Shown piece after piece: positions 1 to 64,000 of a stretch of DNA of 64,000 nt (positions within the stretch are counted from its first letter, which is position 1; each line of letters starts with the position of its first letter). Source of the stretch: an uncultured Maribacter sp. (GTDB taxonomy: Bacteria > Bacteroidota > Bacteroidia > Flavobacteriales > Flavobacteriaceae). The stretch covers positions 67,988 to 131,987 of the forward strand of contig CAYGPR010000004.1 in the NCBI GenBank assembly GCA_964351985.1, in the 5' to 3' direction. Position numbers and translations under genes: made by a program. The notes beneath the pieces were generated by a model, which saw only the letters and a program-made list of their open reading frames with translations, was not told where the DNA came from and searched no databases.

Positions 1-2365
1 CGTATATAAGTTGCCTGTCAGTGAATGGGAAACTGCCTATGCAGGTCGAGGGGCACCGTATACAAGATTGGATAACGGTGAAGTGGTGAACCCTACTTTT
101 ACCAACGATAGAATTGCGAACACGGCATTAAATGCGGATCCATGGTTATACCCCGATACAGATTGGATGGAGGAGGTCACTACAAAGGGTGCTCCAATTG
201 CAAGACAGGGTCTACAGATTTCGGGTGGTACTGAAGATGTTCGGTATTATGCCTCTCTCGGCTACCTTCGTCAAGATGTCAATTTCAGAAACGCCCCGAA
301 AGGGTACACCCAGTACGACCTGCGAGTGAACCTTGATGCCTACATCAGCGAAAGCCTTAAGTTGCAAGTAGGTCTTTATTCTAGGCAAGAAGAGAACTAC
401 TCGGCCACAAATAGTCCAGGTAATGTTTTTAATGATCTGGTGCGTCAATATCCCTGGTTTCCGGCCTATTGGCCTACTGGCGAATACGGCCCTGATATTG
501 AAAACGGGAACAACCCTGCCATACGGGTGACCGATGAGCCTGGTTTTAACGATGTTCAAAATAACTATGTGCAGAGCAATATCGGCCTGACCTATACCGT
601 GCCCCAAGTTGAAGGGCTTGAATTTCAAGGCTATGTTTCTTACGACAAGACCCATGCGGATACAAGGCTTTGGCAGCGACCTTGGACACTTTTTACTTGG
701 GACGGCGTAAATAGGAATTCTTCGGGTCTTGTCCCGGCCCAGCGTGGCCCGTCTGACCCCAGCTTACGACAAACGAATCGGACCAATACCGATTTTACGG
801 CCACTTTGACAGGTTCGTACGAACTAGATTTGGGCGACAATGTTTTTAGGTTATTGGGTGGTATTACCCGAGAAGAGAATGAGCAGCAATTTTTCGGGGC
901 CTTTAAACGGTTCTTTCTTTCAAACGAACTGGCACAGTTGGATCTTGGTGGTCAAGAAGGGCAGTCCAACGAAGGTAACGGGTTTGAGGCGGCACGTTTA
1001 AACTATTTTGGTAGATTCAACTATGCTTTTAAAAATAAATATTTATTGGAATTCTTGTTCCGATATGATGGATCATATTTGTTTCCAGAAGAAAATCGAT
1101 TTGGCTTTTTCCCCGGTGTCTCTGCAGGGTATGTGTTGTCGGAGGAACCTTTCTTTCAAAAAGCCTTGCCGTTTTTCAATTATTTTAAGTTAAGGGGTTC
1201 CTGGGGGCAATTGGGCAACGACCAAGTGGGCCAATTTCAGTACCTTAACGCCTATGGCCTATCACAAACAGGTTTGGAAACTGTTGTAACTACTGCTTTT
1301 GAACAAAACGTGGCCAATCCTAATATTACTTGGGAAACGGCAACGAACACCAACATTGGCGTTGACATTCGTGTTTTTGACAATAGATTGGGTATTAGTT
1401 TTGATTATTTTAAGAATACCCGTGATGATATCTTGACCACGCCTCAGTTGACACTGCCGGATTATAGTGGAATTAACCCCCCTGCCGTGAACATCGGTCA
1501 ATTCGAGAATAAAGGCTTTGAATTTACATTAACTTTTGCCGGCGGAGAAGAAGAGGGCTTTAACTATACCACCAACTTTAACTTTAGCGATACTAACAAT
1601 ACCTTGGTCTTTTTCGACGAACCCCTCTTGGAAGACCGCCCATGGCAACGTCAAACTGGTGGTGAACTGGGTCGACCTTTGCGTTATAGGTTTGCGGGGG
1701 TATTCCGAAATCAGGCCGAGATTGATGCAGAGCCCTTGGACTATAGTGCGGTGACACCAGAATTAAGACCCGGCGATGCCAAAGTTTTGGATATTAGTGG
1801 AGATGGCACCATTGGTCCAGAAGACAGAACTAGGGTAGGTGGTAGTCCTTTTGCGGATACCCAATTAGGATGGAATGTTTCGTTAAATTATAAGAAGATA
1901 GATTTTAACATGTATTGGATTGCCGCTTTTGGAGCATATAATACTTATGAATGGGCCTTTATGTCAGGTACCTTAGCGAACATACAACGAGAGGTGCGAG
2001 ATCGTTCTTGGTCTTTGGAAAACCCCAATGCCCCATTTCCAAGATTGGCGGATCGTGGAGATCAGTGGTTTTCCAATCAGACCGATGCCCATTTGGTCAA
2101 ACGCGATTTCGGAAGGTTGAAATCATTGGAACTGGGTTATAGTTTCGACCAAGATTTAATTAGTGCCATCGGAGCCGAAAGTTTACGGATATCTGTAATC
2201 GGGACAAACCTGATTACCATTACTGATTTTCCGTTCGACCCCGAAGTTTCGCAGAATGGTATTAATATAGGCGCAACAAGGAATGCTACGGGCGCGGCCG
2301 TCAATAATGGAGGTGCCTACCCGCTTCTAAAAACAATAACTATGGGATTGCAAATAACTTTTTAA
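1..2365 (+). CDS. SusC/RagA-type TonB-dependent outer-membrane receptor, C-terminal ~785 aa (5' end lies upstream of the window)
   Basis: The frame is open from the window edge. The sequence is beta-barrel-like and ends in a terminal aromatic (...TMGLQITF). A SusD-like lipoprotein gene follows 10 nt later, which is the canonical SusC/SusD pairing. Confidence 0.85.
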   Translation, partial: VYKLPVSEWETAYAGRGAPYTRLDNGEVVNPTFTNDRIANTALNADPWLYPDTDWMEEVTTKGAPIARQGLQISGGTEDVRYYASLGYLRQDVNFRNAPKGYTQYDLRVNLDAYISESLKLQVGLYSRQEENYSATNSPGNVFNDLVRQYPWFPAYWPTGEYGPDIENGNNPAIRVTDEPGFNDVQNNYVQSNIGLTYTVPQVEGLEFQGYVSYDKTHADTRLWQRPWTLFTWDGVNRNSSGLVPAQRGPSDPSLRQTNRTNTDFTATLTGSYELDLGDNVFRLLGGITREENEQQFFGAFKRFFLSNELAQLDLGGQEGQSNEGNGFEAARLNYFGRFNYAFKNKYLLEFLFRYDGSYLFPEENRFGFFPGVSAGYVLSEEPFFQKALPFFNYFKLRGSWGQLGNDQVGQFQYLNAYGLSQTGLETVVTTAFEQNVANPNITWETATNTNIGVDIRVFDNRLGISFDYFKNTRDDILTTPQLTLPDYSGINPPAVNIGQFENKGFEFTLTFAGGEEEGFNYTTNFNFSDTNNTLVFFDEPLLEDRPWQRQTGGELGRPLRYRFAGVFRNQAEIDAEPLDYSAVTPELRPGDAKVLDISGDGTIGPEDRTRVGGSPFADTQLGWNVSLNYKKIDFNMYWIAAFGAYNTYEWAFMSGTLANIQREVRDRSWSLENPNAPFPRLADRGDQWFSNQTDAHLVKRDFGRLKSLELGYSFDQDLISAIGAESLRISVIGTNLITITDFPFDPEVSQNGINIGATRNATGAAVNNGGAYPLLKTITMGLQITF

Positions 2366-2375
2366 ATAAATTGAA

Positions 2376-4250
2376 ATGAAAAAGAACCTTTTTAAAATTG
2401 GAACCTTAGCGGTGTTCGCACTGCTTATGGTAAGTTGTAACGATGACTTTTTGGAGACGACTCCATTGAGTCAAGCGTCAGAACCACAAGTATGGTCGGA
2501 TAAAAAATTGGCTGAAGCGGCTGTTTTAGATCTGTACCAAGGAACATGGGCAGGAACCCTCACGCGTGAGGAAACTACCGATGCCTTTACAGACCAAGCC
2601 GTTTTTACCCACCCTGGACGTGGGGTCGACGGATATACCGAAGGAAAAATGAATCCGGCGGGTAGTTTTATGGATATGCAATGGATGAGTTGGTCGAACC
2701 TCTATCCCTTTATTCGTGGCGCTAATATTGCTATATCGAAGTTGCAGGAAAATGAAGCCGAATTGGACGAAGCTTCAAGAAATCGACTGCTTGGTGAGGC
2801 CTACTTTATGAGGGCCTATTACTACACGCAATTGATGCGTCAATTTGGGGGCGTTGTTTTGTTGACCGAGCCACTAGAGCTTGATAGCGAAGCGAACAAC
2901 CCTAGGGGAACGTTTGAAGAAACAGTAAATCTGATCGTATCCGATATAGATCAAGCCATTGTACTTTTGGAAGATGCTCCGGCCAGCAAGGCACGTGTGC
3001 ATAAGATTACTGCTTTGGCCTTAAAATCAAGAGTACTCACCCATGCGGCAAGTGACTTATACGAACCTTCGAAGGCGTCTAGTGTGGCTACAATAGCATC
3101 TTATAGCCACCCGGAATTAATCGGATATACCGGTGGCTCGCAAACTACGAGATGGGAAGCTGCCAAGGCCGCTTCAAAAGCATTATTGGATGCTACAACA
3201 GGTTATAAACTGGATTATGCCGCTCCTGCCTCACAGGAAGAGGCTATTCAAAATTACGAGGATATATGGCTTCAAGGAGATCAAAATCAAGATTTCATAT
3301 GGGGTCGATTAGTAGAAGAATTTGGTTTTGGTTCTAGAACATACCCTGGTGGTGATGGTTGGTCACAAGGGCCAGGTATGGTTGCGTTGTATCACGGGCC
3401 CAATGGATATCACGAATGGGCAGGTACAACGCCGACAGAGGCATTGGTTTCGAAATATACACTGGCGGATGGTACCGAATTTGACTGGGACAACCCTGCT
3501 CATGCCGCGGCACCATACGACAATAGAGAAGCACGCTTTTATTCTACCATCTTATACGATGGTGCGCCATGGAAACCGCGAACCGATGATGTGGTCAAAT
3601 TTGACAAATACAACGAACTACAAACTGGATTTTACACTTTTTCCGATGGAACGATTGTGAATGGTGTGGATACTCGACAAGGCCCTATTGAGGATTGGAA
3701 CGGGTCAAGAACCGGGTATTATTTCAAGAAATTTGCGGATCCGAGGTTGCCTGCGCAGTGGCCTAACAACCTTCAGAAAGTCGATGCGCCTTATATACGC
3801 TATACAGAGATTTTATTGAACTATGTTGAGGCTTCGATCAATTCGGGTGACGAGGGCGAAGCAAAGGTGTGGTTGAATAAATTGAGGTTTAGAAATGGGC
3901 TACCTGCCGTAACGGAATCAGGTAGTGCATTACTGGAACTCTATAAGCGCGAACGTGATAAGGAACTAGTGAACGAAGATGCGCGTCTTTTTGATATGAA
4001 GCGATGGTTGGAAGGGCCGGAATCACTTAACAAACAAGTGCAAACAGTACTTGTTCAAGGCACCCAAAAACCGGGTACTTCGGTAACGCCTGAAGATTAT
4101 CGAAAAGATACATCATTGTGGGATTATGAGTACACGCCTACGAACATTGTATTCGAGAATAGAAGATGGCTAGACCATGTTTATTTTATGCCCATATGGC
4201 AAGAAGAAATCGATAAGGATCCTTCGCTTATACAAAACCCAGGATACTAA
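2376..4250 (+). CDS. SusD/RagB-family nutrient-binding outer-membrane lipoprotein
   Basis: Lipoprotein signal MKKNLFKIGTLAVFALLMVSC. SusD-like helical core (EAYFMRAYYYTQLMRQFGGV). Sits directly downstream of the SusC-like gene. Confidence 0.85.
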   Translation: MKKNLFKIGTLAVFALLMVSCNDDFLETTPLSQASEPQVWSDKKLAEAAVLDLYQGTWAGTLTREETTDAFTDQAVFTHPGRGVDGYTEGKMNPAGSFMDMQWMSWSNLYPFIRGANIAISKLQENEAELDEASRNRLLGEAYFMRAYYYTQLMRQFGGVVLLTEPLELDSEANNPRGTFEETVNLIVSDIDQAIVLLEDAPASKARVHKITALALKSRVLTHAASDLYEPSKASSVATIASYSHPELIGYTGGSQTTRWEAAKAASKALLDATTGYKLDYAAPASQEEAIQNYEDIWLQGDQNQDFIWGRLVEEFGFGSRTYPGGDGWSQGPGMVALYHGPNGYHEWAGTTPTEALVSKYTLADGTEFDWDNPAHAAAPYDNREARFYSTILYDGAPWKPRTDDVVKFDKYNELQTGFYTFSDGTIVNGVDTRQGPIEDWNGSRTGYYFKKFADPRLPAQWPNNLQKVDAPYIRYTEILLNYVEASINSGDEGEAKVWLNKLRFRNGLPAVTESGSALLELYKRERDKELVNEDARLFDMKRWLEGPESLNKQVQTVLVQGTQKPGTSVTPEDYRKDTSLWDYEYTPTNIVFENRRWLDHVYFMPIWQEEIDKDPSLIQNPGY

Positions 4251-4280
4251 TAGTTTACTTAGGTTTTAACACTTTATTTG

Positions 4281-4312
4281 AATAACCCTTAGCGCGAATG
4301 TGCGGGGTTATT
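4281..4312 (+). terminator. Possible stem-loop terminator after the SusD-like gene
   Basis: AATAACCC (4281-4288) pairs with GGGTTATT (4305-4312) across a 16-nt loop, followed by CTTATTTT. The loop is long, so the call is weak. Confidence 0.3.
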
Positions 4313-4350
4313 CTTATTTTAGGCATGTTTTGATTTTGAATTCATTTGCT

Positions 4351-7300
4351 ATGAATAAGTATATGTTTTTTCTTTTTTTGATAGTGCTGTTCTTCTCATG
4401 TAAAAAAGAGCCCACGACCCTCTTTTCTAAATTGGATGCACCTGATACGGGTATCTCCTTTAAAAATGACCTGACCGAAACCCATACCTACAATTATTTT
4501 ACCTACCCGTATATGTATTTGGGCGGTGGAGTATCGACCGGAGATATCAATAACGACGGTCTGGAGGATATTTTTTTTACCGGAAATATGGTTCCTAATA
4601 AATTATATTTGAACAAAGGTGATTTTAAGTTTGAAGACATTTCTGCAAGTGCTGGAATAGAAGGTGATGAACGTTGGTACGCGGGTACTACTTTTGTCGA
4701 TATCAACCAAGATGGGTACTTGGATATTTATTGCTCTGTGAGCGGCAAAAACCCTCCGCACAATAATGTACTCTACATCAACAATCAAGACAATACCTTT
4801 TCTGAAAAGGCGGCCGAATATGGCATTGACTGTAACGGGTACAACATGCAATCTACCTTTTTCGACTATGACAAAGATGGGGATCTTGATTTATATGTTA
4901 CCAACTATCCACCCACAAGTTTTGTGGCACCCGTCGCATATTACAGTTATATGCTCGAAAATCATGCCCCTGAAGATTCAGATAAATTGTATCGAAACGA
5001 CAATGGCAAATTCACCGACGTAACGGAAGAAGCGGGTCTGCGTTCTTTCGGCCTGAGTTTGGGGGTGGTTGCTTCCGATGTTAACAACGACGGATATGCC
5101 GATATTTTTGTTTCCAATGATTTTAATGCCCCCGATTTCCTGTTTATAAATAACCAAGACGGAACCTTTACCAATCAAATCGATACCAGCCTACAGCAGA
5201 CATCGTTCTTCGGCATGGGTGCCGACATCGCCGATTTTAACAATGACGGCTATATGGATATTTTTCAGCTTGATATGTCGGCCGAAGACAATTTTCGTTC
5301 AAAGGCTAACATGTCGGCCATGGATCCGGCGGCTTTTTACGAATCCGTAGATTCTGGATTGCATCATCAATATATGCAAAATTCGTTGCAGTTGAACAAT
5401 GGTAATGAGGCGGATAAGTTGCCCGTATTTAGTAATGTAGCCCGTTTGGCAGGTGTTTCTTCCACCGATTGGAGCTGGGGCGGACTATTGGCCGATTTTG
5501 ATAACGATGGGTGGAAAGACCTTTTCGTGACCAACGGCATCCGTAGAGATGTCAACAATAAGGATTTTTACGGTAAGTACCGTGATTTTTTCAACAAGAT
5601 GGAGAACGACCCCAACTATAAGGACAAAGAAGAGGAAGTGGAGCTCTTGAAATATCTCGAGGAATTACCTTCCGAGAAATTGAGCAACTATATGTTCAAG
5701 AACAATGGAGACCTGACCTTTTCCAAAAAAACCAAGGATTGGGGTTTTGAGGAAAAAACGTTCTCCAATGGAGTGGCCTATTCCGACTTGGATAATGATG
5801 GTGATTTGGATCTGGTCATCAATAATTTGGAGGATATTGCAAGTGTCTATATAAACAACACCACGAATAAAAACCAGTTGACCCTTGATTTGAAAGGCAA
5901 AGACAAAGTGCTTCCGAACGGAAGTAAGGCTGTCATCTATTCCCCTTCTGGAACTCAGGTACAAGAGTACAATACCGTAAGAGGGTATTTATCCTCCGTA
6001 TCCCCCCTGCTTCATTTTGGTCTGGGAGATGAAAAGCAAGCGGACAGTATATTGGTCACCTGGCCTAATGGAAGGGTTACTAAGATGACTGATGTTAAGG
6101 GTGACCAGAGGTTGACCATAGCCTATGACGAAAGCAAGACAACCGACAAAAGTGGTTCGAAATCGAACGATTCTGATAAACGATTTCAAACAGTTGTATT
6201 GGATACTACCGGGCTATTTAAGCATCAAGAGAATCCGTTTAACGATTTTGAGGTAGAAGTGTTATTGCCTCATAAAAACTCGACATTGGGCCCGTCTTTG
6301 GCCGTAGGTGACCTGAATGGAGACGGTATCGATGATTACATTGTAGGAGCCGCCATTGGGCAGCCTGCATTGGCCTATGTCCAGAATGAGGCGGGTGATT
6401 TTGAGCAACTGCACATACCGGATTTGGATGAGGACAAATACTATGAAGACCTAGGCATTCTTATTTTCGATGCAGATAACGATGGCGACAATGATTTTTA
6501 TATCGCTTCAGGGGGCAACGAGTTCAAGCCGGGGTCTTTGGGATATGAAGATCGACTCTATGAAAATATGGGATCCAATACATTTCGAAGAAATAAAGGA
6601 GCTATTCCTGACACAAAGACTAGTGGTCAGAATGTATCAGTGGCCGATTACGACCACGACGGAGATTTAGACCTGTTTGTGGGCGGAAGATTGATCCCGA
6701 AAAAATACCCCTATCCTGCGGATTCTTATATTCTAGAGAATATCAGTACCGCTACAGGCCCCAAGTTTCAGGATGCTACGGCAAATGTGCTTCCCGAACT
6801 GAAATCATTGGGTCTGGTGACTTCTTCGGTTTGGACCGATTTCGATAAAGATGGCTGGGAAGACCTTGTCGTAGTAGGCGAGTGGATGCCCATAAAATTC
6901 TTCAAGAACAAAGGCGGCACCTCCTTTGAGGATGTCTCTGAAAAAATATTACCAGGTAAGACTTCGGGTTGGTGGTTCGATATCCAAAAAGGGGATTTTG
7001 ACAACGACGGCGACGAAGATTTGGTAGTAGGTAATCTAGGAAAGAACTATAAATATCAAGCCAGTGAAGAATCTCCTTTTAAAGTGTATCTGAACGATTT
7101 TGACAGTAATAAAACTTCCGATATCGTTTTGAGCTATAAGATGGGCGAGACTGAATTCCCAGTACGTGGGCGGCAATGTTCTTCACAACAAATGCCCGCC
7201 ATTAAAGCAAAATTTCAGGATTATAATTCTTTCGCAAGTGCGAATCTAAAACAAATATATACGACCGAAATGTTGGAAAACGCATTAAGCTATGAGGTCA

Positions 7301-7668
7301 CTTCGTTCGCAAGTGTATATCTCGAGAACAATAACGGTGCCTTTACGGCAAGGCCCTTGCCCCAAATGGCCCAGGTTTCGAGCATTAACCAATTTGTAGT
7401 CGAAGATTTCAATAACGATGGTAATCTAGATATCGTCTTGGCCGGTAATCTATATAATGCCGAAGTGGAAACCCCAAGAAACGATGCCAGTTTCGGCCTC
7501 TATTTGGAAGGAAATGGTTCAGGTGCTTTCGATGTAAAGACCATGATGGAATCGGGTCTCAAAATTGTGGGTGACGTAAGGGGTATGGAGCTGATTTCAA
7601 AGAATGACCAAAAGCATCTTTTGGTGGCCAAAAATGATGACTGGATGCAGCTTATTAAGGTAAATTAG
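4351..7668 (+). CDS. VCBS/FG-GAP repeat lipoprotein with central ASPIC/UnbV-like domain (CRTAC1-like, two 7-bladed propeller sets)
   Basis: The ATG at 4351 gives lipoprotein signal MNKYMFFLFLIVLFFSC; the ORF-track GTG at 4300 is probably an artefact. About 14 Ca-binding-type blades (DINNDGLEDIFF, DYDKDGDLDLYV, DFDNDGWKDLFV, DLDNDGDLDLVI ... DFNNDGNLDIVL). The central segment GSKAVIYSPSG...GYLSSVSPLLHFGLG...VTWPNG is typical of the ASPIC/UnbV domain. Confidence 0.8.
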   Translation: MNKYMFFLFLIVLFFSCKKEPTTLFSKLDAPDTGISFKNDLTETHTYNYFTYPYMYLGGGVSTGDINNDGLEDIFFTGNMVPNKLYLNKGDFKFEDISASAGIEGDERWYAGTTFVDINQDGYLDIYCSVSGKNPPHNNVLYINNQDNTFSEKAAEYGIDCNGYNMQSTFFDYDKDGDLDLYVTNYPPTSFVAPVAYYSYMLENHAPEDSDKLYRNDNGKFTDVTEEAGLRSFGLSLGVVASDVNNDGYADIFVSNDFNAPDFLFINNQDGTFTNQIDTSLQQTSFFGMGADIADFNNDGYMDIFQLDMSAEDNFRSKANMSAMDPAAFYESVDSGLHHQYMQNSLQLNNGNEADKLPVFSNVARLAGVSSTDWSWGGLLADFDNDGWKDLFVTNGIRRDVNNKDFYGKYRDFFNKMENDPNYKDKEEEVELLKYLEELPSEKLSNYMFKNNGDLTFSKKTKDWGFEEKTFSNGVAYSDLDNDGDLDLVINNLEDIASVYINNTTNKNQLTLDLKGKDKVLPNGSKAVIYSPSGTQVQEYNTVRGYLSSVSPLLHFGLGDEKQADSILVTWPNGRVTKMTDVKGDQRLTIAYDESKTTDKSGSKSNDSDKRFQTVVLDTTGLFKHQENPFNDFEVEVLLPHKNSTLGPSLAVGDLNGDGIDDYIVGAAIGQPALAYVQNEAGDFEQLHIPDLDEDKYYEDLGILIFDADNDGDNDFYIASGGNEFKPGSLGYEDRLYENMGSNTFRRNKGAIPDTKTSGQNVSVADYDHDGDLDLFVGGRLIPKKYPYPADSYILENISTATGPKFQDATANVLPELKSLGLVTSSVWTDFDKDGWEDLVVVGEWMPIKFFKNKGGTSFEDVSEKILPGKTSGWWFDIQKGDFDNDGDEDLVVGNLGKNYKYQASEESPFKVYLNDFDSNKTSDIVLSYKMGETEFPVRGRQCSSQQMPAIKAKFQDYNSFASANLKQIYTTEMLENALSYEVTSFASVYLENNNGAFTARPLPQMAQVSSINQFVVEDFNNDGNLDIVLAGNLYNAEVETPRNDASFGLYLEGNGSGAFDVKTMMESGLKIVGDVRGMELISKNDQKHLLVAKNDDWMQLIKVN

Positions 7669-7711
7669 TAATGATATAGACAAACAGGGTGTCTTTGGAG
7701 TCAGGTTGCTA

Positions 7712-8917
7712 TTATTCTTGATAAACCCCGATCAAATGTGTTCGTATATAAAAAGAGGTTTCCAAACTGTCTTTTTTTAACTGTGCCGTCATAGTTTTCG
7801 AAGGGGTTATTGGCATATGACAGGCGATACAATTGTTCCCCACGGCTTGCACTTTTGAATTTTCTTCTGAACAGGTCGCAATACTAGTCGAATGGCATCC
7901 GATACATTTTTTATTAAAATAAGAGGCGTTATCACGTTGATTTTTATGCGGGTCGTGGCATGTCGTACAGTCCATGCTCGCCGATTGCTTGAAACATTCG
8001 CTTTGGGTCAAAAGTCCGTACTGATTGCCATGCACATCTAGCGCGGTGTTGGTTTCTTCACCTATATTTCGTGAGTATTCGTTAAGGTTCTCGCCGGGAA
8101 GAAACGAAAAAGATTTTCCTTTTATAATCTCGCTACGCAGTCCTGAATGGCATTGGGCACAAACATCAAGTCGCTGTTGCCGTGAAAGGGTGTCGAACTG
8201 TAATACGAAGTTGGGGGTTTCTACCTTATTGTTCTTTTGATAGCTCACATGCTTCGCTAAAGGGCCATGACATTTTTCACAATCTACACCGTAAACGATT
8301 CGCTCCCTAGTGTATTGGTTTCCCTGCCCTGATACGTCTTTGTTTTCGGCGAATGTCACGTGGCATTTTAAGCAGGCATCGCGTATGGGGCGCTCCAAAT
8401 AGTACGATGGATACCCGGGGCTGTTGATCCAACTATCGCTGGGCGTATGGTATGAAGGTTGTAACTGAAAAAGGTTATCATCCTTCCAACTTAGATAAGT
8501 TTGGCCACGAACGCCTGAACCGATGACAATATCGAACTTAGCAGGGGGTATTTGAACATTTCTATTCTTTATGGTGGTATACTGGTATAAACCCCCACTT
8601 TCTTGACCCATCTCAAAAATCACATCATTCAGGTCCAATGTATTGAATCCCTTTTCAAAACTACCTTTAATTGTTTCTGAGTCGGCAAGTGCCGATGTGT
8701 TGTAATGTGCCGTTTCGATATGGGTTTTATAGATGTCCGCGTGACACTCGATGCAAACGGTTGAACCCACAAACTGTTCTCCGTTATAATGTGTGGCCAA
8801 TATGGGCGGGCTATAATAATCGGCTTCCATATCGAAGTATTTGAAATATAAGATAAGGGCCGCCACCAGTAGAACTATAGAAAACACGATGCTATTTACC
8901 AATAACTTTTTTTTCAT
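7712..8917 (-). CDS. Membrane-anchored multiheme (7 x CXXCH) c-type cytochrome
   Basis: N-terminal TM helix (NSIVFSIVLLVAALILYF). Seven heme-binding motifs: CIECH, CLKCH, CEKCH, CAQCH, CTTCH, CIGCH, CIACH. Confidence 0.85.
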   Translation of the reverse strand: MKKKLLVNSIVFSIVLLVAALILYFKYFDMEADYYSPPILATHYNGEQFVGSTVCIECHADIYKTHIETAHYNTSALADSETIKGSFEKGFNTLDLNDVIFEMGQESGGLYQYTTIKNRNVQIPPAKFDIVIGSGVRGQTYLSWKDDNLFQLQPSYHTPSDSWINSPGYPSYYLERPIRDACLKCHVTFAENKDVSGQGNQYTRERIVYGVDCEKCHGPLAKHVSYQKNNKVETPNFVLQFDTLSRQQRLDVCAQCHSGLRSEIIKGKSFSFLPGENLNEYSRNIGEETNTALDVHGNQYGLLTQSECFKQSASMDCTTCHDPHKNQRDNASYFNKKCIGCHSTSIATCSEENSKVQAVGNNCIACHMPITPSKTMTAQLKKDSLETSFYIRTHLIGVYQE

Positions 8918-9134
8918 TGTGATATTACAAAGTCTTTTTGTTCAAAGATGGGTCTTATTTAATAGTATGCTATACTAATAGCTTCGCAATCATGATTGCC
9001 TATCAAAAGTAAAGAATATTGGTCAACGGTTTGGAGAATACAGATATAACCTCTTTAGAGTCGGCTTTTAAAGTTTAAAGATTCACTTTAGTATTAGCTA
9101 CTTGCGTAGTATATTTATGATTTTGCTTTTACAT

Positions 9135-9154
9135 TTTACTCGATAATCGAGATT
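9135..9154. repeat. Repeat unit B (TTTACTCGATAATCGAGATT), copy 1
   Basis: Identical 20-mer at 56511-56530. Contains the palindrome CTCGAT-A-ATCGAG. Confidence 0.8.
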
Positions 9155-9171
9155 TATATGCTCCGACAGTG

Positions 9172-9190
9172 GCCTGCCTGTCCGGCAGGC
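9172..9190. repeat. GC-rich hairpin GCCTGCC-tgtcc-GGCAGGC inside the mosaic repeat region
   Basis: Perfect 7-bp stem. Followed by GGGCATGGAAATCT, which resembles the GCATGAATCTG end of the element at 50349-50376. Confidence 0.6.
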
Positions 9191-9210
9191 GGGCATGGAA
9201 ATCTAAATTT

Positions 9211-9253
9211 AAGTTTCCTTTCAATGCCTGGGGTTTGCCACGAGGTAGTTTAC
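9211..9253. repeat. Repeat unit C (AAGTTTCCTTTCAATGCCTGGGGTTTGCCACGAGGTAGTTTAC), copy 1
   Basis: Aligns by eye with 50435-50482 and partly with 56581-56607. Shared core: CTTGCC(C)C(R)AGGTAGTTTA. Confidence 0.7.
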
Positions 9254-9330
9254 TAGTACAGTTTCTTTATTTAGTATCTTAGGAAGAGCACATTGAGATT
9301 ACGATGTTCGAAATCATCAAGAATTAATAT

Positions 9331-11100
9331 ATGGGAGGCAAAGCTAACAGACCAATACCCGAAGTTAATGTCTTTTGCAAAGAAGACTACGAATCTATGG
9401 CTTTTCGTGAGATTAGTGCTATAGACGGTATTCACCTATATGATTTTCAAATACGTTATTCGGAGGCAATCTTTCCTAAACCCGTAACCCTTCAATGGAA
9501 AATACCCGCGCATAATGTAAAAGGCATGTGGCAGCCTACTACTGACTTCAACAAACGCACGCATTATGACTGGGAAAAAAGGGTCATGGAATCTCGAATT
9601 TCCATAGATGCCCCGGTCATTTGCCTTTTTGGTCATGATGATAATAACGTCCTTACTTTTGCTTGCAACGACGCCATAAGTACTGTTTTGTTTGATGCGT
9701 GTATTCGAGAAGAAGACGACCATTATCATTGCCATATCACCTTTTTTATGGAGCCAGAAATGGCATTGACCCATTATGTTGCCCAATTACGAATGGACAC
9801 CCGGTCTATTCATTTTTCCGATAGCCTGAAGGATGTTTCCTCATGGTGGGAAACTTTCAAAAACCTAAAACCGATACCTGTGCCGGATATCGCCAAACAA
9901 CCCGTGTATTCCACATGGTACCAGTTTCATCAAAACCTGAATGAAGACGTGTTGTTGGCGGAGTGCAAAATAGCTTCCGAATTAGGATACAACTCGATTA
10001 TTATCGACGATGGCTGGCAGACCCAAGATTCAAATCGAGGGTATGATTATACCGGAGATTGGCAGCCCGACCGTATTCCGAAAATGGGTCGATTTATAGC
10101 GAAAATCCATGATCTTGATATGAAAGCGGCCTTATGGTACTCGGTTCCGTTTTGTGGTAAAAAGTCAGAAGCGTATCAAAAGTTCAAGGGCAAGTTCTTG
10201 ACCGAAGACCATCGTTGGGCGCCTGTTTTCGATCCGAGATATCCCGAGGTTCGAGAACATTTGATTGGGTTATACACCAGTGCCCTGAGGGATTGGAAGC
10301 TTGACGGGTTCAAATTAGACTTTATAGACGACTTCCATGTGTACAAAGACACTCCTTTAGGAAAAAAGGACGGTCGGGATTATGGCTCCATTAACGGGGC
10401 GGTGGATCGTTTGATGACCGATGTAATCAATGAATTACGAGCTATAAACCCCGATGTATTTGTAGAATTCCGTCAAAAATATACAGGCCCCGCCATGCGC
10501 AAATACGGCAATATGTTCCGGGCTTTTGATTGTCCAGGGGATGCGACGATGAACCGGGTACGCATTGCTGATATTAAAATGTTGTGTGGTGAAACGGCCG
10601 TGCATTCCGATATGGTTACCTGGCATTTTGAAGAACGAGTTGAGGTGGCCGCCCTACAATTGATGAATACTTTGTTCGGTGTGCCACAATTATCGGTGCT
10701 TTTAAAAGATACACCGCCCGACCATCTAGAAATGATCCGGTTTTATACGAACTACTGGAACCAAAATCGAGATGTGCTGATGAACGGTCTTTTCGTCCCC
10801 TCTAAACCGTTGGCCAACTATCCGACACAGCGGGTGGTATATGATGATCATACTATTATAGGAGTTTACGATGAATTTGTTATTCCGATTGAGAATATTA
10901 CATCCAATATCCATTTCTTGAATGTAAAGCTCACGAACGAGGTTGTTGTAAAGTGTGCGGAGAATTTTGGAGATTTTACTGGAATCGTTTATGATTGCCT
11001 AGGTAATATCTTTTCGGAAATCACCGTAGCGCTATCAAAGGGAATAACCGCAATTGAAATTCCCCCTGGCGGAATGATTGCCTTAAAAGAGCTACCATGA
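9331..11100 (+). CDS. Alpha-galactosidase-like glycoside hydrolase (clan GH-D, GH36-like), cytoplasmic
   Basis: Melibiase-type motif SIIIDDGWQTQDSNRGYDYTGDWQPD...KFP-like spacing, and putative nucleophile region WKLDGFKLDFIDDF. No signal peptide. Confidence 0.6.
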   Translation: MGGKANRPIPEVNVFCKEDYESMAFREISAIDGIHLYDFQIRYSEAIFPKPVTLQWKIPAHNVKGMWQPTTDFNKRTHYDWEKRVMESRISIDAPVICLFGHDDNNVLTFACNDAISTVLFDACIREEDDHYHCHITFFMEPEMALTHYVAQLRMDTRSIHFSDSLKDVSSWWETFKNLKPIPVPDIAKQPVYSTWYQFHQNLNEDVLLAECKIASELGYNSIIIDDGWQTQDSNRGYDYTGDWQPDRIPKMGRFIAKIHDLDMKAALWYSVPFCGKKSEAYQKFKGKFLTEDHRWAPVFDPRYPEVREHLIGLYTSALRDWKLDGFKLDFIDDFHVYKDTPLGKKDGRDYGSINGAVDRLMTDVINELRAINPDVFVEFRQKYTGPAMRKYGNMFRAFDCPGDATMNRVRIADIKMLCGETAVHSDMVTWHFEERVEVAALQLMNTLFGVPQLSVLLKDTPPDHLEMIRFYTNYWNQNRDVLMNGLFVPSKPLANYPTQRVVYDDHTIIGVYDEFVIPIENITSNIHFLNVKLTNEVVVKCAENFGDFTGIVYDCLGNIFSEITVALSKGITAIEIPPGGMIALKELP

Positions 11101-11654
11101 CCGAGAAGGAAAAAATGTTACAAGGACATCCCTACGATCCGATGGACAAAGAATTAATTAAGGGTAGGTTGAACGCCCGAAGACTGATACGTGAAATATC
11201 GGCCATTCCAGAAACCAAGGAAAAACAGAGAAAACATCTTTTTAAAGAACTTTTTGCAAAAACAGGAACGCGTTTTTATATAGAAAACCCCTTTATCTGC
11301 GACTACGGGTCCAATATTTATTGGGGAGAAAATTCCTATGCCAATTTTGGATGCGTTATCTTGGATGCCGCACCTGTACATATCGGTAAAAATGTGATGC
11401 TGGCACCAGCGGTCAAGATCTTTACGGCGACGCATCCGTTGGAATATGACGTGCGCAATTCTGGTATAGAATCTGCAAAACCCGTTGTAATCGGAGATAA
11501 CGTGTGGATCGGTGGAGGTGCGATTCTCAATCCGGGTGTGACCATCGGAAACAATTCTGTTATTGGGTCTGGTAGTGTTGTTACAAAAGACATTCCGGAG
11601 AATGTTGTCGCGGCAGGCAACCCCTGTAAGGTGATAAAACCAATCGAAAACTAA
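11097..11654 (+). CDS. Maltose/galactoside O-acetyltransferase (LacA/Maa family, hexapeptide repeat)
   Basis: N-terminal Mac domain (MTEKEKMLQGHPYDPMDKELIKGRLNARRL). Left-handed beta-helix hexapeptides (IGDNVWIGGGAILNPGVTIGNNSVIGSGSVV). ATGA overlap with the upstream hydrolase gene. Confidence 0.85.
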   Translation: MTEKEKMLQGHPYDPMDKELIKGRLNARRLIREISAIPETKEKQRKHLFKELFAKTGTRFYIENPFICDYGSNIYWGENSYANFGCVILDAAPVHIGKNVMLAPAVKIFTATHPLEYDVRNSGIESAKPVVIGDNVWIGGGAILNPGVTIGNNSVIGSGSVVTKDIPENVVAAGNPCKVIKPIEN

Positions 11655-11679
11655 ACTATAAACCAAAAAATACTGCACA

Positions 11680-13335
11680 ATGGGCTCTCTTTCAATAATA
11701 TCATTCATAGGTTTTACTGCATTGGTAGCTTTTATCGCTTGGTGGGCCACGCGCGGTACCAATGAAAAATCAGCCGATGGATTTTATTTAGGGGGGCGAA
11801 GTTTAGGGGCGGTAACCATTGCTGGCTCTTTATTATTGACCAACCTCTCAGCAGAGCAAATCGTAGGACTCAATGGGCAAGCCTTTACCGAAGGTATTTT
11901 GGTCATGGCCTGGGAAACTTTGGCCGCCATAGCACTGGTATTGACCGCTGTAGTACTCTTGCCTAAATATATGAAGGGCGGTATTACGACGATTCCCCAA
12001 TTTATCGAAAGTAGGTTCGATGCCCAGACTAAGTCTATATTATCCATTTTGTTTCTTTTCGCCTATGGCCTGGTTTTGCTTCCGACTATTTTATATTCGG
12101 GATCTTTGGCGTTTAGTTCAATGTTCGATCTTCCAAGCCTCTTGGGGGTCAGTCAGCAGGCCACCATCTATTTATGCGTGTGGAGTATCGGTATCATCGG
12201 TTCCATTTATGCGATTTTCGGAGGATTAAAAGCCGTAGCCGTTTCAGATTTGATCAATGCGGTAGGCCTACTTGTAGGTGGTATCTTGATTCCATATTTT
12301 GGATTGAAATTGGTGGGTGATGGAAGTATCGGTGAGGGGATTAGTGTGTTATGGGAAAACCACCCGGATAAATTCGAACTACAGGGCGAAGTGGATTCCT
12401 CTATTCCATTCGGAACCATTTTTACCGGAATGATATTGGCGCAGGTATACTATTGGGGCACCAATCAGTCCATTTTACAAAGGGTGTTCGGCGCCAAAAG
12501 CTTAAAGGAAGGCCAGAAAGGGGTTATGCTGGCGGCCTTGGTCAAGTTCTTGATTCCGGTAATCGTTGTGCTGCCCGGGGTAATCGCTTGGCATGTTTTT
12601 AAGGGTGATTTGACGAACCCCGATCTGGCATACCCTGAATTGGTCCGAAAAGTGTTGCCACCATCGTTATTGGGCTTTTTCGCTGCGGTATTGTTCGGGG
12701 CGGTGCTCAGCTCGTTCAATAGCCTGTTGAACAGTAGTGCTACTTTGTTCGGTTTCGATTTGTACAAACAGTTTTTCAAAAAAGATGCGACGGAGGGGCA
12801 GACTGTAAAAGCCGGAAAGGCCTTTGGGTTGTGTCTTGCTCTGGTTTCTCTGTGCATAGCGCCATTCATCGCTTCGGCACCCGATGGGTTGTTCGCCTAT
12901 ATTCAAGAATCTTTGGGAAGTTTAAGTGTGCCTATTTTAGCAGTTGTAGTTGTAGGCATCTATACACGAAGGGTGCCCGCTTTTTCGGCAAAAATTGTAT
13001 TGACCGTTGGGGTTCTTATGTATTTGGTGAGCCAGTTTGTGATCAGTCCGCTGATGGTCGATAGTGCGCTGGCGGAAGCCGCGACGAACGGAATAACCGA
13101 CCCCAAAGCGCTGAGTATTATCAAGGCGGAGGCATATCCGCATTTTCTTCATATTATGGGCATTCTATTTGTATTCAATGTTGGTTTTATGCTGCTCATG
13201 GGCAAACTAAAACCACAAACACACGAATACAAAGAGCTTGTAACCGATGAAATCGATAGCACACCATGGAAATATGCCTTGTTAACGGGTGCAATTATAA
13301 CGGTGATGGTACTGAGTACCTACTTGATTTTTTAA
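11680..13335 (+). CDS. Sodium:solute symporter (SSF/SGLT-like) transporter
   Basis: About 13-14 TM segments. N-terminal SSF motif GGRSLGAVTIAGSLLLTNLSAEQIVGLNG. Confidence 0.8.
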   Translation: MGSLSIISFIGFTALVAFIAWWATRGTNEKSADGFYLGGRSLGAVTIAGSLLLTNLSAEQIVGLNGQAFTEGILVMAWETLAAIALVLTAVVLLPKYMKGGITTIPQFIESRFDAQTKSILSILFLFAYGLVLLPTILYSGSLAFSSMFDLPSLLGVSQQATIYLCVWSIGIIGSIYAIFGGLKAVAVSDLINAVGLLVGGILIPYFGLKLVGDGSIGEGISVLWENHPDKFELQGEVDSSIPFGTIFTGMILAQVYYWGTNQSILQRVFGAKSLKEGQKGVMLAALVKFLIPVIVVLPGVIAWHVFKGDLTNPDLAYPELVRKVLPPSLLGFFAAVLFGAVLSSFNSLLNSSATLFGFDLYKQFFKKDATEGQTVKAGKAFGLCLALVSLCIAPFIASAPDGLFAYIQESLGSLSVPILAVVVVGIYTRRVPAFSAKIVLTVGVLMYLVSQFVISPLMVDSALAEAATNGITDPKALSIIKAEAYPHFLHIMGILFVFNVGFMLLMGKLKPQTHEYKELVTDEIDSTPWKYALLTGAIITVMVLSTYLIF

Positions 13336-13371
13336 TGCCAAATTAAGGTATTGAGAGATAAAAAACAGAGT

Positions 13372-14427
13372 TTAATTAGGTTCGATCGGCTCGGGATCTT
13401 TCATGGTGTCATAAAAATCTGCAAGAATCTCCTCTCGATTAAAGTTTTCCCAAAGACGAATATTACGTCTGTTATCCGGTCGTTCCATCCATGTATTATC
13501 GATTAAAACTGGGGCTGGAATATTTTTGGTTTCTCCCCAATCTTCGTTTTTTAAAATTGCAAGGGCCACCATATCAAAAAGAGGTCTAGAGGGCGTAACT
13601 TCCGATGTGCCCATATGGTCGAATATGTGTTCGAATAGATTCACTGCGTAATCTCCAAAAGTTTCGAAAGTACCACCATGTCGGCCGATGATAGGTTCGG
13701 TGGCTTTCGGGCCGAGACCTGCCATTTTTTGATCGACTTCTGTTTTGGTCACTGCGACCGCATCGGTACCAGAAGGTTTTCCATAGCGGACCGTGACCAT
13801 CTCGAAGGGAATTTTACTGTTCAGTACATAGTTCATCGCAATGGTATCGTTATCCTGATTGTATTCGCCAGGTTCTGGGTAGTTACTTCCCAACCAAACA
13901 ATTTTTGTACGCTCGGCAAAACCCGGGTCTTTCTTCAAGGCTAGGGCAATATTGGTCAGTTTACCGACCGCAACTACGATAACGGAATCTTTTTTGGTTT
14001 CCTCTAAGATGAAATCGACACCATCTTGTCCGTCATAATGGGTAGGGTCGAAGTTTTCTGATATTTCCTTGAAATTTCCTTCGGCCCCTTTTAACAGTGG
14101 AGTCGCCCCCTTCAGGTTACACAACTGCATAATACGTTCCGCCTCGTTGTAATGACCTTGAACATCGGGATCATTTCTTGTAGCGTTTACGGTAATTCCC
14201 TTTACATCGAACACATCGCCGTTAAATAACATATAGGCGATGGCGAATTGATCGTCAAGTTCGTTGTTGGCATCGGTATCGAAAATGACCTTTGTTTTTT
14301 TGGGGGTAGCCTTTATTGAAGTTTCAACAACAGCGTTTTTTGAGGGGGCCATTACCTTCTTTTCTTTGCACGAAGTAGCAATGAACACAATCAGTACTAA
14401 AGAGGCGAGCATCAGTTTTAACTTCAT
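13372..14427 (-). CDS. Nucleoside hydrolase (IUNH family) with lipoprotein signal
   Basis: N-terminal MKLKLMLASLVLIVFIATSC lipobox. Catalytic Asp cluster DTDANNELDDQFAIAY. Confidence 0.75.
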   Translation of the reverse strand: MKLKLMLASLVLIVFIATSCKEKKVMAPSKNAVVETSIKATPKKTKVIFDTDANNELDDQFAIAYMLFNGDVFDVKGITVNATRNDPDVQGHYNEAERIMQLCNLKGATPLLKGAEGNFKEISENFDPTHYDGQDGVDFILEETKKDSVIVVAVGKLTNIALALKKDPGFAERTKIVWLGSNYPEPGEYNQDNDTIAMNYVLNSKIPFEMVTVRYGKPSGTDAVAVTKTEVDQKMAGLGPKATEPIIGRHGGTFETFGDYAVNLFEHIFDHMGTSEVTPSRPLFDMVALAILKNEDWGETKNIPAPVLIDNTWMERPDNRRNIRLWENFNREEILADFYDTMKDPEPIEPN

Positions 14428-14519
14428 GATTAAGAATTTTTGTTTTAAAAATGGAAATTACGAAAAATGCTCTTGACTTTTGTGCGCGCAAGCTGTAAGA
14501 TGCATTTTGATGAGTTGGA

Positions 14520-14547
14520 CAGATTGCTCTGCTTTGCTCGCAATGAC
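14520..14547 (-). repeat. Family A palindromic element (reverse orientation): GTCATTGCGAG-caaagcaga-GCAATCTG
   Basis: Shares both terminal motifs with the copies at 15968-16006 and 40436-40482. Lies 2 nt after the stop codon of the deacetylase gene. Confidence 0.75.
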
Positions 14548-14549
14548 GA

Positions 14550-15452
14550 TTAAAAGAAAATCTCTTTCGCGGCCCTAAAAGTATTTGAGTGCGCATCGAC
14601 AATGATTTTTATATCGGGAGAATACCCGCCGCCCATACTGCATTGCACGGGTATTTGGTTTTTCTGACAGGTTTCCAATACGAATTCATCTCGTTGCCTA
14701 CATCCATGTACCGACATTGATAGCGTACCGAGTTTATCGGTTGCGATAACATCGACACCGCAGAGGTAAAAGATAAAATTCGGACTTACGGTTTCGATAA
14801 GCTTTGGAAGATTCTCTTTTAATATGGAAAGATATTCGGCATCTTCGGTTCCTTTTTTTAAGGGTATATCCAAATCTGACTGTTCTTTTTTAAAAGGATA
14901 ATTCCCAGCGCCGTGCATAGAAAAGGTAAAAACGGAAGAATCATTTTGAAAGATTTCCGCTGTACCGTTTCCTTGGTGTACATCGAGATCTATGATCAAA
15001 ACTTTTTTTGCCAAACCCTTGGCCTGTAGGTATCGTGCTCCAATGGCCTGATCGTTAAGCATGCAAAAAGCTTCGCCCCGATCGGTATAAGCGTGATGTG
15101 TGCCCCCAGCGATATTCATGGCGATTCCATTTTGTAGGGCGAATTCGCAGGCCTTCATTGTGCCATCGGCAATGATCCGCTCGCGTTCTACCAAAACCTC
15201 GGATAATGGGAAACCGATTTTTCTAGCCTCCTTGGGTGGAATCTTGATATTCAACAAATCATAATAATATTCTGGATCATGTACCGCAACAATGTACTTG
15301 TCATTGGGTATTTCAGGCTCGAAAAAATTGTTAGGCTCACACGTGCCTTCGTGGATTAGTTGCTTGGGCAGCAACTCATATTTCAACATGGGGAAGCGAT
15401 GGCCTTCGGGTAGTGGGTGTTTGTAGATGGGGTGGTAGGCTATTTTGAGCAC
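14550..15452 (-). CDS. Histone deacetylase-family (HDAC/AcuC-like) Zn-dependent deacetylase
   Basis: Motifs GGTHHAYTDRGEAFCMLND and IIDLDVHQGNGT. Confidence 0.85.
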   Translation of the reverse strand: MLKIAYHPIYKHPLPEGHRFPMLKYELLPKQLIHEGTCEPNNFFEPEIPNDKYIVAVHDPEYYYDLLNIKIPPKEARKIGFPLSEVLVERERIIADGTMKACEFALQNGIAMNIAGGTHHAYTDRGEAFCMLNDQAIGARYLQAKGLAKKVLIIDLDVHQGNGTAEIFQNDSSVFTFSMHGAGNYPFKKEQSDLDIPLKKGTEDAEYLSILKENLPKLIETVSPNFIFYLCGVDVIATDKLGTLSMSVHGCRQRDEFVLETCQKNQIPVQCSMGGGYSPDIKIIVDAHSNTFRAAKEIFF

Positions 15453-15457
15453 CGTTA

Positions 15458-17590
15458 TTAACTGATTTTTACCCCATCGTCAACCCCATCTTCATCTGGG
15501 TTGACAAAAACCAACTTACCATCTGTGCCCTCGGCCAATAAAATCATACCCTGACTTTCGGTACCGCGTAATTTTCGTGGGGCCAAATTGATCAGTACGG
15601 TAACTTTTCTGCCGATCAGTTCCTCGGCGGTAAAATGTTCTGCGATGCCCGAAACAATGGTTCTCTTATCTAATCCGGTATCGACTTTCATGACCATCAA
15701 CTTATCGGTCTTTGGCATTTTTTCGGCCTCTAAGATGGTGCCGACGCGCATATCCAATTTTGAGAAGTCTTCGTAGGTAATGGTTTCTTTTTGTGGCATT
15801 AGGGTTTTATTTTCGTTGTCATTGGATTTTTTAGTGGCTTCTAGCTTATCGAGTTGGGCCTTGATTTCGTCATCCTCTACTTTTCGGAAGAGGAGTTCGG
15901 CTTTTCCGATTTGATGGTTTGAGGGAAGGAGGGACTCTTTTTTGGAAACATCTTCCCATTTCAATGAGTCATTGCGAGACCCGTTTTTTAGGGTCGCGGC
16001 AATCTGCTGAGCGTTGGCCGCATCGTTGCTCTCCGCGCTAAGACGAAGTATTTGCTTGAGCTTAGTAGAAGTAAAGGGCAAAAAAGGTTCGCTCAAAACG
16101 GCAAGTGCGGTTGCGATCTGTAGGGCGACGAACATGATGGTCTTGACCCGTTCTTCGTCTTCTTTGATTACTTTCCATGGTTCTTCGTCGGCCAAGTATT
16201 TATTTCCTAAACGAGCGAGGTTCATCAGTTCTTGGCTTGCTTCACGAAAGCGGTACCGTTCAATGGAACTTGAGATAATTTCCGGGTATTTTCGTAATTG
16301 ATCCAATGTATCTTGGTCGATATCCGAAAATTTTCCAGGAGTCGGCACCTTTCCATCATAATACTTATCGGTCAAAACGACCACCCGATTGATAAAGTTC
16401 CCGAAAATGGCTACGAGTTCATTGTTATTGCGTGCCTGAAAGTCCTTCCATGTAAAATCATTGTCCTTCGTCTCGGGTGCATTGGCGGTCAAGGTATATC
16501 GCAGTACATCTTGCATATCAGGGAATTCCTGTAAATATTCATGCAACCAAACCGCCCAATTCTTTGAAGTGGAGAGTTTATTTCCTTCCAAATTCAAAAA
16601 CTCATTGGCAGGTACGTTTTCTGGAAGAATGAAATCTCCGTGAGACTTCAAAATTGCAGGGAAAATAATACAATGGAAAACGATATTGTCCTTACCGATA
16701 AAATGGACCAGTTTGGTGTCCTTGTCCTTCCAATAGGGTTCCCAATCCTTTCCTTTCCGTTCGGCCCATTCTTTGGTAGAAGAAATATAGCCGATGGGCG
16801 CATCGAACCAAACATAAAGCACTTTTCCTTCGCCACCTTCCACGGGGACGGGTATGCCCCAATCCAAATCCCGGGTTACGGCACGGGGTTCGAGACCGCC
16901 ATCGATCCATGATTTACATTGGCCGTAGACATTGGGTTTCCAGTCATTTTTATGTCCCTCGAGAATCCACTCCTTAAGAAATCCTTCATATCGATCTAGA
17001 GGCAGAAACCAATGTTTGGTCTCTTTCGTCGTGGGGACACTACCAGTAATGGTCGATTTCGGATTGATAAGATCTGTGGCATTCAGTGATGAGCCACAAT
17101 TTTCGCACTGATCTCCGTACGCTTCTTCGTGACCGCATTTCGGACATGTACCAACTACGAAACGGTCGGCTAAAAACTGTTTGGCCTCCTCGTCATACAA
17201 CTGTGCGGTGATCTCTTCGATAAAATCACCTTGCTCATATAATTTTATGAAAAAATCGGAAGCGGTTTTATGGTGAACTTCCCTTGAGGTGCGCGAATAA
17301 TTGTCGAAGGTAATTCCGAAATCCTGAAAAGACTTTCGTATGATTCCGTCATATTTGTCGATGACTTCTTTTGGGGTAATGCCCTCTTTTTTGGCTTTCA
17401 TCGAAATAGCGACCCCATGCTCATCGCTTCCGCAGACAAATGCAACATCATTACCTGTCATGCGCAAGTATCGTGCGTAGATATCCGCTGGAACATAAAC
17501 GCCCGCCAAATGCCCTATATGAATGGGGCCGTTGGTATAGGGAAGTGCGGCTGTTATCGTGTATCGCTTCGGATTTGCTTCTTGAGCCAT
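15458..17590 (-). CDS. metG: Methionine--tRNA ligase
   Basis: HIGH motif ([14 protein letters not shown]), KMSKS-like KLSTSKN, Zn knuckles [18 protein letters not shown], and a C-terminal EMAP-like tRNA-binding domain. I prefer the ATG at 17590 ([11 protein letters not shown]...) over the ORF-track start at 17653, because a -7 box lies 19 nt upstream of it. Confidence 0.95.
15968..16006 (+). repeat. Family A palindromic element inserted in frame inside metG
   Basis: GTCATTGCGAG-acccgttttttagggtc-GCGGCAATCTG. Both 11-mer termini are identical to the intergenic copy at 40436-40482. Internal stem GACCC/GGGTC. Length is 39 nt = 13 codons, read on the minus strand as [14 protein letters not shown]. 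Confidence 0.75.
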
Positions 17591-17609
17591 CGAGAATAAA
17601 ATTAAGCCC

Positions 17610-17617
17610 CAAAAATA
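17610..17617 (-). promoter_or_regulatory. Bacteroidetes-type -7 promoter box (TAnnTTTG) for metG
   Basis: The plus strand reads CAAAAATA, which is TATTTTTG on the minus strand. It lies 19 nt upstream of the ATG at 17590. Confidence 0.4.
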
Positions 17618-17741
17618 CAGATTTTTACGAGTGGAGTACCTAGAAAACCCCAAGAATATAATCGTAACGGGACTTAAAACACAAAACCCTCGGAGTGTCC
17701 GAAGACACCGCCGAAGGTTAAGTTACATAGTGGGGGTCTTG

Positions 17742-19448
17742 TTAAGCGACCATAACAGATTTACTCATTTTCTGGTCTTGGACCTGTATTCTATAAATAT
17801 ATTTACCGGCCGACAAATGTTGTGGCATACGTTCGCGAATATTGATCTCGGTCGAACCTTCGGTCATCATCTCATTGAAGATGGTGCCTACCTGTTGTCC
17901 CAGAATATTGAACAACTTGATATCGACGTGTGCCGTAAAAGCCATTTCAAGATAAATATGGGGCATACTGTCCGTTGGATAAAAGGGTTTGTGAACAATG
18001 GCATCCAGCAACGCGGGCGTTGGCTCCGTGGGTTCTTGCGTTGGTATGGTAGGTTCACCATCGCTGTACGCAATATCCGGGAAATCGACACCGCTACAAT
18101 TGAACCCGAGATTTACAGGTGCGTATGTATGTTGTAACAAATGCTGTTCTACCAAAGGAATATCCACACATAACCACTCGGCCAAGACCGTGGCATAAAG
18201 GTCCCTAAAATCCATAGTGAATTCGAGGTTTCCGCGTCCATCAGGATTTTCCAATGTAGGATGTTCGCCAACAAAAGCACTACCATTGAGTCCTGAACCG
18301 AAGAATAGGGTCGGTGCGGCCTTACCATGATCCGTACCGTTGGACCCGTTCTCAAAAATTCGTCTACCGAATTCTGAGAAGGTCATGCTCAAAACTTTTT
18401 CATCTTGTTGGGTACAGGCCAAATCTTCATAGAAATTGTCAATCGCTATAGATAAATTGCTCATCAACCTTTCATGGGCCAAAGGCTGATTGCCATGCGT
18501 ATCGAAACCACCCATAGAAATCATGTACACCTTGGTGCCTAAGTTTCCTTTTATCAAGCTAGCCAAAAGTGCCAATTGCCTTGCGAAGTTGTTGTCTTGA
18601 TATTCGACACCACATTGCAATGCCTGACCTCGTACATATGCTTCGTGTATTTTACCGGCATACTCATTGGTTACATTCGAGACGCCTCGTAAATATTTGA
18701 TTTGATCGCCGTACATACAAGTGTCATCTACTTCGTCGACCGAATAAGGAAAACCTGTTTCGGCAATTTGCTGTAACTGCTCTACATTATTCGTCACGAA
18801 GGCATAGTTGGTTTCCTCACCTTCGAAGACCAAACTACCATAATTTCCTATTTGAATGGCGGCGGGCCCTTCGGGTCGACTACCCGGAAAATCAGATAGG
18901 TAATCGGGATATAGGTGTTCAAAGTGTCGGCCCATCCATCCTGTATCAAGCCCGGAAAAACCAGTGGTCTGCAAATCGGTATTCGCGAAAATATCGGATC
19001 CCGTAAAATGCGAAAGACTCTGATTTTGATATCCTACACCGTGAACGGCTTTGAATTTACCTTCGGCCCACAAGGGCTGCAATGCATTCATATAGGAAGG
19101 AATGCCAAATTCATCGGTCAGTTTTAAGACTTTACTTTCGGGGATATAGATATTCGGCCTTGCATTGGCATAGGCGTCATATTGTTCTATAGGTATAACA
19201 GTACTTAGACCGTCATTGCCACCCGACAACCGAATGAGAATCAAAATATTGTCGGTTTCAGCGGCGGCAATGGCCGAAGTTAGAGGAGAAGGTGCTGAAG
19301 CGGTCAAAAAATTACTGCCCAGCATCATCGATCCAGAACCGGCGATGCCCAAGGCCTGTAAAAAGGAACGTCGGCTCCAGTTTTTATGTTCATCGTCGTG
19401 GCCATCATGTTGTAGGCCTTTATATGGGGTGTTCAGTTTATTACACAT
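17742..19448 (-). CDS. DUF1501-family (sulfatase/phosphatase-fold) protein with Tat signal and T9SS C-terminal sorting domain
   Basis: Twin-arginine motif SRRSFLQALGIAGSG (19356-19376). DUF1501 hallmarks GGFDTHGNQ and FSEFGRR...GTDHG. The C-terminal ~75 aa (DIKLFNILGQQVG...LSAGKYIYRIQVQDQKMSKSVMVA) resemble a Por/T9SS type A sorting tail. Start chosen at the ATG at 19448, just after the upstream gene's stop. Confidence 0.75.
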   Translation of the reverse strand: MCNKLNTPYKGLQHDGHDDEHKNWSRRSFLQALGIAGSGSMMLGSNFLTASAPSPLTSAIAAAETDNILILIRLSGGNDGLSTVIPIEQYDAYANARPNIYIPESKVLKLTDEFGIPSYMNALQPLWAEGKFKAVHGVGYQNQSLSHFTGSDIFANTDLQTTGFSGLDTGWMGRHFEHLYPDYLSDFPGSRPEGPAAIQIGNYGSLVFEGEETNYAFVTNNVEQLQQIAETGFPYSVDEVDDTCMYGDQIKYLRGVSNVTNEYAGKIHEAYVRGQALQCGVEYQDNNFARQLALLASLIKGNLGTKVYMISMGGFDTHGNQPLAHERLMSNLSIAIDNFYEDLACTQQDEKVLSMTFSEFGRRIFENGSNGTDHGKAAPTLFFGSGLNGSAFVGEHPTLENPDGRGNLEFTMDFRDLYATVLAEWLCVDIPLVEQHLLQHTYAPVNLGFNCSGVDFPDIAYSDGEPTIPTQEPTEPTPALLDAIVHKPFYPTDSMPHIYLEMAFTAHVDIKLFNILGQQVGTIFNEMMTEGSTEINIRERMPQHLSAGKYIYRIQVQDQKMSKSVMVA

Positions 19449-19459
19449 AATCGTAGGTT

Positions 19460-20995
19460 TTATTTGAGTTGAAATTCTGGTTGTCTTGAGAGATGTTTTA
19501 ACAATTCTCTCACCTGCATGGGTACCGCTTGGCTTACAGCAAGTATCCATTGGCTAGTACCATCCTGTACATAATCAGGAGAGTAATAGATTTCAGGAAC
19601 CTCTTCTATCTTAAAGGCCGACATACAATTCTCGAACTCTTGTGGGGAGTACATTCCTTTAGGTGTAATCTTATCCACGATGGCCTGTACCACTATCTGT
19701 GGGTTACTGGTATTCATTTGAGCACTACCAACGGCAGCCAGCGCAAAAGCCCTAAACTGTTCGTCATCGGAGCCGTAGAATCCGTCGATAAGATCGACCA
19801 TCGTCAACCAACGTCCAATTATAAAATTGGTATTTATCCATTGGCGGTCTCTTTGCCAACCGGCCACGTCGACGGGATCGAATAGTTCTTGACCCAACAA
19901 CCCACTGTAATTGATCATGGTTTCGATCGTGGTATTGTTGTAGCTAAAACTAGTTTCCGTGAGAAAGTTGAAATAAATATCAAACGGACTCTTAATAATG
20001 ACCCCAATAGCCTCATCATCAAAAAAGTGTTGGCTCTTAAAAAGTTGGGATAATACCGGTGCGATTTCAAAATTATTGGCCACAAAGGTATCCGCCAATC
20101 CGTTTATAATTGCTTGTGGATGTCCTGTTGGATAGGTACCTCCTGCGTTAATGTCCTCTTGTTTTGAGTCGGGATGTACGAAGAATTCATAGAATTTGGT
20201 ACATATAAATCTACCGATTTCGGTAGCACGTTGCTCAAAAAGAATATTGATTACGTCGTCATAACCCCAATTTCCGGTCTGGCCGAATATCGTCTTGGGT
20301 CCAGCATCATGTTTAGTGGGGTCGAACGTGACTGCTTCGCAACCAAGTTCTCCGCGTTCTACATATCCGGTGATGGCCTTCGCCGTTTCGATAATATCAT
20401 TTTCATCATATCCATTGCCATCACCAAGCGTGAAAAGTTCATAGAGCTCGCGGGCATAATTTTCATTGGGGTTGTTCCCGTTGTTAAAAACACCATCCAA
20501 ATAATAGAGCATGGCATCGGTAAGACCTATTTCGCTTACGAAAGTCTTGAAATTTCCAATAGAATTACGTTGAAGGCAATTGATGTATTTATAAAGAAAA
20601 GCATTACACTCATATACATCGAGCTCTGTCACAAAATGATTGCTCCAGAAAAAGCTCAGACGATCTCTGAGATTATTGGCGAACAGGTCGTTGCCGTAGG
20701 TTATTTGCCATTCTGCACGTTGTTGGTTCCTCAGTTGGTTCGCCGCATCATCGTCCGCGGGGTAATTACTGTTGTTCCAATTTGCCCAGACGGGTGCCGG
20801 GGAAGGGGCTTTCCCTACAGCTTCACTTATCAGCGCATCTACTAAGGCACCAGCTTGTCCGTTTTCTGCGGAGTCGATGGTACTTACAGAGGCACTGAAG
20901 CCAAGTCTTCTATACAAATGCGCCGCCCTATATTTATCCAAAGGGGTCGTGTAAGGCGCTAATGTAGAGGTATTACAATTAACGAAATATTCCAT
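19460..20995 (-). CDS. DUF1800-family protein
   Basis: Motifs HLYRRLGFSA and FFWSNHFVT. Sits directly upstream of a DUF1501 gene, which is the usual pairing. Confidence 0.75.
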   Translation of the reverse strand: MEYFVNCNTSTLAPYTTPLDKYRAAHLYRRLGFSASVSTIDSAENGQAGALVDALISEAVGKAPSPAPVWANWNNSNYPADDDAANQLRNQQRAEWQITYGNDLFANNLRDRLSFFWSNHFVTELDVYECNAFLYKYINCLQRNSIGNFKTFVSEIGLTDAMLYYLDGVFNNGNNPNENYARELYELFTLGDGNGYDENDIIETAKAITGYVERGELGCEAVTFDPTKHDAGPKTIFGQTGNWGYDDVINILFEQRATEIGRFICTKFYEFFVHPDSKQEDINAGGTYPTGHPQAIINGLADTFVANNFEIAPVLSQLFKSQHFFDDEAIGVIIKSPFDIYFNFLTETSFSYNNTTIETMINYSGLLGQELFDPVDVAGWQRDRQWINTNFIIGRWLTMVDLIDGFYGSDDEQFRAFALAAVGSAQMNTSNPQIVVQAIVDKITPKGMYSPQEFENCMSAFKIEEVPEIYYSPDYVQDGTSQWILAVSQAVPMQVRELLKHLSRQPEFQLK

Positions 20996-21189
20996 AGTTT
21001 TAAGGTTAAGAACAGTTCATGTGCGTAGGGGGCAGTTTCTTAACGCTTCAATGGTTTGGATAGTATCTTACTCCAAGTTTTTTCGTTGAATGGTTTGCCA
21101 ATTTATGAACTTACGAGCGAATACGCCGTTCAAGTACGTATATTTTCGATGAAATACACATTTTTGATATACTAAAGCAAGGATTAGGG

Positions 21190-21549
21190 ATGGGAAAACA
21201 TAATGAGTTTGGTAAAGAGGGCGAACAGATTGCTGTAGATTATTTAATAAAAAAAGGCTATAAAATCAAATACCGGAATTACCGTTACCTGAAATCGGAA
21301 ATCGATATCATCGCTCAAAAGGAAAATGTTCTTGCCATCGTTGAGGTACGGGCCAGGAGCAATGATCAAATTATAAACATTGCGGATACCATTACCCCGA
21401 AGAAAATAAAACTGCTGGTCATGGGTGCCGACCATTATGTCACAGAACAAAACTTGGATGTAGAGGTACGTTTTGATATCATCGCCATTCTAAAAAATAA
21501 GAAGATCTTCAAAATAGACCATTTAGAAAGTGCTTTCTATCATTTTTGA
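21190..21549 (+). CDS. YraN-family (UPF0102) predicted endonuclease
   Basis: 119 aa. Motifs GEQIAVDYLIKKGYKI...RYLKSEIDIIA...VEVRAR are typical of UPF0102. Confidence 0.8.
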   Translation: MGKHNEFGKEGEQIAVDYLIKKGYKIKYRNYRYLKSEIDIIAQKENVLAIVEVRARSNDQIINIADTITPKKIKLLVMGADHYVTEQNLDVEVRFDIIAILKNKKIFKIDHLESAFYHF

Positions 21550-21585
21550 ACATGGAAGTGATTTGTTTTATTTATAACATTTTGT

Positions 21586-21593
21586 TATTTTTG
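21586..21593 (+). promoter_or_regulatory. -7 promoter box TATTTTTG
   Basis: Matches TAnnTTTG, 32 nt upstream of the ATG at 21626. A TTG lies about 20 nt further upstream (21563-21565). Confidence 0.35.
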
Positions 21594-21625
21594 AAATTCA
21601 TCAAATCAAAATTAATCACAACACT

Positions 21626-22285
21626 ATGAAAACCATTTCTTCTGTCGTCGAGCAGTACATCAAAAAGAAGCCCTTTCTGCAAAGTGCTTTGGCACAAGGC
21701 ATCATCAACCTTACGTCATTATCGCGGATCGTAAAGCCTGAAATTGAAAATGAATTGGGAAAGGATATTCGTAACGGAGCTATCGTTATGGCTTTGAAAC
21801 GACTTTCTGACGATCTTGAATTTCGTGCGACCCATAAGATTATCAAGGTTCTAAAAAATATCGGTGAAATTACCGTACGCTCTTCCCTGACCGATTTTAC
21901 CTTTCTGGTCTCCGATACCATTTTAGAGAACCAAACGCAACTGCTGAAGGAAGTAAACAAGAACAAAGATGTTTTTTATACTTCTTCACGCGGAGTGAAC
22001 GAACTGAATATCGTAGTCAGTAACATTTTGGATCGTACCGTAGAAACACTTTTTGAAAATGAACGCTGCACCCAAAAAGCTGAAGAATTATCGTCTATCA
22101 CTGTAAAACTTCCTGCAGAGAATGTTTCCGTTCCCGGAATTTATTATTTCATTTTTCAGCGCCTGGCCTGGGAAGGTATTGTATTGTACGAAGTCATTTC
22201 AACCACTAACGAATTTACGATTCTGGTCGATGACAATCAGGTCGATATTGCTTTCAAGACCATTAAGGATTTAAAGACGCTTTAA
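21626..22285 (+). CDS. Conserved hypothetical protein (possibly ACT-domain-like)
   Basis: Clean 219-aa ORF with its own promoter box. From memory it resembles a Flavobacteriia-conserved protein family. No catalytic motif recognised. Confidence 0.4.
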   Translation: MKTISSVVEQYIKKKPFLQSALAQGIINLTSLSRIVKPEIENELGKDIRNGAIVMALKRLSDDLEFRATHKIIKVLKNIGEITVRSSLTDFTFLVSDTILENQTQLLKEVNKNKDVFYTSSRGVNELNIVVSNILDRTVETLFENERCTQKAEELSSITVKLPAENVSVPGIYYFIFQRLAWEGIVLYEVISTTNEFTILVDDNQVDIAFKTIKDLKTL

Positions 22286-22380
22286 ATATTTGTATTCACG
22301 ATGCCGATATTTGTCGGGAGAGGGGATTTGTGCACTTAATTCGAACGCTAGACTCGATAGTATTTTCTCTTTGACAACAA

Positions 22381-22431
22381 ACAGATTACTTCGTCATGCC
22401 GATTAAAATCGGCATTCCCCGTAATTTCGAG
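22381..22431. repeat. Family A-related element (variant) with hairpin ATGCCGATT-aaa-AATCGGCAT
   Basis: ACAGATTACTTCGTC (22381-22395) is the exact reverse complement of GACGAAGTAATCTGT at 36129-36143. It is followed by a 9-bp-stem hairpin at 22396-22414. Confidence 0.6.
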
Positions 22432-23778
22432 TTAATTGTTCAAAAACTCCACTACTTCTTTGTCGCTTTGAGGGTTGGCGATAATGTGTTTCTCCTTGTC
22501 CAAAATAAAGTAGGTGGGTGTACGCTGAATGGCATAGGCCTTGGCATATTCACTCTCCCACTTGCCCAGGGCGATGGCATGTTCGAAATGCTCCAACTTG
22601 GCAGATTCGTTTTTCCAGTTTGCTTCATTATCTTCTAACCCTACGGCCAGTACTTTTACATCATCGTTCGACATCAATTTTTTGTGTAAGGGTGGAAGCT
22701 CTTTGAGGCAATGCGAACAGGTGCTGCTCCAAAAGATAATAACATAACACTCCGCATCTTCCCATTCACTTAGTTTTTTTGTGGTATTGCCATCTTTCCA
22801 AGTAATTTCAGGTGCTTTTGCGCCGTTCCGGATACGATTGTTAACTTCGATATCGGTAATGATTTTTTGATTGTCGGTGGCTTGGGCAAGATTTTTTAAA
22901 TAGGTAGTAAAGACAAAATCCGCGGTATCGTTAAAACCGTTCGCATTAGCCATATTCCAGATTTTATAAAAAATATGCATTTGAAAAGGGGAGCCCGTGC
23001 CTTTTAGTTTTTCGTGTACCGTCTTTATATTTTCTTGTAACGTCTTTTCGGTTTCAACCTTTGAGATTCTTTCCGTGCTAATCGGGGTGAAAACATAATT
23101 GGTCAATTTATCGGTTAGAAAACCGGAAGCCTGTAACACCGGGTTTTTAACATCGAGATGTTTAAAAAAATTATCCTTTTTATGCTTCCAATAAGCTTCA
23201 GTGGTTTCATAGTCCGAGGGAATATAGGGTCGATTGGCCTTTACAAAATGGTGCGCCAACATATTCTCGGTGCTTTGCTCAAAAGCAAACTGTACATCTT
23301 CCAGTTTTTCACCCAGTTTTTTATAGGCTTTCTTATCGGTCTTCCCATTGGAATAAAAGTCCATGAATTCTTGCTTGACCCCAGTAATTTCCCTAAAGTA
23401 AGCGTTGAAAATTTTGTTCTCTTCCGAGGAAACGAATGAAATTCCCTTTTGGGCATCGAAATTGAATTGAATATTTTCCTTTCCGTTATAGAGAACATCA
23501 AAATAGAATTCCTCTTGTGGTACGCCGTAGACCAGACGATATATTCCTGCAGGTGCGTTCTGGGGAATCTGCATGCTGAACTTTCCGTCATTTATGGCCG
23601 TATCGGCTACGTATCCCTGGGTGCCGGGCTTCAGTCCGTAGGCGATTAACCAAGTATAATCCTTGGCGGGAGAAAAAGTACCTGAAATCGTATGTTGGGC
23701 CTGTATGGAAAATGTCATGGTCAGGGCTAAAACAAAAATTAGTTGTTTCATAAGAGTGTTCATTAAATATAGGGACAT
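22432..23778 (-). CDS. TlpA/ResA-like thioredoxin-fold thiol-disulfide oxidoreductase with N-terminal accessory domain
   Basis: C-terminal thioredoxin fold with the CXXC motif WSSTCSHC. Signal peptide MKQLIFVLALTMTFSIQAQ, so the true start may be 23751 or 23763. Confidence 0.7.
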   Translation of the reverse strand: MSLYLMNTLMKQLIFVLALTMTFSIQAQHTISGTFSPAKDYTWLIAYGLKPGTQGYVADTAINDGKFSMQIPQNAPAGIYRLVYGVPQEEFYFDVLYNGKENIQFNFDAQKGISFVSSEENKIFNAYFREITGVKQEFMDFYSNGKTDKKAYKKLGEKLEDVQFAFEQSTENMLAHHFVKANRPYIPSDYETTEAYWKHKKDNFFKHLDVKNPVLQASGFLTDKLTNYVFTPISTERISKVETEKTLQENIKTVHEKLKGTGSPFQMHIFYKIWNMANANGFNDTADFVFTTYLKNLAQATDNQKIITDIEVNNRIRNGAKAPEITWKDGNTTKKLSEWEDAECYVIIFWSSTCSHCLKELPPLHKKLMSNDDVKVLAVGLEDNEANWKNESAKLEHFEHAIALGKWESEYAKAYAIQRTPTYFILDKEKHIIANPQSDKEVVEFLNN

Positions 23779-23785
23779 ACTGTTC

Positions 23786-25702
23786 TTAGTCCTTGATCAT
23801 TTGTTCTTCTTTGACCAATAAGGGTTGGGAGTCTACAACACCGCCCACTTGTACCGATGAGGATCCATATACTTGAATGGTCGATTTAATAAAGTCTTCT
23901 TCGTTCGCCTCGTAAATATTGTCCACATATTTTTGTGGATTGCGGTCGATATAGGGAAACCAAGTACTATGAATCTGGATCATAATACGATGCCCCTTTT
24001 TAAAGGTGTGCAGTACATCTTGCAAACGAAAGTTTACATCGTTTATCTCGCCCTGTTTAAAGGGCTCAGGAGCTGCAAAACTATTGCGGAACCTCCCACG
24101 GAAAACTTCCGACCGTACCAATTGTTGATAGCCGCCCATGATGATGTTATCGGGATTATGTTCGTACTTCGGATGGTCGTTCGGGTACACATCGATCAGC
24201 TTGACAATGAAATCGGCATCCGTACCGGTCATCGAAACTTTGAGGGCCGCTAAGATTTCTCCGGCAAGCACCCGATCCTGGGTGAGTATTTCCGTTTCGA
24301 AGGTGAGCACATCGGGCCGCGTTGAAGCATGCCGCTGATCGTCAGACATAAACCTACGCGGCGTAAAGGTGAGTCCCTCGGTCTGGGATGTATAGGGCAC
24401 AGGTTTATTGGGGTCGCTGGTATATTCAAAAACCGCTTTTTCGTCGATAGGTTTATTAATGCCCAGTGTGCCGTTTTTACCAAAATAAAGGGTGACGGGT
24501 TCTATTTCTTTGGGAGGCCATGCATCGAAAGTCTCCCATTTTTTAGCACCGGTGTCGAACATATATGCTTCCGGTAACGAATTCTTGCCTTCATCTTTGA
24601 GATGATGCGCAAAGAACGTTCGCTCGATTTCTCGCTGATAAAAGGTTGAAATGCTATCCCCGAAATAAATATGGTTGTGTGTAGTTTTCCCTTTTTCACC
24701 GGCCCATCCGCCGTGATCCCAAGGCCCCATGACGATAGTGTTTTTAGCATCAGGGCTCGTAGCTTCAACGGTTTTGTAAATGTTCAACGGGCCATAGAGA
24801 TCCTCTGCATCGAACCAGCCTCCAACGGTCATTACTGCATGGTCGATTCCTTTTAAATGGGGTAGAATACTCCTTTTCTGCCAAAATTCGTCGTAATTCG
24901 GGTGTTCTACAATCTGTTTCCAAAAGAAATTGTCGTGATGGTATTTTTCGGTAATGTTTTTCAAAGGTCCGAGACGCAAATGAAAATCGTAACCGTCCGA
25001 AGCCGGATCATCATAAAAGCGCTTGATCTTATCCATAAACCAAGGTTGACGGGTAAGGCTATCCTTTTGATAGCCAAAAACGGCAAAGGCGGCCGTATAG
25101 CTTTGCAAATATGCCCCTTGATGGTGAAAGTCATCGAAGAAAAAGTCCGATATCGGAGCTTGGGGTGAAGATGCCTTTAGGGCCGGATGCGCATCGGGCA
25201 AAGCCGCAGCGGTGTAAAATCCGGGATAGGAGATGCCATACATTCCCACCCTTCCGTTATTACCCTTGATTTTCTTGATCATCCAGTCGATGGTATCCCA
25301 CGTATCGGAACTTTCATCGATATCGGTTTTGTTCCGTTTATTATTTCCGGGAATATTGGGCCTCATGTTGTCAAAAGTACCATCGGACATATATCTTCCC
25401 CGTACGTCTTGAAAGACCAAAATATAGCCATCTTCCACCAAATATTTTGACGGATACCCACTTCCTTCAAAATTAGTGTAACCGGAGGCATTGTAACAAG
25501 TACGATTCAAAAGTATGGGATACTTTCTAGAAGTATCCTTTGGGGTATAGACGACCGTAAACAACTCGGCCCCATCGCGCATCGGAATGCGATATTCCGC
25601 CAAATCATAATGTTGTCTTAGGTAGAGTGAATCTGAATTTTGCGCGAGGCAGTTTGTTGCGACGAACAAAAAAATCGCTAGTTGTAACAATCGTTTTTTC
25701 AT
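23786..25702 (-). CDS. CocE/NonD-family (peptidase S15, Xaa-Pro dipeptidyl-peptidase-like) serine hydrolase, secreted
   Basis: Signal peptide. Nucleophile elbow GMYGISYPGF. About 640 aa with a C-terminal beta-sandwich region typical of the family. Confidence 0.75.
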   Translation of the reverse strand: MKKRLLQLAIFLFVATNCLAQNSDSLYLRQHYDLAEYRIPMRDGAELFTVVYTPKDTSRKYPILLNRTCYNASGYTNFEGSGYPSKYLVEDGYILVFQDVRGRYMSDGTFDNMRPNIPGNNKRNKTDIDESSDTWDTIDWMIKKIKGNNGRVGMYGISYPGFYTAAALPDAHPALKASSPQAPISDFFFDDFHHQGAYLQSYTAAFAVFGYQKDSLTRQPWFMDKIKRFYDDPASDGYDFHLRLGPLKNITEKYHHDNFFWKQIVEHPNYDEFWQKRSILPHLKGIDHAVMTVGGWFDAEDLYGPLNIYKTVEATSPDAKNTIVMGPWDHGGWAGEKGKTTHNHIYFGDSISTFYQREIERTFFAHHLKDEGKNSLPEAYMFDTGAKKWETFDAWPPKEIEPVTLYFGKNGTLGINKPIDEKAVFEYTSDPNKPVPYTSQTEGLTFTPRRFMSDDQRHASTRPDVLTFETEILTQDRVLAGEILAALKVSMTGTDADFIVKLIDVYPNDHPKYEHNPDNIIMGGYQQLVRSEVFRGRFRNSFAAPEPFKQGEINDVNFRLQDVLHTFKKGHRIMIQIHSTWFPYIDRNPQKYVDNIYEANEEDFIKSTIQVYGSSSVQVGGVVDSQPLLVKEEQMIKD

Positions 25703-25835
25703 GGCTTATGCTTTCTCAAAGGTTCGAAATATGAGGTACAAAGTACAAAGTAATATGGAATAATTGAAAGGGACGCACAGACAATATTTAAGTACGGGTT
25801 ACGTAATCCGAACTTGCCTTAAAGAATCCTTTATC

Positions 25836-27104
25836 CTACTCCAATGGGCCGTACACTGCATCACGGAAATTTTTGTGCAGTCCGATACCATCATAGGGGA
25901 ATAGTTGCACGAATAGCACGGCGGTCAAATCGTTTATGGGATCTACCCAAAAGAGAGTGCTCGCGGCCCCGTCCCAAAAGAATTCACCGACTACGCCCAT
26001 ATTTTCTTCAGCGTTGACAGGTGGTGCTATGCGAACGGCAAAATCTATACCGAAACCGACTTGCCCTTTGCTGGGTAAAAAATGTCGTTCGGTCACGCTG
26101 TCGGCCAGTTGGTTGGTGGCCATTAATTTTACGGTTTCGGGTTTAAGGATCGTGACGGAGTCCAACCTACCTTTATTGACCAACATTTGGGCAAATTTCA
26201 TATAATCGTCGAGGGTCGAGGTGAGTCCCGAGCCACCTCGGGTCAAGGGCCATTTTTTTGTATAATTTTCATAGGTGATGGTATCTCGTTCCAATTGTCC
26301 TTCTCCCGTTCTTCGGTAGAGTGCTGCAAACTGGTCTTGATCTTCTTCGGGAATAAAATAGCGGGTCTTGTCCATACCTAACGGATCCAATACATGTTCG
26401 CGTACATAATCACTATAGGGCTGCCCTGAAATACGCTCCACTAAAAAAGCTTGTACATCCACCGAAGAACCATACAGCCATTCCTCCCCTGGGTGAAATG
26501 CCAATGGCGTCTGGCCCATAATTTCGGCCATTTTCACCAATGTGTTTTCACGGTTGAGGGCATCGACTTCGGAAACTATTTTTCCCAAACCAGAATTGCC
26601 TCCACTGCCAAAACCTGCTGTATGCCGGGTAATGTCACGAATAGTAATGTCACGGTTTACATCTTCCAAGATAGGGTTGCCCTGTGCATCTTCATCGACG
26701 TACACTTTCATGTTTTCAAATTCGGGAGCGTACTTTGAAAGCGGGTCGTCAAGTTCAAATTTTCCTTCCTCGTATAGGGTCATCAAAGCAGTACCTGTAA
26801 CGGGTTTGGTCATCGAATAGATCTGTACAATTGTGTTGCGATCCATTTTTTTGTTGGTTTCACGATCCGCATAACCGAAGGTGTTGAAATAGACTTCTTG
26901 GTCTTTTTCAAAGATTAGGGCAGAGACGCCTGCGATGTTGCCAGAGTCGACAAAGGCTTGTAAAGTGCTGTCTAGGCGGGTTTTGGCGGAGTCATTGATA
27001 ATGGTGTTCGTATCTTGAATTTCGCTAACCGACCGGGGGGTCTCTTTGCAGGCTAAAAAAACAAACAAAGTAATGGCGAAGAAAAAAAGTACTTTAGGTT
27101 TCAT
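25836..27104 (-). CDS. Serine hydrolase, beta-lactamase/PBP4-like family, lipoprotein
   Basis: SxxK motif (YSMTKPVT). Lipobox FVFLAC. Confidence 0.75.
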   Translation of the reverse strand: MKPKVLFFFAITLFVFLACKETPRSVSEIQDTNTIINDSAKTRLDSTLQAFVDSGNIAGVSALIFEKDQEVYFNTFGYADRETNKKMDRNTIVQIYSMTKPVTGTALMTLYEEGKFELDDPLSKYAPEFENMKVYVDEDAQGNPILEDVNRDITIRDITRHTAGFGSGGNSGLGKIVSEVDALNRENTLVKMAEIMGQTPLAFHPGEEWLYGSSVDVQAFLVERISGQPYSDYVREHVLDPLGMDKTRYFIPEEDQDQFAALYRRTGEGQLERDTITYENYTKKWPLTRGGSGLTSTLDDYMKFAQMLVNKGRLDSVTILKPETVKLMATNQLADSVTERHFLPSKGQVGFGIDFAVRIAPPVNAEENMGVVGEFFWDGAASTLFWVDPINDLTAVLFVQLFPYDGIGLHKNFRDAVYGPLE

Positions 27105-27192
27105 ATAGTGGCATGTTTAAGGAGCATAAGTAATAGGATAGAAATATACTGAAAACCATATTCAAAGTTTTAATTAAACCATTATAATACTT

Positions 27193-28482
27193 CTACTTCA
27201 CCAATCGCCATGTTTTTCTAGGCTTTCGAGATAATAGTGCATTGGCCTCTGAATCTCCGATGAATTTTTCTTTGTTAGGGTTCCACTCCAATTTTCTTTT
27301 TAATCGGTACGAAATGAGCCCCAAATGCATGGGTAATGTCATCTCACGGGCATAAGCTAAATTTGATTCGGGTTGAGTCCGCGACTTAACGGAATCTACA
27401 AAGTTCTGTTGATGCCCCGGGGATCGTACGATACTTTTCGGTATTTCAGGAATATCGGTCACCGTTTCACCATTGATGGTGATTTCGCGGGTATTATAAT
27501 CACAGATTAGGGTGCCCTTGTCGCCTTCAAAATAGGCCCCAATACTTCTGTCTGCCGCACCCGGAACATTGGGCGGTTCGGTAGTCCAATAGAGGTTTAG
27601 CCCGTCGAACTCATAGTCGATATCGATCCACTTTGGGGTATTGGCGATACCGTCGGCTTCTTCCCCACGTGCTGAAATACTTTTTAAGCCTTTGGGTTCC
27701 AAGGCCCAAAAGGCTATATCGGCAATATGGCACCAAAAATCGGCAAAGAAGCCTCCGGAGTAATCTAAAAAATACCGGTAGGTAAAATGGCATTTTTCCG
27801 GTATATAATCGACATAGGGTGCAGGGTCGAGCCACATGTCCCAATTCAACCCCTTGGGTACGGCAACAGGTTTTGGGTTGCCCAAATCAGGCGGTGTAGC
27901 TGTTTTCCATAAACGAACCGTATGTACGGTACCTATGGATCCTGATTTAATAATTTCAACGACACGGTGGTAGTTGTCGGTGGCATGTATTTGGTTGCCC
28001 ATTTGAAAAATACGGTTGTGCTTTTCCAAATGTTTAAGCATCATCTGCCCCTCTTTGACATCATAGGAAAGTGGTTTTTCGCCGTATACATCTTTTCCGG
28101 CCTGAAAAGCCATGGATGCAATCTGTGCATGCCAATGGTCGGGTGTGGCGCAGGTAATGGCGTCAATATCTTGGCGGTCCAAAATATGTCTAAAATCACC
28201 ATATCCTTTCACCTTTTTTCCGGGTTGCAAGGTCTCCATCGTTTTTAAACTGCTAGCCAAGTGCGCTTCATCGACATCACAAAGGGCTACGACATCCACT
28301 TCGGGTAGACTGGCAAACCATTTCATATGGTTGTTGCCCATACCGCCCACACCAATATGCGCTACTTGTAGACGATCGCTTGCGGCAAACTTGCCGTATG
28401 CCGAAGGTAAAAGGGTAAGGCCCAAGAGCCCTAGGCCAGTTTGTTTTATAAATTCTCTACGTGGCTTGTCTTTTGATTGCAT
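27193..28482 (-). CDS. Gfo/Idh/MocA-family oxidoreductase with Tat signal
   Basis: MQSKDKPRREFIKQTGLGLLGLTLL twin-arginine leader. Rossmann start VAHIGVGGMGNNH. Start taken at the ATG at 28482 rather than the ORF-track 28563. Confidence 0.8.
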   Translation of the reverse strand: MQSKDKPRREFIKQTGLGLLGLTLLPSAYGKFAASDRLQVAHIGVGGMGNNHMKWFASLPEVDVVALCDVDEAHLASSLKTMETLQPGKKVKGYGDFRHILDRQDIDAITCATPDHWHAQIASMAFQAGKDVYGEKPLSYDVKEGQMMLKHLEKHNRIFQMGNQIHATDNYHRVVEIIKSGSIGTVHTVRLWKTATPPDLGNPKPVAVPKGLNWDMWLDPAPYVDYIPEKCHFTYRYFLDYSGGFFADFWCHIADIAFWALEPKGLKSISARGEEADGIANTPKWIDIDYEFDGLNLYWTTEPPNVPGAADRSIGAYFEGDKGTLICDYNTREITINGETVTDIPEIPKSIVRSPGHQQNFVDSVKSRTQPESNLAYAREMTLPMHLGLISYRLKRKLEWNPNKEKFIGDSEANALLSRKPRKTWRLVK

Positions 28483-28597
28483 GCGCCCAGTTTTTGGTTC
28501 ACTTAAATATAGGGAAACCCATATGAAAACGCTAGAATTTTGAAAATAAGAGTGCGAAATCACCTATTCATATCAAAAAACAAATAGATTGGTAAGA

Positions 28598-28945
28598 CTA
28601 ATAGTTAGAAGCAGTGCCGATTCCCATCGAGGCAAAAATAGTATCCATCAAGGCCGTTTCCTTTTCATGTACAAAACCATCGGAGATGGCCACTTCTTCT
28701 AAAATTTCTATCAAAGATAATTTCTTGGGCCTTGGCATTTCGCGAAGAATTCTTAGAACTTGTTCTCGGGAAAAGTTGCGTGCCTGTAAGATAAAGTTAC
28801 TGTCAAAATCAATGCGATGCATCAATCGGTTCAAGGCGCTGATTTCTGCTTTATGAATAGTGCCGTCTGCAAGAATAACAGAATCAACAGCACGCACAAT
28901 AGCTAGCTTTTCGACTACGTTAAAGTCTTCTGTGATTGGTGTCAT
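28598..28945 (-). CDS. TerB-like (tellurite-resistance TerB fold) small protein
   Basis: The pattern EKLAIVRAVDSVILADGTIHKAEISALNRL...LEEVAISDGFVHEKETALM is characteristic of the TerB/DUF-type co-chaperone-like fold. Confidence 0.55.
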   Translation of the reverse strand: MTPITEDFNVVEKLAIVRAVDSVILADGTIHKAEISALNRLMHRIDFDSNFILQARNFSREQVLRILREMPRPKKLSLIEILEEVAISDGFVHEKETALMDTIFASMGIGTASNY

Positions 28946-28982
28946 GATTTCTAATTGTGGGTTAGAAAGCGACGAAGTTAGA

Positions 28983-28990
28983 CAAAAATA
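28983..28990 (-). promoter_or_regulatory. -7 promoter box (TATTTTTG on minus strand)
   Basis: The plus strand reads CAAAAATA, 37 nt upstream of the ATG at 28945. Confidence 0.3.
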
Positions 28991-29089
28991 AGGTTGTACT
29001 TGATTATTGCGGTGAGCATTTATTAAGAAGTTTTTAACAGTTTTTTGATTTACCTTAAAGGTTAATGAGGGATGTTGGGTTATTGCTAA

Positions 29090-32000
29090 TCAGTTAGTGA
29101 TTGATTCGACGGACATCCGTGATTCAAATGGAGCTAGGGACTTCAAGGCTTTTTCTACAGAAGTGATTCCTTCAAAAACCAATAACAAACGCAATCCGTT
29201 CCGGGTTTGTTTCTCTTTCATTTTACACTTCTGAGGATTCGATTGTACAAACTGCAACACTTTCGTGAAAGCTGCACTTTGGTAGAACTCCGATTGCTGG
29301 TCGGCTATAAAATAGCCTATCAACTTCCCTTTTTTCATAACGACTTTCTCGAGTCCGATGCTGTTGGCAATCCATTTGATCCGGACGGAGTTCAATAAAT
29401 CTTCGGCCTGTGAGGGCAATTCACCAAAACGGTCTAACAGTTGTGCTTCGAATTTCTGTAGCCCTTCCTCATCCTTGACCTGGTTCAACTCGGTGTACAG
29501 ATTCAGGCGTTCAGTAATGTTGTTGATGTAATCATCGGGAAACTGCAATTGAAAATCGGAATCGATTTGGGTGTCTTTGACGAAAACTTTTTCTTTATGA
29601 CCTTCAACTTCTTCGTAAAGCTCTTTGAATTCGGTCTCTTTGAGTTCATCGATGGCCTCGGCCAATATTTTTTGGTAGGTTTCAAAACCGATTTCGTTGA
29701 TGAATCCGCTTTGTTCGCCGCCCAGCAAATCTCCAGCTCCGCGAATCTCCAAATCTTTCATCGCGATATTGAATCCGCTACCCAATGCGGTAAACTGCTC
29801 GAGTGCTTCAATACGCTTTCGGGCATCGGGAGTCATCACATCATACGGAGGAGTGATAAAATAACAGAACGCTTTTTTGTTGCTGCGGCCTACACGGCCC
29901 CGCATTTGATGCAGGTCGCTGAGCCCGAAATTATTGGCGTTATTAATAAAAATGGTGTTGGCATTGGTCACATCGAGTCCGCTTTCGACGATGGTGGTAG
30001 AAACGAGCACATCGAATTCCCCATTCATAAATGATAACATCAAGGTCTCTAGTTTCTTGCCTTCCATTTGACCGTGGCCGATACCGACCTTGGCATCGGG
30101 AACCAATCTCTGAATCATGCCGGCGACTTCTTTAATATTTTCTATCCGGTTGTGGATAAAAAATACTTGCCCGCCGCGTTGTATTTCATAGCTAATTGCA
30201 TCGCGAATGGTTTCTTCGGCAAACCGGATAACCCGACTTTCGATGGGGTATCGGTTCGGCGGAGGCGTATTGATCACAGAGAGGTCCCGAGCCGCCATCA
30301 AACTAAATTGTAACGTTCGTGGAATCGGTGTCGCCGTCAAGGTCAATACATCAACATTCTCTTTGATAGATTTTAATTTATCCTTTACGGAAACCCCAAA
30401 TTTCTGCTCTTCGTCAACGATGAGCAGGCCAAGGTCTTTAAATTTGACGTTTTTATTGACCAGTTGGTGAGTACCGATAATGATATCGACTTTCCCAACT
30501 TCCAACTTCTCTAAAGTTTCACGACGTTCTTTTGTGGTGCGGAAACGGTTTAAATAATCTACCGTAACGGGCATTTCCTTTAGACGTTCTGTAAAAGTTC
30601 TGTGATGCTGAAAAGCTAGAATGGTTGTCGGAACTAAAACCGCTACTTGTTTTCCATTATCGACCGCTTTGAAGGCGGCGCGAATGGCGACTTCCGTTTT
30701 TCCGAAACCTACATCGCCACAAATCAGACGGTCCATAGGTCGTTCACTCTCCATATCACGCTTGACATCTTCGGTAGATTTACTTTGGTCCGGTGTGTCC
30801 TCGTAAATAAAAGAGGCCTCCAGTTCATTTTGCAAATAACTGTCCGGTCCATATTGAAACCCCTTGTCCAAACGTCGTTTCGCATAGACTTTGATAAGGT
30901 CAAAAGCGATTTTCTTGACCCGTGTTTTGGTTTTCTGTTTGAGCTTTTTCCATGTCGCTGAGCCTAATTTGTAGATTTTCGGCACGGCACCATCTTTACC
31001 ATTGAATTTTGAAATTTTATGAAGCGAATGTATACTTACATAAAGCGTATCACGATCCCCGTACATCAATTTGATGGCTTCCTGTTTTTTTCCTTCTACA
31101 TCGATTTTTTGTAATCCCCCGAACTTGCCGATTCCATGGTCGATATGGGTCACATAATCCCCGATTTCGAGTTTGTTGAGTTCTTTGAGCGTGATGGCCT
31201 GCTTTTTTGCATAGCCATTTTTCAGGTGGAATTTATGATAGCGCTCAAAAATTTGATGGTCGGTATAGCAGACGATTTTCAGATCGTCATCGATAAACCC
31301 TTGGTACAATGGAAATATCAGGGTTTCATAATGCACGTGCTCATTGGCATCCTCAAAAATGGCATGGAACCGTTTCGCTTGTTGCTCGCTGGCACAGAAG
31401 ATATAGTTGGTATAGCCTTCAGCTTTATGTTCGTTCAGGTTGGCAATCAGTAAATCGAACTTTTTGTTGAACGAGGGTTGGGGCTTGGTCCGAAATTCAA
31501 TTTCGCGACCCTGCCCTTCGGTTACGCTCAGGGTCCTCCCTCGGTCGCTGAGCGTAACCGAAGTGACAGAGGTGGTTATCAACCCAAACTTTTCCAACTG
31601 CTTCCCAAAACTATCCGAATTCAAAAAAAGTTCCTCCGGTTCGGCATGTTTTATGTCTTTGGAAAGCCTCCCAAAAGCTTCGATGGCCTTTCCGTAGAAA
31701 TCATCCAAACGGTCAAAAAGCAAATCGGTATTCTTTGTGAAAATGATGGTTTCGAAGGAAATGTATTTCAGGAAACTCTCCCTTTTTTCTTCCAAAAGTT
31801 TATTCGCCACATTGGGAATGATGCTTATTTTCTTGATCTTTTCGGTAGATAGCTGCGTCTCCACATCGAACGTACGGATGCTTTCCACCTCATCCCCAAA
31901 AAACTCTAAACGATAGGGTTCGTCATGCGAAAAGGAAAAAACATCAACTATACCACCACGTACGGAGAACTCTCCCGGTTCGGTTACAAAATCGACTCTT

Positions 32001-32497
32001 TTAAATTGGTATTCAAAAAGCACTTCGTTCAGAAAGTCGAGTGAAAGCGAATCTTCTAATTTTATTTTGAGGGTGTTTTTTTCAAGTTCCCTGCGGGTAA
32101 CCACCTTTTCAAAGAGCGCATCGGGATAGGTTACGATGACCGCAGGTCTTTTTCTGGAATTGATGCGATTTAAAACTTCCGCACGTAATAGAACGTTCGC
32201 ATTGTCGGTTTCTTCAATTTGATATGGTCGACGATAACTACCGGGATAAAACAGCACATCTTTTTCGCCGATGAGTTGCTCAAGATCATTGAGGTAATAG
32301 GCTGCTTCTTCTTTGTCGTTAAAAATCAGGAGAAATGGTTTGTCGGCCTCTTTGAATACATACGAAAGTACAAAGGATAAAGAGGAGCCTGTTAAACCTT
32401 TTATAGCAATACTTTTTTCGGGATGGGCAAGGGCCTCCTGCAGTTTCCTTGTTTTTGGAGACTGTGAAAACACTTCCTGAATGCTGACCTTCGACAA
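29090..32497 (-). CDS. mfd: Transcription-repair coupling factor
   Basis: About 1135 aa. Has the UvrB-homology N-terminus, CarD/RID-like region, superfamily-2 motor (GDVGFGKTEVA, IVDEEQKFG) and TRG motif region. The start appears to be TTG at 32497: an in-frame TAG lies 6 nt upstream, and no ATG occurs before conserved sequence. Confidence 0.95.
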   Translation of the reverse strand: MSKVSIQEVFSQSPKTRKLQEALAHPEKSIAIKGLTGSSLSFVLSYVFKEADKPFLLIFNDKEEAAYYLNDLEQLIGEKDVLFYPGSYRRPYQIEETDNANVLLRAEVLNRINSRKRPAVIVTYPDALFEKVVTRRELEKNTLKIKLEDSLSLDFLNEVLFEYQFKRVDFVTEPGEFSVRGGIVDVFSFSHDEPYRLEFFGDEVESIRTFDVETQLSTEKIKKISIIPNVANKLLEEKRESFLKYISFETIIFTKNTDLLFDRLDDFYGKAIEAFGRLSKDIKHAEPEELFLNSDSFGKQLEKFGLITTSVTSVTLSDRGRTLSVTEGQGREIEFRTKPQPSFNKKFDLLIANLNEHKAEGYTNYIFCASEQQAKRFHAIFEDANEHVHYETLIFPLYQGFIDDDLKIVCYTDHQIFERYHKFHLKNGYAKKQAITLKELNKLEIGDYVTHIDHGIGKFGGLQKIDVEGKKQEAIKLMYGDRDTLYVSIHSLHKISKFNGKDGAVPKIYKLGSATWKKLKQKTKTRVKKIAFDLIKVYAKRRLDKGFQYGPDSYLQNELEASFIYEDTPDQSKSTEDVKRDMESERPMDRLICGDVGFGKTEVAIRAAFKAVDNGKQVAVLVPTTILAFQHHRTFTERLKEMPVTVDYLNRFRTTKERRETLEKLEVGKVDIIIGTHQLVNKNVKFKDLGLLIVDEEQKFGVSVKDKLKSIKENVDVLTLTATPIPRTLQFSLMAARDLSVINTPPPNRYPIESRVIRFAEETIRDAISYEIQRGGQVFFIHNRIENIKEVAGMIQRLVPDAKVGIGHGQMEGKKLETLMLSFMNGEFDVLVSTTIVESGLDVTNANTIFINNANNFGLSDLHQMRGRVGRSNKKAFCYFITPPYDVMTPDARKRIEALEQFTALGSGFNIAMKDLEIRGAGDLLGGEQSGFINEIGFETYQKILAEAIDELKETEFKELYEEVEGHKEKVFVKDTQIDSDFQLQFPDDYINNITERLNLYTELNQVKDEEGLQKFEAQLLDRFGELPSQAEDLLNSVRIKWIANSIGLEKVVMKKGKLIGYFIADQQSEFYQSAAFTKVLQFVQSNPQKCKMKEKQTRNGLRLLLVFEGITSVEKALKSLAPFESRMSVESITN
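31515..31562. repeat. Perfect 16-bp inverted repeat with 16-nt spacer, in frame inside mfd
   Basis: CTTCGGTTACGCTCAG (31515-31530) and CTGAGCGTAACCGAAG (31547-31562) are exact reverse complements. Total 48 nt = 16 codons, encoding (T)SVTLSDRGRTLSVTEG. Confidence 0.85.
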
Positions 32498-32518
32498 AAA
32501 ACACTAAAATTTGAGATG

Positions 32519-32526
32519 CAAAGATA
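32519..32526 (-). promoter_or_regulatory. -7 promoter box (TATCTTTG on minus strand) for mfd
   Basis: The plus strand reads CAAAGATA, 21 nt upstream of the TTG start at 32497. Confidence 0.4.
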
Positions 32527-32550
32527 ACCCCTACGGCCGCATCGCGCCAA

Positions 32551-32587
32551 GCGATTGCTGAGAAAAGCCTTGGCTTCTAGCAATTCA
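32551..32587 (-). repeat. Degenerate family A element overlapping the stop codon of the upstream membrane-protein gene
   Basis: The reverse complement reads TGAATTGCTAG-aagccaaggcttttctca-GCAATCGC (compare GTCATTGCGAG...GCAATCTG). Internal imperfect hairpin. The TGA stop of the 32585-33370 gene is the first 3 nt of the element. Confidence 0.45.
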
Positions 32588-33370
32588 TTGGCTAAAGGGG
32601 AAAAACGGATTGCTCTTCCGATTCTTAAATCCGTGCCAGGCGGCAATTGCAAAAATAACGATGCTTGCCCCCAGGGCCGTATAAGCGATGCTTTCGAGGG
32701 AATCTTTATGACGTATAAAAATAGCGCTCAACGCCCAAATACCGACTGCTGCAAATTCGCGCATGTTCCTATTGAAAATCATAAAAATGTTGAGTGCGGC
32801 CGCGATAATTATCATTACAATCGTCCAACTTATTTCGGAAAGAAAACCGCCCTCCCAACCTAATTTTGACAAATAGGCCGAAATATTGGCAATGGTGGCC
32901 ACTGCGATCCATCCGCTGTAAATGCAAATGGGCCACCAAACAAAAGCGATGATGGTCTTTGGGGCGTGCCAGCGTTCCATATTCGTATTCAAGATGACCT
33001 TGATGAGCGAGAAAAGAATGCCCAACATGATCAAAACGGATAGTCCCGTATAATCAAAAGTGAAAGCGAATACCCAGGCACAATTAAGCACGTTCGCGCT
33101 AATGAACCAATAGCCCGTCTGTTCGATGAACTCACTTTTTTCAGTAGTGAAATAGGCCCGACGTACCTGAAAAATTCCATAAGCGAGCAGAGCCAAAAAT
33201 ATGAGTCCCCAAATGGCAAAGGCATAACCAGCAGGAGTAAATAAATTGTAGTATTTATTGCTGATTTCGCCAATCGTGGTCTCATTGATGCGAATCGCTT
33301 GAGATGCATAGTTGACGGCAATCACCAAAATCACGGAAAGGAGATTTAAAAGGGGCAGCGTTTTTTTCAT
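32585..33370 (-). CDS. Integral membrane protein, TspO/MBR-related (tryptophan-rich sensory protein-like)
   Basis: About 7 TM segments. N-terminal pattern NYASQAI...FTPAGYAFAIWGLIF resembles extended TspO-like proteins of Bacteroidetes. Assignment is from memory only. Confidence 0.45.
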   Translation of the reverse strand: MKKTLPLLNLLSVILVIAVNYASQAIRINETTIGEISNKYYNLFTPAGYAFAIWGLIFLALLAYGIFQVRRAYFTTEKSEFIEQTGYWFISANVLNCAWVFAFTFDYTGLSVLIMLGILFSLIKVILNTNMERWHAPKTIIAFVWWPICIYSGWIAVATIANISAYLSKLGWEGGFLSEISWTIVMIIIAAALNIFMIFNRNMREFAAVGIWALSAIFIRHKDSLESIAYTALGASIVIFAIAAWHGFKNRKSNPFFPFSQ

Positions 33371-33430
33371 AGCAATTAAAAATAAGCATTTTGCAGGTTT
33401 AACGGCATGCTCTAAAGAATTTAAACCGAG

Positions 33431-34105
33431 CTATTTTGAATAGCGCCTTTTTTTCTTGACTTCTCTCAGGTTTACGGGTAATACGGTATCGCCCAATAAC
33501 GCAAAAACTTCACAGTTCTTTTTGAGTTCCATTGTGAAAGAACCTGTGAATTCGCCGAAAGCCGGTAATAGCATTTGTGTTTCCAATTTAAAAAAGCACT
33601 TTAACCGAACGGATTGTCGGCCCAATCCTGTTAAACGGATGGCGGGATGAATATGGCCGCAGAAGTTGAAAAAACCTTCCCGTTCTTCCGGATGGTGTGT
33701 CAACAGAAAACCGTTGGATTGAATCTCTGAAACAACTTCAATGCCCAAATCCTCATATTTTATGGGAGAAATGATATCGTGATTTCCGACCACCAAAATC
33801 ATTTTTGAACTGATTGTGGCAGTCCATTTTTCAAAAAGTTGCCATTCTTTATTTAAGGAGGAATGAAATAGATCACCCATAAAAACAACAACTTTCGGTT
33901 GGAAAAATGCGATGACTTCATCCATTAATTCAAAGTTCTTTTCTACTGCCTTTTGTGGTACGGCAGCTCCGAATTTCCGAAAGTGCGAGACCTTTCCCAA
34001 ATGCACATCACTGATTAGTAACATTGATTTTTTCTCCCAAAAAAGCACTCCGAGCGGGTGCATAATGAAGGTGTGATTTTCTATTTGGATGGATTGGGTG
34101 TTCAT
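33431..34105 (-). CDS. pdeM: Ligase-associated DNA-damage-response metallophosphoesterase (PdeM-like)
   Basis: Calcineurin-like motifs LISDVHLGK, GDLFH and GNHD...H. About 224 aa. I prefer the ATG at 34105; the ORF-track TTG is at 34114. The other ligase-associated genes are nearby. Confidence 0.7.
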   Translation of the reverse strand: MNTQSIQIENHTFIMHPLGVLFWEKKSMLLISDVHLGKVSHFRKFGAAVPQKAVEKNFELMDEVIAFFQPKVVVFMGDLFHSSLNKEWQLFEKWTATISSKMILVVGNHDIISPIKYEDLGIEVVSEIQSNGFLLTHHPEEREGFFNFCGHIHPAIRLTGLGRQSVRLKCFFKLETQMLLPAFGEFTGSFTMELKKNCEVFALLGDTVLPVNLREVKKKRRYSK

Positions 34106-34185
34106 GGAATTCAAAGGTACTAAATGACCGTTTGTTTTTATAGTGCCGAATCGCTACTTTGTAGCAACAATTCCAACCAGAAAAA

Positions 34186-35094
34186 ATGCCTAGAATTATT
34201 GTTGTCGGAAGTTCCAATACCGACATGGTTGTAAAGACCCAGCGGTTTCCCGAGCCTGGAGAAACTATATTAGGAGGAGATTTTTTTATGTTCCCAGGTG
34301 GAAAAGGTGCGAATCAGGCAGTCGCAGCTGCTCGTGCAGGTGGAGAAGTGACCTTTATTTGCGCCGTAGGTGACGATGTTTTCGGACAAAATGCTTTGGA
34401 AGGTTATCGTGAAGAGGGCATTAACGTTGATTTTGCAAAGACCTTTAAAGATGCGGCATCAGGGGTAGCTTTGATTACGGTCAATGGGGAAGGAGAGAAC
34501 GAAATCGTCGTGGCCTCCGGAACTAATGCTAAACTCTCGCCCATCTATGTTTCAGAGGTAATGGAGGAAATGGATAACGATGGAATATTTCTGACCCAAT
34601 TGGAAACTCCCGTTGAGACCATCGAATATTTAGCGCGTTACAGTAAATTGACCGATCAGCCGTTGATCATCAATCCGGCACCTGCCCAAGAACTATCGGA
34701 TGCTATTTTGGACGGACTTTTTCTTATCACACCCAATGAAACAGAGGCGAAAATACTGACCGGAATTTCGGTTGAAGACGACCCGTCAATGGAAGTCGCA
34801 GCCCAAGAACTATTGGATAGTGGAGTACAGCATGTTATTATCACTTTGGGAAGTCGTGGCGCTTTTTTTATGAACCGCGAGGAAAAATTCTTAGTTCCGT
34901 CTCATCAGGTAAAACCCATTGATACGACTGCGGCAGGAGATGTTTTTAATGGAGTTTTGACCGTTTGTCTGTCCCATGATTTGGGCTGGCGCGAAAGTAT
35001 TGCCTACGCCAATAAGGCGGCAGCATTGTCCGTCACAAAAATGGGAGCGCAAGGTTCGGCACCTTATAAAGAGGAAATCAACAAATTCAACTAA
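34186..35094 (+). CDS. rbsK: Ribokinase
   Basis: PfkB motifs GGKGANQAVAAARAG and DTTAAGDVFNG. Confidence 0.9.
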   Translation: MPRIIVVGSSNTDMVVKTQRFPEPGETILGGDFFMFPGGKGANQAVAAARAGGEVTFICAVGDDVFGQNALEGYREEGINVDFAKTFKDAASGVALITVNGEGENEIVVASGTNAKLSPIYVSEVMEEMDNDGIFLTQLETPVETIEYLARYSKLTDQPLIINPAPAQELSDAILDGLFLITPNETEAKILTGISVEDDPSMEVAAQELLDSGVQHVIITLGSRGAFFMNREEKFLVPSHQVKPIDTTAAGDVFNGVLTVCLSHDLGWRESIAYANKAAALSVTKMGAQGSAPYKEEINKFN

Positions 35095-35095
35095 T

Positions 35096-36091
35096 ATGTT
35101 CATTATAGAAACGTATACCCTGGCGGTAATTTTTTGCCTAATTACCATGTTGGCCTGGGGTTCTTGGGCAAACACCCAAAAACTGGCTGCTAAAGAATGG
35201 CGCTTCGAACTATTTTATTGGGACTATGTCCTCGGAATCGTAGTGTTCTCCTTATTATTCGCGTTGACCGCTGGAAGTATGGGCGAGAGCGGAAGACCTT
35301 TTTTGGAAGACCTTTCGCAAGCAAGTAATGATAATATTTGGTCCGCAGTTCTTGGGGGAATTCTATTTAATGCGGCGAACATCCTTTTGGTGGCGGCCAT
35401 AACCTTGGCGGGAATGTCCGTGGCTTTTCCGGTGGGAATCGGATTGGCATTGGTCATCGGGGTCATTGTGAATTATATCGATGCCCCGGTGGGGAATTCT
35501 ACATTGCTTTTCGGCGGAGTAGCCTTGATTGTATTAGCGATATTATTGAATGCGAACGCTTATCGTAAACTTTCCGCACAGCAGAAAAAAGTACCGACAA
35601 AAGGATTGGTCTTGGCAGTTGTCGCCGGACTTCTCATGGGATTATTCTACAAATATGTCGCTAACTCGATGTTTCCAGATTTTACGAATCCGATTGCGGG
35701 GAAATTGAGTCCGTATACGGCGGTTTTCTTATTCGCTTTGGGAATCTTGGCCAGTAATTTTGTTTTCAACACGGTTTTGATGCGAAAGCCTTTTGAAGGT
35801 GCCCCCGTCAGTTTTAAGGATTATTTTTCGGGAAGTTCAAAGAGTCACTTAATGGGTGTAATCGGAGGAGTCATTTGGTGTATCGGAATGTCGTTCAGCA
35901 TTCTTGCTTCGGACAAAGCTGGCCCAGCAATTTCTTATGGACTAGGCCAAGGTGCAACGGTCGTAGCGGCACTTTGGGGTATAGTCGTTTGGAAGGAATT
36001 CAAAGGTGCACCCAAAGGGGTAGGAGGTATGTTGAATGCGATGTTACTGCTTTACATCATCGGATTGGGGTTGATTATTGCCGCGCGTTAG
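35096..36091 (+). CDS. GRP-family (glucose/ribose uptake) sugar transporter
   Basis: ATG at 35096, 1 nt after the rbsK stop. 10 TM segments. The N-terminus ITMLAWGSWANTQK resembles GRP/DMT-type sugar permeases. Confidence 0.6.
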   Translation: MFIIETYTLAVIFCLITMLAWGSWANTQKLAAKEWRFELFYWDYVLGIVVFSLLFALTAGSMGESGRPFLEDLSQASNDNIWSAVLGGILFNAANILLVAAITLAGMSVAFPVGIGLALVIGVIVNYIDAPVGNSTLLFGGVALIVLAILLNANAYRKLSAQQKKVPTKGLVLAVVAGLLMGLFYKYVANSMFPDFTNPIAGKLSPYTAVFLFALGILASNFVFNTVLMRKPFEGAPVSFKDYFSGSSKSHLMGVIGGVIWCIGMSFSILASDKAGPAISYGLGQGATVVAALWGIVVWKEFKGAPKGVGGMLNAMLLLYIIGLGLIIAAR

Positions 36092-36096
36092 CAAAC

Positions 36097-36201
36097 ATCA
36101 TTGCGAGGAGCGACCTTGAAAAGGTAGCGACGAAGTAATCTGTTACTTTGGAACACCAAAAAGACGGATTGCTTCGTCGCAAAAAGGCTCCTCACAATGA
36201 T
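36097..36201. repeat. Inverted pair of family A elements forming a ~105-nt imperfect palindrome between convergent genes
   Basis: Left arm: ATCATTGCGAGGAGC...GCGACGAAGTAATCTGT (36097-36143). Right arm 36164-36201 has the reverse complement ATCATTGTGAGGAGC...GCGACGAAGCAATCCGT. It probably also acts as a bidirectional transcript-end structure. Confidence 0.8.
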
Positions 36202-36203
36202 CT

Positions 36204-38672
36204 TTACTTCTTCATCAACAAAGCCGCCATCCGCTTTACACGATCTTCCCATTTTTCACTTGATAATTTTTCTCGGCTCAACCGATCCGTAATCAAAGGA
36301 AAAGCAAAAGGAGTGGCTTTTTTACATTCTTTCCAAACAATTTCTTGTGTGCCTATCCGTTCCATGGAAAGTCTCAATCGACCTTCTTCCAATTGGTGTT
36401 GAAAGGTTTCTGTAAAGGCTTGTTGAAAGAGTAGGTTTTCGGGTTCGTAGTCACGGAAAACTTCGAAGAGCAATTGTGAATTGCTCTGCAAATGTTTCAT
36501 TTTAATACCCTTGTTCGGGTAGCCCGTAAATACCATGCCGCTGATGATCGCAATATCACGGAATTTTCGTCGTGCCATTTCGGTGGCGTTCAAACTTTTT
36601 TGCAGGTCGTCCAATAAATAATCCGTGGTAAAGAGATTATTATCGAGCACTTGCTGCATATCGATAGGCTTGTCGGAGAGCAGTTCGAATCCGTAGTCAT
36701 TAAATGCTAACGAAAAAGTGATGGGCGAGAGTAGGCTAATACGATACCCCAACAAGCTGCCCATTGCCTCATGTACAAAGCGACCTTCGAAGGGATAGAA
36801 AATATGATGGTATCCATCGCGTGTTTTGAAGGTCTCAATTAAAAATTCGTTCGGTTTGGGTACAATGCTTTCCCGTCGTTGCCTTTCGAAAATATGTGCC
36901 AATGACCTGATTTCGGGGGATTGCTTTTTGGGTTCTTCATAGGATGAGTACAATTCTTCCCGTAGCAGTTTGGACATTTGTGCCGAAAGGGTAAGGCGAC
37001 TTCCCATCCAACTCGAAATTTTGTTCGTTCGTTTGGTCGAATTCCGTACATGCACTTGCATATCTTTTATCCGGATGAATTCCAAATTGCGACCGGCAAA
37101 GGTAAACACATCGCCCTCGTTCAATTTCGAAATGAAATACTCTTCGATGGAGCCGATGTAACCACCTTTTTGATAGCGAACCGTCAAGTTCACATCACCT
37201 ACTATAGTTCCTATTTGAAAGCGATGTCGCATGGCAACGCCACGGTCGTTGACCTTGAATTTTCCATCTTCCTCGACCTCTACTTTTTTGTATTCATCGT
37301 ACGATTGTAGGCTTTGACTGCCCATCACCAAGAAGTTCAAAAGCCATTGCCATTGGTCTTTGGTAAGGGTCTGGTAACAGAAAGTTTGACGGACTTCTTC
37401 GTAGAGTTCATCGGGATAAAATCCTTCGGAAATCGCTAAAGTCGTCAAATATTGTAAAAGCACATCGTAACTGTTGAGATAGGGAATGCGGTCTTCCACG
37501 GTATTTTCCTTGACCGCTTTTTGCAGCGCTGAGGCCTCTATCAGCTCAATGGCATGGGTTGGCATAAAATAGATAACACTTTCCTTACCTGGACTGTGGC
37601 CACTTCGACCTGCCCGTTGCAAAAAGCGAGCTACGCCTTTCGGACCTCCGATTTGCACTACCGTTTCTACCGGAGCAAAATCGACACCCAGATCCAAGCT
37701 TGACGTGCAGACAACAGCCTTTAGACTTTCATTACGAATCGCCTGTTCAACCCAATTTCTGGTTTCCTTATTGATGCTCCCATGGTGCATGGCGATTTCC
37801 CCGGCATATTCCGGATGTTTTTCTAATATTTTTTGAAACCAGATTTCGCATTGGCTTCTGGTATTGGTAAAAAGTAAGGTGGTTTTACTGTTGTTGATTA
37901 TAGGAACAACGTCTTCCAACAAACGTATTCCAAGATGACCTCGCCAAGGAAAGGTTTCCATTTGTTTTGGAATGATGCTTCTTACCGTAATCTTCTTTTT
38001 GATATTTGCCTTGATCATCACAGAATTCTGTAAGGCCTCTGTCTCTGGACCTAGCAAAACATCTCTTGCCTGTTCTAGATTTCCGATGGTTGCCGAAATT
38101 CCCCAGATGCGCAGTTGCTTGGAAACGGTTCTTAACCGTGACAAAGCGAGTTCCATTTGCACCCCCCTTTTGGTTCCTAAAAGCTCGTGCCATTCATCTA
38201 CTACAATGGCCGAACAGTCCTTGAAGACTTTGTCATAACCTTTACTCGCTAAAAGTAATTGCAAACTTTCCGGCGTAGTAATCAACAAATCGGGCATTAG
38301 CTTTTTCATGGCTGCCCGAGCTTTGGTAGAAGTATCCCCGGTACGGATTCCTACGGTCATTTGAGTTTCCAAATCGGCTGTGACCCGCTCAGCCGACTGC
38401 CTGATTTCTTGGGAAAGAGCCCGCAAAGGGGTGATCCAAACTGCCTTTAATCCTTTTTTATGTTTGGTTTTGTAGTGTGGATTCTTTTTAATGTAATTCA
38501 AGACAATAGGAAACCATAGCGCGTAGGTTTTTCCGCTACCTGTTGGGGCGTTTAGTAGTCCGTGTTTGCCTTGTAGAAAAGCTTTCCAAGTGTCTTTTTG
38601 GAATTTGAAGGGTTTCCAGTTCTGTTCTTGAAACCAGTTTTCGGCGATTTCGTAAAGTTGGTCTCTGTTCAT
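36204..38672 (-). CDS. Ligase-associated DEXH-box helicase (Lhr-like)
   Basis: Walker A NAPTGSGKTYA, DEXH box VVDEWHEL, and a long C-terminal Lhr-type extension. Lies 9 nt downstream of the ligase gene. Confidence 0.85.
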   Translation of the reverse strand: MNRDQLYEIAENWFQEQNWKPFKFQKDTWKAFLQGKHGLLNAPTGSGKTYALWFPIVLNYIKKNPHYKTKHKKGLKAVWITPLRALSQEIRQSAERVTADLETQMTVGIRTGDTSTKARAAMKKLMPDLLITTPESLQLLLASKGYDKVFKDCSAIVVDEWHELLGTKRGVQMELALSRLRTVSKQLRIWGISATIGNLEQARDVLLGPETEALQNSVMIKANIKKKITVRSIIPKQMETFPWRGHLGIRLLEDVVPIINNSKTTLLFTNTRSQCEIWFQKILEKHPEYAGEIAMHHGSINKETRNWVEQAIRNESLKAVVCTSSLDLGVDFAPVETVVQIGGPKGVARFLQRAGRSGHSPGKESVIYFMPTHAIELIEASALQKAVKENTVEDRIPYLNSYDVLLQYLTTLAISEGFYPDELYEEVRQTFCYQTLTKDQWQWLLNFLVMGSQSLQSYDEYKKVEVEEDGKFKVNDRGVAMRHRFQIGTIVGDVNLTVRYQKGGYIGSIEEYFISKLNEGDVFTFAGRNLEFIRIKDMQVHVRNSTKRTNKISSWMGSRLTLSAQMSKLLREELYSSYEEPKKQSPEIRSLAHIFERQRRESIVPKPNEFLIETFKTRDGYHHIFYPFEGRFVHEAMGSLLGYRISLLSPITFSLAFNDYGFELLSDKPIDMQQVLDNNLFTTDYLLDDLQKSLNATEMARRKFRDIAIISGMVFTGYPNKGIKMKHLQSNSQLLFEVFRDYEPENLLFQQAFTETFQHQLEEGRLRLSMERIGTQEIVWKECKKATPFAFPLITDRLSREKLSSEKWEDRVKRMAALLMKK

Positions 38673-38681
38673 TCAGCAGGT

Positions 38682-40316
38682 CTAAGGTATCATTTCCTTT
38701 AAATCCGAAAGGCTATTCGCTTCATGAATATTCTTGTCTTTTCTCCACCTCAACATTCTCGGAAAACGAGTTGCTACTCCACTTTTGTGCCGTTTTGATA
38801 GGGCAATTCCTTCAAAGGCGATTTCAAAAACATGCTGCGGGGTAACCGACCGTACCGGACCGAAACGTTCCAAGGTATTTTTTTTGATCCAATTATCAAC
38901 TTGTCGGAATTCGGCATCGGTCAATCCCGAATAGGCTTTGGCGAAAGTGACCAATTCTTTTTCACCTTCTTCATTCTCGTTCCAAAGTGCAAAAGTGTAA
39001 TCGGTAAAAAGATTACTTCTTCTGCCATGACCTCGCATGGCATAGGTTAAAACCGCGTCAATGGTCAAAGGGTCCACTTTCCATTTCCACCAGTCTCCTT
39101 TTTTTCTTCCTACTAAATAAGGGGAATCCTTTCTTTTGAGCATCAAGCCTTCACTATGGACATCACGTGAACGTTCGCGTTCTTTGGCGACTTCTTGCCA
39201 AGAGTTGAAATGTAGGGTTTCAGAGAGGTGAAACGGCATTTCAATATTGGTGTTCGTAGCCCCTCGACTGCGCTCGGGGTGACATACTGTTTGAAATAAA
39301 TTTTCCAGTAATTTTCGCCTTTCAAGAAATGCTAGGCTCCGGATATCTTTGCCCTTCCATTCGATTAAATCATAAGCCTTTAAAATAACTGGAACTTTTT
39401 TCAATAGTGCTTTGGAAACGGTTTTGCGCCCTATGCGGGTTTGAAGGTCGTTAAAGGTGCCGATTTGGCCTTCCGGATAAGGTAGGATTTCACCATCAAT
39501 TACTGTACCGTTCGGAATGATGCCAATGAATTCTCCGAACTCGGGATACTTGTCAGTGACCAATTCCTCCCCACGGCTCCAAACAAAAATTTCGTCGTTT
39601 CGAAGGATGACTTGCGAGCGGATTCCATCCCATTTATGCTCAGCAGACCATTCGCTGACATCTCCCAAATCATGCACTTTATCTTCAATGGCATAGGCCA
39701 AATAAAAAGGATAGGGTTTGGACAGGTAGTCACTTTCGTTTTCCTCCAAGATTAATTCTTGAAAGGTAATTTGATCGGAATCCCAATTGCCCATGAGTTT
39801 ATAGGCCAGGATATCTTCATCTATTTCAGTGGACTTGGCTAGCGCACGGGTCATCAATTTTTGACTGACCCCAATTCGGAATCCACCAGTAATTAACTTG
39901 GTGAAAACGAAACGTTCATAATAATCCAATACCTTCCAGTTTTCAAAAAGATAGGCTCGTTTTTCTTCGTCGGATTTCTTTTTGAGGGCAATCATTTCCT
40001 CCAAAAATTGGGTCAACTTTTTTTCGGTGGAAGATTTTGAGGAAGGAACTACCAAAGCGATTGTCTCGGCCAAATCGCCCACGATGTGATAACTTTCCTC
40101 AAAAAGCCATAAGGGAATGTTCGACAATTCAGACGCCCACTCACGCAGCAATGTGGTATTTACTGGCCTTGGTGGACGGCGGTGCGACAAGATGGCAATG
40201 GTCCAAACTTTGTCTTTATCGCTCGCAACAGAAAAATAATCGGCCAAGGCCTGAACTTTGACATTGGTCTTGTTAGTACTATCTAGCGTTTTTATGAGTT
40301 GTGCAAAATTCTTCAT
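38682..40316 (-). CDS. ATP-dependent DNA ligase (ligase-associated DNA damage response type)
   Basis: Adenylation motif I AEHKWDGIR (KxDG), motifs EGLMLKRKDSPY and WWKWK, and a C-terminal OB fold. Confidence 0.9.
   Translation of the reverse strand: MKNFAQLIKTLDSTNKTNVKVQALADYFSVASDKDKVWTIAILSHRRPPRPVNTTLLREWASELSNIPLWLFEESYHIVGDLAETIALVVPSSKSSTEKKLTQFLEEMIALKKKSDEEKRAYLFENWKVLDYYERFVFTKLITGGFRIGVSQKLMTRALAKSTEIDEDILAYKLMGNWDSDQITFQELILEENESDYLSKPYPFYLAYAIEDKVHDLGDVSEWSAEHKWDGIRSQVILRNDEIFVWSRGEELVTDKYPEFGEFIGIIPNGTVIDGEILPYPEGQIGTFNDLQTRIGRKTVSKALLKKVPVILKAYDLIEWKGKDIRSLAFLERRKLLENLFQTVCHPERSRGATNTNIEMPFHLSETLHFNSWQEVAKERERSRDVHSEGLMLKRKDSPYLVGRKKGDWWKWKVDPLTIDAVLTYAMRGHGRRSNLFTDYTFALWNENEEGEKELVTFAKAYSGLTDAEFRQVDNWIKKNTLERFGPVRSVTPQHVFEIAFEGIALSKRHKSGVATRFPRMLRWRKDKNIHEANSLSDLKEMIP
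39259..39283. repeat. Repeat-like GC-rich segment in frame inside the ligase gene (encodes CHPERSRGA)
   Basis: In GCCCCTCGACTGCGCTCGGGGTGAC, the 14-mer CTCGACTGCGCTCG (39263-39276) is identical to part of the intergenic palindrome arm at 57306-57319. It lies in the linker between the adenylation and OB domains. Confidence 0.45.
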
Positions 40317-40323
40317 GTATTCA

Positions 40324-40350
40324 TCATTGCGAACGTGCTACGGTAATCTG
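40324..40350 (+). repeat. Family A element variant (TCATTGCGA-acgtgctacg-GTAATCTG) 8 nt upstream of the ligase start codon
   Basis: Shares the TCATTGCGA and AATCTGTT ends with other copies. Confidence 0.6.
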
Positions 40351-40435
40351 TTAAATCCGTGTTTCGAAGTAACAGTTTGCCACGTCGCATTAAATATTTT
40401 ATACTTAACCATTTTTTTCAGCTCCTCGCAAAGAC

Positions 40436-40482
40436 GTCATTGCGAGCTTGCTTGTCGAAGGCAAAGCAAGCGCGGCAATCTG
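40436..40482 (+). repeat. Family A element: GTCATTGCGAG-[GCTTGCTT gtcgaaggc AAAGCAAGC]-GCGGCAATCTG
   Basis: Termini are identical to the metG-internal copy. Internal 8-bp stem GCTTGCTT/AAGCAAGC. Preceded by GCTCCTCGCAA, the reverse complement of TTGCGAGGAGC at 36101-36111. Confidence 0.8.
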
Positions 40483-40483
40483 T

Positions 40484-41512
40484 TTAATTTACTTCTGCCG
40501 GTTCTTCTTTGCTGGCATTTATCTCTCCCAGTTCACCTTCGTATTGCGTTTCCTCTGTTCTCGCATCATAGCCCTGTTCCCTCAAATAGCGTGAAAAAAT
40601 CTCCGTATATCCATGTGTACATATAATCTTTTCTGCTCCGGTGGCATTAATACTTTCCAGCAATCCTTGCCAATCGCAATGGTCGCTAAGCACGAAACCT
40701 TTATCGATGGCACGTCTTCTTCTTGCTCCCCGAAAGGTCATCCATCCGCTGGCGGAGGCGGTTACGTAAGGTACCATTTTACGGATCCATGTGCTGCCAT
40801 GTGCGCTTGGCGGTGCGAGTACTATATTGCCTAAGAGTTCTTGTTTTTTCGTTTCCCGTGTAATCAATGTGGTTTTTGGAAAAGCGACCAAAGGACGCAA
40901 GACTTCCGTCATGTTTTCGATAGCGCCGTGGGTGTATATTTTTCCGATATCGGTGTTCAAATGTTTTAGAAGACGCTGTGCTTTCCCTAATGAATATCCA
41001 AAAAGAATGGAAGTCTTACCCTCTGCTTTGTTCTCTGCCCACCATTGGTTTATATTTTCGAAAACTTCTTTTTGGTGCGTCCATTTGAAAGCGGGCAATC
41101 CAAAGGTGCATTCGGTAATGAACGTATGGCATTTGATGGGTTCGTAGGGAGTGGAAATTCCATCGTCCTCGGACTTATAATCCCCGGTAAAGACCCAGAC
41201 TTCTCCCTTATGCTCAACACGAATTTGTGAGGACCCGATGATGTGTCCCGCCGGATGCAGACTGAATTTGACATTGTTGATACTAAACGTTTCACCCCAT
41301 TCCCGTCCAGAAACATTAATATCTCCCAAGCGATGCGAAACGATCGGTACGTTTCTGTGATGTGTGATATATTGTTTGTGTCCCCAGCGGCTATGATCGG
41401 CATGACCATGGGAAATAATGGCCTTATCGACCGGCTTCCAGGGGTCGAGGTACACCTTGGCCGCACTACAGTAAATACCTTTGTCGGTAAATTCAAGAAG
41501 AGGATTGTTCAT
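40484..41512 (-). CDS. Ligase-associated DNA-damage-response exonuclease (metallo-beta-lactamase / beta-CASP fold)
   Basis: MBL motif ISHGHADHSRWG. About 340 aa. Sits upstream of the ligase on the same strand. Confidence 0.8.
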   Translation of the reverse strand: MNNPLLEFTDKGIYCSAAKVYLDPWKPVDKAIISHGHADHSRWGHKQYITHHRNVPIVSHRLGDINVSGREWGETFSINNVKFSLHPAGHIIGSSQIRVEHKGEVWVFTGDYKSEDDGISTPYEPIKCHTFITECTFGLPAFKWTHQKEVFENINQWWAENKAEGKTSILFGYSLGKAQRLLKHLNTDIGKIYTHGAIENMTEVLRPLVAFPKTTLITRETKKQELLGNIVLAPPSAHGSTWIRKMVPYVTASASGWMTFRGARRRRAIDKGFVLSDHCDWQGLLESINATGAEKIICTHGYTEIFSRYLREQGYDARTEETQYEGELGEINASKEEPAEVN

Positions 41513-41538
41513 AGCACGTGGAAGTTACGAATTCCGAC

Positions 41539-41546
41539 CAAAAATA
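41539..41546 (-). promoter_or_regulatory. -7 promoter box (TATTTTTG on minus strand) for the exonuclease-ligase-helicase genes
   Basis: The plus strand reads CAAAAATA, 26 nt upstream of the ATG at 41512. Confidence 0.4.
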
Positions 41547-41582
41547 AATTGTAAAGAGGGAAATATTGACCTCTAAAAAAAT

Positions 41583-41590
41583 TATATTTG
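41583..41590 (+). promoter_or_regulatory. -7 promoter box TATATTTG for the divergent TerB-like gene
   Basis: Matches TAnnTTTG, 21 nt upstream of the ATG at 41612. Confidence 0.4.
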
Positions 41591-41611
41591 CACCCGATAA
41601 AATATCAACAT

Positions 41612-42034
41612 ATGTCCGTTCGAGATCTTTACAGTAGCGATTCAGCAAACAACAACTTGGCACATTTTGGAAGTCTTGCCAGTCTGGCTGCGGTTGATGG
41701 TCATATTGCTGAAGCTGAAATGTCGGTTTTAAAACAATTTGCTCATAAACTTCAAATAACCGATGAACAGTTCAAGGAGGTTATGAAGAAAGAGAACAAA
41801 TACCCGATTGGCCATCAAGTCAGTTATGAAAAAAGGTTAGAACGTTTTTTCGACTTGATGAATATAGTTTTTGCTGATAATGAGGTGAGTGACAATGAAA
41901 TGGTACTGCTAAAACGCTATGCCATCGGACTTGGGTTTCCAAACGACAAGGCTGACAAACTCATCGAAAAGTCCGTTGCCATATTTACCGGAAAAATAGA
42001 TTTTGAGGATTTCATGTACCTGATAAAACGTTAA
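41612..42034 (+). CDS. TerB-like small protein (second paralog)
   Basis: LASLAAVDGHIAEAEMSVLKQFAHKL...VFADNEVSDNEMVLLKRYAIGLGF shows the same fold signature as 28598-28945. I prefer the ATG at 41612 over the ORF-track TTG at 41588. Confidence 0.55.
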   Translation: MSVRDLYSSDSANNNLAHFGSLASLAAVDGHIAEAEMSVLKQFAHKLQITDEQFKEVMKKENKYPIGHQVSYEKRLERFFDLMNIVFADNEVSDNEMVLLKRYAIGLGFPNDKADKLIEKSVAIFTGKIDFEDFMYLIKR

Positions 42035-42060
42035 CTGGGGCTACAATAGCTAGAAATATT

Positions 42061-42088
42061 AAAAAAGGAGGCAATTGCCTCCTTTTTT
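42061..42088. terminator. Bidirectional rho-independent terminator
   Basis: AAAAAA-GGAGGCAATTGCCTCC-TTTTTT, a perfect 16-nt palindrome flanked by A and T runs, between the convergent TerB-like and fbp genes. Confidence 0.8.
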
Positions 42089-43094
42089 AATGGTATTTGT
42101 TCAAAAATTCTTGAAGTTTCTCGACCATTTTTCGACTCCCGCAGAAAAAAGGGACACGTTGGTGCAATTCCGTGGGTTGTATGTCCATTATTCTGTTTTT
42201 TCCTCCAATGGCCAGGCCATTAGCCTGTTCCGCTAAAAACGCCATTGGGTTACATTCATAAAGTAAGCGTAGTTTACCTTCTTCCGTAATACTGCTCTTC
42301 GGATACATATAGATTCCTCCTTTGATCATGTTACGATGAAAATCAGATACTAGAGAACCAATATATCTTGAGGTGTAGGGCCGGTCATCTTCTTCCTGTT
42401 GACAATATTTGATGTAGTCTTTTACGCCTTGATGAAAGTGGATGTAATTTCCTTCGTTTACTGAATAAATTTTTCCCGTTTCGGGGAATTGCATATCCGG
42501 ATGCGATAAATAGAACGTTCCGATCGCTGGATTTAGCGTGAAACCGTTTACACCGTCTCCGGTGGTATATACCAACATCGTCGAGGTGCCGTAGACCACA
42601 TAACCCGCAGCGACCTGTTCTTTGCCCGGTTGTAGAAAATCTTCTAAAGTTACAGGAGTACCTACAGGTGTTATTCTTCTATATATTGAAAAAATAGTAC
42701 CGACCGATACGTTTACATCAACATTTGAAGAACCATCTAAGGGGTCGATGAGCACCACATACTTGTTTTGGTGATTTTCATCATTGCTGTTAATGCTGAT
42801 AAAATCATCTTCTTCTTCTGAGGCTATTCCACAAACGATTTCTCGGTTCGTAAGGGTGTTAATGAATTTTTCGTTGGCAAACACATCCAATTTTTGCTGG
42901 TCCTCACCTTGAATATTCGTATCTCCGGCCTTTCCTAAAATATCTACAAGTCCTGCTTTGTTGACCTCATGGTTGACGACTTTTGCCGCCAAACGAATCG
43001 CATTTATCAATTTAGAAAGTTCTCCCGAAGAATATTGAAAAGAATTTTGATTTTCAATAATGAACTCTCCTAGCGTTTGATTTTTCTTGGTCAT
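42087..43094 (-). CDS. fbp: Fructose-1,6-bisphosphatase class 1
   Basis: Motifs [38 protein letters not shown] and TLGEFII near the N-terminus. I prefer the ATG at 43094 over the GTG at 43121. Confidence 0.92.
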
Positions 43095-43181
43095 TACAAC
43101 TTGGGTTTGTGTTTTGACCACAAATATCCAATATTTTGTGATGCCATGCCATTTTCTTTTAATGTTCTCTTTTTAAATTTA

Positions 43182-43189
43182 TAACTTTG
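43182..43189 (+). promoter_or_regulatory. -7 promoter box TAACTTTG
   Basis: Matches TAnnTTTG, 19 nt upstream of the ATG at 43209. Confidence 0.4.
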
Positions 43190-43208
43190 TGTTTTATTTG
43201 TAACAATT

Positions 43209-43694
43209 ATGAATTATACCATTCGCAACGCACAGGCCGAAGATATGCCCCAGGTGCTAGGGTTGATACAGGAATTGGCTTCTTTTGAAAAAGAGGAGGA
43301 TGCCGTTGAGGTCTCGGCACAGGATTTAATCAAAGACGGATTCGGAAACCACAAATTGTTTCATTGTTTTGTGGCCGAATCGGATGATGAAATTGTGGGA
43401 ATGGCTCTAGTCTACCCTAGATATTCCACTTGGAAAGGTCCTATAATCCATCTAGAGGATTTGATCGTTACTGAAAAGATGCGGGGTAGCGGACTTGGTA
43501 CCGCGTTGTTGAACGAGGTGGTAAAATATGGTAATCAGTTGGGTGTAAAACGCATTAATTGGGAAGTCATTGATTGGAACGACCCGGCAATCGCGTTTTA
43601 TGAAAGTAAAGGGGCCAAGGTTATGCGCGATTGGGACGTGGTTCAGCTTGATGAAAAAGGAATCAAGAATTATTTGAACAATATTCAGAGTTGA
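43209..43694 (+). CDS. GNAT-family N-acetyltransferase (diamine/spermidine acetyltransferase-like)
   Basis: Acetyl-CoA binding motif MRGSGLGTALLNEVVKYG. 161 aa. Confidence 0.75.
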   Translation: MNYTIRNAQAEDMPQVLGLIQELASFEKEEDAVEVSAQDLIKDGFGNHKLFHCFVAESDDEIVGMALVYPRYSTWKGPIIHLEDLIVTEKMRGSGLGTALLNEVVKYGNQLGVKRINWEVIDWNDPAIAFYESKGAKVMRDWDVVQLDEKGIKNYLNNIQS

Positions 43695-43736
43695 CATTTC
43701 CAACTTTTGTGAATAAAGATAAAAACTATATAATTC

Positions 43737-44987
43737 ATGCGAATATTTAAATTCGGCGGCGCATCGGTCAAAGATGCTTCAGGAGTACGGAATCTAGTGA
43801 AGGTGTTGGACGAAGTTGGTTATAAAGACACTTTATTGATTGTCTCTGCAATGGGCAAGACCACGAATGCTATGGAGATTGTCGTGAATGCCTATTTTAA
43901 AGATAAACCAAATATACCTGGTGCTATTCTAGAAGTGATACAATATCACGATGCTATTTTGTTGGATTTGTTTACTGATGACAAGCACCCCATTTTCCAA
44001 AAAGTCAAAGCACTATTCGACGAGGTAAAGGGTTTTTTGGCATGGAACAAGTCTCCTAAATATAATTTCGTTTACGATCAGGTTGTCGGGTACGGTGAAT
44101 TGGTCGCCACCACCATTGTGAGCGAATACCTCAATGAAAATGGGATACGGAATACTTGGCTCGATGTCAGAAATCTTATTAAGACTGACAATAGTTATCG
44201 CGATACCACGGTGAACTGGGAAAAGACCCAAAAAAATGTCACAGAGCTTGTCGATTCGAAAAAACTGAACATTACCCAAGGCTTCCTGGGTAGCGATGAC
44301 AATAACTTCACCACGACTTTAGGTCGAGAAGGTTCGGACTACACGGCCGCCATTCTGGCTTACTGCCTTAATGCTAATTCAGTAACCATTTGGAAAGATG
44401 TCCCCGGAGTTTTAAATGCTGATCCGAGGTACTTCAAGGAGACCCAACTGCTGAACAAAATATCGTATCTAGAGGCCATTGAACTTGCCTTTTATGGAGC
44501 ATCTGTTATCCATCCGAAAACACTGCAGCCCTTACAGCAAAAAGAGATTCCTTTGCACGTAAAATCTTTCATTAATCCCAAAGACCCTGGCACAACTGTC
44601 GGTAAGGGTATCGGTATCGAACCTGAAGTACCCTGCTTTATTGTAAAGAAGAACCAAGTGCTGATGAAGTTATCGTCACTAGATTTTTCGTTCATTGTTG
44701 AAGATAGCATCAGCGAACTTTTTAAAATGCTTCATGACCATAAAATGAAGGTGGATCTGATACAGAATTCGGCCATTAGTTTTTCGGTCTGTGTCGATAA
44801 TAGATTTGGAAGGTTAGATGAGTTGTTGAGCCTTTTGAAAAGTAGGTTTAAAGTAGTGCATCATGAGGGCGTATCGTTATATACCGTTCGTCATTTTAAT
44901 GAAAAGGCCATAGAATCGCTTCTTAACGGTCATGATATTCTACTTGAACAGAGGGGTAAGGAGACTTTGCAACTAGTGGTCAAATAA
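43737..44987 (+). CDS. lysC: Aspartate kinase
   Basis: N-terminal KFGGASVKD, GREGSDYTAA, and C-terminal ACT domains. Confidence 0.9.
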   Translation: MRIFKFGGASVKDASGVRNLVKVLDEVGYKDTLLIVSAMGKTTNAMEIVVNAYFKDKPNIPGAILEVIQYHDAILLDLFTDDKHPIFQKVKALFDEVKGFLAWNKSPKYNFVYDQVVGYGELVATTIVSEYLNENGIRNTWLDVRNLIKTDNSYRDTTVNWEKTQKNVTELVDSKKLNITQGFLGSDDNNFTTTLGREGSDYTAAILAYCLNANSVTIWKDVPGVLNADPRYFKETQLLNKISYLEAIELAFYGASVIHPKTLQPLQQKEIPLHVKSFINPKDPGTTVGKGIGIEPEVPCFIVKKNQVLMKLSSLDFSFIVEDSISELFKMLHDHKMKVDLIQNSAISFSVCVDNRFGRLDELLSLLKSRFKVVHHEGVSLYTVRHFNEKAIESLLNGHDILLEQRGKETLQLVVK

Positions 44988-45066
44988 AGCCGATAAGCAA
45001 ATGTTAAAATGACCTTCGGCTCTAGCGTTTTTCCTATCTTAGCCCACATCTAATCAAACGACGTAT

Positions 45067-46884
45067 ATGGGTTTAGTGACCGCAAAAGAGGTGGCCAAGG
45101 CTATCAATCTTGATAAGTATGGCTTCTTGGGCACCTTCATGTCATGGGTGCTGATGAAGGTCACTAGAATTTCAAGTATCAATTCTTTTTATGACGGAAG
45201 CAAGCATTTAGAAAAATTGGAATTCCTAGATGCGATTTTAAAACATTACGAAATCGATTTTGAAATTCCGGAAGACGATTTTAAACGCTTGCCGAAAGAA
45301 GGTCCATTTATCACAATTTCAAATCATCCCTTGGGAGGAATCGATGGAGTATTGTTATTGAAATTGCTCGTATCTCAGCGCTCTGATTTCAAAATCATCG
45401 CCAATTTTCTGTTACATCGCATAGAGCCCATGGCACCCTATATAATGCCTGTGAATCCGTTTGAAGACCGGAAAGATGTAAAAAGTAGTCTGGCCGGCTT
45501 CAAGAATGCCATGTTGCATCTGCGTGAAGGGCATCCCTTAGGTATTTTCCCTGCCGGGGAAGTTTCTACCTATAAAGACGGAAAATTAATAGTCGATAAA
45601 CCTTGGGAGGAAGCCGCACTGAAGTTGATCCGGAAGGCAGAAGTACCTGTGGTACCTATTTATTTTCATGCCAGAAACAGCAAGTTTTTCTATTGGCTTT
45701 CAAAAATGAACGACATTTTTAGAACGGCCAAATTACCCTCTGAAGTATATTCGCAAAAAAACCGACCTATAAAAGTTAGGATCGGACAGCCCATTTCGGT
45801 CGCGGCACAAAAAGAAGAGGAAACCTTGGAAGCGTTCACCGAACTTTTACGCAAAAAAACCTACATACTGGCCAATGCCTATGAAAAAGAACGCCTAATA
45901 GACCAAATTCCTACTACCCTGAAAATCCCGAAAACTCCCAGAAAAATTGCCATGGCCGTTCGTACCGAGGTCATTCAGGGAGAAATCGAAAAACTTCGTG
46001 AAAAAGACTGTCGTTTGTTGCAAAGTAAGAATTACGAAGTCTTTTTGGCACAGGCGCATGATATGCCCTTTATTTTAAAGGAAATTGGGCGACAGCGCGA
46101 GGTTACTTTCCGGGCAATAGGCGAGGGCACTAACAATTCTATAGATCTGGATATTTTCGATGAGTATTATCATCACCTGTTTCTATGGGACGATGAGGAA
46201 AAGACTATTGTAGGCGCTTATCGTATGGGTATGGGATCCGAGATTTTTGCTAAATTCGGAATCGATGGATTCTATTTACAAGACCTCTTTCGGTTCGAGC
46301 CCGAACTTTTCCCCATGATGGAAAAATCCATTGAAATGGGTAGGGCCTATATCGTCAAAGAGTACCAACAAAAACCAATGCCACTATTTTTGTTATGGAA
46401 GGGCATCGTACATACCACCCTAAGGCACCCTGAGCATAAATACTTGATAGGTGGGGTGAGTATCAGCAACCAGTTTTCGAACTTTTCTAAATCGTTGATG
46501 ATCGAGTTTATGAAATCGAACTATTGGGATCCCTATGTGGCGCAATATGTAAGACCGAAAAAAGAATTCAAGGTAAAACTTAACGATGCCGATAAGGAAT
46601 TTGTATTCGACGAGACCGAGGCAGACCTCAATAAGTTCGATCGTTTGATCAATGAAGTAGAACCAGGCGACCTTCGATTACCCGTTCTCATTAAAAAGTA
46701 TATCAAACAAAATGCGAAAGTGGTCGCTTTTAACGTGGATCCGTTATTCAACAATGCCGTCGATGGTTTGATGTACATAAAGATTGCCGATTTGCCCGAA
46801 AGTACTGTAAAACCTGTTATGGAGGAGTTTCAGGCAGAGCTTGAGCGTAAGTTTATGGAGGCCCAGGATAATGGTAGTGCTTAA
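45067..46884 (+). CDS. Bifunctional acyltransferase: N-terminal PlsC-like O-acyltransferase fused to C-terminal OlsB/GNAT-like N-acyltransferase (OlsF-like aminolipid synthase)
   Basis: HX4D motif SNHPLGGIDG plus FPAGEVS in the N-terminal half. The C-terminal half has an OlsB-like region (REVTFRAIGEGT...YRMG...YLQDLF). The architecture matches the OlsF type described in Flavobacteria. Confidence 0.6.
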   Translation: MGLVTAKEVAKAINLDKYGFLGTFMSWVLMKVTRISSINSFYDGSKHLEKLEFLDAILKHYEIDFEIPEDDFKRLPKEGPFITISNHPLGGIDGVLLLKLLVSQRSDFKIIANFLLHRIEPMAPYIMPVNPFEDRKDVKSSLAGFKNAMLHLREGHPLGIFPAGEVSTYKDGKLIVDKPWEEAALKLIRKAEVPVVPIYFHARNSKFFYWLSKMNDIFRTAKLPSEVYSQKNRPIKVRIGQPISVAAQKEEETLEAFTELLRKKTYILANAYEKERLIDQIPTTLKIPKTPRKIAMAVRTEVIQGEIEKLREKDCRLLQSKNYEVFLAQAHDMPFILKEIGRQREVTFRAIGEGTNNSIDLDIFDEYYHHLFLWDDEEKTIVGAYRMGMGSEIFAKFGIDGFYLQDLFRFEPELFPMMEKSIEMGRAYIVKEYQQKPMPLFLLWKGIVHTTLRHPEHKYLIGGVSISNQFSNFSKSLMIEFMKSNYWDPYVAQYVRPKKEFKVKLNDADKEFVFDETEADLNKFDRLINEVEPGDLRLPVLIKKYIKQNAKVVAFNVDPLFNNAVDGLMYIKIADLPESTVKPVMEEFQAELERKFMEAQDNGSA

Positions 46885-47300
46885 GAAAGTTCTCTCTCAA
46901 CGAAGTCTTCGCAAAAATCCCTAATATCGTTTCTAGCCTTTTCAAAGGCCGCATGCTTTTCTTCTTCGCTTCCCGATACTTTAGATGGGTCAAAGAAATT
47001 GTGATGAATCCGTTTAGCATTCTTTGAAGGGATGAACGGACAATTTTTTTTGGCGTGATCGCAAACGGTGATGATATAGTCCCAATCAATACCTTCGTAT
47101 TCATCAACATGGTTCGAAGTGTGAGATATTATATCGATACCATCTTCGGCCATGATGGAGACTGCACCAGGGTTAAGACCATGGGTCTCTATGCCCGCAC
47201 TATAGATTTTAGCGCTACCCTTGGCTAATCGTTCCAAATAACCATGGGCCATTTGACTTCGGCACGAGTTTCCGGTACAGAGTACGAGTATGTTTTTCAT
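46881..47300 (-). CDS. arsC: Arsenate reductase, LMW-PTPase/thioredoxin-coupled type
   Basis: CTGNSCRSQMA P-loop plus downstream cysteines (ITVCDHAKKNCP), as in the pI258/Bacillus ArsC class. Confidence 0.85.
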   Translation of the reverse strand: MKNILVLCTGNSCRSQMAHGYLERLAKGSAKIYSAGIETHGLNPGAVSIMAEDGIDIISHTSNHVDEYEGIDWDYIITVCDHAKKNCPFIPSKNAKRIHHNFFDPSKVSGSEEEKHAAFEKARNDIRDFCEDFVERELS

Positions 47301-47307
47301 GTATTTT

Positions 47308-47328
47308 GGTTAAGGGTTAAGGGTTAAG
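47308..47328. repeat. Tandem heptamer (GGTTAAG) x3
   Basis: GGTTAAGGGTTAAGGGTTAAG followed by GGGG. It fills most of the 36-nt spacer between the GNAT gene stop and the arsC start. Confidence 0.9.
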
Positions 47329-47336
47329 GGGGTTCT

Positions 47337-47843
47337 CTAAATGCCCACTACTTTACTTCGTCTTTCAAAAAGCACGTTGTCTTTCCAAATACCATCTAGT
47401 TCACCGACGCGCTCCCGCTTTCCGATACATCGAAAACCGACCTGTTCATGAAGTCTGATGCTTCCCATGTTTTCTGGGAAAATCCCTGATTGTAAGGTCC
47501 ATATTCCGTCTTTTTCGCTCTCGGCTATCAAGGTTTCCATTAATATTTTACCTACTCCCATTCCACGACTGTTTTGTCCAACGTACACGCTGACCTCTGC
47601 AACACCTCCATAGACACATCTGCTAGATACCGGCGAAAGTGCTGCCCAACCTAATATGTAGTCTTCATTTACGGCTACCAGTCTACAGGTTTTCATATGG
47701 GCCGAATCCCAAGATTCATAGGTGGGAACATTTTTTTCAAAGGTGGCAAAACCTGTTGCAATACCTTCTTTATAGATTTGTGAAACAGAGGTCCAATCTT
47801 CTGCTTGCATAGGTCGTATTGTAATGTTCACAGTTTCACTCAT
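47337..47843 (-). CDS. GNAT N-acetyltransferase of the phosphinothricin-acetyltransferase / ArsN1-like type
   Basis: PAT-like N-terminus IRPMQAEDWTSVSQIYKEGIATGFATFE and the motif RGMGVGKILMETLI. Lies inside an ars-like operon. Confidence 0.6.
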   Translation of the reverse strand: MSETVNITIRPMQAEDWTSVSQIYKEGIATGFATFEKNVPTYESWDSAHMKTCRLVAVNEDYILGWAALSPVSSRCVYGGVAEVSVYVGQNSRGMGVGKILMETLIAESEKDGIWTLQSGIFPENMGSIRLHEQVGFRCIGKRERVGELDGIWKDNVLFERRSKVVGI

Positions 47844-47844
47844 T

Positions 47845-48417
47845 CTAGCAACAAGTTATTTTTGTTCGATATGAATTCCAAATTGCACGTGGCTTTTTGA
47901 GCATCAAGATAAAATGCAATAGGGCCAATATAATTGCACCAGGAATAACATTTATACTGACGAACGTGAATATTTCGTGGGCCGCTGAAGGTGGAGTGTT
48001 ATGGACAAAAACGATACTAGACCCTATGATCTCTAATTTCAAAGCAAGCACAAGAACTATTGCGGAAAAGTGGAAGGCATTTGAAAAAAGATGAATGATA
48101 TATTCCCATCTAGGTAGCCCACCCATGAAACTTCGGCTATCTTTTTCGGAATAAGCATCTATGCCCAGTACAATTAAGTCCAAACCTACTAGCCCTAGTC
48201 CAATTAAAAACCCAACAAGACTGGTTTCGTTGATAAACAGGAACCATACGATCATGGGAAACAAAATCGCCCGAACCGTATGTGTTTTGTGCTCAAAAAT
48301 GCTTTCATCTCTATTAAAAAGTCCGAACTTGAAAATATGGAGGTAAAGACCATCATACGTCGCCAAGACCATAAAAAGTAACAGACACAACGTGGCTAAA
48401 TAGAACAATATTTCCAT
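47845..48417 (-). CDS. Uncharacterised integral membrane protein (~5-6 TM) ending in Cys-Cys
   Basis: Hydrophobic segments throughout. C-terminus ...YRTKITCC. Its stop lies 1 nt before the start of the GNAT gene. Confidence 0.6.
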   Translation of the reverse strand: MEILFYLATLCLLLFMVLATYDGLYLHIFKFGLFNRDESIFEHKTHTVRAILFPMIVWFLFINETSLVGFLIGLGLVGLDLIVLGIDAYSEKDSRSFMGGLPRWEYIIHLFSNAFHFSAIVLVLALKLEIIGSSIVFVHNTPPSAAHEIFTFVSINVIPGAIILALLHFILMLKKPRAIWNSYRTKITCC

Positions 48418-48429
48418 AATTGGTTTGGT

Positions 48430-48921
48430 TTATGAACAGCATCCACCTTCAGGTGAACAACCAGCTTCCTCATTTATATTTGCTTCAACGGGTACACCAC
48501 AGGTTTCTTTAGCCTTGCAGTCTGTTTTTTCGACTCCGAGTCTCAATAGTAATCTTTCTTCATGAACCTCAAAGTCGTTTACGAACAATTGCGCCGTGTG
48601 AAAATCGGGATTGCTATATTCGAACTTAACTTCTACCCCTTTTTCCATTGGTCTTAGTTTGTCTACTTTGTTCAAAATGCCGAATGCTTTGAAAGCGGAC
48701 ATATATTCACGCTTATCCTTCTCTTCAGGACTTTCCCATAATTGTATGATGGTCTCTTTCCAAATATCGGTTCTCGCACCACAATCGACCGAATCAATGG
48801 TCACGTTTTTAACTTCGGTAATATGATAATTTGCCCCCACAGTTTGTCCGTTTCGATACTCGAAAATGAGACTTTTATTGGGATGGTTTTTTAATAAGGA
48901 TAGAAATTCTTGTGTTTGCAT
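48430..48921 (-). CDS. DUF6428-like protein with Cys-rich C-terminus
   Basis: The core GANYHITEVKNVTIDSVDCG resembles DUF6428 as I remember it from ars loci. Tail: TDCKAKETCGVPVEANINEEAGCSPEGGCCS. Confidence 0.5.
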   Translation of the reverse strand: MQTQEFLSLLKNHPNKSLIFEYRNGQTVGANYHITEVKNVTIDSVDCGARTDIWKETIIQLWESPEEKDKREYMSAFKAFGILNKVDKLRPMEKGVEVKFEYSNPDFHTAQLFVNDFEVHEERLLLRLGVEKTDCKAKETCGVPVEANINEEAGCSPEGGCCS

Positions 48922-48932
48922 GATTCAATTAT

Positions 48933-49256
48933 TTAGCAACAGTTAAATTTTGTTTTGTTAAAAAAGGCGTTTAATAATTCTTGTATCTCCTTCCATTTGC
49001 CAAGGTTGATACAATAGCAAATTTTCTTGCCCTCGATCTCACCTTCAATGAGGTCAATACTTTTCAATTCTTTTAAATGTTGGGATATGGTAGGCTGTGC
49101 AAGCCCGATTTCTTCGACGATGTCATTACATATACAAGATGGCTGCGTACTGACATACTGTAAAATAGCAATACGGGCCGGATGAGCCAATACCTTAAAA
49201 ATCGTGGCCAGCTGGTTTTGTTTCGAATTGAATATCTGTGTTTTGGTAATTCCCAT
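48933..49256 (-). CDS. arsR: ArsR/SmtB-family metalloregulator
   Basis: wHTH segment LAHPARIAILQYV...CICNDIVEEIGLAQPTISQHLKEL. C-terminus ...KFNCC. ATG at 49256 (MGITKTQ...) preferred over the ORF-track 49346. Confidence 0.85.
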   Translation of the reverse strand: MGITKTQIFNSKQNQLATIFKVLAHPARIAILQYVSTQPSCICNDIVEEIGLAQPTISQHLKELKSIDLIEGEIEGKKICYCINLGKWKEIQELLNAFFNKTKFNCC

Positions 49257-49267
49257 CACATATTTAT

Positions 49268-49279
49268 ATATTGCAATAT
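49268..49279. promoter_or_regulatory. Candidate ArsR operator: perfect 12-bp palindrome ATATTGCAATAT
   Basis: Lies 12-23 nt upstream of the arsR ATG. ArsR/SmtB repressors usually bind dyads in their own promoters. Confidence 0.35.
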
Positions 49280-49294
49280 TACGATAATAAAAAT

Positions 49295-49328
49295 ATATAA
49301 AAAAGCTGAATCGTTGAAAATTCAGCTT
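49295..49328 (-). terminator. Rho-independent terminator of the TM2-domain gene
   Basis: The minus-strand RNA reads AAGCUGAAU-uuucaacg-AUUCAGCUU followed by UUUUAUAUAUUUUU. The 9-bp stem is at 49303-49311 / 49320-49328. Confidence 0.7.
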
Positions 49329-49336
49329 CTTGATTT

Positions 49337-49894
49337 TTAAAACCAAGGTTTTCTACCTACTTGATAAGTGTTGTAGAACTCCGCATCTGATTTTGTCAGA
49401 TATATGATACCCTCGATTAGACCGATAAGCCCTGGAATCCAGACAAAAAGTAATCCTAAGCCAAAAAAGCACATCAATACATATGAAGCTACGGTAATCC
49501 CTAGTAATATGAATCCTTCTTTTTGGTAACCCAAAATAAACTTGTGAACTCCTAACGCTCCCAATACTATGGCCAATATACCGGCCAAAATCTTTTTATT
49601 TTCTCCACCGGCCCCACCAAAGGCTTCTTTGGCACTTTCTGTAAACTCATTGGCGGTTTTCTTGGCTTCGTCGGCAAATTCACTTGCCTTTTCTTTGGCA
49701 TCTTCGGCGAATTCTTTCGTCTTTTCCTTGGCACTGTCAAAAGCGTCTTCTGCTTTATCACCAAAATCTTTGGCTTCTTCTTTGCCTTTGTCAAAGGTGT
49801 CTTCGGCCTTATCGCCTAAATTTTCAGCTTTTTTTTTGGCATTGTCCATAGCGTCTTCGGCCATGTCGTCTAAATCTTTAGTATCATCTGACAT
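49337..49894 (-). CDS. TM2-domain membrane protein with N-terminal Lys/Glu/Asp-rich amphipathic repeat region
   Basis: The C-terminal segment GILAIVLGALGVHKFILGYQKEG plus two TM helices is TM2-like. The N-terminal ~95 aa consist of about 11-residue repeats (DKAEDTFDKGKEE, DKAEDAFDSAKEK, EDAKEKASEF, DEAKKTANEF). Confidence 0.65.
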   Translation of the reverse strand: MSDDTKDLDDMAEDAMDNAKKKAENLGDKAEDTFDKGKEEAKDFGDKAEDAFDSAKEKTKEFAEDAKEKASEFADEAKKTANEFTESAKEAFGGAGGENKKILAGILAIVLGALGVHKFILGYQKEGFILLGITVASYVLMCFFGLGLLFVWIPGLIGLIEGIIYLTKSDAEFYNTYQVGRKPWF

Positions 49895-49948
49895 TTCTAT
49901 TGTTTTTGGTGGTTAATACAAGTATTAAATGTAACAAATATTTAGATA

Positions 49949-50335
49949 TCAAAGAAAAGCTTTATCGATGGGTTCCCAAAGTTCCAATTTGTTGCCTTCC
50001 GGATCTAGTATCCATCCGAATTTGCCATATTCGAATTCTTCGATTTCGCCCACTATGGTTACCCCTTCCTCTTTTAAAACGTCCAGCAGCTCGACCAAAT
50101 TTTCTACACGAAAATTCATCATGAACTGTTTTTCGCTAGGCTTGAAGTATGTCGTGTCATCGCTCATGGGGCTCCATTGTGTGGAGCAGTCCCTACCTTC
50201 TTTGTCTTTCCACCAGAATGTCCAGCCATAATTGTCGGTCGGGATTCCCAATCTTTCTTTGTACCATTTTTTTATTCCGTCAGGATCTTCACATTTAAAG
50301 AAGAAACCTCCGAGGCCTGTTACTCTTTTTTTCAT
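49949..50335 (-). CDS. VOC/glyoxalase-family protein
   Basis: 128 aa. Ends in the DPEGNKLELWEP motif typical of glyoxalase/bleomycin-resistance folds. Confidence 0.75.
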   Translation of the reverse strand: MKKRVTGLGGFFFKCEDPDGIKKWYKERLGIPTDNYGWTFWWKDKEGRDCSTQWSPMSDDTTYFKPSEKQFMMNFRVENLVELLDVLKEEGVTIVGEIEEFEYGKFGWILDPEGNKLELWEPIDKAFL

Positions 50336-50348
50336 ACATAAGATTTAT

Positions 50349-50376
50349 TGTCATTCCCACGAAGGCATGAATCTGT
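50349..50376 (+). repeat. Family A-related element variant GTCATTCCCACGAAGGCATGAATCTGTT
   Basis: Shares the GTCATT start and AATCTGTT end with family A. Confidence 0.55.
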
Positions 50377-50434
50377 TAAAGTATTTTATTGGCACCGCCA
50401 AAGGGTTTAATACCACGGCTTGTCTCGAAATTGA

Positions 50435-50482
50435 AAGTTCGTTTCCTTCGAATGCCTTGCGGGCTTGCCCCAAGGTAGTTTA
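50435..50482. repeat. Repeat unit C, copy 2
   Basis: AAGTTCGTTTCCTTCGAATGCCTTGCGGGCTTGCCCCAAGGTAGTTTA aligns with 9211-9253. Internal imperfect hairpin CCTTGCGGGC/GCCCCAAGG. Confidence 0.7.
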
Positions 50483-50502
50483 TTGGATGGAAACTTGGTA
50501 GC

Positions 50503-50961
50503 CTATTTTGCTTTTACATTCTTTTCATAAAGTGCTATCCAATCCTCAACGGTCATTTTCCTACAGAGTTCTGCTATAAGTTCATAAGGAATGGTTTTCA
50601 TGTTCTTTAACCGAATGCAACTTTTGCCGATGTCCAACTTTGTTTTTACGTATTTTGGATATTCCCCAACAAACCAGTCATATAGTTTTTGGTCTGCGTA
50701 AATTCCGGAGTGATAAAGTGCTATGAAGTTCTTTTGGGAAGCCAGATTGATAAAAGGCAACGGTAATTTTGGGTCGCAATGGTATCCATCAGCGTAGGTC
50801 GAATGTGGTACTACCCACCCTAGCATACCATAGCTCATCTGTTCTTTAAAACCTTCTGGAATATTTTTGTTGATGATGCCCCTTATTTTTGAAACCACTG
50901 GCTTTCTTTCTTCGGGAAGTTGTTCGATATATTCTTTTGGAGAAGCCGCTTTGTATTGCAT
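50503..50961 (-). CDS. DUF1801 (YdhG-like) domain protein
   Basis: The N-terminus SPKEYIEQLPEERKPVVSKIRGII is typical of DUF1801. Confidence 0.65.
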   Translation of the reverse strand: MQYKAASPKEYIEQLPEERKPVVSKIRGIINKNIPEGFKEQMSYGMLGWVVPHSTYADGYHCDPKLPLPFINLASQKNFIALYHSGIYADQKLYDWFVGEYPKYVKTKLDIGKSCIRLKNMKTIPYELIAELCRKMTVEDWIALYEKNVKAK

Positions 50962-50963
50962 AA

Positions 50964-51473
50964 CTATTTCGTTTTACGTTGAAGAATCAATGCCGAAAGC
51001 AATGAAATTATAAAACCTATAACAAAAACCATCATCGACATAATGAAAAAATGCGTAATCGGATTCGAGAACATCTCTTTTTCCGATTCGAGTTCCGTTT
51101 TTCGAATTTCAAATTCCTCGGCCGGTAATGACCTGGCCTGGTCGAACATTCTGTCGTAGTAATCCGTCATGAACTCAGGGTTTATGAATTTCACGTAAAT
51201 GACATCCAATATGCCGAAAGCTATGGAGGCCATTAGGCTAATAAGAACACCTATCAATAGGGCCTTTCCGAAACCAACGATACCATTGTTCTCTTTATCG
51301 CGAAAGTGTTTTATACCAAAGAAGACAAAGAGCAATGAAACGACCATTGATGAATAGCCGATAATCTCACCCATTCCGTCATCCGTGACTCCAATAAGGG
51401 CCCAAATTAGAAAAGATAGAAGACAGATGGTTATCGTGCTATAAAGCCCGAAGCGTATGATGGTCCGTTTCAT
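50964..51473 (-). CDS. DUF4199-like membrane protein
   Basis: 169 aa with four TM segments. Layout typical of Bacteroidetes DUF4199. Assigned from memory. Confidence 0.45.
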   Translation of the reverse strand: MKRTIIRFGLYSTITICLLSFLIWALIGVTDDGMGEIIGYSSMVVSLLFVFFGIKHFRDKENNGIVGFGKALLIGVLISLMASIAFGILDVIYVKFINPEFMTDYYDRMFDQARSLPAEEFEIRKTELESEKEMFSNPITHFFIMSMMVFVIGFIISLLSALILQRKTK

Positions 51474-51498
51474 ATTATATAATTTAGACGATTGGGCA

Positions 51499-51506
51499 CA
51501 AATATA
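51499..51506 (-). promoter_or_regulatory. -7 promoter box (TATATTTG on minus strand)
   Basis: The plus strand reads CAAATATA, 25 nt upstream of the ATG at 51473. Confidence 0.4.
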
Positions 51507-51570
51507 ATTTTGCGTACAAAAAAGAGCCTCATACTAAAGTACCAAATCGGCGGCGTCATAGAAGATTTAC

Positions 51571-51981
51571 TTAAATGAGCTGCATTTCTTTGGCTTTTTG
51601 AACGGCCTGTGTCCTGCGCTTGGCATTCAATTTAATGAACAAATTCGAAACGTGTGTCTTTATCGTACTTTCGGAAAGAAACAATCGTTCTCCGATTTCT
51701 TTATTGGAAAGGCCTAAAACAATGCCTTTCAAAACTTCAAATTCCCTTTTACTGAGTTCTGATTCTTTTAATTTCTTGGTAACCAAAGGTGGCCTTTCAG
51801 TTTCAGTTTTCTGCAGACCGTTCTTGTTGAGGTATAGCCCTATAAAGAAAAAGATTATGGCGATTATAGCTATAATCGGTTCAAAGGAAGCATCGCCATA
51901 AGCATAGGCGTAGGTACTTAGTTTGAAAAGCCCAAGTAGGGCAATGATCAGGGTCGTAAAAATGAACAGGGTACGCTTCAC
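51571..51981 (-). CDS. Membrane-anchored LuxR-family HTH regulator (2 TM + LuxR C-terminal DNA-binding domain, no receiver domain)
   Basis: LSKREFEVLKGIVLGLSNKEIGERLFLSESTIKTHVSNLFIKL, preceded by two hydrophobic helices. Confidence 0.8.
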   Translation of the reverse strand: MKRTLFIFTTLIIALLGLFKLSTYAYAYGDASFEPIIAIIAIIFFFIGLYLNKNGLQKTETERPPLVTKKLKESELSKREFEVLKGIVLGLSNKEIGERLFLSESTIKTHVSNLFIKLNAKRRTQAVQKAKEMQLI

Positions 51982-51990
51982 AGCATAAAT

Positions 51991-52932
51991 TTAGTAAAAT
52001 CTAGCCTTTATTTTATCAACAATGACCTGGGCCAATTTGATTTTACTTTCGATTGTCCACCCAGCCACATGAGGAGTGAGCAGAACGTTTTCAGCTTCTA
52101 TCAGATATTTGAAAGCATCGGGAAGTTCGTTATCCTCAATCATGTGTTCAAAAGATGATTTTTCATATTCCAATACATCTAAACCCGCTCCAAGGATTTT
52201 GCCCGATTTCAATGCGGTAACTAAATCTTCGGTGACGACACACTTACCTCTTGCCGTGTTCAACAACCAAATGGCGTTGTGGAATTTATCAATGAATTCG
52301 GTGTCAATCATCCCTAAAGTCGTGGCGGCTTGTGGAACATGAAGGCTTAACACATCGGTTTTCTGATGGAGTTCCATAATACCGACTTGACGTGCATTTT
52401 CATCTTCGATACCTCCCTTAATGTCATAAAAAATGACCTCATCTATATCAAAGCCCCGAAGTTTTTTGGCAAAAGCCTTTCCCATATTGCCATAACCGAT
52501 AATACCTACCGTCTTTCCTTCGAGTTCTAAACCTCGATTGCCCTCGCGATCCCATTTTCCAGAGCGTATTTCTCGATCAGCTTTGTTTAGTTTATTGAAC
52601 AAAGAGAGCAACATTCCCAAGGTGTGTTCTCCTACGGCATTACGATTACCTTCGGGTGCGGCGGCCAGAAAAATCCCTTGTGATCTTGCTTGATCGATAT
52701 CTATATTTTCCAATCCTGCGCCAACACGGCCAATGAACTTAAGGTTTGTCGCTTTTTCTAGAAAAGGTAGGTCAATGGAAAAACGACTGCGGATTATTAG
52801 TCCGTCATATTCATGGATTTTCTTTTCAATTTCTTCTTTTGAGGAAGTGTAATCCTCATGGTTTTCAAAACCAAGGAATGCGAATTGCTCAATGATCAAT
52901 GGATGATTTGTATCAACATGGAGTACCTTCAT
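51991..52932 (-). CDS. D-isomer-specific 2-hydroxyacid dehydrogenase family (phosphoglycerate dehydrogenase-like)
   Basis: NAD-binding motif GIIGYGNMGKAF. Catalytic region NTARG...D...LTPHVAG. Confidence 0.8.
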   Translation of the reverse strand: MKVLHVDTNHPLIIEQFAFLGFENHEDYTSSKEEIEKKIHEYDGLIIRSRFSIDLPFLEKATNLKFIGRVGAGLENIDIDQARSQGIFLAAAPEGNRNAVGEHTLGMLLSLFNKLNKADREIRSGKWDREGNRGLELEGKTVGIIGYGNMGKAFAKKLRGFDIDEVIFYDIKGGIEDENARQVGIMELHQKTDVLSLHVPQAATTLGMIDTEFIDKFHNAIWLLNTARGKCVVTEDLVTALKSGKILGAGLDVLEYEKSSFEHMIEDNELPDAFKYLIEAENVLLTPHVAGWTIESKIKLAQVIVDKIKARFY

Positions 52933-52934
52933 AT

Positions 52935-53300
52935 TTAAATCTTCGGATAATGGGATTGGGTCATTTTATGTTTGACATCGCCCGTATGTGCGGTATTTTG
53001 TTTCTCAAAAAGTAAAAGATGCACTTCTTCGCCATTCTTTGTCATCGGATTATGCTCGACTCCTTTCGGAACAACAATAATTTCACCTTCTTTGACAACC
53101 TCGGTTCGGTCACGGAACTGCATGTACAATGTGCCTTTCAAAACTTGAAAAAGTTCATCTTCGTTTTCATGGGCATGCCAAACGAAATCCCCTTGTATTT
53201 TGGCCAAGATGACCTGCATGTTATCAACGGTCGCTATTTGATGCGGATGCCATTGTTTACTGAAGAGGGTATGTTTCTCTTTTAAATTGATGGGTTTCAT
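52935..53300 (-). CDS. Cupin-domain protein
   Basis: 121 aa. Cupin motifs VWHAHENEDELFQVLKG and VVPKGVEHNP. Confidence 0.75.
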   Translation of the reverse strand: MKPINLKEKHTLFSKQWHPHQIATVDNMQVILAKIQGDFVWHAHENEDELFQVLKGTLYMQFRDRTEVVKEGEIIVVPKGVEHNPMTKNGEEVHLLLFEKQNTAHTGDVKHKMTQSHYPKI

Positions 53301-53310
53301 AATCTTAATA

Positions 53311-54231
53311 TTATTCTTTGTTGATTTCCGGTTGATTCTTCACTGTAAATTCGAAAATATCGTTTCTCGCATAATGCCCAATGACATCAAAGTCAAGTTT
53401 ACTTTGATTGATTTCATTTAGGTCAAGTTCAGCAACCAGAACTCCTGATTCGTTCGATAGAGGTCCCGCCAGTATTTTCCCCATGGGGGATATGATAACA
53501 CTTCCACCAGGACAAATATCTTCTTGTTCATCTTCTAACAAGTGTCGATATTTTTCAGGATACATCGATTTCGTAAAATACTGGTTGCAACCGAGTACGA
53601 AACATCTTCCCTCTAATGCGATATGTCTCATGGTGGCCAACCAAGTTTCCCTAGAATCGGCTGTTGGGGCAATATAGATTTCTACTCCTTTTTGAAACAT
53701 TGCCATGCGCGCGAAGGGCATATAATTTTCCCAACAGATGAGTCCGCCCAGTCTTCCGATTTTGGTTTGAAAGGTTGTGAGCGACTCTCCAGAAGCTTCC
53801 GCCCATATTACCCGTTCCGTTCCGGTGGGTTTTATTTTTCTATGAATGCCCAACAATCCCTTTTCCGGAGATATATAGAACATGGAACAATAGAGACTTC
53901 CATTGTCAGCTAATTTTTCAGTGGCACCGATGACCAAATAAACTCCTGTCGATTTAGATAGTTTTTCCAAAAATTTCAGGTCATCACTTTCAACATCGAT
54001 GCTATTCTCATGGTATTTTTGATATAACTTTCTACCTTCATCGGTTCGGCTGCCTACCTTGGCACCGAAAGAAAATCCGCGAGGGTAGCCGGGAATAAAC
54101 GACTCGGGAAAAACTAATAATTCACAACCTTCCTTGGCGTATTTCAAGGTCAGGTTTTCAATTTTTTCCAAAGTCTTCTTTTTGTCAAAAAAAACAGGAC
54201 TATCTTGAACTACACCGACTTTTACTTTCAT
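53311..54231 (-). CDS. Nitrilase / carbon-nitrogen hydrolase family protein
   Basis: Catalytic triad context: FPESFIPGYP (Glu), HRKIKPT (Lys), GGLICWENYMP (Cys-Trp-Glu). Confidence 0.85.
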   Translation of the reverse strand: MKVKVGVVQDSPVFFDKKKTLEKIENLTLKYAKEGCELLVFPESFIPGYPRGFSFGAKVGSRTDEGRKLYQKYHENSIDVESDDLKFLEKLSKSTGVYLVIGATEKLADNGSLYCSMFYISPEKGLLGIHRKIKPTGTERVIWAEASGESLTTFQTKIGRLGGLICWENYMPFARMAMFQKGVEIYIAPTADSRETWLATMRHIALEGRCFVLGCNQYFTKSMYPEKYRHLLEDEQEDICPGGSVIISPMGKILAGPLSNESGVLVAELDLNEINQSKLDFDVIGHYARNDIFEFTVKNQPEINKE

Positions 54232-54308
54232 TGATCATACTGTTTGAATCGAGAATGGCTAGCATGGTATTTATCCAAGATAGCGCAATTTTGCAAAAGA
54301 AATCGTTT

Positions 54309-55661
54309 CTATATCCCCAAGACGATTTTGGCGATCCAAAAATAGATCAGGATTCCAAAGATATCATTGCTGGTAGTAATGAACGGCCCGGTAGCAATAG
54401 CAGGGTCAATACCCTTTTTGTGCAGAAAAAGTGGAATAAAAGTACCAATGATTCCTGCAACGATGATAACAACGACCAATGAGATCGAGATGGCCAATGC
54501 AGTTGGAAAATTACCTTTCCACGCCCAAGTAAATAATAAGAGTACGGCGGCCAAAATCAACCCATTAAGGGTTGCCAAGAGCATCTCTTTGATCAATCGT
54601 TTTTCAATACTTCCCTTTAAATCATCATTGGCGAGACCTTGCACGATAATGGCACTTGACTGAACCCCTACATTTCCGGCCATTGCCGCGATCAACGGTG
54701 TAAAATAGAAGAGAATGGCGTGTTTGCTGATCATTTCTTCAAAGCCGCCCATAATTGCCGCTGCTCCGACACCCCCGACCAGACCTAAAAAGAGCCAAGG
54801 CAATCGTGCACGGGTTAGGTCCCAGATACTATCATCTGCCTCTACGTCTTGTGAGATACCCGCCGCCATCTGATAATCTTTTTCGGCCTCTTCCCGAATA
54901 ACGTCAACGATATCATCGATTGTGATACGGCCGACCAATCTTCCTATCTCATCAACAACGGGAATGGCCTCCAAATCATATTTACTCATGATCTTGGCGA
55001 CTTCCTCAGGCTTTTCATTAACGTTTACAGAATCCACTTTAGGAATATAGATTTCGCTAATATGGGTCTTCGTAGAAGTGGTCAGTAAATCTTTCAACGA
55101 TAATCTGCCCTTTAATTTATCTTCGTCATCGACTACATAAATGGAATGTACCCGGGTCACGTTCTCGGCTTGGGCCCTCATCTCTTTCACGCATTTTAAA
55201 ACGTCCCAATTCTCCCTTACCTTGACCAATTCTTTTGCCATAAGGCCTCCGGCCGAATTTTCATCGTAACGAAGTAAGTCTACAATGTCTTTGGCATGCG
55301 CCCTATCCTCAATTTCGGAGATGACCTCTTGTACGATTTCTTGGGGAAGTTCGGCGACAATATCGGCCGCGTCATCGGTATCCAATTCAGCCAGCTCTTC
55401 TGCGATTTCTTTTGAAGAAAGATTCGCTAAAATTGCTTCCCGAACATCTTCGTCAAGTTCGGTCAGTACATCTGACGTCTTATCGCTATCCAGTAATTTA
55501 ATAAGATATGTGGCCTTATCTTCGTTCAACTCATCGATGATCTCTGCGACATCGGCAAAATGTACCTCCTCCATAAGCGCAACCAATTTGATGTCGCTTC
55601 GGTTTTCGATCAGCTGTTCGATTTCAGCTAAAAGTTCATCTGTGAGTTTAAAGGGTGTCAT
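54309..55661 (-). CDS. mgtE: Magnesium transporter MgtE
   Basis: N-domain, tandem CBS domains and a C-terminal 5-TM MgtE domain ([16 protein letters not shown]). Overlaps the end of rsmA by 14 nt. Confidence 0.92.
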
Positions 55662-56511
55662 CTGCTATCTTCTTCGTAAGAGCGATAAAATCGGCTACGG
55701 CCAATTGCTCTGGGCGAAGGTCAAAGATAGCATCTTCTTTGAGATTATCGGAAAGCTCCAATGTTTTTAAACTATTACGTAGGGTCTTACGGCGTTGGTT
55801 GAACGCAGTTTTTACCACCCGGAAAAATAGACTTTCATTACAATTCAGGGCAACCTCTTTTTTTCGTGTGAGACGCAGTACACCCGAATTAACTTTTGGG
55901 GGTGGGTCGAAAACCGTAGGAGGAACTGAGAATAAATACTCTGCCTCGTAAAATGCTTGTACCAGAACGGAAAGAATACCGTAGGTTTTATTGCCAGAGG
56001 ATGAACAGATACGTTCGGCCACTTCTTTTTGGAACATTCCAGAAAATTCTGGAACTAGATAACGATATTCCAACATCTTGAAAACGATCTGGGTAGATAT
56101 GTTGTACGGAAAATTACCCGTGATGGCGAATTGTTCCTCACCAAAAAGAGTGGGGAGGTCATAATTTAAAAAATCGGCCTCTATAACGCGTAACGAGTCA
56201 ATTTTTTTTAGTATTTCAGGATGATCTAATGGAAAACTATGGTTGAGATAGGTAATCGATTCGGTGTCGAGATCCACGGCGACCAAATTCAAATCACGTA
56301 GTAAGAGATATTTTGTAAGTACGCCCGTACCAGGGCCGATTTCTATAACATTATGGTATCCTTTTAAAGAAAGGGTCTGTGCAATTTGTTGGGCAATACC
56401 CTCATCTTTTAAAAAATGCTGGCCCAGATATTTTTTTGCCTTTACGGGGCCTTTGCTATGACGCTGACCCTGATGTGATTTCCCGAACGGTTTTTTCTTT
56501 CTTTTGGACAT
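55648..56511 (-). CDS. rsmA: 16S rRNA (adenine1518/1519-N6)-dimethyltransferase
   Basis: [12 protein letters not shown] motif [19 protein letters not shown]. Confidence 0.92.
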
Positions 56512-56530
56512 TTACTCGATAATCGAGATT
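56511..56530. repeat. Repeat unit B (TTTACTCGATAATCGAGATT), copy 2
   Basis: Identical 20-mer to 9135-9154. Abuts the rsmA start codon. Confidence 0.8.
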
Positions 56531-56549
56531 AAAAAAGAGGCTTGCCTCT
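56531..56549 (-). terminator. Weak terminator-like hairpin after the DUF4286-GGCT gene
   Basis: The minus-strand RNA reads AGAGG-caag-CCUCU followed by UUUUUU. The stem is only 5 bp. Confidence 0.3.
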
Positions 56550-56580
56550 AAATTAAAATGTTTACTTCTTTAAAATATTT

Positions 56581-56607
56581 CGCGGACTTGCCCCCGAGGT
56601 AGTTTAC
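56581..56607. repeat. Repeat unit C, partial copy 3 (CGCGGACTTGCCCCCGAGGTAGTTTAC)
   Basis: Shares CTTGCCCC(R)AGGTAGTTTA with 50464-50482 and 9236-9253. Overlaps the stop codon of the 56604-57257 gene. Confidence 0.6.
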
Positions 56608-57257
56608 TTTTCTTGGGAATTTTTGGTTGTGCCGAGATAGACCCATGCTTTTTTACCGGATGCCAAGCGTACTTGTTTTCTAATATATTCTTGACCCTCG
56701 TAAAAATCTGCTGCCAAAAGTTCGTCTGGCGTTAAAACGTAACATATTCCGGCAACGGTGTCTTCCTCATTTTCTGTATGGGTGATAGTCGGATACGCAT
56801 TTGCGATTTTTATTTCTGAAATTTTATGACCCCTTAAGATATCTTGTGCTCCTTCTAGCGTTCTAGAGAAATGAGCCATTTGTATCGTTTCGTCCTGCAG
56901 GGTTCCATAGGTAAAAAGGTATTGGGTGGCACTTCCCTTTTCATTCCGGTGCTCGCTGACAACCTCCATTTCGGTGCGAAAGGAAACAAATTTTCCGGCA
57001 AATCGTTTTTGAACATCTTGTCTTAATCTTGCCGCATCTTCTTTATAGTATTGGCTCAAAGTATCTTTGTCAATGGTAGTGAATTGCACCGAATAGGTAA
57101 TACCACCCATTTCTTCTTCGACCAAGACCCTGCTCATCTTGGCATTCAAGAATTTCCCCGTCGCCAAGACATCTGAAATATGGGTTTCCTTCATCCATTT
57201 CACCCATTCGTCATGAACGGATTCTTCGATATTCGTGGTTACGTTGTAGATGTACAT
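56604..57257 (-). CDS. Fusion protein: N-terminal DUF4286 + C-terminal gamma-glutamylcyclotransferase-like (AIG2/GGACT) domain
   Basis: The N-terminal ~100 aa (MYIYNVTTNIEESVHDEWVKWMKETHI...) is DUF4286-like. The C-terminal part has YLFTYGTLQD and ...FYEGQEYIRKQV, typical of the GGCT-like fold. Confidence 0.6.
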   Translation of the reverse strand: MYIYNVTTNIEESVHDEWVKWMKETHISDVLATGKFLNAKMSRVLVEEEMGGITYSVQFTTIDKDTLSQYYKEDAARLRQDVQKRFAGKFVSFRTEMEVVSEHRNEKGSATQYLFTYGTLQDETIQMAHFSRTLEGAQDILRGHKISEIKIANAYPTITHTENEEDTVAGICYVLTPDELLAADFYEGQEYIRKQVRLASGKKAWVYLGTTKNSQEK

Positions 57258-57267
57258 TCTTGTCTGT

Positions 57268-57320
57268 TCGAGCGCAGTCGAGAACTACCTGTTGTATAAA
57301 TAGGTCTCGACTGCGCTCGA
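57268..57320. repeat. Perfect 16-bp inverted repeat TCGAGCGCAGTCGAGA / TCTCGACTGCGCTCGA with 21-nt spacer
   Basis: Arms at 57268-57283 and 57305-57320, intergenic between the TPR gene stop and the DUF4286 gene start. No U-tract, so it is REP-like rather than a classical terminator. Confidence 0.85.
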
Positions 57321-57339
57321 CCTGCCAGGCGAATATGAT

Positions 57340-59127
57340 TCAATTCACGGCATCTCCCCTTAGCATTCTAAACGTTTTCCGCGCCTGCGGAAAATAATAG
57401 CTATCCTGATAATTATAGATGATCTTTTCATAATGCTCCTTTGCTTTTTCAGGCTCGTTGAGCACTTTTCGATAAAGTTCGGCGAGGGCGAAGTGGGCAT
57501 CGTCGGCCAAAATTCCGTTTCCGTAGAATTCGGTTATTTTTTGGTAATTGAACTTGGCGGCCTCGTAGTCTTTTGTAGCTTCCAAAAGTTCGCCCTGCTT
57601 TAAGAGTGCTTCATCCTCTATTTTTTCTCCTTTGTGTTCTTGAAGAATGGTTTCTAATTCGGCTATGGCTTCCTTCGTTTTGTTTTGATAGGCCAACAAA
57701 TCGGCGCGTGCGTATTTTTTCAATGCGGTCCGCGTAGAATCTTCAAGAGAATTATCCGATATCAAAAGACTCAATTGCATCGCATCGTTCGCGATCAACT
57801 GTGAAGTCGACCCCCGAAGCACTTTGAGCTGTGTCAAGGCCCAATCAAAATCTCCTTTGTAGAAACTTGTCTGTGCTACTTTGTACCGGGCGTTTTGGCC
57901 CATAACATCATTTTTGAGCTTTTTTTGGATTTGGGAAAAATAGATGAGGGCCTCATTGAATTTTTTATCGAATACCAAAATATCGCCCAAGGCCAATTTT
58001 ATATAGGCTATGCCGCGCTCGTTCAGGGGAAGTTCCAAACTTTTTTTGAGCATATCGATTGCCGGTTCGGGAGTATCTTTTCTAAAGGTCAAAAAGTTCG
58101 CATAGGCCACTTGAAGCTGTAACGTTTGACTTTTATAGCCGTGAATATTCGTGAGCTCTTCGTATCGTTTTTGAATGACGTCCAACTTTTTGTTATCTGC
58201 ATCGAGCAGTTGAATATCGATAAGGTTCAGTTCGGCATCAAGTTGGGTCACTTCGTTGTTCGTATTGGCAATGATGTACTCATAGATTTCGGTTGCCGTC
58301 GGTATGGCATCATTTTCAAAAGCCATATCGGCCAACCCTTCTAGACGCTGCACGGAACTGGCATCGGTTCGTTTGTAAATGGCCTTTTCTTGCCGAAATG
58401 CACTATCGTACTGTTGTTGCTGTACAAATAGCCAGCTCAAAAGTTCGTTCCATAAGATATTAGGATTCTTTTGGGCGTTTTGAAGCAGTATGCGCTTTAG
58501 TTTTATGTTGTTCTCGTTTTCGGGATCGCTTGAAATAAAATCGTCGATACCTCGAAGAATATTTGATTTTGATGCTTTGCCCTCACCAATTAAGGTAAGA
58601 TAGGCTTCGTACATTTTTTCTATATCTCCTTGTTCGCCGTAGATGCGGGCCTTTTGATAATTGTAGTCCAGTTGCGGATTGAGTTCCATGGCCCTTGAAT
58701 ACGCTTTCAGCGCATAATCGAGCAGGGCGTATTGTTGGAATTTGAACCCGAGGCCGTAACCGAAATTAGGATTTTCGTCGATCTTCAAAATCGCCCTATC
58801 GTAATACGTAGTGGCCTTTACAGGTTCGTCTTGTAGCGTATAATTGTAGCCCAGTTCCACAAAAAGGGTAGGGTATGGATTGCCTTCATCGACTTTCTTT
58901 AGAAGGAAATCCTCAGCATCGGTATAACGTTCCAGTTGTTGGTAACAGGCAACCAACCCTTCGGCATAATCGGTTCTGCGGGGGTCCCTATCGACCAGTT
59001 TTTCATAGAAGACGACCGCTTTTTCGAAATCGCCATCGGCAAAGTATTGTTTTGCCAAGAAATCGTCTTGAGCAAAAGTGGAGGTTAGAAGTACGAGGTA
59101 CGAAATTAAAAGTATTAGTTTTCGCAT
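57340..59127 (-). CDS. Tetratricopeptide-repeat (TPR) protein, secreted
   Basis: Signal peptide MRKLILLISYLVLLTSTFAQ. TPR-like helical repeats throughout (YF..GDF.KA...YE). Confidence 0.75.
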   Translation of the reverse strand: MRKLILLISYLVLLTSTFAQDDFLAKQYFADGDFEKAVVFYEKLVDRDPRRTDYAEGLVACYQQLERYTDAEDFLLKKVDEGNPYPTLFVELGYNYTLQDEPVKATTYYDRAILKIDENPNFGYGLGFKFQQYALLDYALKAYSRAMELNPQLDYNYQKARIYGEQGDIEKMYEAYLTLIGEGKASKSNILRGIDDFISSDPENENNIKLKRILLQNAQKNPNILWNELLSWLFVQQQQYDSAFRQEKAIYKRTDASSVQRLEGLADMAFENDAIPTATEIYEYIIANTNNEVTQLDAELNLIDIQLLDADNKKLDVIQKRYEELTNIHGYKSQTLQLQVAYANFLTFRKDTPEPAIDMLKKSLELPLNERGIAYIKLALGDILVFDKKFNEALIYFSQIQKKLKNDVMGQNARYKVAQTSFYKGDFDWALTQLKVLRGSTSQLIANDAMQLSLLISDNSLEDSTRTALKKYARADLLAYQNKTKEAIAELETILQEHKGEKIEDEALLKQGELLEATKDYEAAKFNYQKITEFYGNGILADDAHFALAELYRKVLNEPEKAKEHYEKIIYNYQDSYYFPQARKTFRMLRGDAVN

Positions 59128-59172
59128 ATATCAAAGATACGCAGATTGCCGAAAGATGGTGTTAAGGGCATC

Positions 59173-60444
59173 TTAATCAATCATCTCAAAACCGCAATAA
59201 GGAACCAGTACTTCTGGAATTCGAATTCCGTCAGCGGTCTGACAATTTTCTAAAATTCCTGCCAAAACCCTGGGCAGTGCTAAAGAACTTCCATTTAGTG
59301 TATGCGCCAATTGACTTTTGCCGTTTTCATCTTTATAGCGCAGCTTTAGACGATTCGCCTGATAGGTCTCGAAATTGGAGACCGAACTAATTTCTAGCCA
59401 ACGGTCTTGTGCCGTACTGAAGACTTCAAAATCATAGGTCAGGGCAGATGTAAATCCGAGATCGCCACCGCAGAGTCGTAGTAGGCGATAGGGTAATTTT
59501 AGTTCACGAAGAATGTTTTTTACATGTTCAACCATGCCGTCCAAGGCTTTATATGAATTGTCGGGATGTTCTACCCGTACAATTTCAACCTTATCGAATT
59601 GATGAAGTCGATTGAGACCACGTACGTGGGCACCATAACTCCCTGCTTCCCTTCGAAAGCAAGGTGTGTACCCTGTAAGACAAATGGGAAAATCGCTTTC
59701 GTTCAATATGACGTCCCTAAAAATATTCGTCACTGGTACCTCGGCGGTAGGAATCAAATAGAGGTCATCTTCCCCAACGTGGTACATTTGGCCTTCCTTA
59801 TCGGGCAATTGACCCGTGCCAAAACCTGAGGCGGCATTGACCAAATGCGGTACCTGTATTTCGGTGTAGCCCGCTTCGGTATTCTTGTCAAGAAAATAAG
59901 AAATTAGGGCTCGCTGCAAACGCGCTCCTTTACCTTTATACACAGGAAACCCTGCACCGGTTATTTTTACGCCAAGTTCGAAATCGATGATATCGTATTT
60001 TTTTGCCAGTTCCCAATGGGGAAGGGCATCGGTGTTCAAAATGGGAATCTCTCCCTCTTTAAAGACTTCTAAGTTATCTTCCTCAGAACTTCCTGCGGGA
60101 ACCGAAACGTGGGGAACATTCGGAATTTGGTATAACACATTTTGAAGTTCTTCGGCCGCACTGTTCAGAACCTCGCCCAAATGTTTCGATTCTTCCTTCA
60201 AGGCTCCCGTCTTTTCTTTGAGTACATTGGCTTCTTCAGCTTTGCCGCTTTTAAAAAGTTCACCGATCTCTTTCGAGAGTTTGTTGCTTTCGGCCAGAAT
60301 ATTGTCAAGTTGTGTCTGGGTTGCACGACGTTTTTCATCCAACTGAATAACACTTTCAATCAAGGGAGCGGCATCGATGTTCCTTTTTTTGAGCGCGGTA
60401 ATGACTCCATTCTTGGTATCTCGAATTGCCTGTAGTTGCAACAT
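59173..60444 (-). CDS. serS: Serine--tRNA ligase
   Basis: N-terminal coiled-coil arm. Class II motifs (FRREAGS, GSSLALPR). Confidence 0.95.
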   Translation of the reverse strand: MLQLQAIRDTKNGVITALKKRNIDAAPLIESVIQLDEKRRATQTQLDNILAESNKLSKEIGELFKSGKAEEANVLKEKTGALKEESKHLGEVLNSAAEELQNVLYQIPNVPHVSVPAGSSEEDNLEVFKEGEIPILNTDALPHWELAKKYDIIDFELGVKITGAGFPVYKGKGARLQRALISYFLDKNTEAGYTEIQVPHLVNAASGFGTGQLPDKEGQMYHVGEDDLYLIPTAEVPVTNIFRDVILNESDFPICLTGYTPCFRREAGSYGAHVRGLNRLHQFDKVEIVRVEHPDNSYKALDGMVEHVKNILRELKLPYRLLRLCGGDLGFTSALTYDFEVFSTAQDRWLEISSVSNFETYQANRLKLRYKDENGKSQLAHTLNGSSLALPRVLAGILENCQTADGIRIPEVLVPYCGFEMID

Positions 60445-60464
60445 TCTTGTATTGTTTTATTGAA

Positions 60465-60472
60465 CAAATTTA
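60465..60472 (-). promoter_or_regulatory. -7 promoter box (TAAATTTG on minus strand) for serS
   Basis: The plus strand reads CAAATTTA, 20 nt upstream of the ATG at 60444. Confidence 0.4.
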
Positions 60473-60514
60473 AGGTAATCCGATGATTTCGGAACTAAAA
60501 CGTTCTTTAAAAAC

Positions 60515-61846
60515 TTAGAGATGACTTTTGTCTTTAAGTTGAGATGGCAAAATCCATTCGTGGTGGGTAAAATGTTGCCATGGGGTGTTGGCCAAATCAA
60601 TTTCAGGATTGATGAAAGTGCGCAAAGGCCTACCGTTAACGCTTATTTTCGAGTTCACGAATACGGAAACATCCTGCCCTTTTATAGTATATTCCTTTTT
60701 TAAACGTTGTGCGAATTGCCAAATAAAGTCTGGATAGGCCGCTATTCTTCTTTTTTGTTTTTTGGTGAGATAGTCATCAAGGTCAACAATTTTTGAAACG
60801 CCTGTCTTAATGTCCAAAACAGTAAAATCAATATTCCCGGCACGGCTTCGCAGCATCATGCGCCAGCTGAGGCGATGTCCCTCTTCCGTCCACAAAACTT
60901 CGTCTTTTAAAAAATGTTGCCGAAGCGGCAAGGCGAATTGAATCAGAAAATAAACTCCACCTAACCCCAGTATGACATTTTTGTAAGATGGAACTTGAAT
61001 TTCACCACCCGCGTAGGGTTCTTTTTTCTTGAAGAATATCTTCCTGATAACTTCAGGCTCGAAAAAGAACACCGTGAAGGCCAATGACAAATAGGGGAAT
61101 ATTCCGATTTGAAAAACTATCGAATTGAAAAGATGGAAAAAAATGGAAATGACAAAAGCGACCTTACGGGTCGGTTTCCATAATAATGCCGGAATAATTA
61201 GAAAATCGAATAAAATTCCAAAGATACCAACGACTTTATGAACCCATGCCTCTTGCAGCAAAACACCGATAATAGGGTAATCTGCCTTATCGAGCATTAA
61301 TATCCTAACGATGCCGAAATCAAGCCAGTCACCATATAATTTGGCTATCGAGGCGTACGTGTAGACGATAAAAAGTTGCAAGACAACGGCCCATTTAACA
61401 TAGCTATGCATATAATCGTGCCGCAATGCCGGATTTTGTCTTGTATCTAGGGAATAGCCTCGATTTGCGGGAAAAAAGCACATGAACAACGAAATCAATA
61501 TCAATAGATAATAATGATTGTTGTACGATGATTTCTGCATCAGGTAAACGGCGGTCCATAATATCGTGAACGAGATAATACTGAACCTGTATTTGTATCC
61601 GAGGGCGATACAGACCCCTAAGGTACCCATAATGAAAAAATAGAAGTACATGCCATTTCCAGGAAGCGGCTGTAACCATTCAAAACCGATAAAGGAGAAT
61701 GTGAATTGCGGTTCTACCAAGGTTCTTCTGATCCAACCCGTTACGATGGCACCGTAGCATTCTAGGGCCACCAATATTCCGAAGAAAATCCTGAAAATCA
61801 ATAAGGGTGAGTTATCGATTTTTGTAAAAAGAAAACGATTCAGCAT
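60515..61846 (-). CDS. HTTM-domain (vitamin K-dependent gamma-carboxylase-like) integral membrane protein
   Basis: The N-terminus IDNSPLLIFRIFFGILVALECYGAI...FTFSFIGFEWLQPLP is typical of HTTM. Multiple TM segments plus a C-terminal soluble part. The ATG at 61846 overlaps the ribF TGA (TGATG). Confidence 0.8.
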   Translation of the reverse strand: MLNRFLFTKIDNSPLLIFRIFFGILVALECYGAIVTGWIRRTLVEPQFTFSFIGFEWLQPLPGNGMYFYFFIMGTLGVCIALGYKYRFSIISFTILWTAVYLMQKSSYNNHYYLLILISLFMCFFPANRGYSLDTRQNPALRHDYMHSYVKWAVVLQLFIVYTYASIAKLYGDWLDFGIVRILMLDKADYPIIGVLLQEAWVHKVVGIFGILFDFLIIPALLWKPTRKVAFVISIFFHLFNSIVFQIGIFPYLSLAFTVFFFEPEVIRKIFFKKKEPYAGGEIQVPSYKNVILGLGGVYFLIQFALPLRQHFLKDEVLWTEEGHRLSWRMMLRSRAGNIDFTVLDIKTGVSKIVDLDDYLTKKQKRRIAAYPDFIWQFAQRLKKEYTIKGQDVSVFVNSKISVNGRPLRTFINPEIDLANTPWQHFTHHEWILPSQLKDKSHL

Positions 61847-62772
61847 CACCTCAAAATTAAATCGAACGAGGTTTGCTTATCGTTCAGTAATTGATTCTTC
61901 AGTGCGTCGATCGAATCGAATTTGACCTCGTCGCGAAGCCTATGCATGATATCTACCCGGATTTCCTCTTCGTAAAGGTCTTGGTCAAAATCGAAAAAAT
62001 GGACTTCGATACTTTGCTCGGTGCCTTCGACGGTGGGGTTGAACCCAATATTCATCATGCCATGAACCGTCGATGGTCCAATTTTGCTTTTCACCACGTA
62101 GACCCCATTTTTGGGAATAAGTTTATAACTTTCTTTAATATGGATATTCGCCGTGGGGAAGCCTAGTTGTTTTCCCAGCCCCTTTCCTTTGATGACCTTA
62201 CCTGTCAACATATAGTTATAGCCTAAATATTTGTTTGCGGTTTCTATGGCTCCTTCGCCTAGGGCCTTTCTTATTTTGGTGGAACTTACCGAGACATCAT
62301 CCACTTCCTGCGCCGTTATTTCTTCGACCTGAAAATCAAAGGTGCTTCCGAAGGCTCTTAAATCAGTAATATTGGCATTTCTGTTTCGACCAAATCGATG
62401 GTCGTAGCCAATAATTATTTTCTTCATTTTCAAGGTATTGACCAAATTGTCGCGTACAAATTCCGTGGCGGTCAATCGTGAAAAGTCTTTGGTAAAAGGA
62501 TGGATGATAAGATAGTCCAATCCCAATTGCTTCAGGATCTGTGATTTTTCATCAATGGTATTTAGCAATTTAATATCGGCATCTTTTTGCAGTACCATTC
62601 TTGGATGGGGAAAGAACGTGAGCACGGTCGATTTCAAATGCAGTTCTTGAGCCGACCGAATTACGCGTTGCAAAATTTTACGGTGGCCCACATGAACTCC
62701 ATCAAAGGTTCCAATGGTAAGGACCGTAGGGTGTTCTTCATCGAATTTAGATATACTTTGAACTGTTAGCAC
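61846..62772 (-). CDS. ribF: Bifunctional riboflavin kinase / FMN adenylyltransferase
   Basis: GTFDGVHVGH nucleotidyltransferase motif. C-terminal riboflavin kinase (GFPTANI, EVHFFDF). Confidence 0.95.
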   Translation of the reverse strand: MLTVQSISKFDEEHPTVLTIGTFDGVHVGHRKILQRVIRSAQELHLKSTVLTFFPHPRMVLQKDADIKLLNTIDEKSQILKQLGLDYLIIHPFTKDFSRLTATEFVRDNLVNTLKMKKIIIGYDHRFGRNRNANITDLRAFGSTFDFQVEEITAQEVDDVSVSSTKIRKALGEGAIETANKYLGYNYMLTGKVIKGKGLGKQLGFPTANIHIKESYKLIPKNGVYVVKSKIGPSTVHGMMNIGFNPTVEGTEQSIEVHFFDFDQDLYEEEIRVDIMHRLRDEVKFDSIDALKNQLLNDKQTSFDLILR

Positions 62773-62796
62773 TTAAGCGGGATAATAAAAAAGAGT

Positions 62797-62804
62797 TATA
62801 TTTG
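62797..62804 (+). promoter_or_regulatory. -7 promoter box TATATTTG
   Basis: Matches TAnnTTTG, 21 nt upstream of the ATG at 62826. Confidence 0.4.
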
Positions 62805-62825
62805 ATTTTGGCTAAAAACCCCTTG

Positions 62826-64000
62826 ATGGCTACTAAATTACGTCTTGTTTTTTCAATTACCATAGCATTTCTATCCTTTTACGGTCACGAACAAAATAGC
62901 TATTGGAAACAAGAATCTTCACAAAATAAAGTTCAAAAGGGGTTTACGGAACGTTTTGATATTCAAAAAGGAACGGTTTTCACCTTTGACGAGGCCATCT
63001 TTAAAAAAGAACTGACCATTGTTTCAAAAGCTAGTAGGAGTTCAAAGGTTCTATATTTTCCAAATGTTGAGGGTCAACTAATTCCCTTTACGGTTTCGGA
63101 ATCTCCCGTGATGTCCCCTGAATTAGCTGCAAAATTCCCGGAAATAAAATCTTTTGTAGGTTACGGACTTAACGATAAGGGCGTGAAAATTCGATTTAGT
63201 GTATCCCATAAAGGCGTACAGAGTATGATAATCGATTCACGTGCGAAGGGCACGGTATTCATGCAAAAAGACGGGAAAGGGAAGTACGTGGTCTATAATA
63301 GAGATGGTCTTACCTCAAATACCGATTTCATTTGCGAGACAAAATCGTTTATGGAACAAAATATGGGTGTAAGTACGCAAAAACTACCCGAAAATAGAGT
63401 ACTTCGAAAATTTCGGTTGGCCGTATCGGCTTCTGGAGAGTACACCAATTATCACGGTGGCACCAAGGCGGATGCCATGGCCGCTATCAATGCTACATTA
63501 ACCCGTGTTAACGAAGTTTATGAAACCGATTTCGGGGTTTCGCTTGAACTCATTGCCAATAACGATGATGTGGTTTATACCAATGCGGCGAACGATCCCT
63601 ATACCGGAAACTTGAATGCTCAGGTTCAAGACGCATTGGACACCACTATCGGGGCCGAAAATTATGATATCGGGCATTTGTTCCATAAAGACCAAAATGG
63701 AGGTAATGCTGGGTTTATCGGTTCGGTCTGTCGAAATAACAGAAAAGGGAGCGCGTATTCTTCAGGGGAAAATCCCGAAGGTGATTTGTTCGATATTGAT
63801 TTTGTTTCACACGAGATGGGGCATCAATTTGGTGCCAATCATACGTGGTCTTTTGAACCTGAAGGCACAGAGGTACAAGTCGAGCCGGCCAGTGGCACGA
63901 CAATTATGGGATATGCCGGAATTACCGGCAACAATAACGTAGCGCCTAATGGCGATGATTATTTCCATTATCTGACCATTGAACAAGTATCCGAGTATTT
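62826..64000 (+). CDS. Reprolysin-like (M12B-type) zinc metalloprotease, N-terminal ~391 aa (3' end beyond the window; not in the ORF track because no stop is reached)
   Basis: My own translation from the ATG at 62826 gives MATKLRLVFSITIAFLSFYG... (signal peptide) and an uninterrupted frame to the window end, containing the zincin motif HEMGHQFGANH. Confidence 0.8.
   Translation, partial: MATKLRLVFSITIAFLSFYGHEQNSYWKQESSQNKVQKGFTERFDIQKGTVFTFDEAIFKKELTIVSKASRSSKVLYFPNVEGQLIPFTVSESPVMSPELAAKFPEIKSFVGYGLNDKGVKIRFSVSHKGVQSMIIDSRAKGTVFMQKDGKGKYVVYNRDGLTSNTDFICETKSFMEQNMGVSTQKLPENRVLRKFRLAVSASGEYTNYHGGTKADAMAAINATLTRVNEVYETDFGVSLELIANNDDVVYTNAANDPYTGNLNAQVQDALDTTIGAENYDIGHLFHKDQNGGNAGFIGSVCRNNRKGSAYSSGENPEGDLFDIDFVSHEMGHQFGANHTWSFEPEGTEVQVEPASGTTIMGYAGITGNNNVAPNGDDYFHYLTIEQVSEY

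Follow-up and report, generated by a model that had tools for sequence, protein, structure and literature searches.

Rickettsia palindromic elements (RPEs), reportedly described by Ogata et al. in 2000, include RPE-1, which is 100–150 bp long and Rickettsia-specific. A broader class, the CGTC-tagged REPs (Di Nocera, De Gregorio and Rocco 2013, BMC Genomics 14:522, PMC3733652), comprises families CGTC-1 to CGTC-4, which include the Rickettsia elements RPE-4 and RPE-6 and the Neisseria repeat dRS3, are present in Bacteroidetes, and have intragenic copies in, among others, tRNA synthetase and DNA-repair genes. The published units carry a CGTC (or TGTC/CCTC) terminus, A-T at stem positions 1–2, a stem of 8–9 bp, a loop of 4–5 nt and the tail CCA, and are reported from 5 phyla (PMC3733652). 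A second group of repeats has been described together with the Ssn GIY-YIG single-stranded DNA (ssDNA) nucleases (Chenal et al. 2025, Nat Commun 16:2388, PMC11893778), which bind their own hairpins (the NTS/SRM repeats) on ssDNA, cut just upstream of the tag, and are inactive on RNA or dsDNA. In Neisseria, NTS repeats beside genes alter transformation rates through SsnA (PMC11893778).

The DNA considered here is a 64-kb stretch (the window, WIN in comparisons), in which metG (positions 15458–17590, minus strand) encodes a methionine–tRNA ligase (MetRS) of 710 aa, read from MAQEANPK. The initial annotation had pointed out a 39-nt palindromic element in the metG reading frame, and this element is indeed present, at 15968–16006, as 13 codons in frame. 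It is, however, not the whole of the insert, as had been supposed, since a second unit lies in inverse orientation directly beside it (16007–16045), and the complete insert is a tail-to-tail pair of inverted units spanning 15967–16045, with a total of 79 nt and 26 codons, a structure supported by codon alignment with orthologs. Taking all of the evidence below into account, we consider it very probable that the insert is an in-frame hairpin pair of the CGTC-REP/Ssn type, which is old, now persists as a relic in the MetRS linker, and belongs to repeats that are linked to GIY-YIG genes.

The right unit of the pair (15967–16006, plus strand, and thus antisense to metG) is the element noted originally, and reads GTCATTGCGAG-ACCCGTTTTTTAGGGTC-GCGGCAATCTG over 15968–16006. 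It comprises an AGTC tag, in place of the YGTC usual in the family, an ATTGC/GCAAT foot and a 5-bp inner stem, all oriented on the plus strand, with a loop of 8 nt, GTC ahead of the palindrome, and a C directly after it (GTC...GCAAT-C). The unit is exactly 13 codons long and encodes 13 residues, which account for all but one letter of the 14-residue reading originally given, the remaining letter being the preceding Q. Its DNA hairpin has a calculated energy of –8.3 kcal/mol (z –2.8), and the unit scores 39.5 bits (E ~1e-6) with a covariance model, R1, built from unrelated genomes of other phyla. The left unit (16007–16045, minus strand, on the metG sense strand) reads CGTC-TTAGC-GCGGAGAGCAACGATGC-GGCCAA-CGCT and likewise encodes 13 residues; the window copy is degenerate, and cleaner forms are found in orthologs such as that at locus L124 (CGTCTTGGCGAGGAGAGCAGCGACGGGGCCAACTCT, with a TTGGC/GCCAA foot). 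As R1 was trained on invariant feet and misses this unit, it was judged by direct alignment instead, and its global alignment to the family consensus beats 20,000 of 20,000 shuffles in each of WIN, L124, L123, L127 and L125. Only one of the six reading frames through the 79-nt insert is open, and this is the frame that metG uses.

Membership of a dispersed palindromic repeat family, with repetition beyond chance, had been proposed from the sequence alone, and both motif statistics and the covariance model score bear this out. The motif GTCATTGCGAG, allowing at most one mismatch, occurs 5 times in the window against 0.68 expected (a count reached in none of 100 shuffles), and the composite GTCATTGCGAGN{5,35}GCAATCTG occurs 3 times against 0.00 expected, without even one match in 100 shuffles. 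De novo 10-mer counts over the window place only this repeat family above low-complexity noise. A search of Rfam over the window gave no match at the gathering threshold, and nothing relevant around the metG element at E values up to 10, while a literal search for the motif in papers returned unrelated primer sequences only, and a literature search for RPE-like elements in flavobacteria found nothing.

With respect to the protein, the insert corresponds to residues 516–541 of MetG, directly after the MetRS core. Sequence matches to PDB entries end at residues 513–518 and resume at about residue 598, where the Trbp111-like C-domain starts, in agreement with the original placement of the element in the linker that joins the anticodon-binding core to the C-terminal tRNA-binding domain. 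Comparison with orthologs, as had been recommended, reveals the insert as an indel in a linker that is hypervariable in both length and sequence, the shortest forms reading LAASNELGW. In an AlphaFold2 model, residues 519–541 form a low-confidence coil (pLDDT <50), but this model is itself only of mediocre quality, and thus our description of the insert as disordered rests mainly on the PDB domain boundaries. On our reading, the pair entered this inter-domain linker in an ancestor of a Maribacter clade, and it survived because additional residues are tolerated there and because the insert is read in its only stop-free frame; after entry, the insert has evolved as ordinary coding sequence.

The window contains 8 units of the family (6 intergenic and 2 in metG), plus 3 of a second family. 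A short intergenic unit, CGTCATTGCGAGCAAAGCAGAGCAATCTG (14520–14548, minus strand, CGTC tag, 28.9 bits with R1), lies downstream of the deacetylase-like gene adjoining metG, and has an orthologous unit at the same intergenic spot in M. halichondriae (7013–7038 of L121). The termini of the metG element had been reported to recur here, at 14520–14547 on the minus strand, which holds exactly for the left 11-mer, while the right one matches only in its last 8 nt (GCAATCTG). Both 11-mers are, as reported, exact at 40436–40482, in an intergenic unit whose inner stem is long, CGTCATTGCGAG-CTTGCTTGTCGAAGGCAAAGCAAG-CGCGGCAATCTG (40435–40482, plus strand, CGTC tag, 41.6 bits with R1, hairpin –12.2 kcal/mol). 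This unit forms a head-to-head pair, through a shared GACGTC, with a unit whose inner segment is long and AT-rich, CGTCTTTGCGAGGAG...GCGACGTGGCAAACTG (40373–40436, minus strand, CGTC tag), which R1 misses and which was judged by direct alignment; the latter is of the same long-inner type as the units around the GIY-YIG gene of a Maribacter sp. (L132). A further intergenic, tail-to-tail pair has as its first half a unit with a CATC tag and a GTAATCTG end (36096–36142, plus strand, 23.7 bits with R1), and as its second half TCATTGTGAGGAGCCTTTTTGCGACGAAGCAATCC (approximately 36165–36201, minus strand, 15.3 bits with R1, E 0.21). The inverted pairs in the window thus span 15967–16045, 36096–36201 and 40373–40482, and such pairs are frequent in other genomes too.

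Across the family, each unit consists of a YGTC tag, a 5-bp foot starting with AT (ATTGC...GCAAT), G/A-rich internal loops, and a variable inner stem-loop, and ends with a C and a short tail after the foot (C-TG follows GCAAT in all pattern matches, as the pattern required). Only the 5 bp of the foot are invariant; beyond them come an internal loop and an inner helix that varies, and the inner stem-loop comprises from 7 to 35 or more nt. Of 146 units, 60 have C and 70 have T immediately ahead of GTC. Five of the six pairs of the inner helix change on both sides, a covariation score that none of 500 shuffles reaches. A pattern scan of genome contigs gave, among the matches listed, more than 120 loci in about 18 phyla, with identical termini and variable inner stems, and thus the suggestion that this is a Bacteroidetes repeat family does not hold. 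Neither does the impression that the family lacks a formal description, as repeats of this kind have been described as CGTC REPs in 2013 and as Ssn-related hairpin repeats in 2025.

By its sequence, the family fits the architecture of a superfamily of CGTC-tagged REPs and Ssn-related motifs. It shares with the CGTC REPs a CGTC/TGTC tag at one end, an A-T stem start right after the tag, a short unpaired tail, inverted pairs, and a mostly intergenic location with a minority of copies in frame within genes. It differs from the CGTC REPs as described in its foot of only 5 invariant bp, its G/A-rich loops, the inner stem-loop of variable length, the tail CTG rather than CCA, and its range across phyla among the matches listed; short units such as that at 14520 come nearest to the published form. 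The SRM/NTS repeats are likewise 20–50-nt oriented hairpins of the form CGTC-AT...AT-C (NTS CGTCATTCCCGCGMAVGCGGGAATCYRG, compared to CGTCATTGCGAGC...GCAATCTG here), and both kinds conserve the three nucleotides that precede the palindrome as well as the C that follows it; unlike the present family, NTS are rarely intragenic (2%). The published SRM pattern, HGTCWYN(0-2)YYVSBRHN(0-5)WNVSBRGN(0-2)RNCYNB, has no match in the window, L132, L040, L044 or L121, as ATTGCGAG has a G where the pattern requires Y, and for lack of a strict match we do not count the units among the SRMs as narrowly defined. The ATTGCGAG variant, missed by the published search pattern, would thus widen the range of CGTC-REP and Ssn-type repeats.

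The comparison to RPEs drawn in the initial annotation is apt, in that the CGTC-tagged REP superfamily, whose architecture the present family shares, includes RPE-4 and RPE-6 (PMC3733652). As in RPEs, selfish palindromic DNA has been fixed in frame in an essential gene with the fold undisturbed, as a clean in-frame indel relative to orthologs at a structurally tolerant site, and the encoded peptides end in ...RND or ...GND through the same reading of the GTCATT tag. The present units differ from RPEs in that they have no sequence homology to them beyond the CGTC-type architecture of RPE-4/6, and in that one site has here been colonized repeatedly by several families. Membership of an RPE family by sequence was considered and rejected, as RPE-6-type peptides (SFLRKQES...LDSRFRGND) imply ATTCCCGCG...GGGAAT feet, not ATTGCGAG...GCAAT. 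Junk DNA turned protein in the MetRS linker is real, and not unprecedented; it provides a clean, datable case outside Rickettsia, in which selfish hairpin DNA is now part of an essential enzyme.

As for its age, the insert is common to about 25 Maribacter-type MetGs, in which its hairpin has decayed. The window and L124 share the inner hairpin ACCCGTTTTTTAGGGT, and the orthologous right units of L124 and L125 still score 24 and 20 bits with the covariance model. Judged from these ortholog sequences, the insertion is old, predates the Maribacter-clade MetGs, and is not a recent hop; a recent independent insertion in the window lineage is rejected by the identity of the inner hairpin in L124.

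The history of the linker is more intricate than that of a single insertion. In M. halichondriae, the sister species, a different repeat, TGTCCGGTCGAGCGCAGTCGAGACCT, occupies the same metG codon; three intergenic copies in L124 have exactly this sequence, and the copies found in the window at about 57262–57325 are related to it. Other lineages carry still other repeats at this codon, as well as at a second site 50 codons downstream, where the insert is of 8 aa (in P0001, P0003, P0013 and others). Different repeats at one codon and at a second site characterize the linker as a repeat hotspot with allele turnover, and leave a single linker codon open to repeated colonization by different repeat families. 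The window MetG core is 97.2% identical to that of P0001, and at most 92.7% identical to all others, while DNA identity between the window and M. halichondriae (L121) falls from approximately 90% to 53–73% at CDS positions 1456–1680. This patch of raised divergence between the two sister species extends over some 150–200 bp, and the different linker alleles lie inside it, from which we infer that repeats inserted at the linker site more than once and/or that recombination replaced alleles there.

The same patch is the basis of an alternative that concerns the history rather than the nature of the element, namely that homologous recombination, with another Maribacter lineage as donor, recently brought the pair allele into the window lineage, with neither vertical inheritance of the pair nor its loss in M. 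halichondriae. We rate this at slightly below an even chance. The two species are sisters elsewhere (97.2% amino acid identity) and yet only 53–73% identical at CDS positions of about 1520–1660, and, within the divergent patch, the window is closest to L124 (78–85%). Linkers of the 'AVRSSAVETS' type are also widespread in the wider group. In the patch, however, none of the sampled lineages comes near to identity with the window, the flanking sequences differ from L121 and from L124 to about the same extent, and a replacement in the reverse direction, in M. halichondriae, would account for the data just as well.

Whichever way the in-frame pair reached the window lineage, a further question is whether its hairpin serves a purpose. 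Hairpin energies of the orthologs range from –8.3 kcal/mol (WIN) to –1.9 kcal/mol (L126), and the drift of the peptide together with the decay of the hairpin in most orthologs indicates that neither DNA/RNA structure nor a specific peptide function is maintained, such that the insert itself is probably neutral. The copy in the window has kept two perfect termini and an intact hairpin, an unusual degree of preservation that may point to gene conversion or to a constraint of some kind instead of drift alone. One might accordingly suppose that the hairpin is functionally maintained in metG, either as an ssDNA site of the Ssn type, cleaved or recognized, that locally modulates recombination or transformation and in this way drives turnover of linker cassettes, or as an mRNA/DNA structure that adjusts the expression of metG or the folding of its product during translation. 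The replacement of linker alleles between sister species, the effect of Neisseria NTS repeats on transformation via SsnA (PMC11893778), and the fact that the terminus-encoded residues IA(T/A) and (S/P)R(N/K)D are the best-kept of the insert across the clade would all be in line with such a role. It is nevertheless distinctly unlikely: among the orthologs with the insert, most have lost the hairpin (–2 to –4 kcal/mol in L122, L123, L125 and L126), the 64-kb window contains no GIY-YIG gene, and Ssn is described in the same source as inactive on RNA or dsDNA.

Returning to the family as a whole and to the agent of its spread, a GIY-YIG ORF of about 95–100 aa is found at 8 of 120 repeat loci examined, with units on both sides in 6 of the 8. 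Genes flanked in this way are seen at L040 (Arenibacter), L044, L021 (Lacinutrix), L117, L010 and L066, and also at L132 (Maribacter sp.). In L132, pairs of units lie on both sides of the gene, and in L117 bridging variants, CGTCATTCCGAG...GGAATCTC, occur beside ATTGCGAG units around one gene. The proteins, of 96–109 aa, match the Pfam GIY-YIG domain with E values of 1e-15 to 1e-18, the nearest solved structure being a weak UPF0213 match (1zg2, E 9e-5). The arrangement resembles that of Ssn loci, in that units stand, in relatives and outside the window, on both sides of a gene that encodes a single GIY-YIG domain in about 100 aa, and the ATTGCGAG variant flanks GIY-YIG genes in Flavobacteriaceae, one Maribacter included, as well as in other phyla. 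Among the best 120 homologs, none came from M. halichondriae. The small single-domain GIY-YIG protein is the most likely candidate for the agent that spreads the repeats; by analogy with published Ssn nucleases, it would bind the hairpins on ssDNA and cut just upstream of the tag, and both catalysis and mobilization by the flanked proteins would follow from this likeness.

A different agent would be at work if the units were classical REPs or REPINs, moved by a RAYT (an IS200/IS605-type tyrosine transposase) as in Pseudomonas and E. coli. The likeness to GTAG REPs and REPINs is real as far as general anatomy goes, both consisting of small, imperfect, dispersed hairpins that are mostly intergenic and form inverted doublets, with a single-copy 'domesticated' enzyme gene flanked by repeats, and PMC3733652 allows for mobilization by RAYTs or other transposases. 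We consider this very improbable here, as the tag is YGTC, not GTAG, the enzyme gene found between units, in 6–8 loci, encodes a GIY-YIG protein rather than an HUH Y1 transposase (RAYT), and PMC3733652 reports no RAYT flanked by CGTC units. Finally, that an ordinary linker, hypervariable as it is in length and sequence, came to resemble a repeat by chance or convergence has a negligible probability, and is refuted by the shuffle and covariance model statistics given above, by the second unit abutting in inverse orientation, and by the same architecture flanking the Maribacter GIY-YIG gene.

If GIY-YIG proteins do mobilize CGTC-type REPs, the observations on the linker and on the repeats could be joined in one reading, in which the MetRS linker of Maribacter/Zobellia is a hotspot where repeats are repeatedly inserted, nested and swapped, with at least five repeat-derived alleles at one codon and a second site nearby, and in which Ssn-associated hairpins promote allele replacement through nuclease-induced breaks or recombination at ssDNA hairpins in the coding region. 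We regard this combined reading as speculative and, taken as a whole, unlikely; were it true, an essential gene would serve as a site of cassette exchange, and GIY-YIG proteins would be the long-sought mobilizers of CGTC-type REPs, in about 18 phyla among the matches listed. Culturable marine flavobacteria that have both an Ssn-like gene and its own repeats would provide a tractable system for the spread of CGTC repeats.

For annotation, the in-frame repeats account for recurrent odd peptides (…IA…RND, …SAVE…, …ALGTG…) and for length variation in conserved proteins. With respect to genes other than metG, a rough ORF-cover test gave a few apparently true intragenic copies (L109, L008 and L098), while most units 'covered' by an ORF sit at ORF N-termini and are probably extragenic. 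We note also that the best 150 hits of alignment A3 again show invariant feet.

The insert in the methionyl-tRNA synthetase (MetRS) gene metG is a pair of repeats from a widespread hairpin family, which lies in frame within a tolerant linker of the enzyme and is both old and decaying. The 39-nt sequence at 15968–16006 is present as annotated, in a minus-strand ORF encoding methionine-tRNA ligase (710 aa from MAQEANPK, with 91% identity to the MetG of Maribacter halichondriae along its entire length), and corresponds to exactly 13 codons. However, a codon alignment of the metG DNA of eleven relatives shows that this stretch is not a single element, as the initial annotation had it, but only one half of an insert of two units in inverse orientation, which in metG sense reads CGTCTTGGCGAGGAGAGCAGCGACGGGGCCAACTCT-CA-ACAGATTGCAGCGACCCTAAAAAACGGGTCTCGCAAAGACG in the related locus L124. 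The pair spans 15967–16045 (79 nt, 26 codons, amino acids 516–541), with the 39-nt element, in antisense orientation, as its second half in metG sense, and another unit of the same layout, in sense orientation, as its first (in L124: CGTC, a 5-bp foot TTGGC/GCCAA, GAGGAG...CGACG, then C). Global alignment of this left unit to the family consensus scores above 20,000 of 20,000 shuffles in the window and in four metG relatives (L124, L123, L127 and L125); a covariance model (CM) gave no match to it, the training set of this model having had invariant feet. The absence of a stop in the used frame also holds for the full pair, as the frame in use is the single open one among the six.

The termini are indeed repeated beyond chance in the window, with five occurrences of the left 11-mer (three exact and two with one mismatch) against 0.68 expected, and three of the composite GTCATTGCGAGN{5,35}GCAATCTG against none in 100 dinucleotide shuffles. 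At 14520, their proposed recurrence holds in full for the left 11-mer, whereas the match to the right one is limited to its final 8 nt. The intergenic copies are likewise old: the unit at 14520 has a diverged orthologous counterpart in M. halichondriae.

The family had been taken to be one of Bacteroidetes; in a single search of representative genomes for the exact termini, which gave at least 120 loci, the matches listed cover about 18 phyla. These are Patescibacteria, Chloroflexota, Bacillota, Desulfobacterota, Alpha-, Beta- and Gammaproteobacteria, Bacteroidota, Ignavibacteriota/Chlorobiota, Planctomycetota, Cyanobacteriota (Melainabacteria), Gemmatimonadota, Spirochaetota, Methylomirabilota, Atribacterota, Zixibacteria, Deferribacterota and Binatia. 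Within the unit, a self-complementary segment of 7 to 35 nt forms the inner part; in the 17-nt class, five of six inner pairs vary at both bases and 84% of cells are paired, with shuffles and slid registers all far below. Of 146 units, 130 have C or T directly before GTC, and when 715 kb of the repeat loci were searched with a CM, 226 units were found, often in close inverted pairs. Candidate in-frame copies also occur in long ORFs of Dehalococcoidales (L109 5234–5270, 1081 aa, VIASSLANGKQS), Bacteroidales (L008 4201–4232, 703 aa, QIATGEALAMT) and Ignavibacteriaceae (L098 2326–2353, 645 aa, VIASETKQS) MAGs.

While the sequence variant is new, the class of element is already known. CGTC-tagged REPs consist of a tag (CGTC or TGTC), a stem whose first bases are AT, a small loop and a short tail, are paired, occur in five phyla including Bacteroidetes, take in Rickettsia RPE-4/6 and Neisseria dRS3, have in-frame copies in tRNA synthetases and repair genes, and have no known dedicated transposase (Di Nocera et al. 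2013, PMC3733652). In turn, ssnA is flanked by NTS/dRS3-type repeats (CGTCATTCCCGCG...GGGAATC), and its product, a small GIY-YIG enzyme, binds the ssDNA hairpin and cleaves upstream; the binding depends on the C that follows the palindrome, the cleavage on the three nucleotides that precede it (Chenal et al. 2025, PMC11893778). None of our units matched the published strict pattern for SRM, the hairpin repeats linked to Ssn nucleases.

The repeat family is associated with GIY-YIG genes. A GIY-YIG ORF of ~95–100 aa (Pfam PF01541, E 1e-15 to 1e-18) is present in 8 of 120 repeat loci among the matches listed, and in six of these eight (Arenibacter, Lacinutrix, a Flavobacteriaceae MAG, Chlorobiota, Bacillota and Alphaproteobacteria) ATTGCGAG units lie on both sides of the gene. 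GIY-YIG homologs are widespread in Flavobacteriaceae, and there is no GIY-YIG gene in the 64-kb window. In Maribacter sp. 2308TA10-17, each side of the gene carries a tail-to-tail pair with CGTC tags outward, the same arrangement as in the metG insert. Around one Chlorobiota GIY-YIG gene (L117 2250–3460), ATTGCGAG...GCAATCTG units occur side by side with ATTCCGAG...GGAATCTC variants, which may mean that a single enzyme tolerates related hairpins or that two enzymes share them; the ATTCCGAG...GGAATC units, a bridging form, are nearer to Neisseria NTS than the ATTGCGAG units are. The repeats may spread via ssDNA hairpin intermediates handled by a putative Ssn-like nuclease. We note that the 99-aa GIY-YIG proteins P0121–P0344, ~80% identical over many Flavobacteriaceae genera, are very often encoded on tiny contigs (0.5–3 kb), which is what one would see if the flanking repeats interrupted the assembly.

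Solved MetRS structures match the query sequence over residues ~8–513/518, and Trbp111/EMAPII-like domains match residues ~598–710, so that the pair starts in the inter-domain linker, directly behind the core that holds the catalytic and anticodon-binding parts; the initial annotation had also placed the 39-nt element in this linker. An AF2 model, of mediocre quality due to a shallow alignment (mean pLDDT 61.9) and hence supporting evidence only, likewise shows residues 519–541 as coil (pLDDT <50).

This linker is hypervariable among 120 homologs, and forms without the segment exist, the shortest being LAASNELGW or LALSTDLGW (proteins of 689 aa). Many homologs carry LAVRSSAVETSW, approximately 25 Maribacter-type proteins carry a diverged pair (QQISAIEKSGSRKA, QEIATAHKNGPRND and others), and further homologs have SASLSDQ..TERSRS, STSTALGTGAVDG or SSDSPSANRIEN at the same codon. 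The inner hairpin ACCCGTTTTTTAGGGT is identical in the window and L124, so the pair was inserted in a single, old event. The structure of the right unit is not conserved in the orthologs, as its predicted DNA hairpin energy weakens from -8.3 kcal/mol in the window to -7.6 (L124), -4.2 (L125), -2.7 (L123), -2.0 (L122) and -1.9 (L126); the pair probably persists passively, as linker residues. In the metG of L127 (~1888–1936 of that locus), the right unit contains an extra nested small hairpin (CCCGAGACTTCGGGG, adding the four residues EVSG), suggesting a way in which the variable inner stems of the family may grow.

This site is a hotspot for several repeat families, and its alleles turn over. 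The M. halichondriae linker allele, TGTCCGGTCGAGCGCAGTCGAGACCT, belongs to a second repeat family (core GAGCGCAGTCGAG, three copies in the window vs 0.02 expected) and is identical to three intergenic L124 copies just downstream of metG, while the L128 linker holds an inverted pair of another repeat relative. A second hotspot lies immediately ahead of the C-terminal tRNA-binding domain (L121, M. halichondriae, 5700–5745; L124 5770–5800), where ACTTCGGCTGCGCTCGGCACAGGC encodes eight residues, TSAALGTG or ASTALSTG, in P0001 (M. halichondriae), P0003, P0013, P0016, P0040, P0068 and P0071. The window MetG lacks this insert, and in L129 and L131 ACTTCGGCTGCGCTCGGCACAGGC is found at the first site. 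Outside the linker, the window MetG shares 97.2% (N-part) and 90.4% (C-part) of residues with its M. halichondriae counterpart, and no other homolog exceeds 92.7% identity, yet the linker alleles of these sisters differ, and metG DNA identity to L121, ~90% along the gene, dips to 53–73% in CDS 1456–1680, where the window is closest to L124. Taken together, these comparisons indicate probable replacement of the linker allele between the two lineages, for which recombination would be responsible.

The family of the M. halichondriae linker insert also recurs in the window. One unit, TGTCACCCCGAGCGCAGTCGAGGGGCTA (39255–39283, minus strand, core GAGCGCAGTCGAG), lies in frame in a 544-aa ATP-dependent DNA ligase-like ORF (38682–40316, minus strand) as a candidate insert at residues 344–352 (...VCHPERSRGA...). 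An inverted pair at 57262–57325, with ..GTTCGAGCGCAGTCGAGAAC.. and ..GGTCGAGCGCAGTCGAGACC.. on opposite strands, occupies the gap between co-directional minus-strand ORFs (56604–57257 and 57340–59127). Finally, repeat pairs at 36096–36201 and 40373–40482 bracket a helicase (822 aa, 36204–38672) and the DNA ligase (38682–40316), with a metallo-beta-lactamase-fold ORF (40484–41512) just past the latter pair. The region resembles a ligase-associated DNA-damage-response cluster set between repeats, and such a repeat-gene-repeat layout is reported to alter transformation in Neisseria.

Follow-up and report, generated by a model that had tools for sequence, protein, structure and literature searches.

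The palindrome inside the mfd gene is probably an inverted dimer of REP-like family units, tolerated in a loop of the Mfd protein as selfish or neutral DNA. The additional residues would be tolerated provided the reading frame stays open, and the repeat would persist because of where it landed, with no part in the mechanism of Mfd. The initial annotation had read the palindrome as a miniature palindromic element that became fixed, in frame, within a gene for DNA repair, and comparison agrees with it: orthologues lack the segment or hold a different one, rather than conserving its peptide without palindromic DNA, and the arms are dispersed, with related copies in the window (the whole 64-kb stretch of DNA analyzed). 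The features discussed are as follows, in window positions; R1 is the covariance model described below, and its E-values are rough.

29090–32497, minus strand: mfd, transcription-repair coupling factor, 1135 aa (Pfam domains, homologues)
31508–31573, minus strand: full predicted hairpin on the mfd sense strand (RNA fold)
31511–31536, minus strand: family unit in mfd (R1, 23.4 bits, rough E 1.4e-4)
31516–31531, unstranded: palindrome arm 1, CTTCGGTTACGCTCAG on the plus strand
31532–31547, unstranded: palindrome spacer of 16 nt, GGTCCTCCCTCGGTCG on the plus strand, partly self-pairing
31543–31568, plus strand: family unit in mfd (R1, 22.0 bits, rough E 3.6e-4)
31548–31563, unstranded: palindrome arm 2, CTGAGCGTAACCGAAG on the plus strand
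39257–39282, minus strand: single family unit in an ATP-dependent DNA ligase ORF (R1, 35.7 bits, E 1.9e-8)
57263–57325, unstranded: intergenic family dimer, units 57263–57288 (plus) and 57300–57325 (minus) (R1)

The arms CTTCGGTTACGCTCAG and CTGAGCGTAACCGAAG are exact reverse complements over 16 of 16 bp with 16 nt between them, as first reported; the earlier span of 31515–31562 captured the palindrome but was numbered one base low. The 48 nt are in frame and divisible by three, and encode T312–G328 (TSVTLSDRGRTLSVTEG) in the 1135-aa mfd ORF, just as had been written. Read on the minus strand, the spacer codes for D318–R321 and contributes to the codons for S317 and T322. The peptide is indeed quasi-palindromic, but this is not a separate feature: it arises because the near-symmetric GGTTACG/CGTAACC core is read in two phases. 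Pairing extends beyond 16 bp, and an inverted-repeat search returns arms of 21/21 nt at 90% with a 6-nt loop. Folding the RNA, as the initial annotation suggested, gave a stable predicted hairpin at 31508–31573 (-43.9 kcal/mol, z = -5.7; 0 of 200 shuffles as stable) whose outer stem of about 24 bp comprises segments of 16, 5 and 3 bp, one bulge and one unpaired position. Rfam had no match at gathering thresholds anywhere in the window, and around the mfd hairpin gave only chance-level miRNA and leader matches.

Both arms belong to a family of hairpins dispersed in Flavobacteriaceae, in which each unit has a loop of 12 nt, conserved as GAGCGNAGYCGA, closed by a covarying stem of 4–7 bp. In 1.05 Mb of flavobacterial DNA the core GAGCGCAGTCGA was counted 15 times, against an expectation of 0.13. 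The 64-kb window holds five units of the family. In 1.36 Mb drawn from many genomes, the pattern GAGCG.AG[TC]CGA finds 43 units; 31 of the 43 have at least four contiguous complementary bases directly beside the 12-mer (chance about 0.4% each). Stem sequences vary from copy to copy yet remain complementary. Across 30 units, a set partly chosen for pairing, 90.7% of cells are paired compared to 59% in shuffles, and 55 cells hold two-sided changes.

R1 was built from other copies of the family, with the mfd arms left out. It detects both mfd arms in opposite orientations (E about 1e-4) together with three further units in the window. The unit at 31511–31536 (minus strand) reads GGACCCUGAGCGUAACCGAAGGGCAG, with a stem of its own (CCCU/AGGG) and the loop GAGCGUAACCGA, and the unit at 31543–31568 (plus strand), oppositely oriented, reads GGTCGCTGAGCGTAACCGAAGTGACA. 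The mfd arms differ from the loop consensus GAGCGNAGYCGA at one position. Kinship with other palindromes in the window had been proposed from a shared GC-rich core in the spacer; the kinship holds, but it runs through the arms (CTGAGCGTAACCGAAG resembles CTGAGCGCAGTCGAAG) and not through the spacer core. The intergenic dimer, which lies between minus-strand genes for a TPR protein and a DUF4286/GGACT protein, has perfect 16-bp arms (57268–57283 and 57305–57320) and the reverse unit order of the mfd dimer. The single unit in the ligase ORF (38682–40316, minus strand) codes for HPERSRG. Inverted dimers thus occur in mfd (31511–31568) and at 57263–57325 in the window, and also in the relatives L001, L004, L021, L165, L063 and L017. 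A short hairpin at multiple sites, forming inverted dimers and contributing both arms of the palindrome, places the mfd element in the REP-like class.

The host gene encodes a typical Mfd, with UvrB_inter, CarD_TRCF_RID, DEAD/Helicase_C and TRCF domains (Pfam) and matches to the E. coli Mfd structures 2EYQ and 6X26 (E about 6e-194). Residues 312–328 lie in a loop between predicted strands at 305–308 and 331–334. Since phmmer against solved structures left Mfd residues 229–392 unaligned, the position at the D1b/D3 junction was interpolated from the flanking alignments, which would put the loop roughly where the UvrB-homology module meets domain 3. AlphaFold gives residues 311–328 a pLDDT below 50 and no secondary structure, with neighboring segments at 84–87. 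Because the full-length model is poor (mean pLDDT 55, pTM 0.38, shallow alignment), we use it only for this local contrast. The loop is probably a disordered, length-variable surface segment.

Length variation in this linker is extensive, at 11–56 aa in 120 relatives of at least 83% identity. The shortest close relatives have linkers of 12 aa, compared to 25 aa in the window Mfd; an indel is therefore present, as had been anticipated from ortholog alignment, but against insert-free relatives it measures about 13 aa and not 16. The right unit is read as LSAVE or as TERSRSD, in two frames in different lineages, and the encoded peptide is therefore unconstrained. The same loop also holds unrelated palindrome families in Aquimarina, Algibacter, Microcosmobacter, Aureibaculum, Tenacibaculum and others. 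The linker was also compared with the rest of the gene at 155 mfd loci. The 130-nt linker, 20 kb when summed over these loci, holds six perfect GC-containing stems of 12 bp or more, and the remaining 458 kb of mfd hold none; with the cutoff lowered to 10 bp, there are 10 stems in the linker and 4 outside it.

The element is not a fresh insertion private to the source genome, since relatives with about 87–90% Mfd protein identity have the same dimer at the identical codon position, with the arm CTTCGACTGCGCTCAG. The mfd gene of L004 carries CTTCGACTGCGCTCAG, 17–19 nt and then CTGAGCGCAGTCGAAG; L001 and L165 have the same arms and also share reading frame and upstream context. The window arms differ from those of the relatives at three positions, all three mirrored in the partner arm and all three transitions. 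L061 has an intermediate arm state, TCGGCTA...TAGCCGA. A neighbor-joining tree (no bootstrap) puts the window and L061 in separate clades, which speaks against common descent of their variant and for homoplasy, exchange or a recurring subtype. Elsewhere the element is less regular: it is absent in many close relatives, has lost one arm in L003 (the nearest relative on the tree) and carries uncompensated arm mismatches in L014, L015, L017 and L088. In L170 the mfd site is occupied by a hairpin of a different family.

The arms remain perfectly complementary despite having left the family consensus, which argues for copying of one arm from the other rather than independent drift. Two candidate routes are intrastrand template switching at the quasi-palindrome and an origin of the dimer by inverted duplication of one unit. 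Fold-back regeneration of the left arm is a possible route to perfect arms, but the specific version in which the left arm was regenerated from the right unit after an L003-like loss is weakened by the gap-free alignment of the window left arm and its 5′ flank to L165, in identical frame.

Several observations count against a tolerated repeat dimer. The exact arm variant of the window has no second copy in the collections searched (see below). Among holders of the canonical arms, arm DNA diverges by 0.03–0.25, compared to 0.43–0.72 at four-fold degenerate mfd sites. Covariation for the long dimer stem is modest, with few lineages carrying the signal. No transposase of the REP-associated type was found in the scanned window ORFs. 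The arms are far better conserved than neutral sites, which would not be expected if a single ancient insertion had just decayed neutrally, and either selection on DNA or RNA or repeated re-insertion or homogenization is required.

The second of these requirements agrees with one alternative, in which the window copy arose by recent independent insertion or by ectopic conversion from a genome-specific GGTTACGCTCAG subfamily and does not descend from the dimer of the relatives. We judge this unlikely. Copies of the family vary naturally at two of the three changed arm positions (N6 and Y9 of the loop), and the GAGCGTAGCCGA subtype, one step from that of the window, appears repeatedly, in the non-sister lineages L061, L063 and L165. 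In other genera, separate families have clearly reached the loop independently, and copies that look fresh against saturated silent sites are compatible with re-insertion. On the other side, the alignment to L165 described above speaks for descent, and no further copy of the variant (loop GAGCGTAACCGA) was found in the window or in two public collections. The exact variant GGTTACGCTCAG...CTGAGCGTAACC has no second copy in the 64-kb window, and searches for GGTTACGCTCAG N6-30 CTGAGCGTAACC gave no hit in 185,579 species-representative genomes or in JGI metagenome contigs, neither of which evidently includes the source genome. For genes near the window ends, public records held no exact products. 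A mobile subfamily with the window arms is therefore undocumented.

Selection on structure is the other requirement, and it would follow if the hairpin were a functional cis element of mfd, acting as an mRNA hairpin (in ribosome pausing between folding modules or in mRNA stability) or as a DNA hairpin (in replication or transcription). We consider this improbable. The stability of the fold is in its favor, as are the three compensated transitions, for which G-U pairs could serve as intermediates, and the conservation of arm DNA at four-fold degenerate third positions against saturated synonymous divergence. Two-sided changes and the covariation score of the long dimer stem are exceeded by only 3 and 1 of 500 shuffles, but related sequences without any structure are known to beat this control too. 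Relatives without the element, with one arm (L003), with mismatched arms (L014, L015, L017, L088) or with another family (L170) argue against an essential role, since the element has been lost or has decayed in so many of them, and both loop length and reading frame vary. Furthermore, members of the family also lie between genes and inside genes other than mfd, so conservation tracks the family and not mfd.

A related and similarly doubtful reading is that a trans-acting factor, either a hairpin-recognizing transposase or an RNA- or ssDNA-binding protein, reads the hairpins, that the loops are targeted or retained, and that the long mfd hairpin is selected. It draws on the conservation of the 12-nt loop across genera, the covarying stems and the conservation of the mfd arms against saturated silent sites. 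If it is true, particular Mfd loops, and perhaps loops of other repair genes such as the ligase, would be targeted or retained landing sites, and the mutually compensated window arms would result from selection for a long hairpin in the mfd transcript or template.

Very little probability attaches to the view that the lengthening of the Mfd linker is an adaptation at the protein level to which the palindrome is incidental. Mfd undergoes large domain movements, and an in-frame insert at a domain junction would suit such a role. However, the peptide is unconserved, one DNA sequence is used in two frames, linker length ranges as widely as given above, and what is conserved is the nucleotide sequence, silent positions included. 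A chance palindrome or assembly artefact is hardly credible: one of 60 first-order Markov simulations did yield a 16-bp stem (the others gave at most 13 bp), but analytically, perfect stems of 16 bp or more with loops of 3–40 nt are expected 8e-4 times per 64 kb, consistent with the earlier estimate of well under one, the arms fit an independently built family model, and several independent assemblies have orthologous dimers with an intact reading frame.

As a tolerated repeat dimer, the mfd element resembles the GTAG/CGTC REPs, which are short, GC-rich, dispersed stem-loops that form inverted dimers and are mostly intergenic but sometimes in frame (PMC3733652). In-frame REPs and RPEs are often dimers encoding 20–30 aa and often lie in DNA-repair genes including DNA ligase (PMC3733652). 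Intragenic REPs are frequent in uvrABCD, recBCD, polA and DNA ligase, and a location in flexible linkers has been proposed (PMC3733652, Di Nocera et al. 2013). The window, with its mfd dimer, DNA ligase unit and intergenic dimer, is in line with this distribution. In contrast to GTAG/CGTC REPs, the flanks of 43 units have no consistent GTAG/CTAC or CGTC/GACG tag; CTAC or CTAT follows only three window units, and the mfd arms have neither. The flavobacterial family also differs in that the loop is conserved and the stem variable. A Pfam scan of 20 ORFs in the window, which covers 64 kb of the genome, gave no transposase of the REP-associated (Y1) type. Mfd is not mentioned in PMC3733652, and the host phylum differs from that of the species discussed there. 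Our literature search turned up nothing of use on a flavobacterial REP family or a REP-associated tyrosine transposase (RAYT).

Other known systems share some features as well. Rickettsia palindromic elements (RPEs), as far as the cited accounts describe them, are likewise palindromic, lie in frame in housekeeping genes, add a fold-compatible peptide and leave the genes intact. In these accounts, RPE-1-type elements are restricted to Rickettsia, measure about 100–150 bp and encode a peptide that is conserved (Ogata et al. 2000, via PMC10969869 and PMC3733652), whereas the mfd element is 48–66 bp, has an unconserved two-frame peptide and a Flavobacteriaceae host, and shares no sequence similarity with them. 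MITEs are also small, non-autonomous, repeated and inverted in symmetry, and sometimes in frame. They are typified by a length of 70–300 bp, by target-site duplications and by terminal inverted repeats that belong to a parent insertion sequence. The mfd element lies below that size range and its repeat unit is a 20–26-nt hairpin; its flanking sequence contains no direct repeat or target-site duplication, and no parent IS was identified. Template switching makes quasi-palindromes more perfect (PMC7202029) by copying a change in one arm to the other, which would account for the three changes that are mirrored here. Template switching is a process of mutation and not a family of elements, and is suggested here by the pattern of changes.

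In-frame palindromic repeats in genes, with repair genes as frequent hosts, are already known, and such insertions have been reviewed (PMC10969869). The present analysis adds mfd to the list of host genes and defines a flavobacterial family of hairpins, absent from Rfam, whose loop is conserved and whose stem varies. Several unrelated repeat families have repeatedly colonized one short Mfd loop, and at least one further loop in relatives, which makes the loop a natural marker of insertion tolerance in the protein. The locus is also suited to studying how arm complementarity is kept up, by template switching or by selection. For annotation, the peptides ASTALS..., LSAVE, TERSRSD and HPERSRG should be treated as repeat-derived and not as functional motifs.

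The palindrome in mfd consists of two arms that are exact reverse complements:

31516-31531, + strand: first arm, CTTCGGTTACGCTCAG
31532-31547, + strand: spacer, GGTCCTCCCTCGGTCG
31548-31563, + strand: second arm, CTGAGCGTAACCGAAG

The initial annotation had placed it one base below these coordinates. The window contains two perfect inverted repeats, and no more, that reach 16 bp or longer with a loop of 3–40 nt: the mfd palindrome and an intergenic repeat at 57268-57320. The analytic expectation is 8e-4 per 64 kb. Markov simulations attained 16 bp in 1 of 60 runs, the others reaching 13 at most. The palindrome is real and far exceeds chance. As mfd-sense RNA, 31508-31573 folds into a single hairpin with an outer stem of 16 + 5 + 3 bp (-43.9 kcal/mol, z = -5.7; 0/200 shuffles equally good).

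The host ORF (29090-32497, minus strand, 1135 aa) is full-length Mfd, as judged by named homologues, Pfam domains and the match to E. coli Mfd structures (E about 6e-194). Its nearest proteins are 90–91% identical, and those with names come from Maribacter, Aurantibacter, Zobellia and relatives, all of them in the Flavobacteriaceae. The palindrome encodes T312-G328, in a segment bounded by ...FGLIT and (E)FxTKPQPSFNKKF that varies freely in sequence and length (11 to 56 aa) among 120 aligned homologues of at least 83% identity. This linker is 25 aa in the window, whereas the 1112-aa proteins of the shortest relatives have only 12 aa there; the indel is about 13 aa rather than 16. In an AlphaFold model that is poor globally (mean pLDDT 55), residues 311-328 score locally below 50 and have no secondary structure; strands 305-308 and 331-334 flank them, in segments scoring 84–87. 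Interpolating between the phmmer alignments to E. coli Mfd (residues 33-228 and 393-1061), the insert would lie close to where the UvrB-homology module (D1b) meets domain 3. A second small hairpin, GGTCGCGAAATTGAATTTCGGACC (31487-31510), adjoins the palindrome downstream in the mfd sense and encodes GREIEFRT; a similar one occurs in the mfd locus L170 of a relative, and it may be a mere consequence of E-I-x-F codons. Of two small TerB-domain ORFs in the window (28598-28945 and 41588-42034), one is the immediate downstream neighbour of mfd, and this gene order is conserved in L003, L004, L167, L169 and L170.

The arms belong to a dispersed hairpin family. Its core GAGCGCAGTCGA occurs 15 times in the window plus 1.05 Mb of fetched DNA, versus 0.13 expected, with some copies outside mfd; a looser pattern, GAGCG.AG[TC]CGA, finds 43 units in 1.36 Mb. 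At least four contiguous complementary pairs directly flank the 12-mer in 31/43 units, the unbiased figure for pairing, and stems vary by copy (CACT/AGTG, CCCT/AGGG, TTTC/GAAA, GGCT/AGCC and others), so the unit is a hairpin whose 12-nt loop is conserved while its stem covaries. In a set of 30 units partly selected for pairing, 90.7% of cells were paired versus 59% in shuffles. TCA frequently stands just before the unit. A covariance model made from the units with the mfd arms left out (R1) was run on the window with filters off and found exactly five convincing units:

31511-31536, - strand: family unit in mfd (E 1.4e-4)
31543-31568, + strand: family unit in mfd (E 3.6e-4)
39257-39282, - strand: family unit
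57263-57288, + strand: family unit
57300-57325, - strand: family unit

Because R1 finds both mfd arms, in opposite strands, the palindrome is an inverted dimer of family units. The earlier reading of a miniature palindromic element lying in frame in mfd was essentially right, and the kinship it proposed with other palindromes of the window holds in the arms but fails in the spacer.

Linker DNA was fetched from relatives for comparison. The element is not private to this genome: relatives share the dimer. The L004 linker (protein P0004) reads GCT TCG ACT GCG CTC AGT ... CTG AGC GCA GTC GAA G, with arms CTTCGACTGCGCTCAG(T) / (A)CTGAGCGCAGTCGAAG perfect over 17 bp, and L001 (P0017) and L165 (P0066) carry these arms again with loops of 16–18 nt. 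Frame, left-arm position and 5' flank align gap-free with the window, making these orthologous copies. Three substitutions (A>G, C>T and G>A) set the window arm CTTCGGTTACGCTCAG apart from CTTCGACTGCGCTCAG, and its partner mirrors all three (GCAGTC > GTAACC). Relative to the degenerate family consensus GAGCGNAGYCGA, the window loop GAGCGTAACCGA has a single departure, G8>A; the remaining two 'changes' are at positions that vary naturally. L061 (P0039) is intermediate, with TAGCCGA in the right unit opposite TCGGCTA in the left, and two uncompensated mismatches occur in L014, L015, L017 and L088. The left arm is lost in L003, the window's closest neighbour in a quick NJ tree; L166 has two direct units, and in L170 another family's hairpin replaces the right unit. 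Over 12 arm pairs, 85.4% of cells are paired, with both-side changes at three pairs (6 cells); the arm covariation score (0.152 versus 0.110 in shuffles, 1/500) is a modest signal with few lineages behind it. The right unit reads LSAVE in some lineages and TERSRSD in others, so the element undergoes frame-shifting indels and its peptide is unconstrained.

Among these genomes, divergence at the four-fold degenerate sites of mfd is essentially at saturation (0.43–0.72, mean 0.635). The 32 arm nucleotides diverge by only 0.03–0.25 among holders of canonical arms (L004 versus L001, 1/32), including at silent third positions of TCG ACT GCG CTC. It is therefore the DNA of the arms that is conserved and not their peptide, and neutral decay does not explain this. 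Either selection acts on the hairpin or loop motif, or repeated re-insertion or homogenisation from the dispersed family maintains it. Three observations make a cause at the level of the family the likelier one, ahead of a function specific to mfd: many close relatives lack the element or have a decayed copy, other families sit in the same loop, and intergenic copies show the same conserved loop. One rival is that selection maintains a hairpin in the mRNA or the DNA; any role in mfd expression is hypothetical, and an essential one is disfavoured. Another is adaptive extension of the linker, against which the two readings of the right unit count. A third is that a subfamily private to this genome inserted afresh; against it, the exact window variant has no other copy in the window, nor in either of two large public collections, which do not include the source genome.

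Subtype GAGCGTAGCCGA is found again in L061, L063 and L165, and many dimers join units of unlike subtypes. In the subset of dimers that are perfect (window, L004, L001, L165, L021), one arm must derive from the other by copying. Copying between arms best explains their perfection; it could proceed by quasi-palindrome template switching, which is documented to make imperfect inverted repeats more perfect (PMC7202029), or the dimer could have formed by inverted duplication. The family would spread or be kept up as REPs are, and insertions in mfd would persist only where extra unconstrained residues are tolerated and the length keeps the frame. The forward unit has a TGA in one of its three frames; only the other two are seen.

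The same loop is colonised recurrently. Across 155 mfd loci, perfect stems (GC at least 0.35) of at least 12 bp number six in the 130-nt linker (20 kb total) versus none in the other 458 kb of mfd; for at least 10 bp the counts are 10 and 4. Different, unrelated repeat families are involved in different genera:

Linker palindromes in relatives (arm / spacer / arm)
L021, Aquimarina: CGAGCGGAGTCGAG / 30 / CTCGACTCCGCTCG
L024, Algibacter: CTGAACTTGTTTCAG / 17 / ...
L029, Microcosmobacter: CTGAGGCTCTCGAA / 32 / ...
L039, Aureibaculum: CTGACAGGTTT / 3 / AAACCTGTCAG
L064, Tenacibaculum: GAACTTGTTTC / 21 / ...
L108: GAAGCAATCT / 13 / ...
L170 and L086: ACCCTGAA / ACAAG / TTCAGGGT

The last hairpin is identical between two distantly related genomes. 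Relatives have a second in-frame site at about aa 385, after IFE[DE]V (P0066, P0116, P0080, P0092, P0010), with dimers of the family seen in the window mfd, encoding ASTALSDQDDAPTDTERSRS, ASTPLSNQKTGTERSRS and NASPERSRK (L165 1614-1680; L063 6123-6180; L017 6189-6260; L083 6149). In some relatives, units of this family are also present towards the N-terminus of mfd (L168 position 644, L128 position 916; for example peptide IAPSVRLSAVESPVKI in the 1162-aa P0013), where aa 25-33 of the alignment consensus form a variable stretch. The window mfd has no insert at about aa 385 or near the N-terminus. Immediately upstream of mfd in Allomuricauda sp. M10 (L017 4299-4908), a 157-nt tandem unit (3.9 copies, 88% matches) has family-type hairpins in every copy, e.g. 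AACCCTTCGACTCCGCTCAGGGTC.

The element behaves like intragenic REPs and the Rickettsia RPEs, the classic in-frame case (PMC10969869, PMC3733652). REPs inside genes are often dimers encoding 20–30 aa, have been suggested to occupy flexible linkers, and are conspicuously common in DNA synthesis and repair genes (uvrA/B/C/D, recBCD, polA, dnaE2, DNA ligase), with mfd unmentioned (Di Nocera et al. 2013, PMC3733652). The mfd element lacks the GTAG/CGTC tag and matched no Rfam family. No RAYT was found among 20 window ORFs scanned. We found no description of the flavobacterial hairpin family in the literature searched, and file the element as an in-frame REP-like palindromic repeat of a known kind, from a flavobacterial family. 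The general phenomenon is already known; what is noteworthy is that one Mfd loop has been colonised recurrently and that the arms are conserved at the DNA level.

Family copies elsewhere in the window include a lone unit, GTCACCCCGAGCGCAGTCGAGGGGC (39257-39282), encoding CHPERSRGAT in the ATP-dependent DNA ligase gene (ORF 38682-40316, -), the second repair gene here to host the repeat; the equally long L003 orthologue has a decayed copy, GTCATGTTGGGCCTGTCGAAGCAC (CHVGPVEAL). The intergenic perfect 16-bp palindrome (57263-57325; arms 57268-57283 and 57305-57320, 21-nt spacer) comprises two units in reversed order relative to mfd, with CTAC or CTAT after each unit. The stop of a TPR-protein gene (57340-59127, -) is separated by 82 nt from the start of a DUF4286/GGACT gene (56604-57257, -), and the palindrome, which may be a terminator or mRNA-end hairpin, fills this gap. 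An AT-rich near-perfect palindrome of 15–18 bp at 42058-42091 (ATTAAAAAAGGAGGCAAT / ATTGCCTCCTTTTTTAAT), between convergent ORFs 41588-42034 (+, TerB-like) and 42087-43121 (-), looks like a bidirectional intrinsic terminator.

Follow-up and report, generated by a model that had tools for sequence, protein, structure and literature searches.

The closest described counterpart of the locus reported here is the ArarsRMC operon of Arsenicibacter rosenii SM-1, whose repressor ArArsR has both As(III) and MAs(III) as inducers, has its As(III) site at Cys41/80/82 and retains its response in the single mutants C107S and C108S (Zhang et al., mLife 2025, PMC11868830). DNase I footprint and EMSA placed ArArsR on the site TTTTATCGTAATATTGCGATCACAATC, and the Flavobacteriaceae are named among the holders of this repressor type (PMC11868830). 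In ArarsRMC the structural genes are arsM and arsC, whereas in the window (the whole 64-kb stretch of DNA that was analysed) the repressor gene is followed on the minus strand by genes for a DUF6428 protein, a membrane protein (MEM), an ArsN1-like GNAT and ArsC (Table 1). Neither DUF6428 and MEM nor the reason for keeping a dispensable but conserved Cys-Cys (CC) tail falls within the content of the ArArsR paper (PMC11868830). An earlier note, made from the sequence, had read these genes as an ars-type operon, and gene order and domain calls agree with it. We suggest, with a probability of about 0.45 that includes the mechanism proposed below, that this Maribacter-like operon is an arsenic-response operon of the Bacteroidota, arsR-DUF6428-(MEM)-arsN1-arsC, in the form taken in marine Flavobacteriaceae, with no efflux pump of its own. 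Its ArsR is of a known type; DUF6428 and MEM are two unstudied, arsenic-linked families.

Table 1. Features of the ars locus, in window coordinates
Feature	Position	Strand	Basis
Intrinsic terminator of the upstream TM2-domain gene	49300..49331	-	Hairpin of 13 pairs, then T run
Promoter and operator region	49264..49297	-	Conserved motif, palindrome core
arsR, 107 aa, ArArsR-type repressor	48933..49256	-	PF01022, NF033788, Cys pattern
DUF6428 protein, 163 aa	48430..48921	-	PF20001, E = 1.8e-48
MEM, 190-aa membrane protein	47845..48417	-	Hydropathy, AlphaFold; undescribed family
ArsN1-like N-acetyltransferase (GNAT)	47337..47843	-	NF040503 best match
Tandem heptamer (CCCTTAA)x3 between arsN1 and arsC	47310..47330	-	Read off the sequence
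arsC, LMWP/thioredoxin-type	46881..47300	-	PF01451, E = 2.7e-19

The terminator hairpin and T run upstream of arsR indicate that the ars genes form a separate transcription unit, and a comparable arrangement precedes arsR in most related loci. At the distal end arsC overlaps a convergent acyltransferase gene by 4 nt. ArsC, an arsenate reductase of the thioredoxin-coupled kind, carries Cys8 in its CX5R loop together with Cys80 and Cys87; it scores 138.5 bits against TIGR02691, below the cut-off of 174.3, and among PDB entries it comes closest to the ArsC of B. subtilis (1JL3, E = 3.1e-33). The acetyltransferase is of the phosphinothricin/arsinothricin acetyltransferase family, with NF040503 (ArsN1 family A) as best match at 134.7 bits, below the cut-off of 170. 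Its PDB matches are PAT-family entries including 5jtf, 5wph and 6m7g, which were deposited as phosphinothricin N-acetyltransferase and which we take to be PpArsN1. The lack of a visible efflux pump had been remarked on earlier. A scan of seven membrane-protein ORFs in the window gave neither Acr3 nor ArsB: six encode an SSF symporter, a ureide-permease-like protein, MgtE, HTTM, DUF4199 and TM2-domain proteins, and the seventh a 261-aa, 6-TM protein with no family match. Likewise, Acr3 was detected within ±6 kb of none of 80 related metagenome loci.

ArsR matches PF01022 (4.5e-11) and NF033788 (69.7 bits, cut-off 55). Its six cysteines (41, 43, 80, 82, 106 and 107) form a pattern that is conserved across homologs and identical to that of ArArsR, the last two being the C-terminal CC. 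A TTG at 49346 was considered as the start of arsR and rejected in favour of the ATG at 49256, which gives a protein of 107 aa. The 12-bp palindrome ATATTGCAATAT at 49279..49268, proposed in the earlier note as operator, turns out to be the core of the site footprinted for ArArsR, the orthologous repressor (PMC11868830); the window counterpart of the footprinted site is TTATTATCGTAATATTGCAATATATAA, and the two operators are near-identical (ATCGTAATATTGCGAT vs ATCGTAATATTGCAAT). An 18-nt motif, ATCGTAATATTGCAATAT, at 49285..49268 is nearly invariant 5' of arsR (about 92/95 related loci) and spans one arm and half of the other in a 24-bp dyad with the arms ATCGTAATATTG and CAATATTACGAT, which occurs as a complete palindrome in L019, L024, L030 and L114. 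There is a sigma-70-like hexamer pair at 49320..49292, and TAATATTG within the operator resembles the Bacteroidetes -7 box, TAnnTTTG. There is strong support for an ArArsR-type repressor that sits on a conserved, promoter-overlapping dyad, and homology to ArArsR argues strongly that ArsR would release this dyad upon binding As(III) or MAs(III) at Cys41/80/82. The suggestion that the CC tail of ArsR is a sensing site of the Acidithiobacillus type did not hold, since ArArsR, with the same six-cysteine pattern, uses Cys41/80/82 and still responds as C107S or C108S (PMC11868830).

Three consecutive proteins do end in Cys-Cys, as had been noticed, and with the codons given at the time: ArsR in KFNCC (AAC TGT TGC TAA), DUF6428 in GGCCS (TGC TGT TCA TAA) and MEM in KITCC (ACT TGT TGC TAG). 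Chance is excluded as the source of these tails because they account for three of the four Cys-Cys dipeptides in the window ORFs of at least 100 aa (n = 70; 21,740 aa, 1.03% Cys). The tails also proved to be conserved in homologs. C106/C107 of ArsR are kept in 35/35 sequences and C161/C162 of DUF6428 in 34/34; a C-terminal CC is present in 117/120 DUF6428 homologs (among the last four residues in 119/120) and in 120/120 close homologs of MEM (63-94% identity). Across the 80 metagenome loci ArsR and DUF6428 retain the CC end in all but one or two. When 125 divergent representatives of the MEM family were compared, CC fell within the last 14 residues in 12, against about 0.1 expected by chance, and elsewhere in 3, and we regard it as a recurrent accessory of this family. 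What could not be upheld is mutual dependence of the three tails: the CC of ArsR and of DUF6428 persists in the many operons from which MEM is absent, MEM keeps CC at loci without ars genes, and a tree of 100 sequences shows at least 19 gains or losses of MEM after DUF6428. Conservation of the three tails independently of one another is therefore strongly supported.

DUF6428 lies downstream of arsR in all of roughly 110 loci examined. We found no paper mentioning 'DUF6428', in agreement with the earlier remark that the middle proteins have no characterised function. Homolog alignments show its Cys residues and the motifs HxTE, DCG and QLWE to be invariant. The AlphaFold model comprises a core (residues 1-135, pLDDT above 90) and a Cys-rich tail (C135, C141, C155, C161 and C162) with pLDDT below 50, predicted to be disordered, and comparison with the PDB gave neither a fold nor a sequence neighbour. 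We infer that DUF6428 is a candidate cytosolic binder or chaperone of trivalent arsenicals.

MEM has 645 close homologs and 273 representative clusters, and Pfam, NCBIfam and PDB-sequence searches gave no match; nor did Foldseek comparison of its model with the PDB yield a real one (best E = 3.1). Hydropathy predicts 5 TM segments, and the AlphaFold model (pLDDT 94.7, pTM 0.89) has helices at 2-30, 37-62, 67-94, 103-127, 145-170 and 174-188, the last amphipathic and ending in KITCC. The CC thus follows an amphipathic helix in MEM and stands in a disordered tail in the DUF6428 model. The predicted topology is N-out/C-in, with 12 Lys+Arg counted directly in loop 1, loop 3 and the C-tail vs 1 on the opposite side. 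Invariant residues are D22, H27, E42, H43, H46, D87, E91, R95, E105 and H109 (and H168), and the predicted cytoplasmic helix ends hold invariant His/Asp/Glu beside the CC tail on the K/R-rich side. From its pattern of conservation this cluster may bind a metal.

MEM lies within 5 kb of ars genes at 37/51 genome loci (35 CC-tailed, 2 without the tail). Its ars neighbours include ArsM (L029, L048), Acr3 (L038, L041, L043) and MIP (L026, L047, L048), and the pairing of a CC-tailed ArsR with a CC-tailed MEM recurs in the distant lineages L142 and L052. The commoner form of the operon is arsR–DUF6428–arsN1–(arsC), with MEM absent: the 80 metagenome loci, found through DUF6428, include 11 with MEM, and most have arsN1 straight after DUF6428. 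There is strong support for MEM being an accessory cassette that the smaller share of operons carry between DUF6428 and arsN1 and that is frequently lost. The wider MEM family is mostly Cys-free and has mixed neighbours (hemerythrin, TauD, FAD oxidoreductase, or none), suggesting that the core activity may be unrelated to arsenic.

The start codon of arsN1 lies 1 nt past the MEM stop codon, the two genes are adjacent in about 30 loci, and the orders arsR-arsN1-MEM-DUF6428 (L026) and arsR(CC)-GNAT-MEM(CC) (L142, a 49%-identical lineage) are also found. MEM could accordingly partner ArsN1, either in the transport of arsinothricin-like compounds or of the products of their N-acetylation, as a small permease or an export component, or as a membrane enzyme of the same organoarsenical pathway, with CC as a regulatory or arsenical-sensing add-on. 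We consider this unlikely, since by phmmer the GNAT of L142 is not ArsN1-like, MEM occurs without any GNAT in L018, L019, L024, L030, L038 and Crp-MEM pairs, a face-exposed His/carboxylate cluster on a 5-TM protein is atypical for a permease, and arsinothricin, being pentavalent, would not need thiols. Another possibility is that the CC tails serve in redox or thiol stress, for instance as a vicinal disulfide switch or as sacrificial thiols, and that MEM is a general membrane-homeostasis protein regulated together with responses to thiol-reactive stress, arsenic being one inducer among several. Elsewhere MEM is solitary or stands behind Crp/Fnr-like regulators with three conserved Cys (C…CFC), 8/43 CC-tailed MEM loci have no nearby ars gene, redox enzymes adjoin distant MEM homologs, and arsenic sensing needs no ArsR CC (PMC11868830). 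This too seems improbable, because the tail tracks ars contexts (35/43 tailed vs 2/8 tailless loci, which are phylogenetically non-independent) and DUF6428 follows arsR so consistently. Least probable is the original proposal of an obligatory metalloid relay from ArsR through DUF6428 to MEM, with MEM as an arsenite exporter replacing Acr3/ArsB: the three conserved tails in consecutive genes, the missing pump in the window and around the related operons, and a translocation path that D80 (acidic, mid-membrane, 83% conserved across the family) and N113, H116 and N156 of TM4-5 (conserved within the subfamily) could line all speak for it, but MEM is absent from most pump-less operons of this type, is gained or lost repeatedly, lies directly 3' of Acr3 in L038 (PF01758, 1.4e-55; 350 aa) and close to it in L041, sensing can do without the ArsR CC (PMC11868830), and in the wider family, whose members are mostly Cys-free, the invariants are hard ligands placed at the membrane face instead of pore thiols.

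In the arsenic-response operon that we favour, the CC that closes each C-terminal tail would serve as an arm with two thiols for the capture of trivalent arsenicals. DUF6428, with its folded core and a tail holding 4-5 invariant Cys, would buffer or chaperone cytosolic As(III)/MAs(III). MEM would be an enzyme embedded in the membrane and probably dependent on a metal, a role as a small exporter being less likely; its His/Asp/Glu cluster would act on an arsenical that the cytoplasmic CC arm of MEM itself presents. ArsN1 would acetylate arsinothricin-like amino-acid arsenicals, ArsC would reduce arsenate, and arsenite would exit via a transporter encoded elsewhere in the genome. DUF6428 and MEM are candidate new ars genes with putative functions.

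Acr3 and ArsB are the usual membrane proteins of ars operons, and MEM has a similar place in the gene order. These permeases are of roughly 350-430 aa with 10-12 TM segments, whereas MEM has 190 aa and 5 TM, lacks an SBF/ArsB domain and co-occurs with a true Acr3 in L038. For a CC-tail relay the closest design analogue is provided by the Mer proteins, the small membrane transporters MerT/MerF/MerC and the enzyme MerA with its C-terminal Cys-Cys arm, in which a flexible or cytoplasmic Cys pair captures mercury and passes it onward. They handle mercury, however, not arsenic; MEM matched no Pfam family, Mer transporters included, and the core of its family is His/Asp/Glu-rich and mostly Cys-free, unlike Mer proteins. 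In the C-As lyase ArsI and the methylarsenite permease ArsP a vicinal Cys pair binds trivalent organoarsenicals, and ArsI adds a His/His/Glu Fe(II) site. The ArsI logic of a thiol arm plus a hard-ligand metal site may apply to MEM, and possibly to DUF6428, although neither ArsI (soluble, glyoxalase-fold) nor ArsP (a larger multi-TM protein with its Cys pair inside a TM helix) is homologous to them. DUF6428 resembles ArsD in being small, soluble, encoded right after arsR and rich in vicinal cysteines. Some of the vicinal cysteines of ArsD lie in a C-terminal region that ArsD can do without. The two share no sequence or fold similarity, the genes scanned at these loci included no ArsA partner, and ArsD, the arsenite metallochaperone of arsRDABC operons (PMC6205960), passes bound As(III) to a partner, whereas DUF6428 is a putative binder. 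Finally, the putative ars operons of Mucilaginibacter include arsNCR and arsMCR, with acr3 listed apart from arsNCR (PMC6316836). DUF6428 and MEM are undescribed there, but arsNCR combines arsR, arsN and arsC as in the window and may be taken as a published precedent for an ars operon separate from acr3.

The arsenic-related genes of the window form a single minus-strand operon, arsR-DUF6428-MEM-arsN1-arsC, in which MEM denotes a small membrane protein of an undescribed family and successive genes are separated by 11, 12, 1 and 36 nt. The nearest relatives are Maribacter species, the MEM of M. halichondriae being 94% identical. Most of the last spacer is occupied by a tandem heptamer, (CCCTTAA)x3, at 47310-47330 (minus). 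The product of the gene 5' of the operon (49337-49894, minus) is a membrane protein with a TM2 domain and a long Asp/Glu/Lys-rich N-terminal region resembling apolipoprotein/YtxH repeats; in most Maribacter-like genomes this gene keeps its synteny with the operon. Elsewhere in the window (60515-61846, minus), an HTTM domain and a vitamin-K-dependent gamma-carboxylase lumenal domain are joined in one bacterial protein (PF05090, 3.3e-74; PF22777, 6e-50).

Features of the ars operon and its upstream border
Feature	Position	Strand	Properties
Terminator hairpin of upstream TM2-domain gene	49331..49300	minus	
arsR	49256..48933	minus	107 aa; ArsR/SmtB winged-helix: PF01022 4.5e-11; NF033788 69.7 bits (cut-off 55)
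DUF6428	48921..48430	minus	163 aa; PF20001 E = 1.8e-48
MEM	48417..47845	minus	190 aa; no Pfam or NCBIfam match
ArsN1-like GNAT	47843..47337	minus	best NCBIfam NF040503, 134.7 bits (cut-off 170)
arsC, thioredoxin-type LMWP	47300..46881	minus	Cys8/80/87 triad; PF01451 2.7e-19

The repressor and its operator belong to biology that is already known. The six cysteines of the window ArsR (C41, C43, C80, C82, C106 and C107) form a pattern like that of ArArsR, the repressor of the Bacteroidota bacterium Arsenicibacter rosenii characterised by Zhang et al. (mLife 2025, PMC11868830), where they lie at 41, 43, 80, 82, 107 and 108. Among 35 sequences, C41, C82, C106 and C107 were present in all, C43 in 32 and C80 in 31. 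The promoter of arsR itself holds a ATCGTAATATTGCGAT-type dyad (49285..49268) that about 92 of the 95 related loci conserve; 5' of arsR, ATCGTAATATTGCAATAT is near-invariant across these loci, and four of them have a perfect 24-bp palindrome (ATCGTAATATTG/CAATATTACGAT). In the window, TTATTATCGTAATATTGCAATATATAA at 49290..49264 corresponds to the ArArsR footprint, TTTTATCGTAATATTGCGATCACAATC (PMC11868830). Given this match and the conservation over the 95 loci, the 12-bp palindrome that the earlier note had proposed as operator is the core of a real, ArArsR-type operator. Judged by sequence, the window ArsR is an ArArsR-type repressor with the promoter dyad as its predicted binding site. The As(III) site of ArArsR is Cys41/80/82, and the single mutants C43S, C107S and C108S show a wild-type response (PMC11868830). 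Since mutagenesis of the orthologue points to Cys41/80/82, we ruled out the suggestion that the ArsR tail is a C-terminal sensing site of the Acidithiobacillus type. This raises the question of why this type of ArsR has an invariant C-terminal Cys-Cys although sensing can do without it.

That three neighbouring proteins end in Cys-Cys (the CC tails) was confirmed: ArsR ends in …KFNCC, DUF6428 in …GGCCS and MEM in …KITCC, with the codons as first read (TGT TGC in arsR and MEM, TGC TGT and a Ser codon in DUF6428). Cys-Cys dipeptides occur only four times in the window ORFs (21,740 residues), and three of the four are these tails. The tails are also conserved in homologs: in 35/35 for ArsR, in all of the 120 close homologs of MEM, and for DUF6428 in 34/34 operon neighbours and 117 of 120 database homologs.

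DUF6428 matches PF20001 over the full model length (1-155) at 164.7 bits (cut-off 28.7) and has at least 8,000 homologs in the databases; in Bacteroidota operons it always comes after an ArArsR-type arsR (~110 loci examined). Its invariant residues are H33-x-T35-E36, D46-C47-G48, Q60-L-W-E63, E101, C135, C155 and C161-C162. AlphaFold gives a confident α/β core (1-135), followed by a disordered tail (136-163) in which four of the conserved cysteines lie. A Foldseek search of the PDB returned no neighbour (best E = 0.09, TM < 0.25), the SSB-like OB-fold matches at this level being noise, and a profile search of PDB sequences gave nothing significant (one match, E = 0.061); the name DUF6428 was not found in the literature searched. 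We considered ArsD, whose fold is thioredoxin-like, and rejected membership, PF20001 being the only Pfam match and neither Foldseek nor the profile search giving a PDB neighbour. Being soluble, encoded next to arsR on its 3' side and equipped with a flexible poly-Cys tail, DUF6428 is most simply taken to bind or chaperone trivalent arsenicals, which would make it analogous, though unrelated, to ArsD (PMC6205960).

The MEM family comprises proteins of ~180-195 aa, with 645 close homologs and, at 50% identity, 273 representative clusters, and we found no description of it in the literature searched. When 70 divergent members were compared with Pfam at E up to 1, only scattered single matches and no consistent family appeared; the profile had no match among PDB sequences, and a Foldseek search of the PDB with the model gave no neighbour (best E = 3.1). 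The AlphaFold model is confident (pLDDT 94.7, pTM 0.89), with helices at 2-30, 37-62, 67-94, 103-127 and 145-170 and a C-terminal helix at 174-188; five segments are transmembrane. An N-out/C-in topology is predicted from the hydrophobic cores and from a bias in basic residues, of which loop 1, loop 3 and the C-tail together contain 12 (Lys plus Arg) and the opposite side 1. Twelve positions are invariant or nearly so across the family (D22, H27, E42, H43, H46, D87, E91, R95, G100, E105, H109 and H168). On this topology all invariant polar residues lie at cytoplasmic helix exits, on the side of the CC tail. The invariant His, Asp and Glu of MEM stand at helix ends on the K/R-rich side, a pattern from which we infer a cytoplasm-facing metal or catalytic site, as a putative membrane metalloenzyme with a (di)metal centre would have.

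Several identities were considered for MEM and set aside. An Acr3/ArsB permease would have ~10-12 transmembrane segments, compared with the five of MEM, which has neither PF01758 nor PF02040 nor any other Pfam or NCBIfam match; a genuine Acr3 matched PF01758 at 1.4e-55. For MerT, MerC, MerF, MerE and ArsP, no Pfam family was matched by MEM and none consistently by the 70 diverse members. Likenesses to ICMT (five transmembrane segments, ~190 aa) and to CPBP/CAAX proteases (ExxxR, HxxxN) found no support in the searches, nor did those to PAP2, CDF/ZIP/NiCoT metal transporters, membrane desaturases and b-type cytochromes, and we claim none of them.

The last two genes are of more familiar kinds. 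The acetyltransferase has a PAT-family GNAT fold (PF00583 and PF13420, with PAT-family PDB matches including 5jtf/6m7g); NF040503 ranks first, ahead of ArsN1b (80.7) and PAT (56.4), and as its score is under the equivalog cut-off we use the label ArsN1-like. ArsC is best matched in the PDB by B. subtilis ArsC (1JL3, E = 3.1e-33) and falls below the equivalog cut-off of TIGR02691 (138.5 versus 174.3). With an LMWP fold and three cysteines, C8 (in CTGNSCRS, the CX5R loop), C80 and C87, that read as equivalents of Cys10/82/89, it is assigned to the thioredoxin-coupled type (pI258/B. subtilis). In M. halichondriae, the closest sequenced relative, arsC is split into overlapping ORFs, one of 119 aa and one of 106 aa (L001:11110-11530), which suggests a frameshift or pseudogene. 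In many sister operons (L002:11083-11712 and ~20 other loci) a ~208-aa protein replaces the 139-aa ArsC; it matches LMWPc weakly (E = 8.6e-4, below threshold) and may represent a divergent form of arsenate reductase that is typical of ars operons in Bacteroidota.

Taken jointly, these features suggest a mechanism to which we give a probability of roughly 45%. The CC ends would act as arms that capture As(III)/MAs(III) with two thiols, and DUF6428 would buffer or chaperone arsenic in the cytosol. MEM would be an enzyme embedded in the membrane, probably metal-dependent, to whose His/Asp/Glu site its own arm presents the arsenical; a role as a small exporter seems less likely. ArsN1 and ArsC would work as in other systems, and efflux would take place via a transporter encoded elsewhere. 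The 1-nt spacing between MEM and the acetyltransferase gene, and their recurrent adjacency, could instead indicate that these two proteins are a functional pair, an explanation that we consider quite improbable.

CC lies within the last 14 residues in 12 of 125 mutually divergent MEM representatives (24-46% identity), against ~0.1 expected by chance, and elsewhere in 3; the CC tail of MEM is thus a recurrent accessory module, and most of the wider family is without it. Among the Bacteroidota loci sampled, the tail and ars neighbours tend to occur together (35 loci with both, 8 with CC alone, 2 with ars alone and 6 with neither), the loci being phylogenetically non-independent. Two distant lineages, L142 (arsR-GNAT-MEM) and L052, combine a CC-tailed MEM with an ArsR-family gene having CC near its C-terminus. 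In L052, of high GC, the gene of the MEM homolog (32% identity) shares an overlap with that of a polytopic membrane protein of 281 aa that has no Pfam match, and an ArsR-family gene with …AAICCPP… comes after this pair (L052:6537-7382, L052:7379-7747); the arrangement may be a separate metalloid module. Other distant contexts are unrelated to arsenic. Taken over all distant homologs, the neighbours are mixed (two-component system, hemerythrin, TauD, FAD oxidoreductase, Crp-like, ArsR-like or none), and from such heterogeneity no core function follows.

Wherever arsR-DUF6428 is absent, a Crp/Fnr-family regulator of ~192 aa (PF00027) stands directly 5' of MEM, with gaps of 4-163 nt (L025, L027, L033-L035, L039, L041, L043, L045-L047, L051 and L140). 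Three cysteines of its effector domain (one Cys and C-F-C) are conserved in 13-14 of 15 sequences, and it could be a thiol-based sensor of metalloids or of redox stress. These cysteine-bearing regulators and the MEM loci that have no ars genes would fit tails with a redox or thiol-stress function on a general membrane protein; we hold this, like the acetyltransferase pairing, to be a distinctly weak contender.

The distribution of the genes was followed in two samples, one of MEM loci from 51 genomes, all Bacteroidota, and one of 80 marine metagenome loci collected through DUF6428. In the first, arsR-DUF6428-MEM-arsN1-(arsC or the 208-aa LMWP-like gene) was found in ~33 loci at a syntenic chromosomal site; ~13 had the Crp/Fnr-like regulator immediately before MEM, and some MEM genes were solitary. 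The commonest operon of the second sample was arsR-DUF6428-arsN1-(arsC), free of MEM, and MEM was present in 11 of the 80 loci. A neighbour-joining tree built from 100 DUF6428 sequences calls for at least 19 gains or losses of MEM directly downstream of DUF6428, and the MEM of L105, a related locus (L105:1687-2265), looks like a decaying gene, with H109R, H168R and a frameshifted tail that has lost CC, which fits frequent loss. MEM is therefore an accessory cassette. ArsR and DUF6428 keep their CC ends in all but one or two of the 80 loci, operons without MEM included; each tail is thus conserved independently of the others, and the three do not depend on one another.

Acr3 and ArsB were absent among the seven scanned membrane-protein ORFs of the 64-kb window, and Acr3 was found within ±6 kb in none of the 80 DUF6428 loci; for operons of this type, being pump-less is a conserved trait. 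In Mucilaginibacter ars clusters, arsNCR and acr3 are listed separately (PMC6316836). The related locus L038 reads arsR-DUF6428-LMWP-Acr3-MEM, and Acr3 also occurs in L041 and L043, so that MEM is not a strict substitute for the pump. The earlier interpretation is accordingly supported in part: the proposed operator and the tail conservation stand, but its obligatory three-tail relay with MEM as pump, given tails kept without MEM and MEM beside Acr3, is very unlikely. Two further proteins with Cys-Cys pairs were seen in related loci. In the same type of operon, arsN1 and the 208-aa LMWP gene flank the gene of a second, unrelated small membrane protein of ~122 aa (L004:11094-11462 and L017; c33), which has no Pfam match and carries Cys-Cys close to its C-terminal end (…ERLNCCEKSSVHS). 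Within ars gene islands (L043:6724-7263 and L047; c56), the C-terminal extension of an ECF-type sigma factor (Sigma70_r2 and r4_2) contains two such pairs (…ECCDFEFDRYGNIVSCCGGD).

What is known here is an ars operon under a recently described type of repressor; what is new is two uncharacterised arsenic-linked families, both with confidently modelled folds that have no PDB relative. MEM offers a confidently modelled membrane fold with neither Pfam entry nor PDB neighbour, and a sub-family tied to ars clusters. The pump-less arsR-DUF6428-arsN1-arsC operon is widespread in marine Flavobacteriaceae, and as these bacteria degrade arsenic-rich algal biomass, it may bear on marine organoarsenic cycling. 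New ars genes (arsI, arsP, arsH, arsJ and arsN) have repeatedly opened new arsenic biochemistry, and we regard the operon as a testable lead to further ones, not as a demonstrated new mechanism. Our preferred reading of capture arms and a membrane enzyme has a stronger form, unlikely as it stands, in which DUF6428 and MEM are two new arsenic-resistance families, each combining a hard-ligand (His/carboxylate) site, set in a fold without PDB relative, and a flexible C-terminal vicinal-dithiol arm for the capture of trivalent (organo)arsenicals. If so, the two would together explain how such pump-less operons protect marine Flavobacteriaceae; MEM would be either a minimal arsenical exporter of a new kind or the first enzyme embedded in a membrane to transform arsenicals. 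In DUF6428, Bacteroidota would then have their own counterpart of ArsD as a chaperone, and the design principle of ArsI and MerA would have been invented anew twice.
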